A DNA stretch of 55,500 bases, filler included, from Catajapyx aquilonaris (taxonomy: Eukaryota): NCBI GenBank assembly GCA_000934665.2. It is 2 parts of 2 records of this genome, joined end to end, with 100 filler letters (N's around TTAATTAATTAA, not from the genome) between each part and the next. Parts side by side here need not be neighbours in the genome. Positions count along the whole stretch, not along the records: positions 1 to 27,713 come from JYFJ02005017.1; 1 more part is not named here. The stretch is one strand, 5' to 3'. The number at the start of each line of letters is the position of its first letter. Position 1 is the first letter of the stretch. The position numbers were made by a program, and so were the translations under genes. Below are positions 1 through 55,500 of the stretch, piece after piece. The notes below the pieces were generated by a model. That model was not told the origin of the DNA, did no database searches, and was given only the letters and a program-made list of their open reading frames with translations.

Positions 1-76
1 CTAAGGAGTACCGAAGAGTACCAAAGAGTACCACTGCAGGTGTACACCGGAGTACCGAAGTGAGTACCCCCTTGGC
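1..76. mobile_element. Right end of a MITE-like element (terminus ...CCCCTTGGC) with internal GAGTACC repeats, running off the window start
   Basis: GAGTACC occurs 5 times in 1-70. It ends in GTGTACACCGG-N21-TTGGC, the same terminal layout and spacing as the complete element at 23874-24041. It abuts the mariner remnant at its YSPDLAP-like motif. Confidence 0.55.
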
Positions 77-500
77 CAGGACAAACGAATATGCAGGGTG
101 GGGAACAGCAGTGGACATGTTATTTTTTATCAGGAAGTCCCTGACTACGCGTTGGGCAGGCGGCATTGTCATGGTGCAGCAACCAGTCTATATGTTCTTC
201 CACATCTCCAGCCATTTGAGCCTAAATCGTCTCAAACCATCCCAGTATAGGCCCTAATACTGACTTGCCGTTGACAGTTTTACCAGGAGGGAGAAACTCC
301 ATATGCACAATTCCTAAAATGTCAAACAAAATGATCGGCATTGAGTTGATTTTGCTGCAAACTTGACGCGCCACCTTCGAAGCTGTTAACCCACTCATAT
401 GTTATTGCTTGTCTCATCGAAAGCCTTGTTCAGCATTCGGTGGGTTGCATCCGAAGTTTTGTTGAGCTGGAAGCAAAATTTACAAACCACTGACAGGTGC
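74..500 (-). pseudogene. Degenerate Tc1/mariner (mariner-type) transposase remnant, internally deleted and frameshifted
   Basis: Minus-strand translation across frameshifts gives CKFCFQLNK/..DATHRMLNKAFDE..YEWVNSFEGG (N-terminal HTH region), SKINSMPIILFDILGIVHMEFLPPGKTVN, WLLHHDNA, and VRDFLIKNNMSTAVPHPAYSFVLA. These match the mariner motifs HHDNAP and PHPPYSPDLAP. Confidence 0.88.
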
Positions 501-900
501 AAAGTCCTTTCTACGGATTGGGGATTGGTACCGTCCTTTCTGTATTTTCACTGCTACTGGAGAAATTACTGTCAGCCAGAGGGAAACGGAATACTCGGGT
601 GCTGCACGTAATACAACAGTAGTTAGAATGCCATCATCCATGTAGTTCACCAGTGGATGTGGACGGGAAAGAATCCATAAGCTGCACTACACCATAATGA
701 TTCACCATAGAGTACACAGCTACTGGATAATTATTGCGAATAATGTAGACTGTAGAGTACTATAGAGTATGCTATATGCAGATTGGAGCAGATGTCTTGG
801 CCCACAACGCCTGTAGTTTTTCACCGAAATACTTCAAGGTGTATAATGTTTTAAATATGCAATTAATTTTATAGGGGCTTGCTCCCAAGTTCACCTAAAG

Positions 901-1332
901 CAGTGGTTACCAACCTGGGGGGCGTGAGAGGATTTCAGGGGGGGAGGGGGGCGTGAGGCCATAAGAAATAAGTAAAATAATGTAACATGTTTCCGCTTGG
1001 CGCTGCTGGAAATATGAAGGGACCGACTTTCCTACTTGCTACTTGCTAGTATCCGATGTGCTTACAGTATAGGAAGATTCCACTGCACTTTGTCAGCTAC
1101 ATTCACCTAAACTTGTGTGACCTTGAACCCCAAAAAATTTGCCTGCGGCGAGCTTGCTGGTTTCTGTTGTTTCTCCTATTTCGACATGTTTTCATTCATC
1201 AGTTATAAGAATATCTTTCAAGAAACCCTTGCTGAAATTTATTGGAACCGGAGAGGGGGGGGGGGGGGGGGGCGTGAGCGTTTGGTGATAACGAAAAGGG
1301 GGGCGTCATGACGAAAAGGTTGGGAACCACTG
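901..1332. mobile_element. Non-autonomous hAT-family (Charlie-like) element
   Basis: 16-bp TIRs CAGTGGTTACCAACCT / AGGTTGGGAACCACTG (1 mismatch). 8-bp target-site duplication ACCTAAAG (893-900) / ACTTAAAG (1333-1340). Subterminal GGGGGGCGTGA repeats. Confidence 0.9.
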
Positions 1333-2089
1333 ACTTAAAGGTTCATCCAATCACAAAAACTATCTATTAAAGAAGCACATTTTTTTGCTCTTAAAATCTA
1401 GTTGTACCATACTACAGTACCATACTTTCTTATATTGTATATACGTAAAAACTTTATTATTCAGTAAAACATCTAACACACAATGCGTGTAATTTCAAGA
1501 TTCTCTATATATGTTAATCATCCTCCTTAACCTAAAACGTAGAGGCTTAAAATTTTATAGCTTCTCTTTCCAGATTCTAAAATCGAATTAGGTAATTTGG
1601 CTCAGTGTGGTTTGGTTAAGATTAGTTTGGTATATTAGGGAAGCCGAGAAATAGTTTTTTGAACGGGACTTGGTAGGAAACGGAAGAACGGCCGAGTTTA
1701 GTCAACCTGAGACTGTAAGTACAGCATAATATGCTATTTATCTGTGAGGAAATGTAACTCTGAAAATCTCGTGTACAGAAGAGAGACGAGTTGGTGCTAG
1801 GCTACCATGTCTGTCATTCAGAGTTGTAAGCCTACCCAACAATACTCATTTACGGCATTTACGTAAGCGTCTCGAGGCGTCTGCACCCTTGACGTCCACG
1901 CAGACTATTGCGAAATATGGCAGGGAATTTAAAACGACAAAATTGCGTCAAGTTAATTGCTGCTGCACGTGGTATCCTTGGAAATGTAAGAATATGAAAT
2001 AAATGAGGCCTCAAAATTTCAAGTGGATGACCTTTCCTGCCCTGTGCATTTAATTGCGACGTTTAGGCTCAAAATTGCCCAGATGTGTG

Positions 2090-5000
2090 ATGGCCGAGCT
2101 TTGCGAAGCCAAATGTGCAAGGGGTGAAATTAGGTTGCACAAAAATGGACCCAAAAGTGAATCATCTAGTCAAAAGAGAGGAAAGCTAGTCGAAACAAAG
2201 GTTAGTGAGCACAGCAAGAGAGTGAATCACCCTGTATTTAAAGTACCTAACAAGATTAATTAATTTTTGGTGCAGATATCCGAAGATTTAATTCGCGATG
2301 AAGCCATCAGCTTAGAATCCGGCCACAAGCCCAATCCCGATGAACAACTAAAAGCCATGAAGGAAGTACCACATCAGTGGGACAATCTGTTAGACTTCGT
2401 AGATTCCTTGCCACACATACGTACGCCCACGCGTACGCCCAAGATCCGCCGTTCACCACGTGATAGCGCAACACATGTTGATTTCACCCAATTCGCCAAC
2501 AAAAAGCCTCAGGACAGTGGCAGTCTGTCTCCAGCAAAGTCTCCAAACATGAAAGAACAAAAGGCTAAGTAAAACAATATTATAGGGCTATAATCTATAA
2601 GTATATACAACTGCTTCTGTACTCGGTGTTAATGACCCATTATATCTGACCCTCATCAGCAATTACAAAGTGAGGATAACGACGGCAAAGGAAGCTGACC
2701 AAGTGGGTAAGCGTGAAATCATTCCTTCAAGGGATGAGGAAAACATCAAGAAGCGTGCAACAGGAGCTGATTTCACACAACTCGCCAACATTAGGCCTCA
2801 GGACAGTGGCAGTCGGCCTCCAAAGTCTCCAGACATGAAAGAACAGACGGCTAAGTAAAACAATATAGGGTTATAATCTATAAGTATGCTGCTTCTGCAC
2901 TATGTGTTAATATCTGACCCTCATCAGCAGTTCCAAAGTGAGGATTATGACGACAAAGGAAGCTGACCAAGTGAATAAGCGTGAAATCATTCCCTCAAGG
3001 GATGAGGAAAACATCAAGAAGCATGCAACAGGAGCAACGAGAAATTTGAAGGCAACACTCAATTACAAGATGATTTCTGCAGATGTGAGCTATTTCCGTA
3101 GATTATATACCAGTAATAATATTAATACTAACGTACAATATCCTGTTGTCCTGTTTTATTCGAAGCCATTTCTGCGATTTTCCCATTTCCGGTTCGGTGT
3201 CTTTTTACCTGCAAAGCCAAAAAAAGTATATTGCATCATTACGTTCCACAGGAAAATCAACAGTCGGCAGGTGAAGAGGAGGAAAAACTCACAACAAATG
3301 CGTATGCCTGTACTTGTAAGGCACCATGTCTGTGTGACAGTCAGTATAAGGAGAAAGTGATAAATGATTCGGCTGCACAACTTTTTCCATCAAAAAACAC
3401 GAAGGTAATTTCTGCGATTTTCCCATTTTCTGTTCAGTTTCTGTATATCTGCAAAGCCAAAGAAGTATAGCCAGAATTCCATCCTGCCGGCAGCGGCAGG
3501 AGCTTATGCACGGGGAGGATAGGCCGTAACATTAAACTTGTCAAAAGTCGGTAAAGTAAATATTTCTTGCTGAATTTTAAAAAAGGCCCATCTAGATAAT
3601 AATGTTAAGAAGGTAATGGCGCATGTTGCACATAAATACGCTGAGCGATACGTGATATATATCTCGCCCACTATCTTATGGGCATCCATTCTGGACAGAT
3701 TCACTCAGGGTGGAATTATAATTTTTATACAGTGAACGGAAGGTCGCAATGGAATTAAATTTAAAGGCCCATCGAGATATTTATATTATAAAGGGTCTCC
3801 AATAATTAGAATTACAAAATCTTTTTCCGTTAATGAGATTTTTCTCGCCGAAGATATTATAAAGCGGGTTGGTAGCATGTTGACCGAGTTCCGTTCTTGG
3901 CCACACTCTTCTCTTACGGGATATGCGTGGCGTTGCAGTCGCCGGTTGGCCGTAGTAACGGCGTTTGGCTCGTTACCGGTCCAGGGACACATGCAACAAT
4001 GGCATTTTGACAATGATTTTACGACTATACTAATAGTACAGCAAAGAAACAAAAGGTGAGAAATTCCCTGGCCACAGGCCACTGGAAGGAAGCATTGGAC
4101 ATGAGAAATTCTTCTGGAAGTTGGAAACGCACGGCTTATGGAAAGGGGCAACTGGGCTCTGGTCTATCCTGAGTCCTTACTGATGAAAAGACTGATATAG
4201 GGCTGTACCGGTAGGGTGGCATGTGGAGGGGGGGGGGGGNGGGGGGGGGGGGCGACAGGTTTGGAAGCCTTTCCCGACCTGAGGCCAAAATGAACCAAAG
4301 GTATATATGAGCCTTTTAGCCGTGACGTATTTGTTTGCCTTTTTTTTTCGCGGCGGCCATGTTGGTTGGGCAGAACCAGCAATGGCGGCATGCTGATGGG
4401 TTATTTCCGCAACAATATCTCGAGTAAGTAAGCCACACCAGGCTTTTTTTCGGTTCCAAATTGATGTGGAGGGGAGGGCCAGATTGTTGGCCGCCGTCAG
4501 GAGAGTGGAGAAGGTCGAGAAAAGTTGGTAACCCACCAAACATCGACGGATTTGCGGAGCTCACACTTTGCACAAAGTAACCATTTCCGGTGTTTATTTC
4601 CCTGCTGGAAGTTGCAGTGTGACTAATTAACCCTGGCGAACCTCACACACCGGCACAAACACTGCCAGCAACACGAGTTGAAGCGAGCCATTTACCGCGA
4701 GAGTATCGTATCGAGTATCGTATCGCTTCGTCTCTGTGTTTCTCCCGTAGTAAGACTTTTCGCGTAGTGCGGCAGTGGTTCCAAAGGGCGGGCCATGTCG
4801 GGGAGCCCCGCAGGTAGGCCACGGGCCAACCACGGGCCACAGCAGAGCTCATAAACCCCGGCAGACCTCAAAAACCCTGCCAACAACACGGGTGGGATAG
4901 GGGTTTTACCCAACCAACATGGCGGCCGCCTTTGTTGTGATGACGTAGCGTTAAAAGGCTCATAGGATTAGGTCTTTCAAGCAGTTACGGACAAGGCCGT

Positions 5001-5862
5001 TTTGGCGCTAGTTTCATGACAAAATTGACAAGAGTATTCCAGGTTGCCTATTACAAAAAGGTAAGGGAATCCTGGCTACTTGCATCATTACGTTCCACAG
5101 GGAAATCAACAGTCGGCAGGTGAAGAGGAGGAAAAACTCCCAACAAATGCGTATGCCTGTACTTGTAAGGCACCATGTCTGTGTGACAGTCAGTATAAGG
5201 AGAAAGTGATGAATGATTCGGCTGCACAACTTTTTCCATCAAAAAACACGAAGGTAATTTCTGCGATTTTCCCATTTTCTGTTCAGTTTCTGTATATCTG
5301 CAAAGCCAAAGAAGTATATTGCATCATTACGTTCCACAGGCAAATCAACAGTCGGCAGGTGAAGAGGTGGAAAAACTCCCAATATACGAGTATGTCTGTA
5401 CTTTTAAGGCACCATGTCTGTGTGACAGTCAGTACAAGAAGAAAGTGATGAATGATTCGGCTACACAACTTTTTCCATCAAAAAACACGAAGGTAATTTC
5501 TGCGATTTTCCCATTTTCTGTTCAGTTTCTGTATATCTGCAAAGCCAAAGAAGTACAGTATATTGCATCATTACGTTCCACAGGCAAATCAACAGTCGCC
5601 AGGTGAAGAGGTGGAAAAACTCCCAACATACGAGTATGTCTGTACTTTTAAGGCACCATGTCTGTGTGACAGGCAGTACAAGAAGAAAGTGATGAATGAT
5701 TCGGCTACACAACATTTTGCACCAAAAATCACGAAGGTCATAGACAGTTCATCAACTCGCTCGTCGGAGACGAAATTCTATTCTGTGATTAGCATGACTC
5801 CACCTGAAGAGGAGAACTACGAGTCTGCACTGACGTCTTCAGAGGATATGAGGACCGTTTAG
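2090..5862 (+). CDS. Predicted 8-exon gene for an uncharacterised ~497-aa hydrophilic protein with two Ser/Pro/Lys-rich repeats and four 51-aa Cys-containing repeats (YxCT[C/F]KAPCLCD)
   Basis: Exons 2090-2200, 2276-2568, 2660-2854, 2928-3084, 3252-3404, 5101-5253, 5340-5492, 5584-5862. All introns are GT..AG with compatible phases (0,2,2,0,0,0,0). Total 1494 nt with no internal stop; AATAAA near 6043. The true start could lie in a further upstream exon (acceptor at 2065-2066). No homology recognised. Confidence 0.68.
2468..3036 (+). repeat. Two-copy tandem duplication (~270-290 bp) spanning exon end, intron and exon start
   Basis: TGATTTCAC..CGCCAAC..CCTCAGGACAGTGGCAGTC..GGCTAAgtaaaacaat..ctgaccctcatcag..GCAACAGGAGC occurs twice, with GCAACA microhomology at the junctions. 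Confidence 0.9.
3468..5078. mobile_element. 1.6-kb non-autonomous DNA transposon with TAGCCAG termini (Academ-like ends, tentative) inserted in an intron
   Basis: 13-bp TIRs TAGCCAGAATTCC / GGAATCCTGGCTA. It splits the intron motif GAAGTA|TATTGCATC that is intact in the neighbouring repeat units. The TSD is ambiguous (possibly TA). Confidence 0.8.
4309..4961 (+). mobile_element. Nested non-autonomous element with an AT target duplication and a decayed THAP domain (ISL2EU/Harbinger-group-like)
   Basis: Imperfect inverted ends GAGCCTTTT..GACGT..GCGGCCATGTTGGTTGGG and its complement at ~4908-4961, flanked by AT on both sides. 4382-4570 translates with stops and frameshifts as MAAC*WV..NN..FFRFQIDVEGRARLLAAVRRVEKVEKSW*PTKHRRICGAH, a THAP zinc-finger pattern. 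Confidence 0.78.
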
Positions 5863-7302
5863 AGTAAAAAGAAATGCACATGCACCGAGATATGACCCCA
5901 AGAAGGAAAGTACATATCGGAAAGTGAAGGGAGTAGTAATAAGTGCCCTAACTTATTGCAAATCTTTTAAAAATATGATAAAACAGAAAGGGACAGGTGA
6001 TAACACATATAGCGTCATGGTTTGTACAGCAGATCAACAGAGAAATAAATAAAAAAAATAAGCAAAACGTTGCATGACATCGTGTGGTGTCACTCTTATC
6101 GCTTACGAGTAATTAATGCGACTTTGTTGCCTATTTGGAACAGAAAAATCTTATTCACATTGTTGCAGGTTGTATCCTACATTGGCTCTGCTTGCAAGCA
6201 AGAGCACATGACTCTGTTTTGGTCAAACCTACGCGTATATGCGTAACTCATATGCAAAACAGTTATACGAGCAGTAATAAGGTAATCAGCATGAATTAAG
6301 TTATTACCGTACGAAGGGTGGGAATAATGGTTGGGAGAAGAGTAGCCAAATAACTAAATAAGGAATATCCGGACGACCCTGACCATCAGCAGAATTCTCA
6401 CAGTGAAGTCAGGCATCCGTGTCCGTACACAATTTGTTACAGGGAAGTTTCATAATCTCACGTGCTCTGCCAACTGACGGATGCCATACTGTAGGTGCTG
6501 AATAGTTAGGGTTTTGTAGCTTCGCGGCTACTAAAACATTCTCTTCTCTTGTAGTGACATCTTGTGCCGAGTTCACTGGAGTACTGTCTGTAAGTCGTAT
6601 GTGGCTTTCCTCTGCCTCTCTCACTTGTCAGTCAATAGGCTTGCATTTATTGAAATGGTTAAGACCTTGAAAACAGGTTTATTTTATGCGATGCAGAATT
6701 CTTTCAATGCAGCTGGAAACATGTTTTTATACATCACCCCTAATTGCCGTAAATGTAAGAACTGTAAATGTAAAATGTAAGAATGTAACCTCACATAAAT
6801 CGCACAGATTTCATACACTTTAACCCCCTTCCTATTAGGGTGTTCAAATCATATAACGTCCGTAACGCGGACAGTAACCCGACTTGTTTCTCTCATATAC
6901 ATCATGCATAAGGTTGTTTCCTCAAATATACGGACGTTTAGATCCTTATTTCTCCCCTTCACAAGATAATAATATATTGGCAGGATAAAAGTGGCACATG
7001 ATGGACGAGTAGTTTTATTGACTCACTGCACCAATTAACTAATAATAATTATAGCCTAAGAATATTGCATGAAGGATATTGTCGAACAAAAAAAGATCTC
7101 AAATAATTTAGAAAGATGTGACAATATATGATATATCACTGACATTATGCAAGTGCAACCACACACAAAGAAAAAAAGTGAGTAGGCTGATTAATTTTGG
7201 GCGTCCAACTGAAAAAAACCATTAATTTTATCTGACAAACTTACCTTAATTAGTAGCCTGACTAACTAGGCCCAGTCAGCTGACCAGGATAGGGTAGTGT
7301 TA

Positions 7303-7433
7303 GGCCCGATTTCTCGAACAGTGGTTCAAATGTAAACCCGGTTCAAGTCAGGGTTAAACCCAGTTCAGCGTCTCTGAACTAGGTTTAAACCGGACTTGAC
7401 CTGGGTTTACATTTGAACCACTGTTCGAGAAAT
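7303..7433. mobile_element. Palindromic (fold-back) MITE, possibly PIF/Harbinger-derived
   Basis: ~60-bp inverted arms ATTTCTCGAACAGTGGTTCAAATGTAAACCC...AGTTCAG around a 5-nt loop (CGTCT), with about 5 mismatches. The left end is preceded by TTA|GGCCCG; the outermost right-end bases are not matched. Confidence 0.75.
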
Positions 7434-7517
7434 GAGGGGTGTGGTGGAAAAACATGATAACTGACATTTAATTTAACCTGTTCCCCAGCAGGCAGCACTG
7501 CTTGGATGCAAACAACG

Positions 7518-7586
7518 GAAAATTTTCGTCCCACTGCTAGTTAATGCTAACTTAGCAGTACTGTACCAGTGCCAATTATGGTACTG
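7518..7586 (+). repeat. Dispersed repeat fragment, also present at ~36943-37028
   Basis: CACTGCTAGTTA.T.CTAACTTAGCAGTACT..AGTGCCAA..ATGGTACT is shared by both loci. Confidence 0.7.
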
Positions 7587-8931
7587 TTAAATTCAAGATG
7601 CACCCATAGATTTTTAAAATGCTCTCAAACTTTATAAAGAAGTAACGTACTCGTATACCGGTATGTCTCCAATATTATTCCAAAAAGACATAAATGTCAA
7701 TCGTTCACGATGTAATCCTTAATGCATTACTCATTGAGAAGCATCGCGTAACAATTAAACTAATATGATGCATATGTCACATGACAAGGTATAATAATTA
7801 ATATACATAGAAGCGGGGCAGCTGATGAAAATATGACAAAACATATTCCGGATCCTGAGTGAAGGTGACAAATGTGAGCTGATGCTTGATAATAAACAAA
7901 CCCTCATTTCCACGAAGGAATTTGTCATGCGGAAATAGTTTCGATGGGTTGTTTCCGTGTTCGTGCTGTGGCCGTTCTCGTGATTCTCCCGCTTCCTACT
8001 GGTACCCTCATAATCTATTAGCAGCAGTCACTGATAATAAAGTTGGGGATTTTTTAAAGGGGATGCATTAAAGTTTTTATGCTTATACAGTTTAAAAAAA
8101 TTGAGACAATGAGTGGCTGATAGCTACTCTGCATCTAAAATGAATAACATCTCTGATACAGGATTTTATCTTATTGTCACCAGAGACTTGTATACAGGAT
8201 CTCGCATAACGCTGTTTTAATTTCAAGGATATCCCAAAGCGGGAAAGGGATGTAACTTAATTGTGCGACGTGAAAGGGTGTCCTGACCACACCTCACTGG
8301 ACTGAGGACATTTCGCCAGAGTGTACAGTACGTGTTCCAATCCCAGCAGGTCTCCACAATGAGTGAGTGTTTTTTTAACGTGGTGGTCCACATTCACCTT
8401 CCTATTACGAGTAGTCACTTTGAATTGCCTGCGTGTTATTGATATTTGGATAATTAACACGAAAACATAATATACTGTACATTGTATAAATACCAAGTCA
8501 AGGTTCTCATAAAAGAAATATCCACTGGTGCGAATTTTTTCGTTTTTGTTTCATTGCCTTATGTAACTGCATTGCAGCAGTATAATATACTGTACAATGA
8601 AATTGAGTGTCACGGTTCTCGGCTGGCATTGTCACGAGATTCCCAGTATTATACTGCCGGGTATACTCCATTCTTACTACGGTCCATCAGTGAGAGAAGG
8701 ACACAATCGCAAATCTCGGGTATAGGTAAACAAAAGCAGAATCGATATAGAATATTTGTATAATTTGTCACTATTTCTATATAAATGTAGATCTGAAAAT
8801 TACCGACTATCTATATAAACTATACTATACTATACTATACTATCATCTATAAAGTATTACTAAATAAATAAGCTTCATTAATAATAAAATTTATTAATAA
8901 GATGTAGAGTCAATAGGATAGGCTTGACGTA

Positions 8932-9055
8932 CAGCGGCGTAGCCATGCAGGAAATTTGTAAGGGGGGTTACGTGGGGGAAGAGTGAAGAGGCCCGCCGCA
9001 GGCGAATTTTTTTTTGGCTGTTCAAGCTCACACAAGCTTAGGTCTTAGGTGAATA
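8932..9055. mobile_element. Partial hAT-like MITE end sharing an internal module with the 901-1332 element
   Basis: Starts CAGCGGCGTAGCCA. 8990-9055 (CGCCGCAGGCGAATTTTTTT..GTTCAAGCTCACACAAG..TTAGGTGAAT) is the reverse-complement homologue of ~1101-1153. No matching second TIR found. Confidence 0.6.
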
Positions 9056-9873
9056 AAACTCACCAGTTAGTTATTTATTTTTAACTGGTTTGCATGCTGC
9101 TTGGTTACTTTCGTCAACATGCTCAAAATTTAGACAACCAAAATCATCCAAAACATTATATCCATATCCATTTTATTGACATCTGCCAGTTATTTAAATG
9201 AAAAAAGATGAAAAGGCCAGCAAAATGTAAGTTAATTACAACTGGCAAATGACCCAACAGACTCTTTGGGAATTGGCTGAAATATATACAAAGAGCGTAA
9301 TATATTCAAGGTATAAATACCAGAAAAATGTGTGCATGGGATAATGATTATAGTACAAGTTGTAGTCAAACTCCATATCCAACATTACATATTACATGGG
9401 AAAAAGAAATGGGTCACGATGAGAAGTAATTTTAAAACTCAGAAAAAAAACCCCTGCTTTGTTGCACTTTTACTGCGGTGGAATCCGATTCTAGCGAAGA
9501 AAATGGTGACACAAGCAGTAGTGATCGGCCTACTGATGTCCAGAACTGTAGATTAGTTTTTCCATATTTGTACTGACATCCTACATCACAAAAAATGAAA
9601 TATTTTTATGATTGTGAGAGCTTTGATTTCATTATTTTACTCGTATGTGTTAAAATATTTCAAACATAATCTATGCAGATTTTCTGTTAAAAATCTGGGT
9701 CTTTGTAAAAAACCTATAGAAACCCTTTTCCTAGGAAGAAACGAAAAATCAGTTTGAACTGACAATTTCAACATTCCTCCTGTTAGGGTATGAGTATATA
9801 TGGCATAGGAAATTTACCGTGCAATGTTGTAATAGGCTTCCTAGTTCATGTTAATGTATCTGCAACAGATGAA

Positions 9874-12800
9874 ATGGATTCCGGAGAAGGAACAAAAACA
9901 AAAGAAGAGGACACAGATGAAAATTCAACAATTCAAAAATGTGGGTCTCTCCTCTTCAATTACTATCCTGACTGTCTGCAACGGTTTGCGACTGCTAAAG
10001 TGTACCTGGCGTGCCTAAGTTTCGTCAGCATATTTGAAGGTAATTTCATATCCAAATATTGAAAATAATGAACAACATCACCAGCAAGGTTTCACATTCA
10101 TATGGTTCGCACCCCATTGGCATCTTAGTAAATTATTAGCAATCCCTTTATATGTTCAAAATGAAATCGTAAAGATCTCATCAGCATTTTAAAACACTTT
10201 TTAAGCACTTAATTCTACGTTTGTGTTACACTATTTCAGGCATGATGTTCGCTTATGTTATGGGAACACTGACCTCCGTCGAACGTCATTTTCAAATGAG
10301 TAGCCAAGAGACAGGCATGCTTTTGACCGTGGCTGAGGTAGTTCCTGTTGTGACAACGATGTTTGTCAGTTTTTACGGAGGCAGAGGTAACCGCCCTCGA
10401 TGGCAGGCGGGAGGAATTTTTATCGTGGTCATCTACTGCACTGTCATGTTTCTGGGCTACCTCGTCGTTCCTATTCCCAACTTTTCTACCACAATCGTCG
10501 TGGAAGCCGAAAACTCTTCTCAGTCAACCACCAATAGTACTTCAGAAGTACTATGCTACTTACCTGATATGACGGAGAGTAACTATAGCCAGTTTGGTAA
10601 TAACAGCAGGCCACAAAAGGAATGTACCATACATCATGGAGGTTCACAGACTCTGGCTTTTTTCATTTTGTTTGTGGCTTTCGCTATGCTGGGTAAATAT
10701 ACAATTCTGCTTTCAAATGATAATTATGAACACCGGAAGCACATTTGTTTTTATTATGATTACACAACATGTATGATTCTATTTTTCAGACCTTGGTCCT
10801 TCCACTCTTTATACAATAGGTATTCCATATATGGACGATGGCGTTAGTAAAAAAGATATGCCAATGTACCTTTGTAAGTGGTCTAATTATTATTATTAAT
10901 AATTAATTTTAGAGACACGAATTGCAGGGCAGGAAACCATTCTCTTGATTTGTGTGATTTATCACGGTAATCTGAAATATATTTGAACAGCCCCCCACGT
11001 TGCCGAACCGTAAAATATGCCAACATATGATATGCATTGCTCATATTACATTTGTTTTTGTAATAACATTACTAGCCAAGTTAATAGACTTTTGTTTTCA
11101 GCAATCGTTATAACAGTGCGCTGCATAGGTCCTTTGTTGGGTCAAATGTTGAGTTCAATTTGTCTGCGCATTTACATCTACCCCAATGTGGATCCGGGTT
11201 AGTTATGACATTACATAAATTTTTCTTGTTAATTATACGAATCGCAGAAGGTTTTTAAGATCTAAAGTACTGCATTATTTCGTGCTTTATTGCAGGAATC
11301 AAGGACAACGATCCGAAATGGATTGGAGCATGGTGGTTGGGCTTCCTAATCATGGCAAACATATTTATTATTTGTGGCATTCTATTGACACTTTTCCCCA
11401 GAAAATTAAAGAAGCCGAATGTTATTCAGTCTAAGGAAGAAGAACTGAAAGATTGCACTGCCAATAAGACATCCTGCACAAATGGGGACATCCCTGACCC
11501 CGATAATAAAAAGGATGAAACTTCCGCCAAGAAAAATATATGCGATACATTTCAGTTGAAAGGTATAACATTGACGATAAATGCCAAGATGTAGTAGCAT
11601 ACGTTGAATCAGTGTCATGCTCAAATGACATTAGACAGTGACACCGATTTCTTAATTCCAGAATTATGGAATACAGTCGTTAGGCTTCTGAAGAATCCAG
11701 TACTGATGTGCTGCTGTGCCACATCCATATTTAACACAATTGGCGCCATCGGATTTGAAATATGGATGCCTAAATTAATGGAGAACCGATTCCACATTTC
11801 GAAGGCAGACGCTTCCCTTCATTCTGGTGAATATAAAGTGTCGTTAAGTCTAATGCAACATGTGACTGACTGTGATGTTTCATTCTCGTGATATTTTCAG
11901 GTTTGGGTACCAGTATAACGATAATCGTAGGAATTATGGTTGGCGGATTCCTAATGCGTAGATACCGTCCAAGTGCACGTAAACTTATTGGCATTCTAGC
12001 CTTTACTAGCTTCATCTATGCAGCAGGTGTTGTTGGCCTAATGTTTATCACTTGCGACACTAGCCATCAAATGCCAGGAACATTGCTCCCTGATGGAAGG
12101 TTAATTTCTACATTTTGGTACAAAAAAGCTGCTACCGTACTACATTTATCTGCCGTTCTCGGAAATTACAGCCTGGAGTTGTTCGACCCACGTTGCACCA
12201 AGGAGTGCGAGTGTGGCACTGACATCTTCGCACCCGTCTGCTTAGAAGGCCCCACCCTCGCTTCCTCAAAGACTTTCTTCTCGGCTTGTCATGCTGGGTG
12301 CCAAGTCAGCCTGAAAGAAAATGACACTTCCAGAATATACGCCTATGCCAACTGCACATGTCTGGACGAACCTGACACTATTCTAATGAACGAATCTTGT
12401 GGAGAGACCTGCTCGCAGCAGTTACTCATCTACGAAATAACATTGGCCCTTCTTAATTTCATATTGGGCGTCACAATTATCTCCAATATCATAATTGATA
12501 TCAGGTACAAAAATGCGATTCATCATAAAATTGTGTAGGCCTAATTAAGTTTGTGTTAATTTTGTGTCTAATTTAAAGTACAGTATAGTGTAACATTACT
12601 AATGACACAAGAACTTATTTATTTAATTGATACGTGTAGATTTATCCGTGTTTTTAAATGGACAACATGAGCACATTTTTGCAGATGTGTTTCGAGTGAA
12701 GACAAAACTGTGGGTCTCGGATTTTTGACGGCTGCAGCATCGGCCTTTGGAGCTCTTCCTACACCGGCTCTCTTCGGTCTACTAGTAGACTCTTCGTGCC

Positions 12801-13100
12801 TTATTTGGGAAGAATCCTGCGGACAAACAGGGTCCTGTTGGGTGTACAACGGTTCTGACTTTAGGTGCGTAATGATTGCCAATACAAAATTTGTTGGCAA
12901 GAGCTATAGTATATAGTATGGACTCTTTCAGCACAAAATTCCACTTGACTGGAGCTACATTTTTTGCCTTGGCCGGCGTATTTGAAGTCATCAAGTACAA
13001 ATACGCAGGAGGTGTGAACCTTAATGACGACGATGACGACCCCAAGACCTCCTCTGACATCAGCCTTAAACAGCAAAAATCATCTGAGTCGCAGTTGTGA
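9874..13100 (+). CDS. SLCO/OATP-family organic anion transporting polypeptide, copy 1 (~703 aa, 10 coding exons)
   Basis: Exons 9874-10039, 10240-10692, 10790-10873, 11102-11197, 11296-11562, 11662-11826, 11901-12099, 12172-12504, 12685-12864, 12932-13100 (2112 nt, open frame). OATP signature DPKWIGAWWLGF; Kazal-like CTKECECGTDIFAPVC..FSACHAGC; C-terminal DSSCLIWEESCGQTGSCWVY. A short upstream coding exon is possible, as in the paralogs. Confidence 0.93.
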
Positions 13101-13504
13101 GCACAATGATGCACAAAATCGTGATTTCTAGTTCTGACATTTTTGTAATGATGCATCATTACTGTATTATTTTGATAAAGAAATGTCAATATTTTTTGCC
13201 TCTTGGTGAAATTCTGTAACTTGCACACAACAGCACACATGATAACACCGTCATCATAATCATGCCAATTGCGATGGCAGATCACACCGTGGAGATAATG
13301 TCTGCCATCAAACTATATCAAAGTCATTAAAGAATTCAGAAGTGACGTTTTAATGTGTCTGACATAATTTCAGCAAAATGTAACTGTGCTGTAACTTATC
13401 ATTTTCCACAAACGGAATACCATCATCGATCAAGTGCGGAAACTCCCCCTCCGTTTGGGCTGGGGGGGGGGGGGGNGGGGGGGGGGGGGGGATGTTTACA
13501 ACTA

Positions 13505-14012
13505 CACAAAGTGTGCAGTAAATGGATATACCTACCCTTGCGTAATTTTCAGTTTCAAGGATATTCCCATGCGGAAGGCTTCACATACAACAACCAGCAT
13601 CCAGTCAGTGATATATCATCATTCCCATGCCGTGGTTGCCTGTTATCGAATCGACATTGCTATAGACTCATCTCTCACAACGCCACAACAATATTTATAA
13701 GGTTAAAAACCCAGGCAAAGATCTATGGCAGGGACTCGCCAAAGATAATTTATAGGCGTCAGGACTCCAGGAAAAGCGATAATTCATCACATCACTGACA
13801 CCAAAATTGCGAAGGTCAGTCATTGAGGATGACACCAGCAGCGCCATCAAGCGTGACCTCTACATCCAATCTTGCTTCTACTGGACCGAATTAAAACTTC
13901 GCGAGTACACACCAAGGGAGACAACTACATATAATTTATTTAACAAAACCCTTCTGGACTCCTACGCTGGACTTACTAAACGATTAAGAGTCAGCCATGT
14001 CTAACGGTGAGT
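13505..14012 (+). promoter_or_regulatory. Conserved upstream block (promoter / 5' leader / first exon) of SLCO copy 2
   Basis: Homologous to 18388-18865 and 22826-23330. Ends in GCC ATG TCT AAC G|GTGAGT with an in-frame TAA 9 nt upstream of the ATG. Confidence 0.75.
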
Positions 14013-17000
14013 AGAGTACAGATAACTTTTGTGTCAAATGTAGGCTATACGCATGGCATGTTTTCATGTGAATAGTGATGGCTGAGAATGAAAGTGGTTG
14101 CCATATTCACGATTGACGCAACTTTGTAGCCTCCAGAGTGAGCAGAAAAATACAGGATCTAGGTGAAAGCACTTGAATATGATACAAACGAATACTGAAA
14201 GTTACGCTTCCATTTTTAGGACTTTCGGTTATTGAAACCAGTAGAAAAATACACTTTCTCCTCATCATTCTGAAATAATCATTGGAAATACGCATTATTA
14301 CGTAGATTGCGTGCCTAGAAGTGGTCAAGGGCAACCTCTTATCTTTGATGTTGAGTAATTTTTATGTATAGACCAGATAGCCTTAACTAACATTAGTTAT
14401 TTGAAATCCCAACAAAAAATTACAAACATCTTATGTACCTCATACACATTTAGTTTTCCATGCGCAGTAAATGTGATTTAGGTCAGATGTTGCACCCCTC
14501 TCTTTCTCTCCAGCTCCCTCTCTCCCTATTTTATTTTTTCTCTGGTCATCGCGCCTCTCCCCTCCCACAAATTCTGCAGCATGGAGGCTAGATAACTGTG
14601 TACAGCAAAGTGGACGAGTGTGCCTAATTAACATACTCACTCGCGGTAGACCAAAATTCAATCCCTACAGTACACTGAACAGCAAGTTTGGAAGACATTT
14701 CAAGTGTCACTTCATTTGTATTTGATAGGCCAAGTGGATGTCATGGCAGAAGCAGCAGAAGATATCGATGTGGAGGGGGAAGACCCAAGGGTGTACAAGT
14801 GCGGCAGTATTCTCCTTAATTATTATCCTAACTTCTTGCAGCGCCTGGCAAACGCAAAAGTTTACATGGTCTACTTGAGTATCATGGGGATATTTCAAGG
14901 TTAGTTGTTCATAATGACATCCATATATAGAGCCTCATTTTCGCTCTAATTAAATGTATTTTTAAATTTCAAAGATGTACAATATACTTTCTTCAAATGT
15001 TTCATTGGTGTCGCAAATATGCCACTAACAATGGATCATTGATTGCAGGGATGATGGGTACTTACATCGGGGGAGTCATGACCTCACTTGAGCGCCACTT
15101 TCAATTGAGCAGCCAAGAGTCAGGCATGCTCGTAACAGTCTCAGAGATAGTCCCCGTCGTGTTAGTCTTGTTAATCAGTTTTTATGGAAGCCGAGGGAAT
15201 CGTCCTAGATCTCAGGCTATCGGGCTTTTCATCATTGCCACCTACTGCACTATAATGGTTATTGGATATCTTGTCATTCCCATACCAAACTTTTCAACCA
15301 CCAGCAGCCCGAATGACAAAGATTCTTCTGAGACTACCAGTGGCGGAACCGATATGCAACTCTGTTATTTTGATGATGACAATCAGTATGGAAACACCAG
15401 CAGGCCTCACAAAAAGTGTACCCCAGAGGAGAGCGGCTCACAAGTACTATCAATTGGAATTTTGTTTGTTGCTTTCGCTTTGGTGGGTAAGTATTGGAGG
15501 TCTCGCTATAGCACTATAGCTGAAGAAGTTGTCAGCTAGTTACCTCCACGTTTTTGGACTCAAAAAAGCATCTTCTTCCTCAATTTTAACTGTTTTACCA
15601 TCTTCGGGATATGTCACCTTCATCACTCGATCAATCTTACTGTGTCTCTCCACATTATGGAGTAATTGTCTCAAAAAATATTTTTCAATATTTAAAAACC
15701 CAACCCCTTACGTTTTTGGCAAGTCAAAGTGTAACAAAAAGGCCCCACACTTGGAATAAGTACCGCAAGTTTGTAACGTGCAATTATTACAATGAATTAT
15801 ACCCACTATTTCAGATATTGGTCCGACCTTATTATACACAATAGGTGTACCATACATGGATGATTCAGTTTCGAAGAGAGATTCTCCAATGTACCTATGT
15901 AAGTGGGCTTTTATGAGTATTAAGTAACGTAAGAAAAGTGCAGAAAACATTCAAAATTTACATGAAACAGTTAGTATGGAGATCATAAAATTTGGTTCTA
16001 CAATATATGCATGCTGCACGTTTTATAGGCGTTTGTAATTTAACACTATATGCATTAAGGTTTACTCTTCAGCCATCGCCGGGACAATACAACGACTGGG
16101 ACCCTTGTCTGGTCAACTCCTTAGTTCATTTTGTCTCCGCTATTACATCTACATCAACGTAGATCCAGGTTAGTTCATTCTTCCTTGTAGTAGGCACATG
16201 CTCATCTATTCATACGTGACGACATTTTTTGCGTACTTATTATTGTCTTGAATTGCCATAATTTCACATTTTATTGCAGGCATGGCTGAAAATGATCCTA
16301 GATGGATAGGAGCCTGGTGGTTAGGTTTTGCAATAATGGCAGGCACGTTCATTTGCTGTGGGTTTGGTATGGCCCTCTTCCCTCAAAAACTAAAAAAGGA
16401 AACCGTTGAAGAGACGGCTAAACGACGGGCCTCTATAGCCCTAAACCGTAAACTATCTATGGTAATGGAAACTGGAGACATCGGAAGTAATAAAAAAGAA
16501 GTGTCTGAACGGAACCTATGCAAGATATTCAAACTGCGAGGTAACACATTCATGGGACGATATATAGACAATGTTACCAATGAATAATTGATGTTTATAA
16601 TTCCAGAGTTGTGGACAACTGTGGTTAGACTTTCCAAGAATCCGTTACTGATATGTTCCGCCTTCACTTCTCTTTTTGACGCAATTCTAGTTGTCGCATA
16701 TGACAACTGGTCGGCGAAGTTCATGGAACACCAATTCCACATCTCAAAAGCGGACGCTTCTCTACATGCTGGTAATTGAAGGAGAGTCTAGGACATGCCG
16801 ACTGATGACTGTACCACGCATAATTTAATTTGGTATACTGTATACTAGTAGTTCATGGTGTCTTGTAAGTTGCAACAATCGTTTTACGTCATTTTACATT
16901 GTATAAAGTCAGTACTGAAAAGACAGGCTTAAGCACTACAGGTTTAAAGGATGTAATATTATAACAAGTGTTTTGATTGCAGGATTGGGCTCATACGTAT

Positions 17001-18247
17001 CATCTTTTTTTGGAGTATTTCTGACTGGAATCCTGATGACAAAGTTTCCTCCGAGTGCTCGCACTCTCGCTGCCTGTCTAGCAGTGACCAACTTTATTTT
17101 TGTTGTGGGTTTTATAGGAATGACATTTATTTCCTGCGACAAGACCCATCAAATCCCAGGAACTTTACTCCCTGACGGAAGGTAAGTTTCTATTCTGTGT
17201 AACTAACAGTAACTTTACGACACCTGCTTGCAACAACAGTAGGCCTACGGTAATCTGCCACTATTATCACTGTCAGCCTGGAATTGTTCGACCCCCGTTG
17301 CGCCAAGGAGTGCGAATGTGGCACTGACATCTTCGCACCCGTCTGCTTCGAAGGTCCAACTATAGCTACCTCAAAGACTTTCTTCTCGGCTTGTCACGCT
17401 GGGTGCCAAGTCAGTCTTAGAGAAAATGACACCTCCAGAATATACGCCTACACCAGCTGCACATGTCTGGAAGACCCTGCCACTATTCTAAAGACCGGCT
17501 CATGTGGAGGATCTTGTTCAGACAGTCTACTAATCTATGAGATTTCCTTAGCTATTCTCAATGGATTAATCAGCTCCACCTTTATTGGAAACATGATCAT
17601 AGATCTAAGGTACAGTAATTTTATTTGTAATACAGAGCGTCCAAACTTATGGCAGAGATTAGTCTTATTGCCTTCTTTGAATTCCACTCTCTCCCACCTA
17701 AACCGTGGATTTTGCAGAAAAGCCAATGATCATTTTTGTTGGTATAATGGTATTAACTGCCAGATTAGCCTTCTAAATATTGACAATTAAGTAATATTGA
17801 CAGGTGCGTTCAACCTGAAGACAAATCTGTGGCTCTCGGATTGTTTACAACAATAGCAGCTGCCTTGGCATTTCTTCCTGTACCGTCGCTTTTTGGCATG
17901 CTAATCGACTCCACGTGCCTTGTTTGGGAAGAATCTTGCGGCGAAAGAGGTTCCTGTTGGGTCTACAACACGTCAGATTTCAGGTCTGCCCTGTTTCAGT
18001 ACTTTCATTCTGCCGCGGAGGTCTTACTACCCTTTTTTCACTCGAGGTAATGTTTTTGCTCTTATAATATAGTACTCTTCCACTTTTCAGTATCAAATTA
18101 CATTTGACAGCCGCATCTGCCATAGCTGTGGTCGTTGTTTCTCAAGTCGCCAAGTACAAATTTGCAGGAAATCTTCAAATGATTGATGAGAACCCCAAGA
18201 CAGATCCTGAGAACGCAGAAGTGAAAACATCAGAATCAAAGTTATGA
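13997..18247 (+). CDS. SLCO/OATP-family transporter, copy 2 (~697 aa, 11 coding exons)
   Basis: Exons 13997-14006, 14729-14899, 15049-15486, 15815-15898, 16073-16168, 16280-16540, 16607-16771, 16983-17181, 17277-17609, 17804-17983, 18091-18247 (2094 nt). DPRWIGAWWLGF signature, Kazal-like domain, and the same intron positions and phases as copy 1. Alternative in-exon ATG at 14743. Confidence 0.92.
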
Positions 18248-18387
18248 GCCCGCTCTTAACATTGTTATGCAATTTTGTAGCTTGGTGAGAATATACTTTC
18301 AATTAACAAGTTTCGCATTTTTTTTGTTACCACTCGTAAAACCTTCCCGAGGAATAGTTTAACAACTACTCCGAGTGTGCTGTAACT

Positions 18388-18865
18388 GCATCCCCTTGCG
18401 TAAGATTAAATTCAAGGGTATTCCCACGCGGAAGGATACACCTACAACAATATGACCAACGTCCAGTCATTGAAGATCATCACTCTAGTGCAACGGTTGG
18501 CTGTTATGGAATCTGCATTGCTAAACTCATCTCTCACAAAGATAGATCAATCTTTAAAGACTCATGCCAAGACTCGTGGCAAGGACTCTCTTAAAGATAA
18601 TTTAGCGGCAGAACTCTAGGAAAAGCGATAATCCATTACATCCGTGATTCTGAAATTGCGAAGGTCATTCATTGAGGATGCAGCTCTCATCACATGCAGC
18701 TCTCATCACATGCAGCTCCATCAAGTGTGACCTCTACGTTCCCTGTTGCTACTAGACCGAATTAAAATTTCGCGAGTAAACATTAACAGTAAGTGAAGCA
18801 GACAATTCTGGACTCCACATTGTGCTTGCCAAACGAATAAGAGTGGGCCATGTCTAACGGTGAGT
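18388..18865 (+). promoter_or_regulatory. Conserved upstream block of SLCO copy 3
   Basis: Second copy of the block (CCCTTGCGTAA...TTGCGAAGGTCA...GACCGAATTAAAA.TTCGCGAGTA...GCCATGTCTAACG|GTGAGT). Contains a short ATGCAGCTCTCATCAC tandem duplication. Confidence 0.75.
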
Positions 18866-21800
18866 AGCCTACAGTGCAGCAGTGCTGCATAACCTTTGTG
18901 TAAAATCATTATAGACTAACCACACCGGGTAACTCACATAATGTCACTCTTGGACAATCATATGTGATCCGTAAAATGTGTTACTTCTGTTCTCCATTAG
19001 GCCAAATTGATGCCATGGCACCAGCCGAAGATGACATCGAAGTGGAAGACGAAGACCCAAGGCTGTACAAGTGTGGCAGCAATCTAGTAAACTATTACCC
19101 TGGTTTTCTGCAGCGACTGGCAAGCGCAAAAGTATATCTGGCATATTTGTGTATTGTCGGCATATTCCAAGGTTAGTTGCTATTGCTAATGATAGTATGT
19201 AACTAGAGCTTCATTTCCTGATACCCTCTGCCAAAAGCAGCAATTTAGCTTTATTGTCAATAAATCGTCTCAAATAATTGACATGTTCCAGTAATGTGGT
19301 TGACTTTATTGTAGGAATGATGGGTACTTACATTATGGGAGTCATGAGCTCACTCGAACGCCACTTTCAATTGAGCAGCCAAGAGTCAGGTATGCTACTG
19401 ACAGTCTCCGAGATTGTACCCGTCATGTTAGTCCTGTTAATCAGTTTTTATGGAAGCCGAAGTAATCGTCCTCGATCCCAGGCTATCGGGCTTTACATCA
19501 TGGCCACGTACTGCACTATAATGGTTATCGGATATCTTGTCGTTCCCATACCAAACTTCTCAACCACCACCAGCACGAATGACAAAGGTTCTTCTGAGGC
19601 GACCAATGGCGAAACAGACGTGCAACTCTGCTATTTTGATGATGACAATCGGCATGGCAACATCAGTAGGCATCACAAAGATTGTGCCGCAGAAGAGAGC
19701 GGCTCACCAATACTAGCAATTGGGATTTTGTTTGTTGCTTTCGCTTTGGTTGGTAAGTACAAATTGGGCATCAGTGTCAAGGTGGAACTATATCATATTA
19801 TATACTCTACAGCGTAAGAGATTTTCAATCATGTATTTATTGTAAATACCCATTTGTTTCAGATATTGGTCCAACCTTATTATACACAATAGGTGTGCCT
19901 TACCTGGATGACTCTGTTTCAAAGAAAGATTCTCCGATGTACTTAGGTAAGTGGACTTGTAATAATTAAGCTCAAGTCTTTGGGGAAGACAGAAAATAAG
20001 TTCGACTAGACACTTGAGGACTCCATGAATTTTGAGAGATATACTTAAAATATTTGAGATAATGACGTCGGGATTTTTCATGGAAGCTCTGTATGTCGAA
20101 ATAATTTTTAATGTAGGCCATCACAGACTACAATGCTGTATGTCGTTTTGCCATTTAAAGTTAAGTGTTGTTTTATTTTCAGCCATCGCCGGAACAATAC
20201 AACGACTGGGACCCTTGTTTGGGCAACTCCTCAGTTCAGTTTGCCTTCGTTATTACATATATGTTAACATAGATCCAGGTGAGAGCGGTTTATTATATTT
20301 TTGTTGGTGGGATATGCATAATATTGTTTGTGAATGCTCAGTTTTGTGTCCCTCTGTAAAAAATCAAAAATGTAAAAAAGAATCGACAAAACTACTCTTA
20401 GTGAGGTGATCAGGTGAATATGCCACATTCACAAAATTCGTTTATTTCTGGAAGCGAAGAACATACTGCTAACTAATCTACTTCCATTTATTATGTCACT
20501 GATTATATATTTTTGGGCATTGTCACAAAAATTCTAAACTTTATTGCAGGCATGACTGAAGAAGATCCTAGGTGGATTGGAGCCTGGTGGTTCGGTTTTG
20601 GTATGATGGCTGTCACGTTCACTTTTTGTGGGTTTGGTATGTCGCTCTTCCCTCAAAAACTAAAAAAGCAAACGGCTGCAGAGGCGGTTGAACGAAGGGC
20701 ATCTATAGTCAGAGAACGTCAACTATCCATGATTGTGCAGAAGGAAACTGGATTACTCGAAAGTAATAAAGAAGAAATATCTGAACGAAACCTCTGGAGA
20801 ATATTGAAATTGCGAGGTAACACAATTCAACTCATAATATGCTGCAGTCTATTATTATGTTTATAATAAAATTCCAGAATTATGGACAACTGTGGTCAGA
20901 CTTGCCAAAAATCCACTATTGGTATGTTCAGCAGTCACATCCATCTTTGACACAATTGCAGTTCTCGCATATGACCATTGGATGGCAAAGTTCATGGAAC
21001 ACCAATTTCACATCTCAAAGGCAGAGGCTTCTCTACATGCTGGTTACTACACAAATTACCACCCAATACTACAAACTTTTAACATCATTTTTAATACAAT
21101 AATTTACATTCAAAGTGGTACATCTGATAATTCAGTAATGTTACTCAACACTCATCCTTTATTACAGGAATGGGCTCATATGTATCGGCTTTTTTCGGAG
21201 TATTTCTGACTGGAATCCTGATGACAAAGTTTCCTCCGAGTGCTCGCACTCTCGCAGTCTGTCTAGCAGTGGCAAACTTCACTTTCGTATTTGCTGCCAT
21301 AGGATTAACGTTCATCTCCTGCGACAAGACCCATATAATCCCGGGAACTTTACTCCCTGACGGAAGGTTGGTTTCTATCCTATGTAACTAACAGTAACTA
21401 CGATATTATACACCTGCTTGCAACAACAGTAATCTGCCACTATTATCACTGTCAGCCTGGAGTTGTTCGACCCCCGTTGCGCCAAGGAGTGCGAATGTGG
21501 CACTGACATCTTCGCACCCGTCTGCTTCGAAGGTCCAACCATAGCTACCTCAAAGACTTTCTTCTCGGCTTGTCACGCTGGGTGCCAAGTCAGCCTGAGA
21601 GAAAATGACACCTCCAGAATATACGCCTACACCAACTGCACCTGTCTGGAAGACCCTGCCACCATTCTAAAGACCGGCTCTTGCGGAGGACCTTGCTCGG
21701 AACTATTAATATACGAGATTTCCTTAGGTCTTATCAATGGGTTAATCAGCTCCACGTTTATTGGGAACTTGATCATAGACCTCAGGTATATGGTAATTTT

Positions 21801-22644
21801 GTAGTCTTGAACATTTCCATAGCGCAGAGACACTACCCACCAGTCACCACTTATTCTTTTACCTGAATTTCAATCTTTCCACCTAAGCCAAAGGGTAATA
21901 TTCTCATAGTACTCTCGGAAAAGTCTCTATTGCACATGGCACCATCCAACCTCAGAAATTATCATATGCGTGACAGGACAACTCAGCGTCTTGGAGGTGT
22001 TTTCCATTATTATGGTTCATAATTATCTGGATAATTATAAAAATGAAAAATTCTCAAATTGACAGATGCGTGCAGCCTGAAGACAAATCTGTGGCACTAG
22101 GATTGTTTACGACAATAGCAGCTTCCTTGGCAGTACTTCCTACCCCGGCGCTTTTTGGCATGCTAATCGACTCCACCTGCCTCGTCTGGGAAGAATCTTG
22201 CGGAGGAAGAGGTGCATGTTGGGTCTACAACATGTCAGATTTCTCGTGAGTATAAACAAACTCTGATACAAAACTTTCTGCCCAACACCCAAATCAGCTT
22301 GTGTTGTATGGCTTAAAAGCATCTACACTGAAAGTCAAATTTTCTTCGGCCTTTTTGTTCCCTATTCCATCACATCTTATAAAGTGCCTGTTTTCCGCTT
22401 TTTCATCTACATCTCCCTCTCACAAAATTTATTATAGCCATTGTATTCACATAAATAAAAGTATAAACTTACTTTTCAACCTTTCAGCGTAAAATTCCAT
22501 ATGACAGCCGTTGTAGCTGTAACTATCATCGGTATTTCTCAGCTAGTCAAATACAAATACGCAGCAAATATTAAAATGGTCGATGACGACCCTGACGAGC
22601 CTGATGACAAAGAAGGAGTCAAAATGAATGAATCCAAGTTATGA
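18850..22644 (+). CDS. SLCO/OATP-family transporter, copy 3 (~698 aa, 11 coding exons)
   Basis: Exons 18850-18859, 19001-19171, 19315-19752, 19863-19946, 20183-20278, 20550-20816, 20878-21042, 21168-21366, 21456-21785, 22066-22245, 22488-22644 (2097 nt). DPRWIGAWWFGF signature; closest paralog of copy 2. Alternative in-exon ATG at 19015. Confidence 0.92.
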
Positions 22645-22825
22645 GTATGTAAAGTTGAGTTATTATGTTGCAATAAAATTTATTTCAATAAAAGAATATT
22701 TCAATTAACAGGATAAGCAAGCACACGAAATATAATTTTTTTTCAATGCGTGAGTGTATGAAAGATGTACAAGGTCCTAATAACTCGCTTATTTCGGTGT
22801 TTTACAACACTATACTGTATACACA

Positions 22826-23330
22826 GAATGTGCAGTAAATGCAACCCCTTGCGTAATTTTAGTTTCAAGGGTATTCCCATGCGGAAGGCTACAACGCAAC
22901 AAAATGACCAGAGTCCAGTCATTGACGATCATCCCTCTCGTGCAACGGTTGGCTGTTATGGAAGCTGCATTGCTAAACTCATCTCTCACAAAGATAGATC
23001 AACTTTTAAAGAATCACGAAAGGATTCGTGGCAAGGACTCTCTAAAAATAATTCATAAGCGGCAGAACTCCAGGAAAAGCGATAATTCATTACATCAGTG
23101 ACTCTGAAATTGCGAAGGTCATTCATTGAGGATGTCACTCGATGTCACTCTCATCCCAAACAGCTCCATCAAGCGTGACCTCTACGTTGTCTGTTGTTGC
23201 TACTGGACCGAATTAAAACTTCGCGAGTAAACACCAAGGGAGACAGCTACATATAATTTAACAAAACACTTCTGGACTCCTACACTGGGCTTGCCAAACG
23301 AATAAGAGTGGGCCATGTCCAACGGTAAGT
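22826..23330 (+). promoter_or_regulatory. Conserved upstream block of SLCO copy 4 (pseudogene)
   Basis: Third copy of the block, ending GCC ATG TCC AAC G|GTAAGT (ATG at 23315). Confidence 0.75.
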
Positions 23331-23456
23331 ACTGCAGTGCAGTGCTGCACAACAATTTTGTGTAAAATGTACGAAAATTGTTTTACTTATTGTTACTTAT
23401 GCATTGCAATAAATCGTTACACCAATTTTCTAATAAACGCGATGAAAGACAATAAA

Positions 23457-24337
23457 GAAGCCTTTTTTTGCAAAAACAACATGTGTCAAAAAATGTCACT
23501 TTTCAGGAGACACATAAAACGTTCTGCGCTCTTCAAAAGAGGACTTTCACAGAAATAAAAAATAGTGGCTTATATGAACTCACTGATGTGACATCATGAC
23601 ATGAAGTTCCAATGTCTGCAAGCAGTTATAGTGCTGGAAAAAATTCAAGACGGAAATTGACATATGCTGTTTTTGTGTAAAATGTGGAATAATGACGTAT
23701 AATTTTCCATTTATCTTTATAATTCTTAAAGATTTATGAGTCAAACTTTCAAAAAACGCACTCTATGATTTTTCTACACATCTTCACAGTCACTACTCTT
23801 ATGATTTCATCAGTCAGTGGCATCTGTGATGGATCAGTAGGATGAAGCAGTTACAAGTAGTTAAACAGTATTAACCAAGGGGTAAGCAACTCCCCAAAAA
23901 AATGTACACCAGATCCTGGAACCGGAAGGTTCCACCCGGTTCCAGGCTGGTTCCACCCAATTCCAGGCCGGTTCCAGCTGGTTCCACCTAGTTCCTTGGC
24001 CAGTGTGTACACCGGTTCCAGGGAGTTGCTAACCCCTTGGCATTAACAAAACATCATTGTAACCACGATTCTGACCCTCCCTGGCTGCTCCCTCATGGAA
24101 GACATAACATGGGACACCATTAATGCTGTTCTTCTGTAAATATGCAGCTCGGAAACACGATATCTGCTTACCTTGTGTAATGTGATTTTTTTTTCTCAAT
24201 TTTTTCTCCCTTACAATATATTGTCCTTTTGCATTGCTGTTGAACCATTATGAGCGCAAGGCTGGGAACTATGTGGTGGTGGTCATAACTCATTATCGAG
24301 CATTTTTGACATATGTTGTTTTCGCAAAAAAGGCTTC
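23457..24337. mobile_element. Non-autonomous DNA transposon, unclassified TIR family (copy A)
   Basis: ~35-bp TIRs GAAGCCTTTTTT(T)GC(A/G)AAAACAACAT(G/A)TGTCAAAAA. About 250 bp of subterminal sequence is homologous, in opposite orientation, to the element at 26639-27269. Confidence 0.85.
23874..24041. mobile_element. 168-bp MITE nested in the preceding element
   Basis: TIRs CCAAGGGGTAAGCAACTCCC / GGGAGTTGCTAACCCCTTGG (1 mismatch), probable 4-bp ATTA TSD, and an interior of GGTTCCA repeats. Confidence 0.85.
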
Positions 24338-26638
24338 GTTTATACTATATTCTGCCAACAGTGGAGCCAGGTTTTTGCGAGAACCGTTACCGAATCCCTG
24401 TTTCCCCATCTCTGTTCCCGCCAGAGAGCGCATATTTTGAAGCTCTTACTCAGATTTTGTCAGGTCTACTCTATGACAGGTCAACTCAGCGCAGCGTCTT
24501 GGAGAGTTGTATTACTGTTGTTTACCTTTGAATTACGAAATAAAAAATTATCACGTAGACAGGTGCATGCAGCCTGAAGACAAATCTGTGGCACTAGGAT
24601 TGTTTACGACAATAGCAGCTGCTTTGGCAGTTCTTCCTACTCCGTCGCTCTTTGGCTTTCTGATTGACTCCACCTGCCTCATTTGGGAATAATCTTGCGG
24701 CCAAAGAGGTTCTTGTTGGGTCTACAACACGTCAGATTTCTCGTGAGTATAATTAATAAGAGTATCCTAATGGAAAACCTTCCGCCTACTCTCAAAATCG
24801 CCTGGTTGTGTATGGAAAAACAACATCAGTCAGTTATGATAGAGGATATATACACAGAAAAACGAATTTCCTTCTCCCTTTTCGTTCCATAATTTATCAC
24901 TACTTATAAAAGTGTCCTTTTCCACTTACATCCTACCCCCCATTTATTACAGCTATTATATTGTGTGCTATATATATATATAATTACAGCTGTGAATATT
25001 AACTGGCTTTTCCTCCTGTCAGCATAAAATTCCATTTGACGGCCGCTGCAGCTATAGCTATGGTCGGTGTTTCTCAGGTCGTCAAATACAGATACGCAGC
25101 AAATCTAAAAATGATCGATGAAGACCTCAAGACAAAACCTGATAAAGACGTAGAAGATGAAGTGAAAACCAAGGAATCAAAGTTACTGACCACGTAAAAT
25201 ACCGGTAATATTGTAGTTATGCAAATATGTATTTTAATAAAGAATATTCCAGCCAATCTTATGGTATCTGACAGTTAGCTGAGGAATCTAGATTACAAGC
25301 TAACAAACGAAAAAATCATTATTTTTTACTACAGGAGGATGAGAGACACAACGTTGCAAAATGCTAAAACCAGCTTATTTGGTAGCCTAACAAATGCCTA
25401 ATTATGCTGCTGTGAACTTCATATTTAAAATGACGGGTAATGATAAATCACAATATGTTGGTCGGCAACAGTGGGTCACTAGTCAATTATTTACTTATTT
25501 TTATTTTATTTTACTTTGCCCCATTAGAGAGAATATTAGTCGGTTAAGTCGGCCTTAAATAAGGGCAACTGAAGAAGCATTTTTGTGCCAATAGTGGTTT
25601 TAAGTTTTTTGTTAAGTATAGGTTAAGACACTTGCTTGAAGCTTTCCAGACACACACTAAATCGTTGTTTTGCACACAATAACTGCCATATTAATATTTT
25701 CAATTATCAGAATCTCCCACGTTGACATCTCATTTAATTTACAGTTAGTTGTAAGGAACAATACGTCATATTCAGAAAATATTTGTTGCTGAGTCAACAA
25801 TTTTCTCCCAACTAAAATCTCAAAAACCAAAATTTTTACGAGCCTATCTAGATTATATGAAAATGATCGGAGAGTTTAAGTTATTTTCTGTCGCTCATAC
25901 GCATCAGGATACTTGAATAAATTGCAGGAGGGGTTAAATAGTTTACAAAGGCATCATTATTTCAATGCAATTTTATAAAGTGTAGTCTCTATCTTCTGAC
26001 ATTATGGCCCGGTCACACATCCCCTTGTCCTACCGTTCGATGTGAGGATTTCTCTATAAATTATTCACGTTCATTTGCTCACCCACACTTGCTGCATAGT
26101 GCATAGTAATACACACTTGCTGCAAAGCCCCAACTCCCCATAGGGTGAAGTGTGTTTTGTTTTTTTTTTTGTTTTTTTTGTTTTGTTTTTTTAATCCGCT
26201 TCAAGGATATACCCAAACGGAAGCGTAGGTAAACAATGTTTACATGCCTACAAAAGGAAGGAACTACGACTGGACCGGTGAATTAGCCTCAAAGCATAAT
26301 AACCCAACATGACAGGATGGGGCCTACTTTTGGGCATAATTTGGTTGCTAATTTTACCAGAGCAGATTATACATTATGTCGAAGCAAATGACAATGCAGA
26401 ATAATCGAGAAAATAACACATTTCACGTCGCAAAGTGATAATTTACCAGAAGTGTGACTTGCAGCTATGAAGGTCACTCACTTAGAATATCACTCTTCTC
26501 TGTAGTAGCTCTAGGCCTTAAGTAGTCTCTTGCATAATTGGACATAATTAAATATCCTAGAGTAAACAAGAAGGGAGCCCGGTAATTGACAAAACGCTTA
26601 AGGACAGTGTGAATTTTACTGAAGTGTGCATCGCAACT

Positions 26639-27269
26639 GAAGCCTTTTTCGTAAAAACAACATATGTCAAAAGTGGTCGAAAACGAGTTATGGCCACCAC
26701 CGCTTAGTACCAAGCCTTGCGCTCTAAATGGTACAATCGAAACGCAAAAAAGACAGTTGTCAAGGGAGAAAACCAATGTAGAAAAAATGCACCTTAGGAA
26801 AGAACAGCAGATGTCAGTTCATCCCATCTAATATTTTACACAAAAACAACATATGTCATTGACATCTGTTGTTCTTGCCTAAAAGTAGCATTGAACCAGA
26901 GATGGCGGAAGAACAGCAGTGTGCGGGGTCCTTCAGGGCGAAGTAATCCACGTAAGCGACCCAGGGTGCCTCCAAACTCCAAAAATTATGTATTTCATAA
27001 TGAAACATAATGGAAAGTGGAACATTATGGGTTTTTATTTCAACTTTTAAGTAAGAAGAGCATATGTCAATTTTGGTCTGGATTTTTTTCCATCAAATCT
27101 ACCGCTCTCAAATATTGAAATTTCATGCCATAAAGAGTAACATGAGTGTGTCCATAAGACACTATTATTTGATTGTGTGAATTTGAATTTGTTCAGACCA
27201 GAGAATGTTTTTTGCGTCTCCTGAAAAGTTCAATTTTTTGACATATGTTGTTTTTACGAAAAAGGCTTC
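26639..27269. mobile_element. Non-autonomous DNA transposon, same family as 23457-24337 (copy B)
   Basis: Perfect TIR GAAGCCTTTTTCGTAAAAACAACATATGTCAAAA / TTTTGACATATGTTGTTTTTACGAAAAAGGCTTC, with internal repeats of the CATATGTCA motif. Confidence 0.87.
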
Positions 27270-27339
27270 CTTAGAGGTGGAAGGCAGTGTGTGTCGTAAC
27301 AGTAACTGTTACGACACACACTGCCTTCCACCTCTAAGG
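27269..27339. repeat. Perfect 35-bp inverted repeat with a 1-nt spacer
   Basis: CCTTAGAGGTGGAAGGCAGTGTGTGTCGTAACAGT-A-ACTGTTACGACACACACTGCCTTCCACCTCTAAGG. Confidence 0.95.
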
Positions 27340-27560
27340 TCCCGAGTTCGATCCCCGGGTCAGACAGTGGATAGACTATAAAGGTTCGATGGGTTCTCTG
27401 GCCATGTTAGCGTGGGTTTTCTCGGGGTTCTTCCGTTTCCTCCCACAATCAAAATCCATCAAAGCGCAGGAAATGATTAAAGTCGGTTAAATAAAAGATG
27501 ATCCCCTAAGAGGCCCAAAGGAGGCCTATCACGGGGTGGGTATCCATTATCATTATTATA
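27320..27560 (+). mobile_element. tRNA-derived SINE with a V-domain-like core, 5'-truncated
   Basis: tRNA-like head with B box (GGTCCCGAGTTCGATCCCCGG). Core GCGTGGGTTTTCTCGGGGTTCTTCCGTTTCCTCCCACA resembles the V-SINE conserved domain. (ATT)n-like tail. No A box visible. Confidence 0.8.
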
Positions 27561-27713
27561 TGAGGAACAGTATATCGTGTGCGTCAGAACAATTGCAGGA
27601 TAATCACTTTGAAGAAACTCATTACCACACAAAGTGATCTCATACTGTAGTACAGTACCTACAATGCCTTTTTGTGAAAGAAACTGTTTCTTTCACTCCA
27701 AAAATGACGGTGA

Positions 27714-27813
27714 NNNNNNNNNNNNNNNNNNNNNNNNNNNNNNNNNNNNNNNNNNNNTTAATTAATTAANNNNNNNNNNNNNNNNNNNNNNNNNNNNNNN
27801 NNNNNNNNNNNNN
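27714..27813. other. Assembly gap with artificial linker (44 N + TTAATTAATTAA + 44 N)
   Basis: Exactly 100 nt and symmetric; the central 12-mer puts stop codons in all six frames. Confidence 0.97.
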
Positions 27814-30800
27814 CGCCAGTGTAAGCGATAATTATCATCATAATTTATTCCATACCCCCCAACCCCAACATTCGTGGCGCTCGAAAAATACTCGATTTTC
27901 CACACGACTAAACCCTCCAAAGGCAATTTTTTTAAAAACAGGGTGGTACCTTTTGTGCACACACAAAAAAAATCCCTAATAAGTGTGCAAAAATGAATGG
28001 CTGCGGCTGGCAAGAAGTTGCGACACTTACGTGCCTTTTGGCTGCAATCACGACACAATTCTGCTGAAAATTGTTGTTATCTTGCGAGTGCGTGATGACT
28101 TATGCCCGGTTTTTCTCAGAATAGGTGTGATGACTAGGAAGGTATTTTTTTTAAAAAAAAACAGGGCCATTTTGGTTGTCAGATTGAATGCCATGTACAA
28201 GGTGTTTCAAAAAAAAATCAAGAATCATTCCAAATGGTCACGGTCCAGTGTGTGCCGCACCTAAATCGTCTGCTAATTCTGATTCACATGACCCTGAAAA
28301 CGTGTAGTACCGCTACTCACGTGCATTCACTCAAGCCCAACACAAAAGAAAGAGTGGGCGGAGAGCACACCTCATCCATCTGAACCCAGCTTCTCTGCAT
28401 ATACTGACTCAACCGGAAGCCTCTGTCTCCGCTTCTTCTTTTTTACATCTTCCAAAACACGTGCGAGGAATATTTCAGTCCCAAGCAACAATGCTGAAAT
28501 CCGTGATAATTGGCACCAAATTGAATGTCACAGAAAAAGAAGTCTATAGAGCAAGGAGTCGAGACTTAAAAGCATAAATAAATCCAGCTCTTTCGTAAAT
28601 CCTACCCAAAAAAAATTTGGAGACAAATGCACCCGAAGCGATGAAATTCGGGGAGGTCTTTTGTGTTCTGACATAGCGTCCGAGTCAGTCTATTATGAAT
28701 CACCTTTTGTTTGACACACTTGATAGATATCGATTTGGTCGCCTTCAACACCTCGCTGCAATTACTCATTACCCAATTGATCTAATTTTTTTTTCTCTCT
28801 CTCTCTCAGAGCCAAGCGCAAAGGCGGCTCTTGGATTCGAGCCAAAAACTCTTCTGGAGGGGGTCTCTCTGTAAATTTTCGCACCAAACGGTATCAATTT
28901 TTGGGAAGTTCCCGAGGAAACCTGGCCACCTGCCTGACTACTGCTTCAGGCTGGATTTTAGCCTAGGTCAGGCCTTTAAAGTCCACTGAAAATTAATTCG
29001 CAACTGACCGTAATATTTGCGAAGGAAAAAAACAGTATTTACAAAATAAACCCGTACAGTCTGTATATACAAAATAACGGGTCAAGTTGCCCCGCCTGGA
29101 GCACCAAGCTGAACTAATCACAACAAGTACTTCATTAACAACCTAAGAGTAGAGAGTAGAGAGGTACACTGATATTATTATTGATTGGCCCGAGTTAATT
29201 GGAAGTTGCATGCTTCTGAGAGGTGTTGACGAGGCATGGAAACTCGCGAAATTTTCATCAATGTTTCAAGGCACGGAAAACGCTCCTTTTCGAAGCAAAC
29301 ACCGTGTAATTTCCCTAGCTTCTTTTTTTGTGTGTGTGCGGGTTACATATTTTCTGGAGGATATTTACGAGACTGCGTTTTATTAGATATTTGCATAACG
29401 ATTGGGAGAGGGGGGGGGGACGCCATAATAATTCTCGAGGCCGGGAGAGATGGAGCGTGAAATATTGTTCGCCAGCTCACGACCTTCGGCAATCATTCCG
29501 CACAACCGAGTCACGAGAATCTGCGCTTCGCACCCCCGGATTAAAAAAAGGGGGGGCCGTAAAATAAGCCTGTAAAACCCAGAGTTCCTGTCGGTCGTGC
29601 AGCAAACAAATACATAATTAAACCCTACTCATCCGTTTGCTCCATTTTTTGACCAGGGCAGGGGTATGAACAGCCTGCATGATTGAGGAAGCACGTGTGC
29701 GAATTTTTTGGCAAAGTCCGTTTCTGCCAATGAGTACCGGAGCTCCCAGCACCGTTTTGCACACAATTTGCAAACAGCTGTAGGACGTAAATGTGCCGAG
29801 TGGTGCCGGATTTATAGCCACTGGATTCCGCCCTGCAATTGAACACAAAATGCGAGGGATCCCACCCCAGGCTTTTGTCCACCGTCTTTATACATTTTTT
29901 TTGTCGCTCCTACCGGCGCATAATATTCGCAAATCTTTCATAGTCCAAAAAAAATGAGTCCCAAAACTTGTTTGTTGTAATATGAAAACCTTGAAGCGCA
30001 GCATCAATCATTTGGGGGCAAAAGATATATCTGATGGCAGTAGAAGCTTGATGCTAATGAGGTTCTTTCCCAGTGCTTGTGGGCCATTTCGATTTATCCA
30101 AGTCTCCGAGATATAAGAAAAGCCTTCTAATTATTTGACTCGCAGGAATGTCTGCACTGGAAGCTCTCCTATTTGTCACTTCTTTTTCGCTGCCTGAATA
30201 TCAAATTGGGGGGGACCTCTTTTTCTTTTCTTTTTCTAAAGGGCAATGTAAAGCACTCTTTCTCATTAGAACTGGCTTTTCCACGGATTTCTACCAGCCA
30301 TTTTCGCCTCAATTTTTATTCACTCTGATGCATATAGCACTGGGGAATAAAGGACACAGATTTTTCTTATTTCTGCGAGGGGAAAAAAAATTTGTGATGG
30401 ACTTTACAGACGGTTGGACACTAAGATAGACTACCTGTCATTCCCTCTGGTCCTCCACCTGAGCCATCGAAAAGTGTCGTCTCTGCCTTTGTCCCACTTT
30501 TTTTCTCTCTCTCTCTCTGTCGTCGTCTCTTCCTTCTTTTTGTGGGAGACTTTTTCTTCCGGGATCTAGATCGATGGTTTAGGAAAAGGAAAAGAATAGC
30601 GAATCCGGCTTTATGTCCCTTGCTGAACGCACCCTGGAGGACGTGACAGTGACAGGACAATCTTCAAACGTTTACTCCGGGCGTTAAACGTCGCAGTGCT
30701 TTATATACCCGGATCAGAAGCTACAATCAAAAGAGTCGATTCTATAACATAATATACAACAATGAATGTTTTCAATATTATTTAATTGTTTATTTGCCAG

Positions 30801-33800
30801 CCATCCCGGCGTCCCACTGTTTGCAGTCCGCAACGTGTCATCGACTGCACAAATGTTTGAACAAATCATGTGTGCTGCCCATAGCTCTGTTCAGCCGGAC
30901 GCAACCCCCTGCAAATTTGGCAACACCCAGACATATACAGTAATTTTTCCGGTCCAACATTATTGTTCAGAGTGAAAAAAAGGGGGGGAAACGTGGACCC
31001 AACAACGGTGCTAAACTGAGCGAAACGAACAATCTCCGGTTCTGATTGTGAGTCCTGCGTCTGATTAGCCTTAATTAGGATATGCCGATGGTCCAACATG
31101 TCCCTGCTGCTGCCTCTGCATATAAAAAGAATGGGAGATGCGCTGATGCTCTGACCCCCTTTTATTGTTGACAGTTCCCCCGGACACACTGGAGCATTTA
31201 TTGTTCGGTTGGCCGACATTGTATGCAGCCCCCCCAACTGTTGTGGAGAATCAATACACGGCTTGAAAATTCAAAAATGCAAAATTTTCTCCGGAAGCTT
31301 CTTCTTCTCTTTTTTTAAAGCTTTAAAACCACTCCTAGCCGACTTCTGTATTCAACCCTGGCTGAAATAGGTACCGGATGTGAAACGTTAAAAATTGAAC
31401 GTTCGCGATTTTCTTGGAGCCTGCCATTACATGAAGGGGGCAGGGCCAACATCTGGCTGTAAAACTGCATTTGATGCGACCTTCACCCTATCCCATCGAC
31501 CACTCTTTCACAACACAGCTTCCTTCAAAGATTCGCCAATTGCAAAAACCTGGCCATGCTTTCATGTGAGTCAGGTGCAAGTGAGCAATAAAAAACAGTG
31601 TTTAATGTGCGTCAACCAAGGAATCGCAAGGTTTGGACTTTTTTCTGCGGAGGAACTTGTAGAAAAAACGGAAAGATCCACGTGCCGTGAGAGACAACCC
31701 ATTTCAGTTTCTATGGCCCAACCTACGTCAGCAAGTCTTTGCCGAAGCTGCACTCGTAAAGTTGCCGGTCGTTATCCCTTTACAAACAACCCCCAGACAT
31801 CTCCCGTTAGGATCAAAACTCGAAACAGAATCCTAGACACCATAACCCGCTATATAAGCCGCTCCCCTTTATACTCACAGATCAGTTTCGGTTTATTCAA
31901 ACACTTCAGCTTCTTGCACAACCAAAGAGGTTGGCGGCCACACACACACAAAAAAAAATTGGCACGCAAAAAAAATGTTAGGCGATATCGGAGTAGCGCA
32001 AAGCAATTTTGCAAGGTCGGATCGGAAAACCATCCTATCCATCAAGGGCGTTACTTAGAATCCCGTCGCCAGTTTTAGCGGAGAAAGTCCGAGTGAGAAG
32101 TCTGCAATGTTTTCCAAATTTTCTGCAGAGGTGATCAATCACCCGTATCATTCCTTGAATGTAGGCCGAGCTGTCATGCTCCCGACCTCTCCAATCACGT
32201 GACTTGGACAACAACGCCAGAATAAGAAAAAAGAAGAAGAAGAAGAAATGTTGATTGGACTGGCTATAGTCGTCCGTGCAAATAATAATCGGCAGGGTGG
32301 AGAGCGTGCCGAAAATATATCCATTTTGAAATGTGCGGAAATCTTAATATCTAACAGTACAGTCTGGACATTTAAAAAAAAAATCACACAGGCTAATTGA
32401 AGAGGCTTTAAACGGTTTTGAAGTGCCGGCCAAACCGACCGTACCCAATTATGCAAGGAAGTGAGGAAACTTCTAATATTTGGAAGCTGCAAAGTCTATT
32501 TAATTGCTCCCGGGGTTGTTTTATTTCTCGGCCCTTCAAATCCGATAATAGCCCCCCCTTTTTTTTAAACTGAGAGAATGGGGCAGTACAGTCGATATAA
32601 AAATGGAGTCTGTCTGACTGGTTTGAGTTGGAAAGTAGGTCTACCCCTACTTCTAACTTTACGAGCGAGGATTAGGATGAGGTTTAAGGAGGGGTTGCAG
32701 CATCCCAAGGGCCTCTCTGCCCATCTTTTTTTCCCTTTTCTTTTTACAGAGAGAGAGAGGAAAAGGGGTCGATAAGTCCCCTTGCCTGCTTGATTATGTG
32801 GGTGATGGAGCATCAGACCCATGGAAACACATGGCCGCACACAAAGTCGGAATAAAAAAGAAGGAGGGATCGGTGTGTGTGTGTGTCTTACATGAGAGTT
32901 CTTCAGTTCAAGTTGGCCTCAACTCCAGTCCAAATCGGACCGGCTCCCGCTGGCAAAACTTCCGCGTTCCTTGGCCTCTCTCTGGAGAGATGTGTTCACA
33001 TGGGCCATACTTGCACTCTGCCCAAATGCACTGGGGATATGGGACTTGGAAAATAGGGCAAGGCGACGACGCAGAGGATACAAAAAATGTTTTTGGATAG
33101 AGTCAAAAAATTTGACCTCACGTCACCTATGCGTGATCTTTACATTTTCGCAGATGGCACCTCAGGTCCAACCTCTCCACACAAAAAAAACGCACTGCGA
33201 CAAAACCTATGCAGAAAAAGCCGTAAATGGAGATCGATAGTCGTCGATTCTCATGAAATCGGCCAGGTCGTTTGAGACATTACCCGCCGGGGTCTAAAGC
33301 ATCTTTTTTTTCTATATAGTCTTTTTCTTCCGAAGCTCAAACGGTTTCCAAGCCCCGTGTTTATAAGAAGAGTTGGCTGGAGCATTACGGGCCAGGTGGG
33401 TGGTTCACTCCCCGCCCGTTTTATTGCCCACTAACCTGTTTTTCATTCCCAACTAGAGGTAAATGCCCAATTTTGTTCAGCACATGTGTGTGTCTGCTGT
33501 CCCTAGCTGACTATATAGATAGAGCTATTGCCTGCCCTAGTCTGATGTATAGAGTCCGTTACGTGTTTACCCCTGTCTCACTGCCCTACCTCATTGATTC
33601 GACATGATTACAGGCCAATAACGCCGCCCGATTCGTGACTCGGAGACACTATACTACATAAGGCGGACCCCCTGCTGGTACTATATCCGACAAAATGATT
33701 AGAAAACGGTTCTCAAAACAATTGCTCTTTTCTTGGTCGAAATGGCCCTCGATTCAAAGATAAATGAAGGTAATGTCGCGCCGGTTCTTATTTAATAATT

Positions 33801-36800
33801 TAACTGGCCCTTACAATCCTGAAAATCCCAAGTTGGTCTAGAGTAAACATATCTAAATAGATACAAACCCTCCTAAATATTTTTTTCCCCTCTCCACGGA
33901 ACATCCGACAGGTCTCTCTCGTGTCGGAGAGGCGCGCAAGACCCGTGCTTTAGTTGGTAATTAATCAGGCCTGGTAGACGCGAAATAATTGGGAACAGGT
34001 CCCCCTTCGCGTCTCGCAAAGTGACAGCAGGAAGACCCAGAGATTTTCTTCTTACTCTTCTTCTTCTTCTTCTTCTTCTCTAAAAGGAGGATGCCATGCC
34101 CCCCCTCCTACTTGTGGAAGCAGCAACCTTACCTCCACCCAGAGGAAACCGCGGCCAATTTCGTTCTGAAAATCCTGGAGCAGCCAAGTGCGCTCTCGGT
34201 TCCAGGCAATTCTCCGATGCCAGCTTAGTTCTGCCTCATATCCGATGCTTCCCCTCCTCTACTCTCGGGCATATTATTCCACGTGCGAGGCAACATAGAA
34301 GACAATAGAGGACATTCAAAATGAAGAAGATGCTGCCTCCCTCGATATATACGGTTAACACGGTCGAGATATGAGGTGACACATTTTTTTAAGAATTCAA
34401 CGACACTTCTTCAAGAGGAATAGACTTCAGCACAACTGCTGGATGATCTTTACTAGGGGACGAAGTGGCAGTGGAGGCTCTGGGAAGTTCAAAGAACCTG
34501 GCAATGCCACAATAACATTTCGTTGGCCTGCAGAGCCACAAAACCGTTTCAGTTACAACTCAAAAACCCATTTCGTCGCATACGAAAGATTAGCGGAAAA
34601 TCGACAATTTATGTACAGTGCAAATTTATATACATAGTCGGATATTCGTTTTCCCAGCATACCTGCACCTGTAACATAATTTGTGCTAGGTAGAAATATC
34701 CGTGGTTTTCACTGTAAATGAAACACGCGCCTCAACATTTTTGTTGTCTATTATGGCTTAACTAACTCGTGTTCGGATTAATTCCGACCTAAAGCCACAC
34801 GTACACACACTCACGTCCTGTCGCCAATAAACTATAGTGCAAAAATAAATCCTCGGGCCAACACGCAGTGCCAGATCCTCCCCCTCTGTTAGTATCTCTC
34901 CTTCCGTATATAAGATTGATATGCACCACCTGTTGCAAGGTGAATTCCAAAAAAATTATTCCTCTTTTTTTTTACATAACCTATAGATCCTATTATTCCA
35001 TGCCAAGGCCAAACAGTTTGAACATTCCCTGCATTTCGAAGCCTGAATCGGAATCTGACCAATCCCCAGCCGAATTAAACGTGGAGGGGGGGGGGGGGGG
35101 GACCCCGAGATTTATGGCACAATGATAAAGTGACTCTCCGACATGATTTCCAGCTCATTTGGGATGTCAAAGCTATTGGTGCTTGGGAATAGATACAATT
35201 GGTGGCGTCATCAGGGCTAGTTGTGCGGATTAATGGCCTACCAGGGACGAGATTTTGCGATTTTTTTTTTGGTTTGTTTTTTTTCGCACAAGCCGTGTGG
35301 TCCAAAAAGGGGGGACAATCTGGTGGCATTATTTTGGGTGGAAGCAAAGTCATCCAGCCAGTAAGGCACACGATGACAGGTGTATAACAAGGGCAGTAAA
35401 AATACCGGACATATCATTATCCAAGCTGAGCTTTGCCTTCAAAGGGATGCTAATTTCCAGTTTCATGCGCACACACATACACACGAAAAAAAATAAAACA
35501 ACGCCATCAGCATGTATGCAAAAAAGGGGCCGGCTCAGAATTAGAGTGTTGGTTGGCCGGCTGTTGATGTTAATCGCATTTTTAAAATAGATCGCCTGGT
35601 TTTTATGGCCCGCTTTGAGTTTGTTCATATCAAAACACACGCTCCATTTGGTTTCTTCACGAGCTCAATTAGCTAAAGAGCGGATTAGTGTTAATCTTCA
35701 TTATAATGTCAGATATCTTGAGTGCCAGTTAACTTTTTCTCATCGAAAAAAAAGTCTTACAGAACGGCTCTGTCCGTCTGTCTGTGGACAGGTATCAGGC
35801 TCATTTCTCGCTGCCCAATAGGAAAAAGTCTACTCGAATCAGCTCTTGATTTTTTTTAGTAAAATCCTCCGGATGACAAAAGTTACCGCCAAGTTGGCTG
35901 TAAACACGATTAAGAAATTATATAAACGATTGCATTTATTAATATCCGGGAAAGCTCCGAAAAAATAAAATAATAAATAATAACTGGCTGGTCCTAATCA
36001 GGGTCGGCCAACCCGAAATGAGTCCCTGGCCCGGAAAATCCGGGAGGCCGAGTCGTAATCTGTTGGGCCCGAACCAGAGCTAATGTATCCGACTGATTGC
36101 ACTGGAGTTATTGGGCGGCGCACATGGATTTGGGTTTCCGCTGATGTGACACACACCGAGCGATGTATGGTCATCAAAATGCAATGACAACCGAATTCAT
36201 TACCCACCCACCCCTCCCCCACAGTTTTCATATTATGTGTGTAATCGTGTATCATGTCCGGAGGATCGCAGCTGACAAAATTGTTTTTTTTAACTATCTC
36301 AAAACCGGATTATGCCGGATTATTCTTTGTCGAAAGGTTTTTTGACAGTACGAAACGGTCCCTTTATATTCCTTCGGAGTGTGCCAAGATTTTTCCGCGT
36401 GCAATGTTAATGTCTTGAGTGTCGCCCGTATATTAAGCACTGGCAAAAAAAAAATTGGCACGTGGTTTTCATACCAGAAATGTTTCAGATTCCGATGCTG
36501 AACGGACCACGATTATTTTATTTAAAAATTCGCACAATTTCGTACCATATAATAGCGCTTAATTTAAATGCAGAAATGGTACATTCCGGACCAAAATTGG
36601 CATTCATGACGCGCATCTAATTTTGCCCAAATTATGCCATCACCTATCTTTTATAAAATACATTCGGACAGCTAAATGAGAAGTCGTTTCCCCGCCGTTT
36701 TTGAGCGCAAAAGCGCAAAAAGAAAAAATCGGGTCCCGATCATTGCATAATTTGACACATGTGATCATGATTAGTGCAGCTGTGCATTAATTGCCTTTTA

Positions 36801-36942
36801 CTCAATATCGCCCACTAATTAGCTAATGACCCGCGTAATATATCAGCGGTCATATACTGCGCAGTATAGTCGTGTCTTTCCGCGATTCTATGTACAGGAT
36901 GTTTCGTAACAATTCGCACAAAATTGCTTCTGTTATTGCGCC

Positions 36943-37028
36943 GAAAATTGTTCCGTCCTCTTCTCACTGCTAGTTACTACTAACTTAGCAGTACTAGTGC
37001 CAACAATGGTACTACTAAGTTATCTGGG
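36943..37028 (+). repeat. Dispersed repeat fragment (partner of 7518-7586), ending in CTGGG
   Basis: Direct sequence similarity to 7518-7586. Confidence 0.65.
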
Positions 37029-38734
37029 ATGAAAATTCAACCCAATATAATTAGAAGTAATTGCGGATACAGTCTACGACACTTCCATCGCCTGTACTTA
37101 AATCAATTATCAGTCCCCCTTCCAATTCACGCCACTCCTATAAATACTGCCAGGCAAAGCACGCACTAATTGTAATAAGAACTAACCTTCCTTCAATCAG
37201 CCCTGCAAATCGACATGCGTGCACACACATAAGACATATCCCCAAATGTATCGCATGTGTACCGACGTACAGTCTGAACAGTAATTTTACAAGCGCGGGT
37301 CTAAATCGAGCCGCCCATTACAGTATTTATGAGCTTGAGTGGGTCAGTGGATCGCTTCCACGCCCCGGGGCCGCCCCTGGGTTTTTGTGGAAGTCCCAAT
37401 TTGGGCAATTAGTCTCCAAGTCGGCTTGCTTTTTTTTCTTGAGCCAAACTGGCCCATTTAACTGTGCCTCACGCGTCTTCCATTATGTGGCCACCACTGA
37501 TAAGGCGATTGGACACCTAAGACACGTCCACCACCTTCTTTTGACTCACCCTTTCAATTCTAACTTCCTATACAGAGTGTGGCATAGTGTGATCCGGAAA
37601 AAAAGGAGGGGGTGCTGGAAACATCGCGTTTGTAATTAAAAACAAAGAAGAAAATGCTGGGCAGGGTGTGGTCCAATGGGTGTCGAGTGAGAGTGTCAGG
37701 ACGGCCAAATTAAAAGGGGCGTTGTCGCATCGGGGGTTTTATGCAGGTGACAAAATTAATATTTTCCCACGCGCCTTTTGTTTACACGCGTTGTCCGGTC
37801 GATGCCGCTGGTGCGTTAAAGTTTTAGCACACATCCACTGTCCCTAAAAAAAGGGTCAAATTGCACGTATAATCACACAAGAGTTGGCCAGCAATTATTA
37901 GTATCCGGGATTAGGGGGTTATCACCGGACGTTATGTAATTAATGCCGATATCTTAAAACTTGGGAATGATGTCATTGCGATTGTTGACGTCACTTTAAA
38001 AACGGAAATAAATCACTAGCCTAGTGTAAATGAGAGCCCAATATTCGCAACTGTCAACTGGCTGTCAAAACAAACGTTCAAAATCCTCCCCTTCACTCTC
38101 AAGGGCCTAAAAAATTTACACGTATGTTCCCAGCAGCTAGCGTCAGACACGTGCGTGATTTCAGCTTCCAAAAAAAAAACTTTTGTAGGAACAATATTTA
38201 TGCAGCGTGTAAAATACGCGGGTGTTATCAATGTAAACATTTTCGCTTCGTATGTACCGGCGCCTGCTGCTGAGTATGGAAATATTCGACCCAAGGACCA
38301 CGCCTATTTTGGGAATGGAGTTTGGGAGTTGACAATGACCTCTGGGCATCCTTCCCAAGGCTCCTCTCAAGGGGTCTTTTTACCCTCTCGTCCCTTACGC
38401 AACTGCAGTCAATGCGACCAGTTTCATTTTTTGTGTGTGCGCTGTGCACCCTGTATATACCGGCTGTTTATTATCTCAACGATTCGGTCCACGCACACAA
38501 CGCGGTTTGACCATTCCATTACCAGATTGTCAAGACAAATAAGGCCCGTTCCTTTCGCATCTAATTACGAGAGAGGCTATTCAACATGCCCCCGGCCAGT
38601 TTTCCACGTCCACACCGGCCTAACAATGAAGCCTGCCCACGTAAGAAGCGACACTCGTGTGGCCCAGAATTTAATACCATTATTATACAGCCTTTAAAAA
38701 ATTCAAAGACCCGAAAAAATTCATATTAAACCTC

Positions 38735-39084
38735 AAATAAATTAAAACATCGCACTTGGCATATACGATACATCGATGCACTAATAGTAAAAAAATCGAA
38801 TCGATGCGTCATTATTAAAATATCGTGCTTAATATACCGATACAATATTTATCCATGTCGCAATATATTAAAATATTGCACCTGTTGCATCGATACACTG
38901 ATTAAAATAAGAAATTTGGTGTATCGATGTAGCAATAATTAAAATATCGGACTTGGTGTATCGATGTAGCAATAATTAAAATATCGGACTTGGTGTATCG
39001 ATGTAGCAATAATTAAAATATCGGACTTGGTGTATCGATGTAGCAATAATTAAAATATCGGACTTGGTGTATCGATGCAGTAAT
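38735..39084. repeat. 37-bp minisatellite: 4 perfect units plus a partial one, preceded by degenerate units
   Basis: TTGGTGTATCGATGTAGCAATAATTAAAATATCGGAC starts at 38916, 38953, 38990, 39027 and (partial) 39064. Eroded ATCGAT..ATTAAAATATCG copies from ~38735. Confidence 0.95.
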
Positions 39085-42000
39085 ATTCCGATTTTTCAAC
39101 GATTTCCCGTTTGGACATATCCGTCCCGTTCCGTTCCGTTCCAGTTGGTGCCAGGGTGCCATCAAGGGTGGTTCTGGTTTAGTATACACCAGATTGCTCC
39201 AACGGGAAAGGTGCATTAGTCATGGAAATCCATAAGGCAGGGCAGGGCTGCATGGCGCCTAGGAAAAAAAGAGTGTTATGCTGGGGGTTTGGAGAGTGGT
39301 GTGCATTAGACGGGGAGGTTTCCCAATGGCCCATTAAAGCCGCGTCTCCTGACTTGCCATGAGAAATGATACACCGTTACATCCTTCAAAATTGTTCCCC
39401 CTGAATTATGGATGGATGCTCGTCCCTCAGCCTGGCACTGCAGGTATTACACACATGCACACACACAAAAAGGAGGGCTTTCGTCACGTGCAGCCTCCGT
39501 TTGAGTCCATTTAACCTCCCTCCCCCCATTGAATCCAGCAGTCATTACCTGAATTTCAATTTGGGAGTGGTGGGTGGGGTCCAACCCGCAAGAGGCCGCC
39601 CACATACTGATTTTAATAACTAGAAAATTCATTGCCCCCGTCCCAACAGCCGTCAATTTATGTTCTGCTCTGGGTGGTGGACGTGACGGAGCGTGACATG
39701 CATTTCCTGGACGTCCCAATTAAATCCTTAGTTTAAAGAGGCCAGAATCTGCGAGTATAACTCGAATTCATACTTAGATAGCAACGAAATTTCGCCTTGT
39801 GATTTCTGGCTCTCTTCCCAGCCGACCATCCATTACCAGAATTTTTTAGCTCCGCCAGTGAGAAATTACCGGGGCCTGGAATTTTTGCTGGCTACTTTTC
39901 TTCCTCCTCCCCAATAATAACCAGAAAACGATCGATTGATTATACCAGAGAGAGAGGTCCATTGACTGGATCGATCGTGGCCGCTGATTGCGCATCAATA
40001 CACCCCCCCNNCCCCCCCCCCCTGGAAAGCTCCGTTGAAGAGAACGACGCAAAGTTCCTCTGGGAAGCAAGGCATCAGCATCTCCCCACACAGCATCACA
40101 CTCCAAGGTGCAAATCATCCAGCCATGAAACTAGAGGTTGTTACCTCCCTTCCCACCATCAACCACCATCATAAATTGCTTGCCAACCACACACTCTTCT
40201 CTACATATGGTGACAGAAAAAAAGTTTAGCTGTGTGTGTGTGTATAGCTATAATTAATTTTTAACCTACAGATTTTCTCAAACAAATTGGGAATGGACGA
40301 AATTTCGTCCAACACTTCTTCCTCACCAAGAAAGTGAGTTCCAAATTCAAAGATCTGTCCAACTTCCAGTTCGTCTAAGTCAGCAAGGATGAATTATTGA
40401 CCATTTTCATTAACTTGGTTCGTGACGCCCCCCAACCCCCCACCGTCACAGCATGGAACATTGCCCTTGTAATTGTCTGTAATCGTCTCGTTATCGGGTC
40501 CAACTTTCCTTCCACTCCTTTAGACTGAATATTACCCCACCTTTTTGACGCGAGGAGGGTTCGCACGCCCTAATAAATCTCGTTTAAACTTTGTCAGAGA
40601 AATACGTATAACCCCCTTGGAAATATTTCCATGTGACTAGGTTTATGTCCGGTTTTAGCTGTACTATTTTATATCTTCGGGGAGAGAGATCCGGAATGTA
40701 CGGACTGTAATTATCTTCCTGAAACTTTCGACGTATCTGCAGTGGCAGCCAAATTTACAGCGGATCGCCTTTAGGGTAATGCCTGGGGGCTACTTGCATG
40801 TAATAAACCTGCACGTACCGTACATGCTGTACTGTAAGTACAGTATAATTCAGTCGGAACAACCTGTGCACATTATACTGCCAATCAAAGCATTCCACGT
40901 ACACTGTTCATTGTGAAGGACATTTTCAAAAATTGAGGCTGGCAAATATACATAGTACGCTCCACGCAAGTGATGTTGTAATGTCATAATCCCCATTAGC
41001 ACAGAGTACGCATCTCCTGCGGGCTCAGGCTGTCAAACTGTCTACAGGTGTAAATGCACACGTTAATTGCGCAAACATGGGATTAGCATAAACTGTTGGA
41101 TGCACATTATGTAAGGTAGTGCATTATTACGGAGAGTAATTATTTCCGCAAATTTTTGGGAGGGTTTCATGACCATCCCCAGCTTTTAATCACACTCCAT
41201 GTTGGAAATAGGATTGACACGAAATGTGACATCCCCTGACATGGGGAAGGGGATGGCGTCACCCTGAACAGTATGTAGCTAATTTTTAAACCGTTTTGAG
41301 ACTACTATAAAATATTAAGTCGAATGGCATTCTTGCCACAGGGTTAATGGCACTGCAATTAATATAATATTCATAAGTCTCAGTTAATTTAACATAACCG
41401 CCGTTTCCATCAAGGTTCGAATTAAAAACGCTTCAATAAATTAACACCAGTCAGCCACGTACTGCACTGTTGACAATGGGTTCAATTACCCGCCACGCTA
41501 ATGTACCCGCGTACATACGCATAAAAAAAGGGGGGCGGTATGTGCACTGACCGCATACTTTTCTGGCTCTTTTTCGGCCTAATAATATTTTCTGGAGGTG
41601 GTGCAACCTGCCTATTCATTTTCCGCTCGATTTAGACAGAACGGGCCAAAATATTTGCACCTAAAAAAAAACGGGCAAATTATATTTTTTTCCTTCCAGT
41701 GTAAAGAAACAGGCAGGCTGGAACGAAGTGTGAGCAAAAATTCTGGAAGGCACACTCGAGTTGGCAAGACTTTTGCGGAGAAGAATTTCGCCGCAATAAC
41801 AGTCGAGCAGAAAAGCAAGACTTTGGGAAGAGGAAAAAAAGAAGAAACATAGCTGGAAGTCCCTAAATGAACAAAAGTGTGAGTCAGTGTTGCCAGAATG
41901 AAATAGTGTCGCTGTCCTGTGTGTCTTTTGATTCTTTTTTTCCCCCTCCACACATGTACACAATGCACTATACACACTCTGGCATCATCCTAAAGCTATT

Positions 42001-43140
42001 CTGGAGTATTTTCAAACCCTTCCAGTCTCTCCAACCCACGCTCGAATTGTCTTTTATTTTAGGTACAGCTTACGTAATGCGAGCATTGTTTCCGCTCCAA
42101 ACGGGAATGCGACATGACTAATTGTGGGGCGTGTGTGACTACAGGGTTGTCCAATGAACACGAAATTTTTTTTGCGAAACACCAAGTATACTCGTCTTAT
42201 ATTTTTTTGCGTGCAAATTCTGAAATACTGCTTGAGCCATAAAAGGGGCATAACGTACAGTATCCAGTTACGCATTGTCAGAGATGCAGAAATTACATTT
42301 TATACGTGCAGTGAGACGGGTTCTACCGAGAGAAGAAAAAAAAAAGTTTTCAAGCTCATGTATCTTCTTTATGGTCTGGCACAGACGGGACTTTCAGGGT
42401 TCACACGACCTACAAAAAAAAAAAAAATCGCAGCAGCTTAATGAGCCTTTTCCTCTAGTTACGCTCGTGAATAAAGAGCATCATGCCAATGTGATAACAT
42501 CATCGCAAATCTGCTTAGGAAAACAACGCTCATGCTAACCCTGAACTTGCGCAGTATAATTAACCCAATTTGACAAAAATCAGAACGCCTTTTCGTGCAG
42601 GTAGGACATGGAAAATTGCGAACTCAAAAAAATGGACGAAATATTAGTCAAAATGTCGCGCAGGCAAAGAGAGCTCGGGCTATGAAATTATTTAGGCCAC
42701 TCCCCAGTGGACCACCGGTTTATTATTAATGGTCAGGTTTATTACTAGGTTCTTGTAACCAGAGTTTCCGTTGCCTGCAGCTCTTTTGCCTCGAAATTTT
42801 TGGGGAAGGTATATATAAAGAAGCAAAAATTTCGCAAACATAACAGAACTGTGTGCATTAAAATAATTTTGGTCTTACAGTACAGCGAGTCTTTGCATCC
42901 CAAATTTTGAAACAAGTTTTTCCTCCTCGTTTTATGAACATCGACTTGTTCACTCACGGGTCCGGGGGGAGAGAGAGAGAAAAAAAAAGTGAGCAGCCTC
43001 CGGGATACTGCGCTTGCAAAAATATATATATATGTACAGAGAACCCGGCAAATTCGCGAAATATTTGCATACGAAAATAGGAGGGGACGCACCAATACAC
43101 CCCAACCAAATATCTCCCCAAGTAAGCAGATTTTCATATC

Positions 43141-43322
43141 AATTCCTGCTCAAATTCATACAGTATTATACGTCTACAGTTTTCTTCCCAATTCTGCTCA
43201 AATTTATACAGTGTTTTACACGTATACTGTACCCATTTCTTCTCAATTCTGTTCAAATTTACACAGTATTTTACACGTACCCATTTCTGCTCAAATTTAT
43301 ACAGTATTTTACACGTACCCAT
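43141..43322. repeat. Imperfect 4-copy minisatellite (38-55 bp units)
   Basis: Core TTCTGCTCAAATTTATACAGTATTTTACACGTA repeated four times. Confidence 0.9.
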
Positions 43323-46300
43323 AGTTGACAGCCCTTTTACTTCATATGTATTGTTGGTACCCTTGCTTCATAGTTCATGACACGAGATTTAAAAAAAAAA
43401 AAAAAATCCCTGTTCCGACAAGTTTGCTATTCGTCGACTACAATAGTGTCAACAAACTTTTCGTGCTACTTTTCGGCACCAGGACTAACTGATCGATCGA
43501 CCCGCCAAATTTTTTAAAAAAAATCTTTGCGCGGATCATAGCCTGTTAACAAAAGTCGGTGCTGCTTGAACAGTCACGTGGGTGTATTGTACAGTACATT
43601 CTTACAGTATTTTTGATTGTTGGAACTGACCTAAGTTGTCTGCTTGTGTGAGCAGGAGAAGGAGCTGGATCAGGAGCCAGAGCACCACAATCCTCCAGCA
43701 GGGAGCCATCGGGGGCTGGCCACGTGCCGCCAGAACCAGCATTTTTTTTTCTTACATCCAAAAAAAAAAAATTCACCTGCTGACCACCACTCTCAACCAC
43801 CACATCATCTCCTCTCCCGTCCAAACCGCACCAAAAAAAACAAAGAAGCGCACCAAAAAAATCACACACTCGCTGATCCGTATATGAAAAACACGGATCA
43901 AAAAGTTGATCGCGGTTGAGGATCAGATGAGAGCTCGAGAGAGACGATCCTTGCTCGGCGCCCTTCCTGGGGATACTGACAACCCAACCGGCTCCGGAGC
44001 GCAGCCAGTATATGCCCACCCTCCAAACGCCCCCCTCTCCAAATTGCGTTGGGGGGGCTGTGCGGTAAGGGGGGCCAGGCCCACCGATCGACTCCAGGAC
44101 ATGAATACTCCTTAAAAAACATACCCGCAGCTCTTACATATCCGAGTGTACACACACAAACGTCACGGGCCACGTGTACAGTTAGACGACGTATGCAAAT
44201 CATGTTCTTATGACACCCACTCGCGGTTTATGAGACACGTTTCGCTTCATAAGGAAACGGACCGCATGCTGCGTCGGCTCGCATTTGTCACGATATTCCG
44301 GTTGTCATAATCTGCCTATGGAATGTGTTCGTACGGTTTGATGCCCATTATTTATGTTAAACATACCGCGCACTGTAAAGGCGTTACAGTGAAAGGCACT
44401 TTCCTTGCAAAACGTGTTGATATGGCCCGCTTTCGACAGTGAGAATTTTTAGGCAAATGCCTTTACAGTTGGGATGGTTTTGTAAATAGATCTATCCTTT
44501 TCATATAAGTTCAGGATGGGCAAAAATGTAGGTTTTAAAGTGCCTAAAATTGACTATTTCGTCGGTTTGGGAACTATTTTGCCTATTGTGGCTATTCATG
44601 CCTATTTGGCCTTTTTTGAGTGGATAGTTTTTGAAGCAATTCCTTCGGAGACATTTTTTTTTGCATAATTTATTGTGCTTCTGAATACCTGAAAGGACCA
44701 AATCGTTCAGGAGTAATTATAGTTGCACCAAGAGCTAATAAGTTATTAGCTCTTGGTTGCACTAATGAAAATCTAGAAAAAAAATATTCGGTAAATGGAA
44801 ACGGGCTTAGGTCATCCAAAGCATTGTCTTTTGAGAAAGTTTTGTGATTTTCTGTTACGTAACGTGGCTCTCTCATTGATATGCCGAATGTTAAGTATAC
44901 TGCGAGGATAATGGATTGAAATAATGGAACTGTAAGTAGCCTTTTTTTTCAATACCGGAGTGACAAGTGCGGCTTAAATTCGTGCCATGGTTGGCAGCAC
45001 TTTCGAATAAAGAATGTGACGGACCAGTTGATGCAATTTCGATGACTGAGTTCCTTTTTCCTGCACTGTAGAGAGGGGGCTGCTTCTACAGTGCTTTCAT
45101 TTTGATGTATTGTCCCATCCTTCAAGGGTTAAATCCCCCACAAGAGCGGGCCAAATTTTGATGCTGATTGGCGGAAAGAGGCCACGAAAAAGGTACTTCA
45201 CTCGATAAGATGAAAAATGTTGGGTAGGTCAAAGTATAGCATGGGCGCCGCCATGTTTGGTCGTATGAAGTGGAGGGGCCGCCATTTTTGGTCCGGATTG
45301 TGTTCCGCCCAGGTTGTCCCAAACATTATTGTCTGAGAATGTATATTGCGACGGTACATACACACAGACCACCACCTGCTGGCGCCGGAGTCATCGAGTC
45401 AGGGTTGCAGCAGTTCCTGCGGTCCGACCGCAAATCGATTCAGCAAAGCAAACCCTCGTACTTTGCCTGTGTAGGTCGCAGGGAAAATCGCGCGCCAAAT
45501 TAACCTGTCGTACCTTGTTACATACAAACTTGCTAACGGTTCACACTCACTCTTACATTTTGCAAATATATCTTTTTCGCAACATTCGGCGCCGTGATGC
45601 AGATACCACACATCACGTCGTCTCTCCCCCATCTGGACTCCGCAAATACAACTGGTCCCCAGAGACGCTTCTTCTGCGCCCCAATTACTTCCAGTGCCTG
45701 CAAAACCGAGCTATCTGTGTCACCCCCAGATGTCTGTTACTTGTGAAGTAACTGCGGCAACCCTCGTTGCACACACGATTCATTGGCCAATCCCGGTGAA
45801 CGATATTTGAACACCTAGGCCGCCCATTTTGATGACGTCAGACTGGAGCGCAGAGGTACCAGATGAACACTTCAACATTGCATCTGGTAACCCTTAGAGA
45901 CGTCATCTAGTGGCCGCGTGTGTCTAGGGGCACCCAGAAGTTCGTCAGTGTCCAAGTCGTTACCTGTTCGTTTCTCAATATTTCTCACCTCTACATTTTC
46001 GACTCCTTTTGATCCAATCTACCCAATAGCATGTTCTGCCTCACCCTGTGGGTATCCAGGAAACTTGGCGATCCCTTTCAACGACTCCATTTCCTACTCA
46101 ATTTGCCGGCCTACTTTTCACAAAAAGCGATCTGCAGTATACAGACGGAAATAAATATATATTCTTATAGTGGGGGGAAAAAAGCTGGGTAGACATCAAA
46201 GAACCTCTTGCCATTTGATGCTTGGAAGGATTTCGCACCGCAGATTATATAACACGCAGATTCGGATACGCATGGCCCGGATCTTTTTTTGACGGTGCGC

Positions 46301-49300
46301 GGACACAGAGATGAGCATCAAACGATTCCAAATCAAAGAGCGCTTTTGTCGTCATCTATCCTGCTGGAGGCTGATCCTACGCGACCCTATACGAAAAACG
46401 AAGAACTGAAGCAGCGATCCCAATATGAAAAAAACTGAAATTTTTCGCAATATTATGACCCACAAATTCGCAAACCTCCTTTAAGAACCTTATCACACAC
46501 ACACAGAGCATAAATTTAACGCCTCCCCCTTTCCAAATGAGATAGGGCCCAATCTAGCCCATACCCCTTCTAAAATTAATCACGCCTAGATGTGTCCTTA
46601 TTGCACGCACCCGCTCGAAATGCAAATTCAGTTTAACTCCCTCCCTCCCCTTTCCAAACCTCTCCAGCAAGCCCACAAATCACCACTATGGCCAATTGAA
46701 ATATTAGCAAAGTTTTGCACCAAGTTTCTGCAAAGCTGCACAGTATCGCAACTCGATTGGCCATTTCTCAGTGTTCAACCTCCAGTTTTGGGAGACTCCA
46801 CACCCTCTCCCTCTTCCACCCCCCTTCTCGAAATAAGAGAAAACACATCATAGCACTCTACAATATTACGCACAATTCATCATATCATAATGGGGGGTGG
46901 CTGCTTAAAACGAGGCACAATATGCAGTTGGCTCGTTATGGGGGGGCAGAAACGATGAATTGCTCGGTGCCACGTAATGCGCAAAATGGGCTCCAAATCT
47001 GCCCTACTTTGCAAATAAAAGACGCATCTGCAATGTGCCATGCAGAGGCAATCTGCTATTTTCGGCCCTCGGTTTTTAAGCTGCTACAGCACAAGCAGCT
47101 TAAAGTCGAGGGCCGAAAATAGCAGGTTGCAGTTACTCCGCTACTATATACGAGCATTGCACTTGTGGCTACAAGACCCTCGAATCTGGACTAAACAAGC
47201 AATGGGGTCAACAGCCGTTGCACAATTAACAACAATAATTAACGCTAGTAATTCCAGCCCAAGCCTGCTGCTGCACATCACTGGTTGGTCTCATGTTTCA
47301 TTCATTGTTATAGCCGTGGCAACACCGAGTTTCAGGTAGCAATGGACCTGCCTCAAAAATACGAGGCAGACAGGTGTGGGGTGACGCAGGCCGGAGGATG
47401 ATCCAACCCTCAAGGTTGCGGTCAGCGTCTGGCCGCGCGGGGCAACGCACCAGCAACGCCCACGCACGCATAAGCCAACCTTGGGACTAAATAATATGCA
47501 GCACCAATCACATTTCTTTTTAAAAACATATTAGGTTGTCCAATGATTTGTCGCCCTGAATTTTGACCTCTCTTTTTTATAATCATTCGTGACAAAATCC
47601 AGTGGTAGGACCAGACCCGCGGAGTTTTGTCTGGCCCTCTGAGTGTGGCACTTTGTTCTTGACTACTTCGAATCGACTCATTTGGCTCCCATCCAGACTC
47701 ACACATCACCCATCCTAGGAAGCCTACAACAAAGTCTTACTACAAGGCGGTCCGCTGCTCGAGTCACCTATATACCGCAATGGACATCACGGACTGTCCA
47801 CACTAGCAACCAGCTTGATATGGAAGCAACCAGCAGTGCTGAACATTGGTAGTTAAACAGGTTGCTGGGACGTACATTTTTTTAAAGAAAATTCTCCAAG
47901 AGACGTTTGGTGGTGGACCATGCTGTAGAGCCCAGGCTGGCATCCGTACACTGGTATCGGAGAGTAGTGTAGACGGCCGTTTAATCCCTTATTGAAGACC
48001 GTGTCCTGCTGGTGCTGCGAGTGGCCAGCAGACCAATCGATCCTTGGGTCCCCTTTTCCTCCCCAGAAAATAATGGCCATCCTGAGAGAGAGGATTCCGG
48101 CCAGAAATCTTCAGGCCTCGTACGTCCTTGGAGGGTGGTGGTGGGGAGAGATGCCTCCCACCCGCACTGGAATTCGCCAATGGCTCAAGGTCCTCTTCTC
48201 TCCGCATCACAATCCCCTCCCGCCTACTTACAACATACCTACAGCATGCCTTGTACCTTTCGATCAAACACAAATGGACGCCGAAAAAATTGAATGAAAT
48301 TTTTTTGCTGCCATCTGTTGGCACTATTCAAGCAGGTGCTGCCATCTGTTGGCAAGCACTGAGCGAGTGCTGTCATCTATCGGCAGGTTTAGTACGAGTG
48401 TGCTGCCTTAATAAAAACCGACCCTGGATCTTGCGAAACCTGACAAAATTGCGGCATGAAGTGTGCAGAAAGGGTCTGAAAATATGACCCAAGTGACTAG
48501 ACAGTGTCTCGAGCAAAAAAAAAGGTAGTAGCGAATTGGTTCCGCGAGCAAAAGAATGGCTTTCACTCCTTGCTGGCTCGAGCTTGGCTGGGAGCTCCAT
48601 AGTACATAATATATTTTTTGTCCATCCCTGCTCGAAAATGTTCACACTGTAAAAATAATGTGTTGTTTCTCTACGGGGTGAACCAATTTTTTTTTTTACC
48701 GCCTGGCGTCCTTTTCTAGCCAGCTCAATAACAAAGTATATTTTTAAAGCCCACCGGTAGGCAGGCGCCTTCCTGACGCTACCTTGCCTTCATTTTCTTG
48801 CAAAAATTTCCTTCCCTTATGAACCCTTCCAGCCCTTCCAGCCAACTCCTCCCGGATATAATTTGTCCCGGAGAAAGTTTGACAGCGGAAGCATTAGCCA
48901 ACGCTACAATGGACTTACTACTGAAATGGAAACCTCTCTATTGTGGCCCACCGGAAAAGATATTCCCAGTCGCTTTTGTCACAGGAGATGGCGGGGGCTT
49001 GGGGAGGTTGGCTATGGGTGGGGGAGGGCATGAAGGATATAAATGCCGACTCTTGAAACGTTCGTTCCTTTACCCTCACTTTTTTTCTCTCCATCTAACG
49101 TTTCCTCAGAATCGATATGGAACATCTGGTTTGTTCTTCGGCGGATAATTTCGAGAGAACCAATTCTGAATTCAACTTCCGTCCTTGTCGAGTGCAACGG
49201 GACCGATTCTATTGTAATCTACACTGCGCTTCTTCTCTCTCTCTCTCTCTTTTTTTTTTTTTTGAGGAGCAAAAGAGAAGAAGGAGGGAGGAATAACTAT

Positions 49301-50985
49301 CGTGAAGAAAGCGAGAACCCAATTTCAATTTTATCTATCATGGGAATCCGTAGCGGATCTAACCAACTGTACATAACCGTCCGTCTTTGGAGGAGGTTGG
49401 ACCAAGTGTTTCTGAACGACCTTTTAAAGATAGAGGCCAACATGTTCCTGCTGTGGTCATTTGCATAACAAACGGATTGCCGTTGAGTAAGAAGGTCGTG
49501 TACAAATGGGTAGGAAAGCCATCTGATACGAGAGTCATCTACTTGTGACGACAATACATTCACCTGAAAAGGTCATCGTTTGAGGCATCTTGCCCTATAA
49601 ATATCTCCCATTACAAAAGTGACATCGTCGATCCAAAAAATGATTGATATTTCGTCTTTTTTTTGAATGACCTATGAGTAACTCCCCCCATCCCTTTTTT
49701 TTTAAAAAAAAAAGAGCAGTAGTCATCTTCATGCAGGACAAAAACCTTAGCTTGACATTTTGAGGAGTGGTGACATTTTGGAGTCAAACCATAAAAAGGT
49801 TTCGGGACACTTTACGTTCTTTTATAGTGTTTACCGCAAGGTTTACCGGATACTTGCTAAATATTCGAGACAAACGATGAATGTAAGACAACAAATGCTT
49901 TATTTTCTTTTCCGATCCACCCGACGATAGATCGCGAAATGACATTTGGGACAAGTAAACCAAGATCCATTCCAGGTTTTATGACGCACTCCTTGCATTT
50001 GTGAGCAGTGCAAACAACTGGAGTGTAATTACACTTTGAGCTGCTGCTCATCACTCGACTGCACACTCACTCAGTCGTCTCCGCGTAAATCTCCTCCTCT
50101 GTGCTGTGTGTAATAAGGGGTCCAGCATCAGTGAGAGTCGTGACCCCAAAGAAAAGCGTGTGACACACCACGTCTTGAAAGCACTTTGCATCCACATTAA
50201 ATTAGAGAAGTTCAAAAGCACGCACTGCTCTTGCTCACACCTCGAGACAATAATGCTTATACACACACGTCTGCCGAAAGTATACGAGGGCAACAAAAAA
50301 TAATATCTGTCAACGAGCGTTACATTTACAGGCAATATTCAGTCGAAACTTATGGCAACAAAAACAATTCTACTGCCCGCTTTTAATTAAAACCTCACTT
50401 TTTTTTTAAAGGGCCTAGCTTTTTTTTTTTGTAAGCTAATAAGCAAGCTCCCCCCCGCCAAACCACATTTAAGAGCAGCCTTTCCAACTACTGCACTTAT
50501 GCTGTGTAACTGATGCAGCCCAGTAATTAACCAAGCTCCGACCAAACAAAACGAGTGATTTGAGTGACCCTACCCACACACAACTTGACCTGAAACACAC
50601 ACACAACAGAAGCACTTTTTTTTCGGATCGGTTTTTAGCCAAACCAGGCCCACCAGGCCTCTAAAATTTCCGGTCATTATTATTTATTCTCAAAGGGTTC
50701 ACGGGTGAATAGTCGGTTGGCGGTGCATGGATGCAGCCAATTAATTTAATGAGCTTGTTTCATCAATCTCACGCTGCTGCAGATTCACTCGCTCACGGTT
50801 TTCCTCCGCGCTTCAGGTGCATAACGAGTCGCAAATACTAGCAAAAATAATAACAAAAAAATATGTCCCGTCTCTACTCGTTATTTCCATTACCGCAAGA
50901 AAAAAAGAAACAAAAATTGAGCACAAAGAGACAAGACCACGCACCAGGAAAAGTCAGTCTCAATTATGAAAACGTCTCTATAAAC

Positions 50986-51330
50986 TACTTTATTATTTTA
51001 TTCCTTTTTATAATTATGTCTCATTTTAAATTATTGCAATGTGGCATAATTATAAAAAATGGACTAAATAATAAAGTAATAAAAAATGTTAAAGAGAAGG
51101 TTTTAATTATTGCGACTGACTTTTCTGGTGTGTGATCATGTCTCTCTGTACCGAATTTATAAATTTATTTTTTGTATAAATATATGTAAATTCAATGATA
51201 CAGAAATAGAAGAAATAAATAATAAACAAAAATAAGTAAAATTATACATAACAATTATTCATTGCGTGTAATAATTTTTCTTCGTTTTACTTAGTGTTTA
51301 TTATTTATTACTTGTATTTCTGTATCATTG
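50986..51330. repeat. Two adjacent AT-rich imperfect inverted repeats
   Basis: 50986-51078 (~40-bp arms TACTTTATTATTT..TTTTTATAATTATG) and 51193-51330 (~55-60-bp arms CAATGATACAGAAATA.AAG.AATAAATAATAAACA..TAAGTAAAA). Confidence 0.8.
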
Positions 51331-54169
51331 TATTTTATTAAATTTTTTCATTTGCAGATGATTGGTTTTATTACATTATTTTAATGTAATACCGGTATTT
51401 ATTATTCGTCGCTTATTTTCTTATTTATTTTATTACAGTTCTATCGGGGGAGAAATGATTGATTGATTATTTATTTTATTGCTTTCACCATTATTTTCAG
51501 AGACGTGCTGTTTCACCTGTCACATTAATTTTGCACGAATACCTTGTATGTAGCCTGCAAAGTAAATGTAAATACTTCATGCAAAAATCGTTTTGGACAG
51601 TTTTCTTAAAAAAATTTGCGAATTTTTTTGTTGTTGTTGCTCCGAAAGATATAGCAGGTATAACCTGGTTGTTGCAATAGCCAATAAAGAATCCCACCCT
51701 CGCCTCTCCTCTCTCCTCCTTGGCTTGATCCAATTTTGCGGATTCGTTCCGCCAAAACGATCCTGGCTAGAGGAGACTTATCGCATTCCACCTGAAGGAC
51801 TGTCGCGATCCGTCACAACAACAAGATACCCCCGGTTGCAGCAGCAGCCTCCTCCGGGCGATGAAATCCATCACGCCCAAAGTCGAATCATGCACTCACA
51901 ATCTGGGAGGGGAAAGGAGGGGAGGGAGAGACACCCTAGAGAGAGAAGCGACGGAAAAAAATATCACCCAAACCTCGGGGAAAAAAATATATAAAAACTA
52001 TGTGACGTCATCAAAAAAGCGATTTTCTTCCTTGCGAAACACTATCCTCCAGGGGGAAAAAAAGCGCTTGCAAAAATATGTATGGAAAAATCCTGGCTCC
52101 GAGGGACATTGTAAAAGTGGATTTCGAGTGACGTCGGAAGTTTTGCCCTAAACTGTCATGGCGACCGGAAAAATGGCGGGCTTTTCAAATTTTGACCCGA
52201 TCTCATCAACTTAAATGGGTCGAATTTTCGTATAGCAGTAACCTAGCAGTAGGACAAAAAAAAAACACCCAAAAACCTTTTAGTGAACAACAAATGGTGC
52301 AATGACCCTCGACAAGTGCAGCAATTGTACCTGCACTTGAAATCTGGGCAAGGACGCGACATTTTTGCGAGCAATTCTACGAGGGAGGGGGGGAGGGGGG
52401 GAAGTGTCTGAACAACATTTTGGCCTGTCTGGCCAAGTTTTCGGGTTGGACGCCGCACCGGATCGGAACTCCAACAATGCAGACTGACAAAAGGGGTGGG
52501 GGTCCGCTTTTCTCCAAAAGACCGCAAGCGATAGATAAGACCTAGTGAGAGGAGGAGGAGGAGGAGGGACAGAGAGGGGATGGGGAGGGGGTGGGGGTAT
52601 CTTCCTAAAAGACTATTTCTGTTTGTGCTCAGGCGGCCTCTTTTGCTAATTCCAGAAGGAGTCAGGCCAAGGCGCTAGCCCCTTGGCGCCACTTTATTTT
52701 TATGTCCCTTGTTTTGCTCATCTCAACCCACCTCCCACCCGCCCAACACACAACCACACCTCCTCACACACATACACACACGCACACTTACACAAACAAG
52801 TTGGCTGGCTCTTCACCCCAACAAAGTCTCTGCCAGATTCCTGGGAAAGTCTATCGATTCCTCTCGACTAGGCATGCTTTGACTCCATTGTTGCCATCCC
52901 TGCTGGACAAAGAAACAAACTTCGCCTTTTATAATAACTTACCGGGTGCCAAAGAAACCTACAGTATAACCAATAACCATGTATGACAAGGATTTACCAC
53001 ATAGTACCATTCCTCACGCTTAGATGGCGCACGCTCCCTCTGCACACTCCCGCCGCCCTCGGGTCGTGCGAGAGATAGCGGTACTAACAGGTCGGACAAA
53101 CATCCGACGGAGAGAATAAGCTTATTAGGAGAAAGGTTCGCGCAGTTTCTGCGATTTGGGCAGTATTGAACGGGTTGTGTTGAAGTGACAGAAGTCGGCA
53201 GACCACCATTAAACCGACGATAATTGTACCGGTGTGCATGATAGGCCCCCTAGGGTTAATACAGGGGGAGGTGAATGGGGAGGTTTGAATTTTTGCGAGC
53301 CGAAGAACAAGGTCGCGCTTTTTTTAATAAAAAAAATTGGAGGCAAACTCGTCCAACAGGCCCTCGCTAATGATGCACAACAATTGCGGCAATCAATGTC
53401 AGAAGCATTATTACGGTTAACGAGAATACGAATTACCGGGCGTAATTTGCATGCAGGTGTCATTACACTGGTAGACAGTCCGGGAGAAATTATTATGGAC
53501 TACACAGAGTCCAAAAAAAACAACCAACAGTCTAATTACTCTAATAAGTTGCTTATTACGTGAAGCTGGTTGCTTCGGTGACTTCGGAAAATGTACAGTT
53601 CAAGATAACGTTCTTGAAAATGTATGACCACTGCTGTGCAATGCAATGGCATGTCGATAGTATACTGTACAGTACCTATTAAAGGACAGTTAGTGCACAG
53701 TGCAATTGCACACAAACTACACACACCTGTTGGACTCCCATGTTAACGTGACCAGCATCTCTTGTTAACATTGGTAGTAATTGTTCGCTTACGAGTCGCA
53801 ATGATGTATACTGGCCTCACACGCACATTGCAATTTGATGGCACTTGTTCGCACATTCCGATACATGCGAATCGAAACTGTTCATGGCATCAATAGTAAT
53901 TACAAACGATTACAATTATTGCACACAATTGCCTACACCACAGGGTGGTCCACAAGTTCAAAAGAGGGAGATTTTGATTATTTCTCTTTCGAACTAAGGG
54001 CACTAATTTTTTTACTTGCCAAAGGTTGCATGCATGATAATTATAATGTCAATAACGTATATATTACTGAAATCGCGCAAGAGTCTGCACAGGTCATGTT
54101 GGGTCGGCCCTCATAAACAAAAACAAATTGACAACGTCGTGAATGTTATATAAGCATTTAAAATTCACC

Positions 54170-54530
54170 TTTGTGCGCAAACATGATCCATAGTTGTTAG
54201 TGTTACAGTTACGGCCCAATAACATCATCTATATTACAGCCCATAAGTGAAGAAGGTTGTGCAAGTTGGTAAAATTGCCCTTTAGCACTCCTGACGAACA
54301 GCTCCGTTGTGCGCAAACAAGTAAAACATTGACATGCATATAGTTGTTATACAGTATATATGCAACTAGCTAACTAGCGCAAGTGTTGCAATATTTGGTA
54401 ATATTACCCGGAGTTTGGTTACATTTGCCAATAACATTATCCAAGATATCGATATTACAACCCATAAAGTGAAGCAGGTTGTGATGCATTGTTTGGTAAA
54501 ATTGCCTGTTGGCCCTCCTGACGAACAGGA
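54170..54530 (+). repeat. Diverged two-copy tandem duplication
   Basis: TTGTGCGCAAACA..ATAGTTGTTA..CCAATAACAT..ATATTACA.CCCATAA.GTGAAG.AGGTTGTG..TTGGTAAAATTGCC..CTCCTGACGAACAG occurs at ~54170-54301 and ~54307-54528. Confidence 0.8.
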
Positions 54531-55500
54531 GTTATCCCAGAGTTAATAGATTGGTTGGCGGCACCAAGCATTATCAAACAACAATTAGCAATGAAAATAA
54601 ACAAGCCGCTAAACCCAAAGTGATTAGGATCAGCTGTTAGTTTCCAGGAGACAAGTTTTACGACTCGTCCGCCACGGGGTGCTGCCATCGTCAATTCCCG
54701 GAGTTGTCAGGGTGGCCAGACGAATCACATCAAATTCCACGACTAGATAAGCGTGTGTGGACATTGAAAGCTCAGCCTTGTACATGACAGGTATACACAC
54801 ACGACCATTAACGCCAACAGAAGATGAAAGATAAGACTATAGGCCCTCAAGAGTAATTGGCACTGGGTACCGGGCTCTACTGTAATCATGGAAAGCAATG
54901 CTGGTTGTACTGTGCAGTACTACAGTGCTGTTATTTTATTTTATTTTTTCGTCGTCGGCGGGCCAATTCAATCATCAGCATAAGGAGAGTGAACTTATAG
55001 TGTCCTTTCCATTGTTGCCACTGTTTGCAAATCGAGTGAGTGACGCAGTCCTGTTCCTCTTCCTGGCGTGAATATGACACGAATGACACATTACTCGTAT
55101 ACGTGTATGGGGATGCCATTTTGAATATGACGTCTTAAGGGGTCAACGGGGACAAATTACGAGAGAGACACGGTTCTGACATGCAGGGCAAGGTCTCCAT
55201 TCGTCTGAGCAGTGGTCGAATTACGCGGAAAAGGCACAAAAACCGAAAGAATCCGTCAGTTGACTCACTTTGAATGAGCACACCCCTGATCTTAATTGAC
55301 ACCCCCCTCCTTAGCAATGGAATATATTTCGTGTGCTGTGAACAAAAACCTTCCTTTGAGTCCATCAGGGACCATTTCCCCAAAATGACTTGCTTCTAAC
55401 ATCATTATTTTACCGAAGTTGTTCCCTGCGTATCCCTTATTGCTATGCTGATGTGTGAGCAGGCAGAAGAGACCGTCCGTCGCTGAGTCGTCCGCGTCGC

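Follow-up and report, generated by a model that had tools for sequence, protein, structure and literature searches.

Work by Gao & Lynch in 2009 is said to deal with duplications inside genes by which introns are created or copied, and the vertebrate gene ATP2A1, attributed to Hellsten et al. in 2011, is reportedly an example of a tandem duplication supplying splice sites. According to the passages of PMC4974935 on intron gain, well-documented recent gains with a recognisable source sequence are few. In the potato gene for RNA-dependent RNA polymerase (RdRp), PGSC0003DMG402000361, a new intron was formed by tandem duplication (Ma, Lan & Niu 2016, PMC4974935). In the parts of that paper on this gene, both splicing and the outgroup state are demonstrated for potato, whereas the case described here is read from the sequence. 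A literature search returned no such case besides the potato gene. Internal duplications are also described for Arabidopsis TOUCH3 (Knowles & McLysaght 2006, as described in PMC4974935).

The locus lies in a window of 55,500 nt (the whole stretch of DNA that was analysed, filler included) from Catajapyx aquilonaris (assembly GCA_000934665.2). We lean, if only somewhat, towards the view that an internal tandem duplication made one new intron here, which was later amplified to three, near the 3' end of a gene that is lineage-specific. The gene model is our own and was built from open frames, GT-AG sites and matching phases; it is partly circular, in that the frame was kept open. The features are as follows (a slash within a motif marks a proposed splice boundary or a join).

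2090–2200, + strand: exon 1, proposed from the open-frame model (ATG at 2090, true start uncertain)
2276–2568, + strand: exon 2, proposed; last ~100 nt, first copy of the upstream duplication
2468–3035, + strand: second, separate internal tandem duplication, 2468–2756 and 2757–3035, ~84% identical (repeat families D3, D5, D7 and D9)
2569–2659, + strand: intron a, 91 nt, phase 2, TAA/GTAAAACA ... CATCAG
2660–2854, + strand: exon 3, proposed
2855–2927, + strand: intron a', 73 nt, duplicate of intron a
2928–3084, + strand: exon 4, proposed
3085–3251, + strand: parental intron I1, 167 nt, phase 0, GAT/GTGAGC ... TTCCACAG/G; last 86 nt (3166–3251) in the repeat unit
3252–3404, + strand: unit exon U1, 153 nt, 51 codons
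3405–5100, + strand: putative new intron copy I2, AAG/GTAATT ... CACAG/G, 1696 nt, or 87 nt minus the insertion
3470–5078, no strand assigned: composite transposon in I2, terminal inverted repeats matching at 12/13 nt
5101–5253, + strand: unit exon U2, 3 differences from U1
5254–5339, + strand: putative new intron copy I3, 86 nt, phase 0
5340–5492, + strand: unit exon U3, apparent hybrid according to the variable-site table
5493–5583, + strand: putative new intron copy I4, 91 nt, equal to I3 plus a 5-nt insertion
5584–5862, + strand: terminal coding exon with U4 (5584–5736), a unique 41-codon tail (5737–5859) and the stop TAG (5860–5862)
5737–5741, + strand: GTCAT, Val-Ile codons, counterpart of the GTAAT donor and right limit of the unit
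6044–6049, + strand: AATAAA, the sole A[AT]TAAA within 638 nt 3' of the stop, 182 nt past it

The eight proposed exons join into a frame of 497 codons with a single stop, at its end. The exon and intron coordinates put forward in an initial annotation of this DNA fit the model: U1, U2 and U3 measure 153 nt apiece, and the junction introns are all phase 0, read GT...AG and span 86–91 nt when uninterrupted. This size is in line with the other introns of the gene (75, 91, 73 and 167 nt). In the model, retention of I1, I2, I3 or I4 would lead to an early stop after codon 343, 324, 418 or 442, respectively, and in-frame exon skipping, as suggested in that annotation, would be allowed, as the frame is kept when U2, or U1–U3, is omitted. 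Open frames of at least 110 codons are common in the window, numbering at least 52. By eye, no convincing exon was seen between the terminal exon and the next gene at ~9.86 kb.

The array of repeats was confirmed as a tandem array with sharp limits, far beyond chance. It was found as the initial annotation had described it, and the strings quoted there were located, with TCGAAGCCATTTCTGCG at 3160–3176 and ACGAAGGTCATAGACAG at 5731–5747. A unit of ~239 nt, comprising the last 86 nt of an intron and 153 nt of the next exon, occurs four times head to tail between 3166 and 5741, and a 1609-nt insertion at 3470–5078 splits the array. Tandem Repeats Finder reported it at 5080–5738 (period 239, 2.7 copies, 94% matches, score 1162). 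A repeat search yielded family D1, with four copies of 239 nt starting at 3231, 5080, 5319 and 5563 and identities to the first copy of 100, 99, 94 and 71%; the last value is low because this copy extends beyond the right limit of the unit. The same search yielded family D2, a 57-nt intron piece with four copies at 3168, 3408, 5257 and 5496, of which copies 2–4 are identical to each other and show 86% identity to copy 1. With blastn, no other copies of the region were found in the whole window, and the limits of homology were 3168 and 5741. Past the limits of the unit, local alignment of the flanks gave scores that 96% and 28% of the shuffles (500 in all) also reached. Homology beyond these limits, such as a fifth unit decayed within I1 or remains of an intron in the tail, had been considered and was dropped, since the flank alignment was no better than shuffles.

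Nested within the insertion in I2 is an element of high copy number, whose 28-nt inverted repeats lie at 4350–4377 and 4902–4929. Contig word depth rose into the thousands over 4329–5013, with joints from 4302/4307 to 4962; the three joints seen among the DNA contigs all fall within the transposon, and none leaves out a unit of the array or the transposon as a whole. These contigs bear on the idea that the assembly produced the array, or its number of copies, artificially, for instance by placing alleles or dispersed paralogues in tandem. Short contigs do not bridge the identical 86-nt introns, and unit order and number rest on the assembly; one contig carries a form of U3 (5383 T>C, 5429 T>G) present in neither the assembled U3 nor U4, and the window contains runs of G with N. 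However, among the 26 of 520 pieces listed for the region 2000–6100, read-derived DNA contigs match 2000–3283 (one other letter) and 5003–5132, 5103–5254 and 5684–6100 (no other letters), and the four units differ in an orderly mosaic. The contigs stem from one sample, probably the assembly's own, and their agreement is therefore not independent. A sequencing-run search with 5080–6100 returned no RNA row, four DNA rows from one sample and study, and one more run under the same species label that contained almost none of the words of this region. An artefact of this kind is hardly credible to us.

All three internal junctions (3399, 5248 and 5487) carry ACGAAGGTAATTTCTGCG, and all three read ACGAAG/GTAATTTCTGCG. 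In each, the junction corresponds to CGAAGGTCAT of the terminal frame plus (C)CAT/TTCTGCG of the parental intron, with one C/A difference. Thus, the proposal of a chimeric junction at microhomology stood, as a join at CAT and the single C/A difference account for the junction sequence. The unit also crosses the intron–exon boundary as proposed, its right limit lying 5 nt beyond the in-frame AAG/GT of the frame that runs to the stop. GTAAT of the three junctions aligned with the in-frame GTCAT, which is predicted to be exon from the 41-codon open frame and the AATAAA. The further proposal that a C-to-A change was the origin of the donor was not upheld, as it is no less parsimonious that an ancestral GTAAT turned into GTCAT in the terminal copy. 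The direction is undecidable because GTC and GTA both encode valine; moreover, all three junctions go back to a single founding junction and therefore count, with the terminal copy, as two lineages without an outgroup. Among nine donors inferred for the OATP paralogues nearby, A stands at +3 in 9/9 and G at +5 in only 2/9; GTAATT thus fits and is ordinary for this genome, and GTCATA does not fit.

The same sequences bear on whether any intron position was gained. In an ordinary exon duplication, an intron would already have followed the AAG, both breaks would have been intronic, and the tail would be a former intron read through after decay of its donor. Symmetric phase-0 exons of 153 nt are a classic substrate for such an event, the undecidable direction of the C/A difference leaves room for it, and the tail is nearly as good in a second frame (6.9 vs 4.1 in the codon statistic). 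However, the junction introns share only 5 nt (GTMAT) with the sequence after the last unit; beyond GTMAT, the alignment scored 15, the mean for shuffles being 13.9, and 28% of them reached 15. The frame also stays open for 41 codons to the stop, the only AATAAA follows 182 nt further on, no convincing downstream exon was seen by eye before ~9.86 kb, and the C at +3 of GTCATA is found in 0/9 local donors. An event of this type seems improbable.

Returning to the creation of a new intron by a boundary-crossing duplication, the last 27 nt, including CACAG/G, were identical in 4/4 intron copies, whereas the rest of the parental piece differed at 10/58 positions (Fisher P 0.027). Over the whole piece, parental and new introns matched at 75/85 aligned positions. 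The acceptor, the pyrimidines and the branch region of the putative new introns come from the parental intron.

The mechanism proposed for this locus would match the published potato RdRp case and is not new. Measured against the passages of PMC4974935 on that gene, both loci have a tandem duplication over an intron–exon boundary; the new intron combines a short piece that was once exonic (putatively so here) from the upstream copy with an intronic piece from the downstream copy; the donor derives from exonic sequence (GTAAG in potato, putatively GTAAT here); and the branch site, pyrimidine tract and 3' site are inherited, as is the GC contrast between exon and intron (here, 41–45% vs 36%). 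Unlike in potato, as far as those passages go, the unit stands in four copies, with three putative new introns, and the gene is an animal orphan duplicated in its last exon; no more than 5 nt of the new intron would be of exonic origin, and one intron holds a 1.6-kb transposon. In the strict AGGT model of Rogers, as outlined in the accounts drawn on here, the duplicated segment is wholly exonic and the copied AGGT provides both splice sites. In contrast, the acceptor here is CACAG of the parental intron, and 86 of the 239 nt of the unit are intronic. The model of intron gain through tandem duplication that the initial annotation invoked would apply, at the DNA level, as the boundary-crossing potato type and not as the strict AGGT model. 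In the same outline, the locus would resemble the 'imprecise' type of the AGGT model in that coding sequence is added, the ATP2A1 type in that splice sites come from a tandem duplication in one step with a coding AG/GT becoming the donor, and the cases of Gao and Lynch in that an internal duplication of part of a gene activates a latent splice site inside the duplicated segment.

The age of the units was judged from their differences. Between the parental intron piece and the new introns, 10/85 positions and two indel columns differ, and 14/153 positions separate the two ancestral types of exon; this founding divergence is alike in exon and intron (P 0.51). With 9–12% divergence, the founding duplication is old, and the description of the gain as in progress was not supported. 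No polymorphism was seen in the DNA contigs of one sample, among the pieces listed. Three near-identical junction introns are present, but the pattern fits one creation and two recent propagations rather than of three new introns. I2, I3 and I4 show no substitutions in 86 nt, and the unit exons differ at 7–11/153 positions. U3 is U4-like at variable sites 2–124, with the exceptions of 16 and 90 (U1/U2-like) and 44 (own state). It shares the U4 state at nine variable sites (2, 29, 46–65, 96–124) and the U1/U2 state at 131–146, and four of the seven U3–U4 differences fall within the last 23 nt (P 0.012). The two extra introns are best explained as recent copies made via unequal crossing-over, a route preferred because U3 appears to combine U4-like with U1/U2-like sequence. 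A hybrid U3 together with a crossover in the identical intron ends would explain why identical introns stand beside differing exons. Selection for intron identity, or positive selection on the exons (0/86 vs 11/153, P 0.009), was dropped, as the hybrid and the crossover suffice.

The following course of events is proposed. First, a segment that starts within the last intron (~3166) and ends 5 nt past the in-frame AAG/GT of the last exon (5741) would have been duplicated, the join being made via the short similarity (CGAAG..CAT) shared by both break points. The upstream exon copy would then have ended in AAG/GTAAT, with the final 86 nt of the parental intron copied directly behind it, and this copied end would have brought the branch region, the pyrimidines and the CACAG acceptor, resulting in one new phase-0 intron and a 51-codon in-frame cassette exon. 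Second, the two-unit state would have persisted until 9–12% divergence. Third, two recent events of unequal crossing-over would have extended the array to four units, with a crossover inside the exon giving the hybrid U3 and another in the identical 3' end of the introns giving U2 from U1. Later, the 1.6-kb transposon would have entered one new intron and the 5-nt insertion another. We infer an ancestor with a single unit and no intron at AAG/GT, as well as a translated gene in which the GTAATT donors are spliced to the acceptor of the next copy.

Coding status was assessed from the differences between copies. All seven frame-breaking indels fall in proposed introns (~349 nt aligned) and none in exons (~651 nt; P about 6e-4): three in a/a', two in I1 vs the new introns, the 5-nt insertion and the transposon. 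The sole indel in aligned exon is of 3 nt. This pattern fits the exon and intron labels and would support them indirectly. Nonsynonymous and synonymous differences stood at 14:2 (U2–U4) and 16:2 (U1–U4), with pN/pS of 1.1–2.0; the unit differences fit neutrality (P 0.34), and omega = 0.2 was rejected (P 4e-4). No purifying selection on the residues is seen in the units. A codon statistic trained on OATP genes was negative for all four unit exons. It set the proposed frame apart only from the other two sense frames, and an antisense frame equalled or beat the proposed one in 2/4 units. A gene on the opposite strand was dropped as a candidate, as only short hydrophobic open frames occur there; the codon statistic does not exclude it.

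Searches for homologues gave no match for the 92-aa terminal exon with phmmer against 1.84 billion representatives, none for exon 2 in a word search against longer proteins, none confirmed among 142 pattern matches in a metagenome scan, and none in Rfam for the whole window. With Pfam, none of six exon translations passed the cut-off (TAF1C_C reached 18 bits against 22.5), and the ESM Atlas gave only unnamed clusters at 0.90–0.91, with low recognition. As a control, a 220-aa OATP exon recognised by Pfam at 1.5e-16 also gave nothing at 1e-10 in the word search; the collection therefore seems thin for relatives of this animal, and 'orphan' is a weak statement.

Several of these results would also be expected if a real array carried GTAATT donors without productive use. 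The locus might not be a functional protein-coding gene, its transcript being in decay or never translated, or its sequence untranslated; alternatively, exon 4 might be spliced to a single acceptor, with the remaining units as silent passengers or decoys. The neutral-like pN/pS of about 1–2 in every comparison, the searches without family or homologue, the negative codon statistic of the unit exons and the abundance of chance open frames in the window all agree with this. So does an alternative acceptor in the parental intron, where a run of pyrimidines comes after a textbook TACTAAC at 3126 and leads to an AG at 3164–3165, exactly at the left limit of the unit. Splicing to this AG would shift the frame, with a stop after codon 316 and the frame end at 3358, and leave the array untranslated. 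However, the seven frame-breaking indels all avoid the proposed exons, the last unit and its tail remain open despite 9–12% divergence, and donor and intron sizes are ordinary for the genome. The nearest acceptor (3251) is, moreover, the same over 27 nt as the later ones, and skipping three units would need a reason. Unused donors are rather unlikely in our judgement, though they carry appreciable weight.

Upstream of the array, the duplication at 2468–3035 takes in an entire small intron and exon pieces on either side. Its copies show 83.7% identity over 300 nt by blastn, GCAACA occurs at both limits and at the junction, and intron a' differs from intron a by three indels of 3, 5 and 10 nt. 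Like TOUCH3 as summarised in PMC4974935, it copies an existing whole intron with exon sequence on both sides. In that summary, the TOUCH3 type is propagation of an existing intron and not creation, and the comparison applies to introns a and a' only, not to the four-unit array. The orphan gene combines pN/pS at or above 1 with a second intron-copying duplication.

The locus adds a sequence-based example of a published mechanism and leaves existing knowledge of intron gain unchanged. Both parents of the putative new intron, namely the end of the exon and that of the intron, remain next to it. The multi-copy array could serve as a natural test bed for whether GTAAT versus GTCAT decides splicing, and could also show how identical mini-introns get paired. 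If the donors are used, any donor could pair with any later acceptor, which would give proteins with one to four modules. More tentatively, the locus may hold the early life of an intron within a fast-evolving orphan gene, from birth in a single step by a boundary-crossing duplication, through multiplication by unequal crossing-over into near-identical mini-introns that alternate with symmetric 51-codon cassette exons, to the growth of one copy by a transposon from 87 to 1696 nt.

Tandem Repeats Finder detected an array with a period of 239 nt at 5080-5738 (2.7 copies, 94% matches, score 1162), and a repeat-family search of the window added a fourth copy of the unit upstream of it. The array lies on the + strand, upstream of the OATP genes, and is broken at 3470-5078 by a 1609-nt insertion.

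Repeat families returned by the repeat-family search
D1, 239 nt, 4 copies, at 3231, 5080, 5319 and 5563
D2, 57-nt piece, 4 copies, at 3168, 3408, 5257 and 5496

In blastn against the whole window, unit homology ended at 3168 on the left and at 5741 on the right, and no further unit copy was found. Outside these limits, the flanks aligned no better than shuffled sequence, the observed scores being reached by 96% and 28% of 500 shuffles. All three strings quoted in the initial annotation were found, the chimeric one at 3/3 internal junctions. Together, these results confirmed the array described there. Read-derived DNA contigs (four runs, at most two samples) reproduced the unit-specific stretches, and no joint skipping a unit or the transposon was found in these four runs, whose contigs cannot bridge the identical introns. 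That the array is an assembly artefact is very improbable. One contig of run X2 matched U3, the third unit exon, with its upstream intron (5289-5469), and carried the letters of the fourth, U4, at 5383 and 5429 but not at 5355; it may represent an allele of U3 or an additional unit absent from the assembly. Long G runs were observed on the + strand at 938-957, 1250-1278, 4221-4253 and about 13.4 kb, some with N and some followed by GGCGTGAG; they may be repeat-family parts or assembly trouble spots.

A putative gene model of our own was obtained by joining open frames at GT-AG sites with fitting phases.

Exons of the putative orphan gene
2090-2200, +, exon
2276-2568, +, exon
2660-2854, +, exon
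2928-3084, +, exon
3252-3404, +, exon U1
5101-5253, +, exon U2
5340-5492, +, exon U3
5584-5862, +, exon U4 and tail

The eight-exon joined frame comprises 497 codons with one stop at 5860-5862, and its introns measure, in order, 75, 91, 73, 167, 1696, 86 and 91 nt. The final four, i.e., the parental intron I1 and the new introns I2, I3 and I4, are in phase 0 with the common end ...TTCCACAG|G; with 86 nt for I3 and 91 nt for I4, the model agrees with the phase-0 introns of 86-91 nt, when uninterrupted, that had been proposed. Each unit exon would encode 51 residues, a small cluster of Cys among them, and the tail 41 residues. AATAAA occurs 182 nt past the stop, as the sole one in 638 nt. The same gene contains a second internal tandem duplication at 2468-3035 (two copies of about 286 nt with roughly 84% identity), with both break points in exons, a whole phase-2 intron of 73-91 nt copied and GCAACA at both limits and the junction. 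Between its two copies, the exon parts show one 3-nt indel, and the introns show indels of 3, 5 and 10 nt. The window is animal DNA and carries three tandem OATP/SLCO-like paralogues at 9860-22000 (PF03137, E 1.5e-16 to 2.6e-6, Pfam; supported by ORFs), in which a Kazal-like Cys motif was observed. Inspection by eye of the spacer that separates the orphan gene from the first OATP gene gave no convincing additional exon; a long near-perfect, hairpin-forming, MITE-like inverted repeat was seen in it at 7300-7440.

At the counterparts of the junction, I1 reads ...TCGAAGCCAT|TTCTGCG and the terminal frame ...ACGAAGGTCAT|AGACAG, while the junction itself is ACGAAGGTAATTTCTGCG. The simplest derivation from these strings would be a join at the common CAT, aided by the common CGAAG that directly precedes it, together with a single C/A difference. 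Joining at CGAAG instead would take two substitutions and one insertion. The C/A difference reported in the initial annotation was recovered; its C-to-A direction is one of two equally short paths. Because the three junctions trace to one founding junction, two lineages are compared, without an outgroup. GTC and GTA are both Val codons, and if GTAAT, the donor at the junctions, were ancestral, the intron would have been born in one step with its donor ready, the terminal copy (GTCAT) later losing its donor look by a silent change. The alternative that an intron was already present before the duplication is improbable.

The 153-nt unit exons contain 19 variable positions, of which 3 differ between U1 and U2. 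In the variable-site table, U3 shares the state of U4 at positions 2, 29, 46-65 and 96-124, that of U1/U2 at 16, 90 and 131-146, and matches neither at 44; the final 23 nt contain 4/7 U3-U4 differences (P 0.012). I2, I3 and I4 show no substitution over 86 nt, a 5-nt insertion and the transposon being the sole differences among them; against these three, the parental piece of I1 has 10/85 differing positions plus 2 gap columns. This intron divergence and the exon divergence of 14/153 are alike (P 0.51). A long-standing two-unit array, I1-Ua-Ix-Ub, would have undergone an unequal crossover between exon positions 124 and 131, from which the hybrid U3 arose and by which Ix was doubled; a further crossover, within the 27 nt that are identical in I1 and Ix, would have duplicated Ua and brought Ix to three copies. 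This history leaves roughly 3 changes per exon pair, vs none in the intron, to be explained (P 0.55). Selection as the cause of identical introns beside diverged exons (0/86 vs 11/153, P 0.009) was rejected, since the crossover history is simpler and fits all numbers. Given this fit, one intron would have been created long ago and two propagated recently. The "three new introns" of the initial annotation would thus be three copies rather than three creations, and at most the expansion could be called "in progress", the divergence pointing to a long-lived two-unit state after the founding duplication.

The insertion at 3470-5078 is a composite transposon in I2 with terminal inverted repeats of the TAGCCAGAATTCC type matching at 12/13 nt; TA precedes it and TAC follows it. 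Since I2 minus the transposon equals I3, its entry postdates the expansion. It harbors a high-copy nested element (contig word depth in thousands) with 28-nt inverted repeats at 4350-4377 and 4902-4929, and contig joints from 4302/4307 to 4962 indicate copies lacking the nested part.

A search of sequencing runs with 5080-6100 listed DNA runs and no RNA run. The indirect, sequence-derived evidence on coding and splicing points both ways. Between repeat copies of the gene (array and upstream duplication; aligned lengths approximate), 7/7 frame-breaking indels fell within proposed introns (about 349 nt) and 0 within proposed exons (about 651 nt; P about 6e-4), where the sole indel is 3 nt. In the gene model, retention of any array intron would end the frame early, whereas skipping of units would keep it, as the initial annotation had anticipated for in-frame exon skipping. 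I3 (5254-5339, 86 nt) can be read without a stop in the frame of the exon before it (28 codons) and also in that of the exon after it; its retention would nevertheless shift the frame, as 86 is not divisible by 3. The acceptor region is the same in 4/4 copies, and the new introns are sized like the gene's other introns, with a GC content of 36% vs 41-45% in exons. Among nine OATP donors, placed where paralogue similarity ends, A occurs at +3 in 9/9 and G at +5 in only 2/9, so GTAATT would be ordinary here and GTCATA would not; conservation of these donors was weak at +4 to +6.

On the opposing side, pN/pS between units is 1.1-2.0, and the 14:2 split agrees with neutrality and rejects omega = 0.2. 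An OATP-trained codon statistic was negative in 4/4 unit exons and favoured the proposed frame over the other sense frames only, an antisense frame being equal or better in 2/4 units. Protein and metagenome searches returned no homologue or family of the orphan gene, which is weak evidence because the word search among them failed to recover an OATP exon as well. The gene model was itself built by keeping the frame open. Moreover, I1 includes a TACTAAC (3126), a pyrimidine-rich run of 22 nt and an AG (3164-3165) that coincides exactly with the left unit limit; this AG is a credible competing acceptor, and splicing to it would bring in 86 more nt, with a stop after codon 316. Weighing both sides, we lean slightly towards introns made by duplication and spliced, and consider a real array with donors not productively used possible but rather unlikely.

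The cited source on the strict tandem-duplication (AGGT) model describes many cases as "imprecise" and using latent sites; the strict model does not apply here, because the acceptor was inherited from an intron. As described in PMC4974935, the potato RdRp gene underwent duplication across an intron-exon boundary, with the donor taken from sequence that had been exon and the remaining signals inherited, and the mechanism proposed here matches it in these three points. The present locus differs from potato RdRp by four-unit amplification, a later transposon and its place in an animal orphan gene; potato RdRp has RNA and outgroup proof, whereas this locus is known from DNA alone. The upstream duplication at 2468-3035 copied a whole intron, like Arabidopsis TOUCH3 as described in PMC4974935. 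The initial interpretation is thus supported in part: boundary-crossing duplication as the probable source of an intron is supported by the DNA anatomy, while the strict "in progress", the C-to-A direction and three separate gains are not supported. The mechanism is already known from potato RdRp, and the locus of C. aquilonaris would be a further example.
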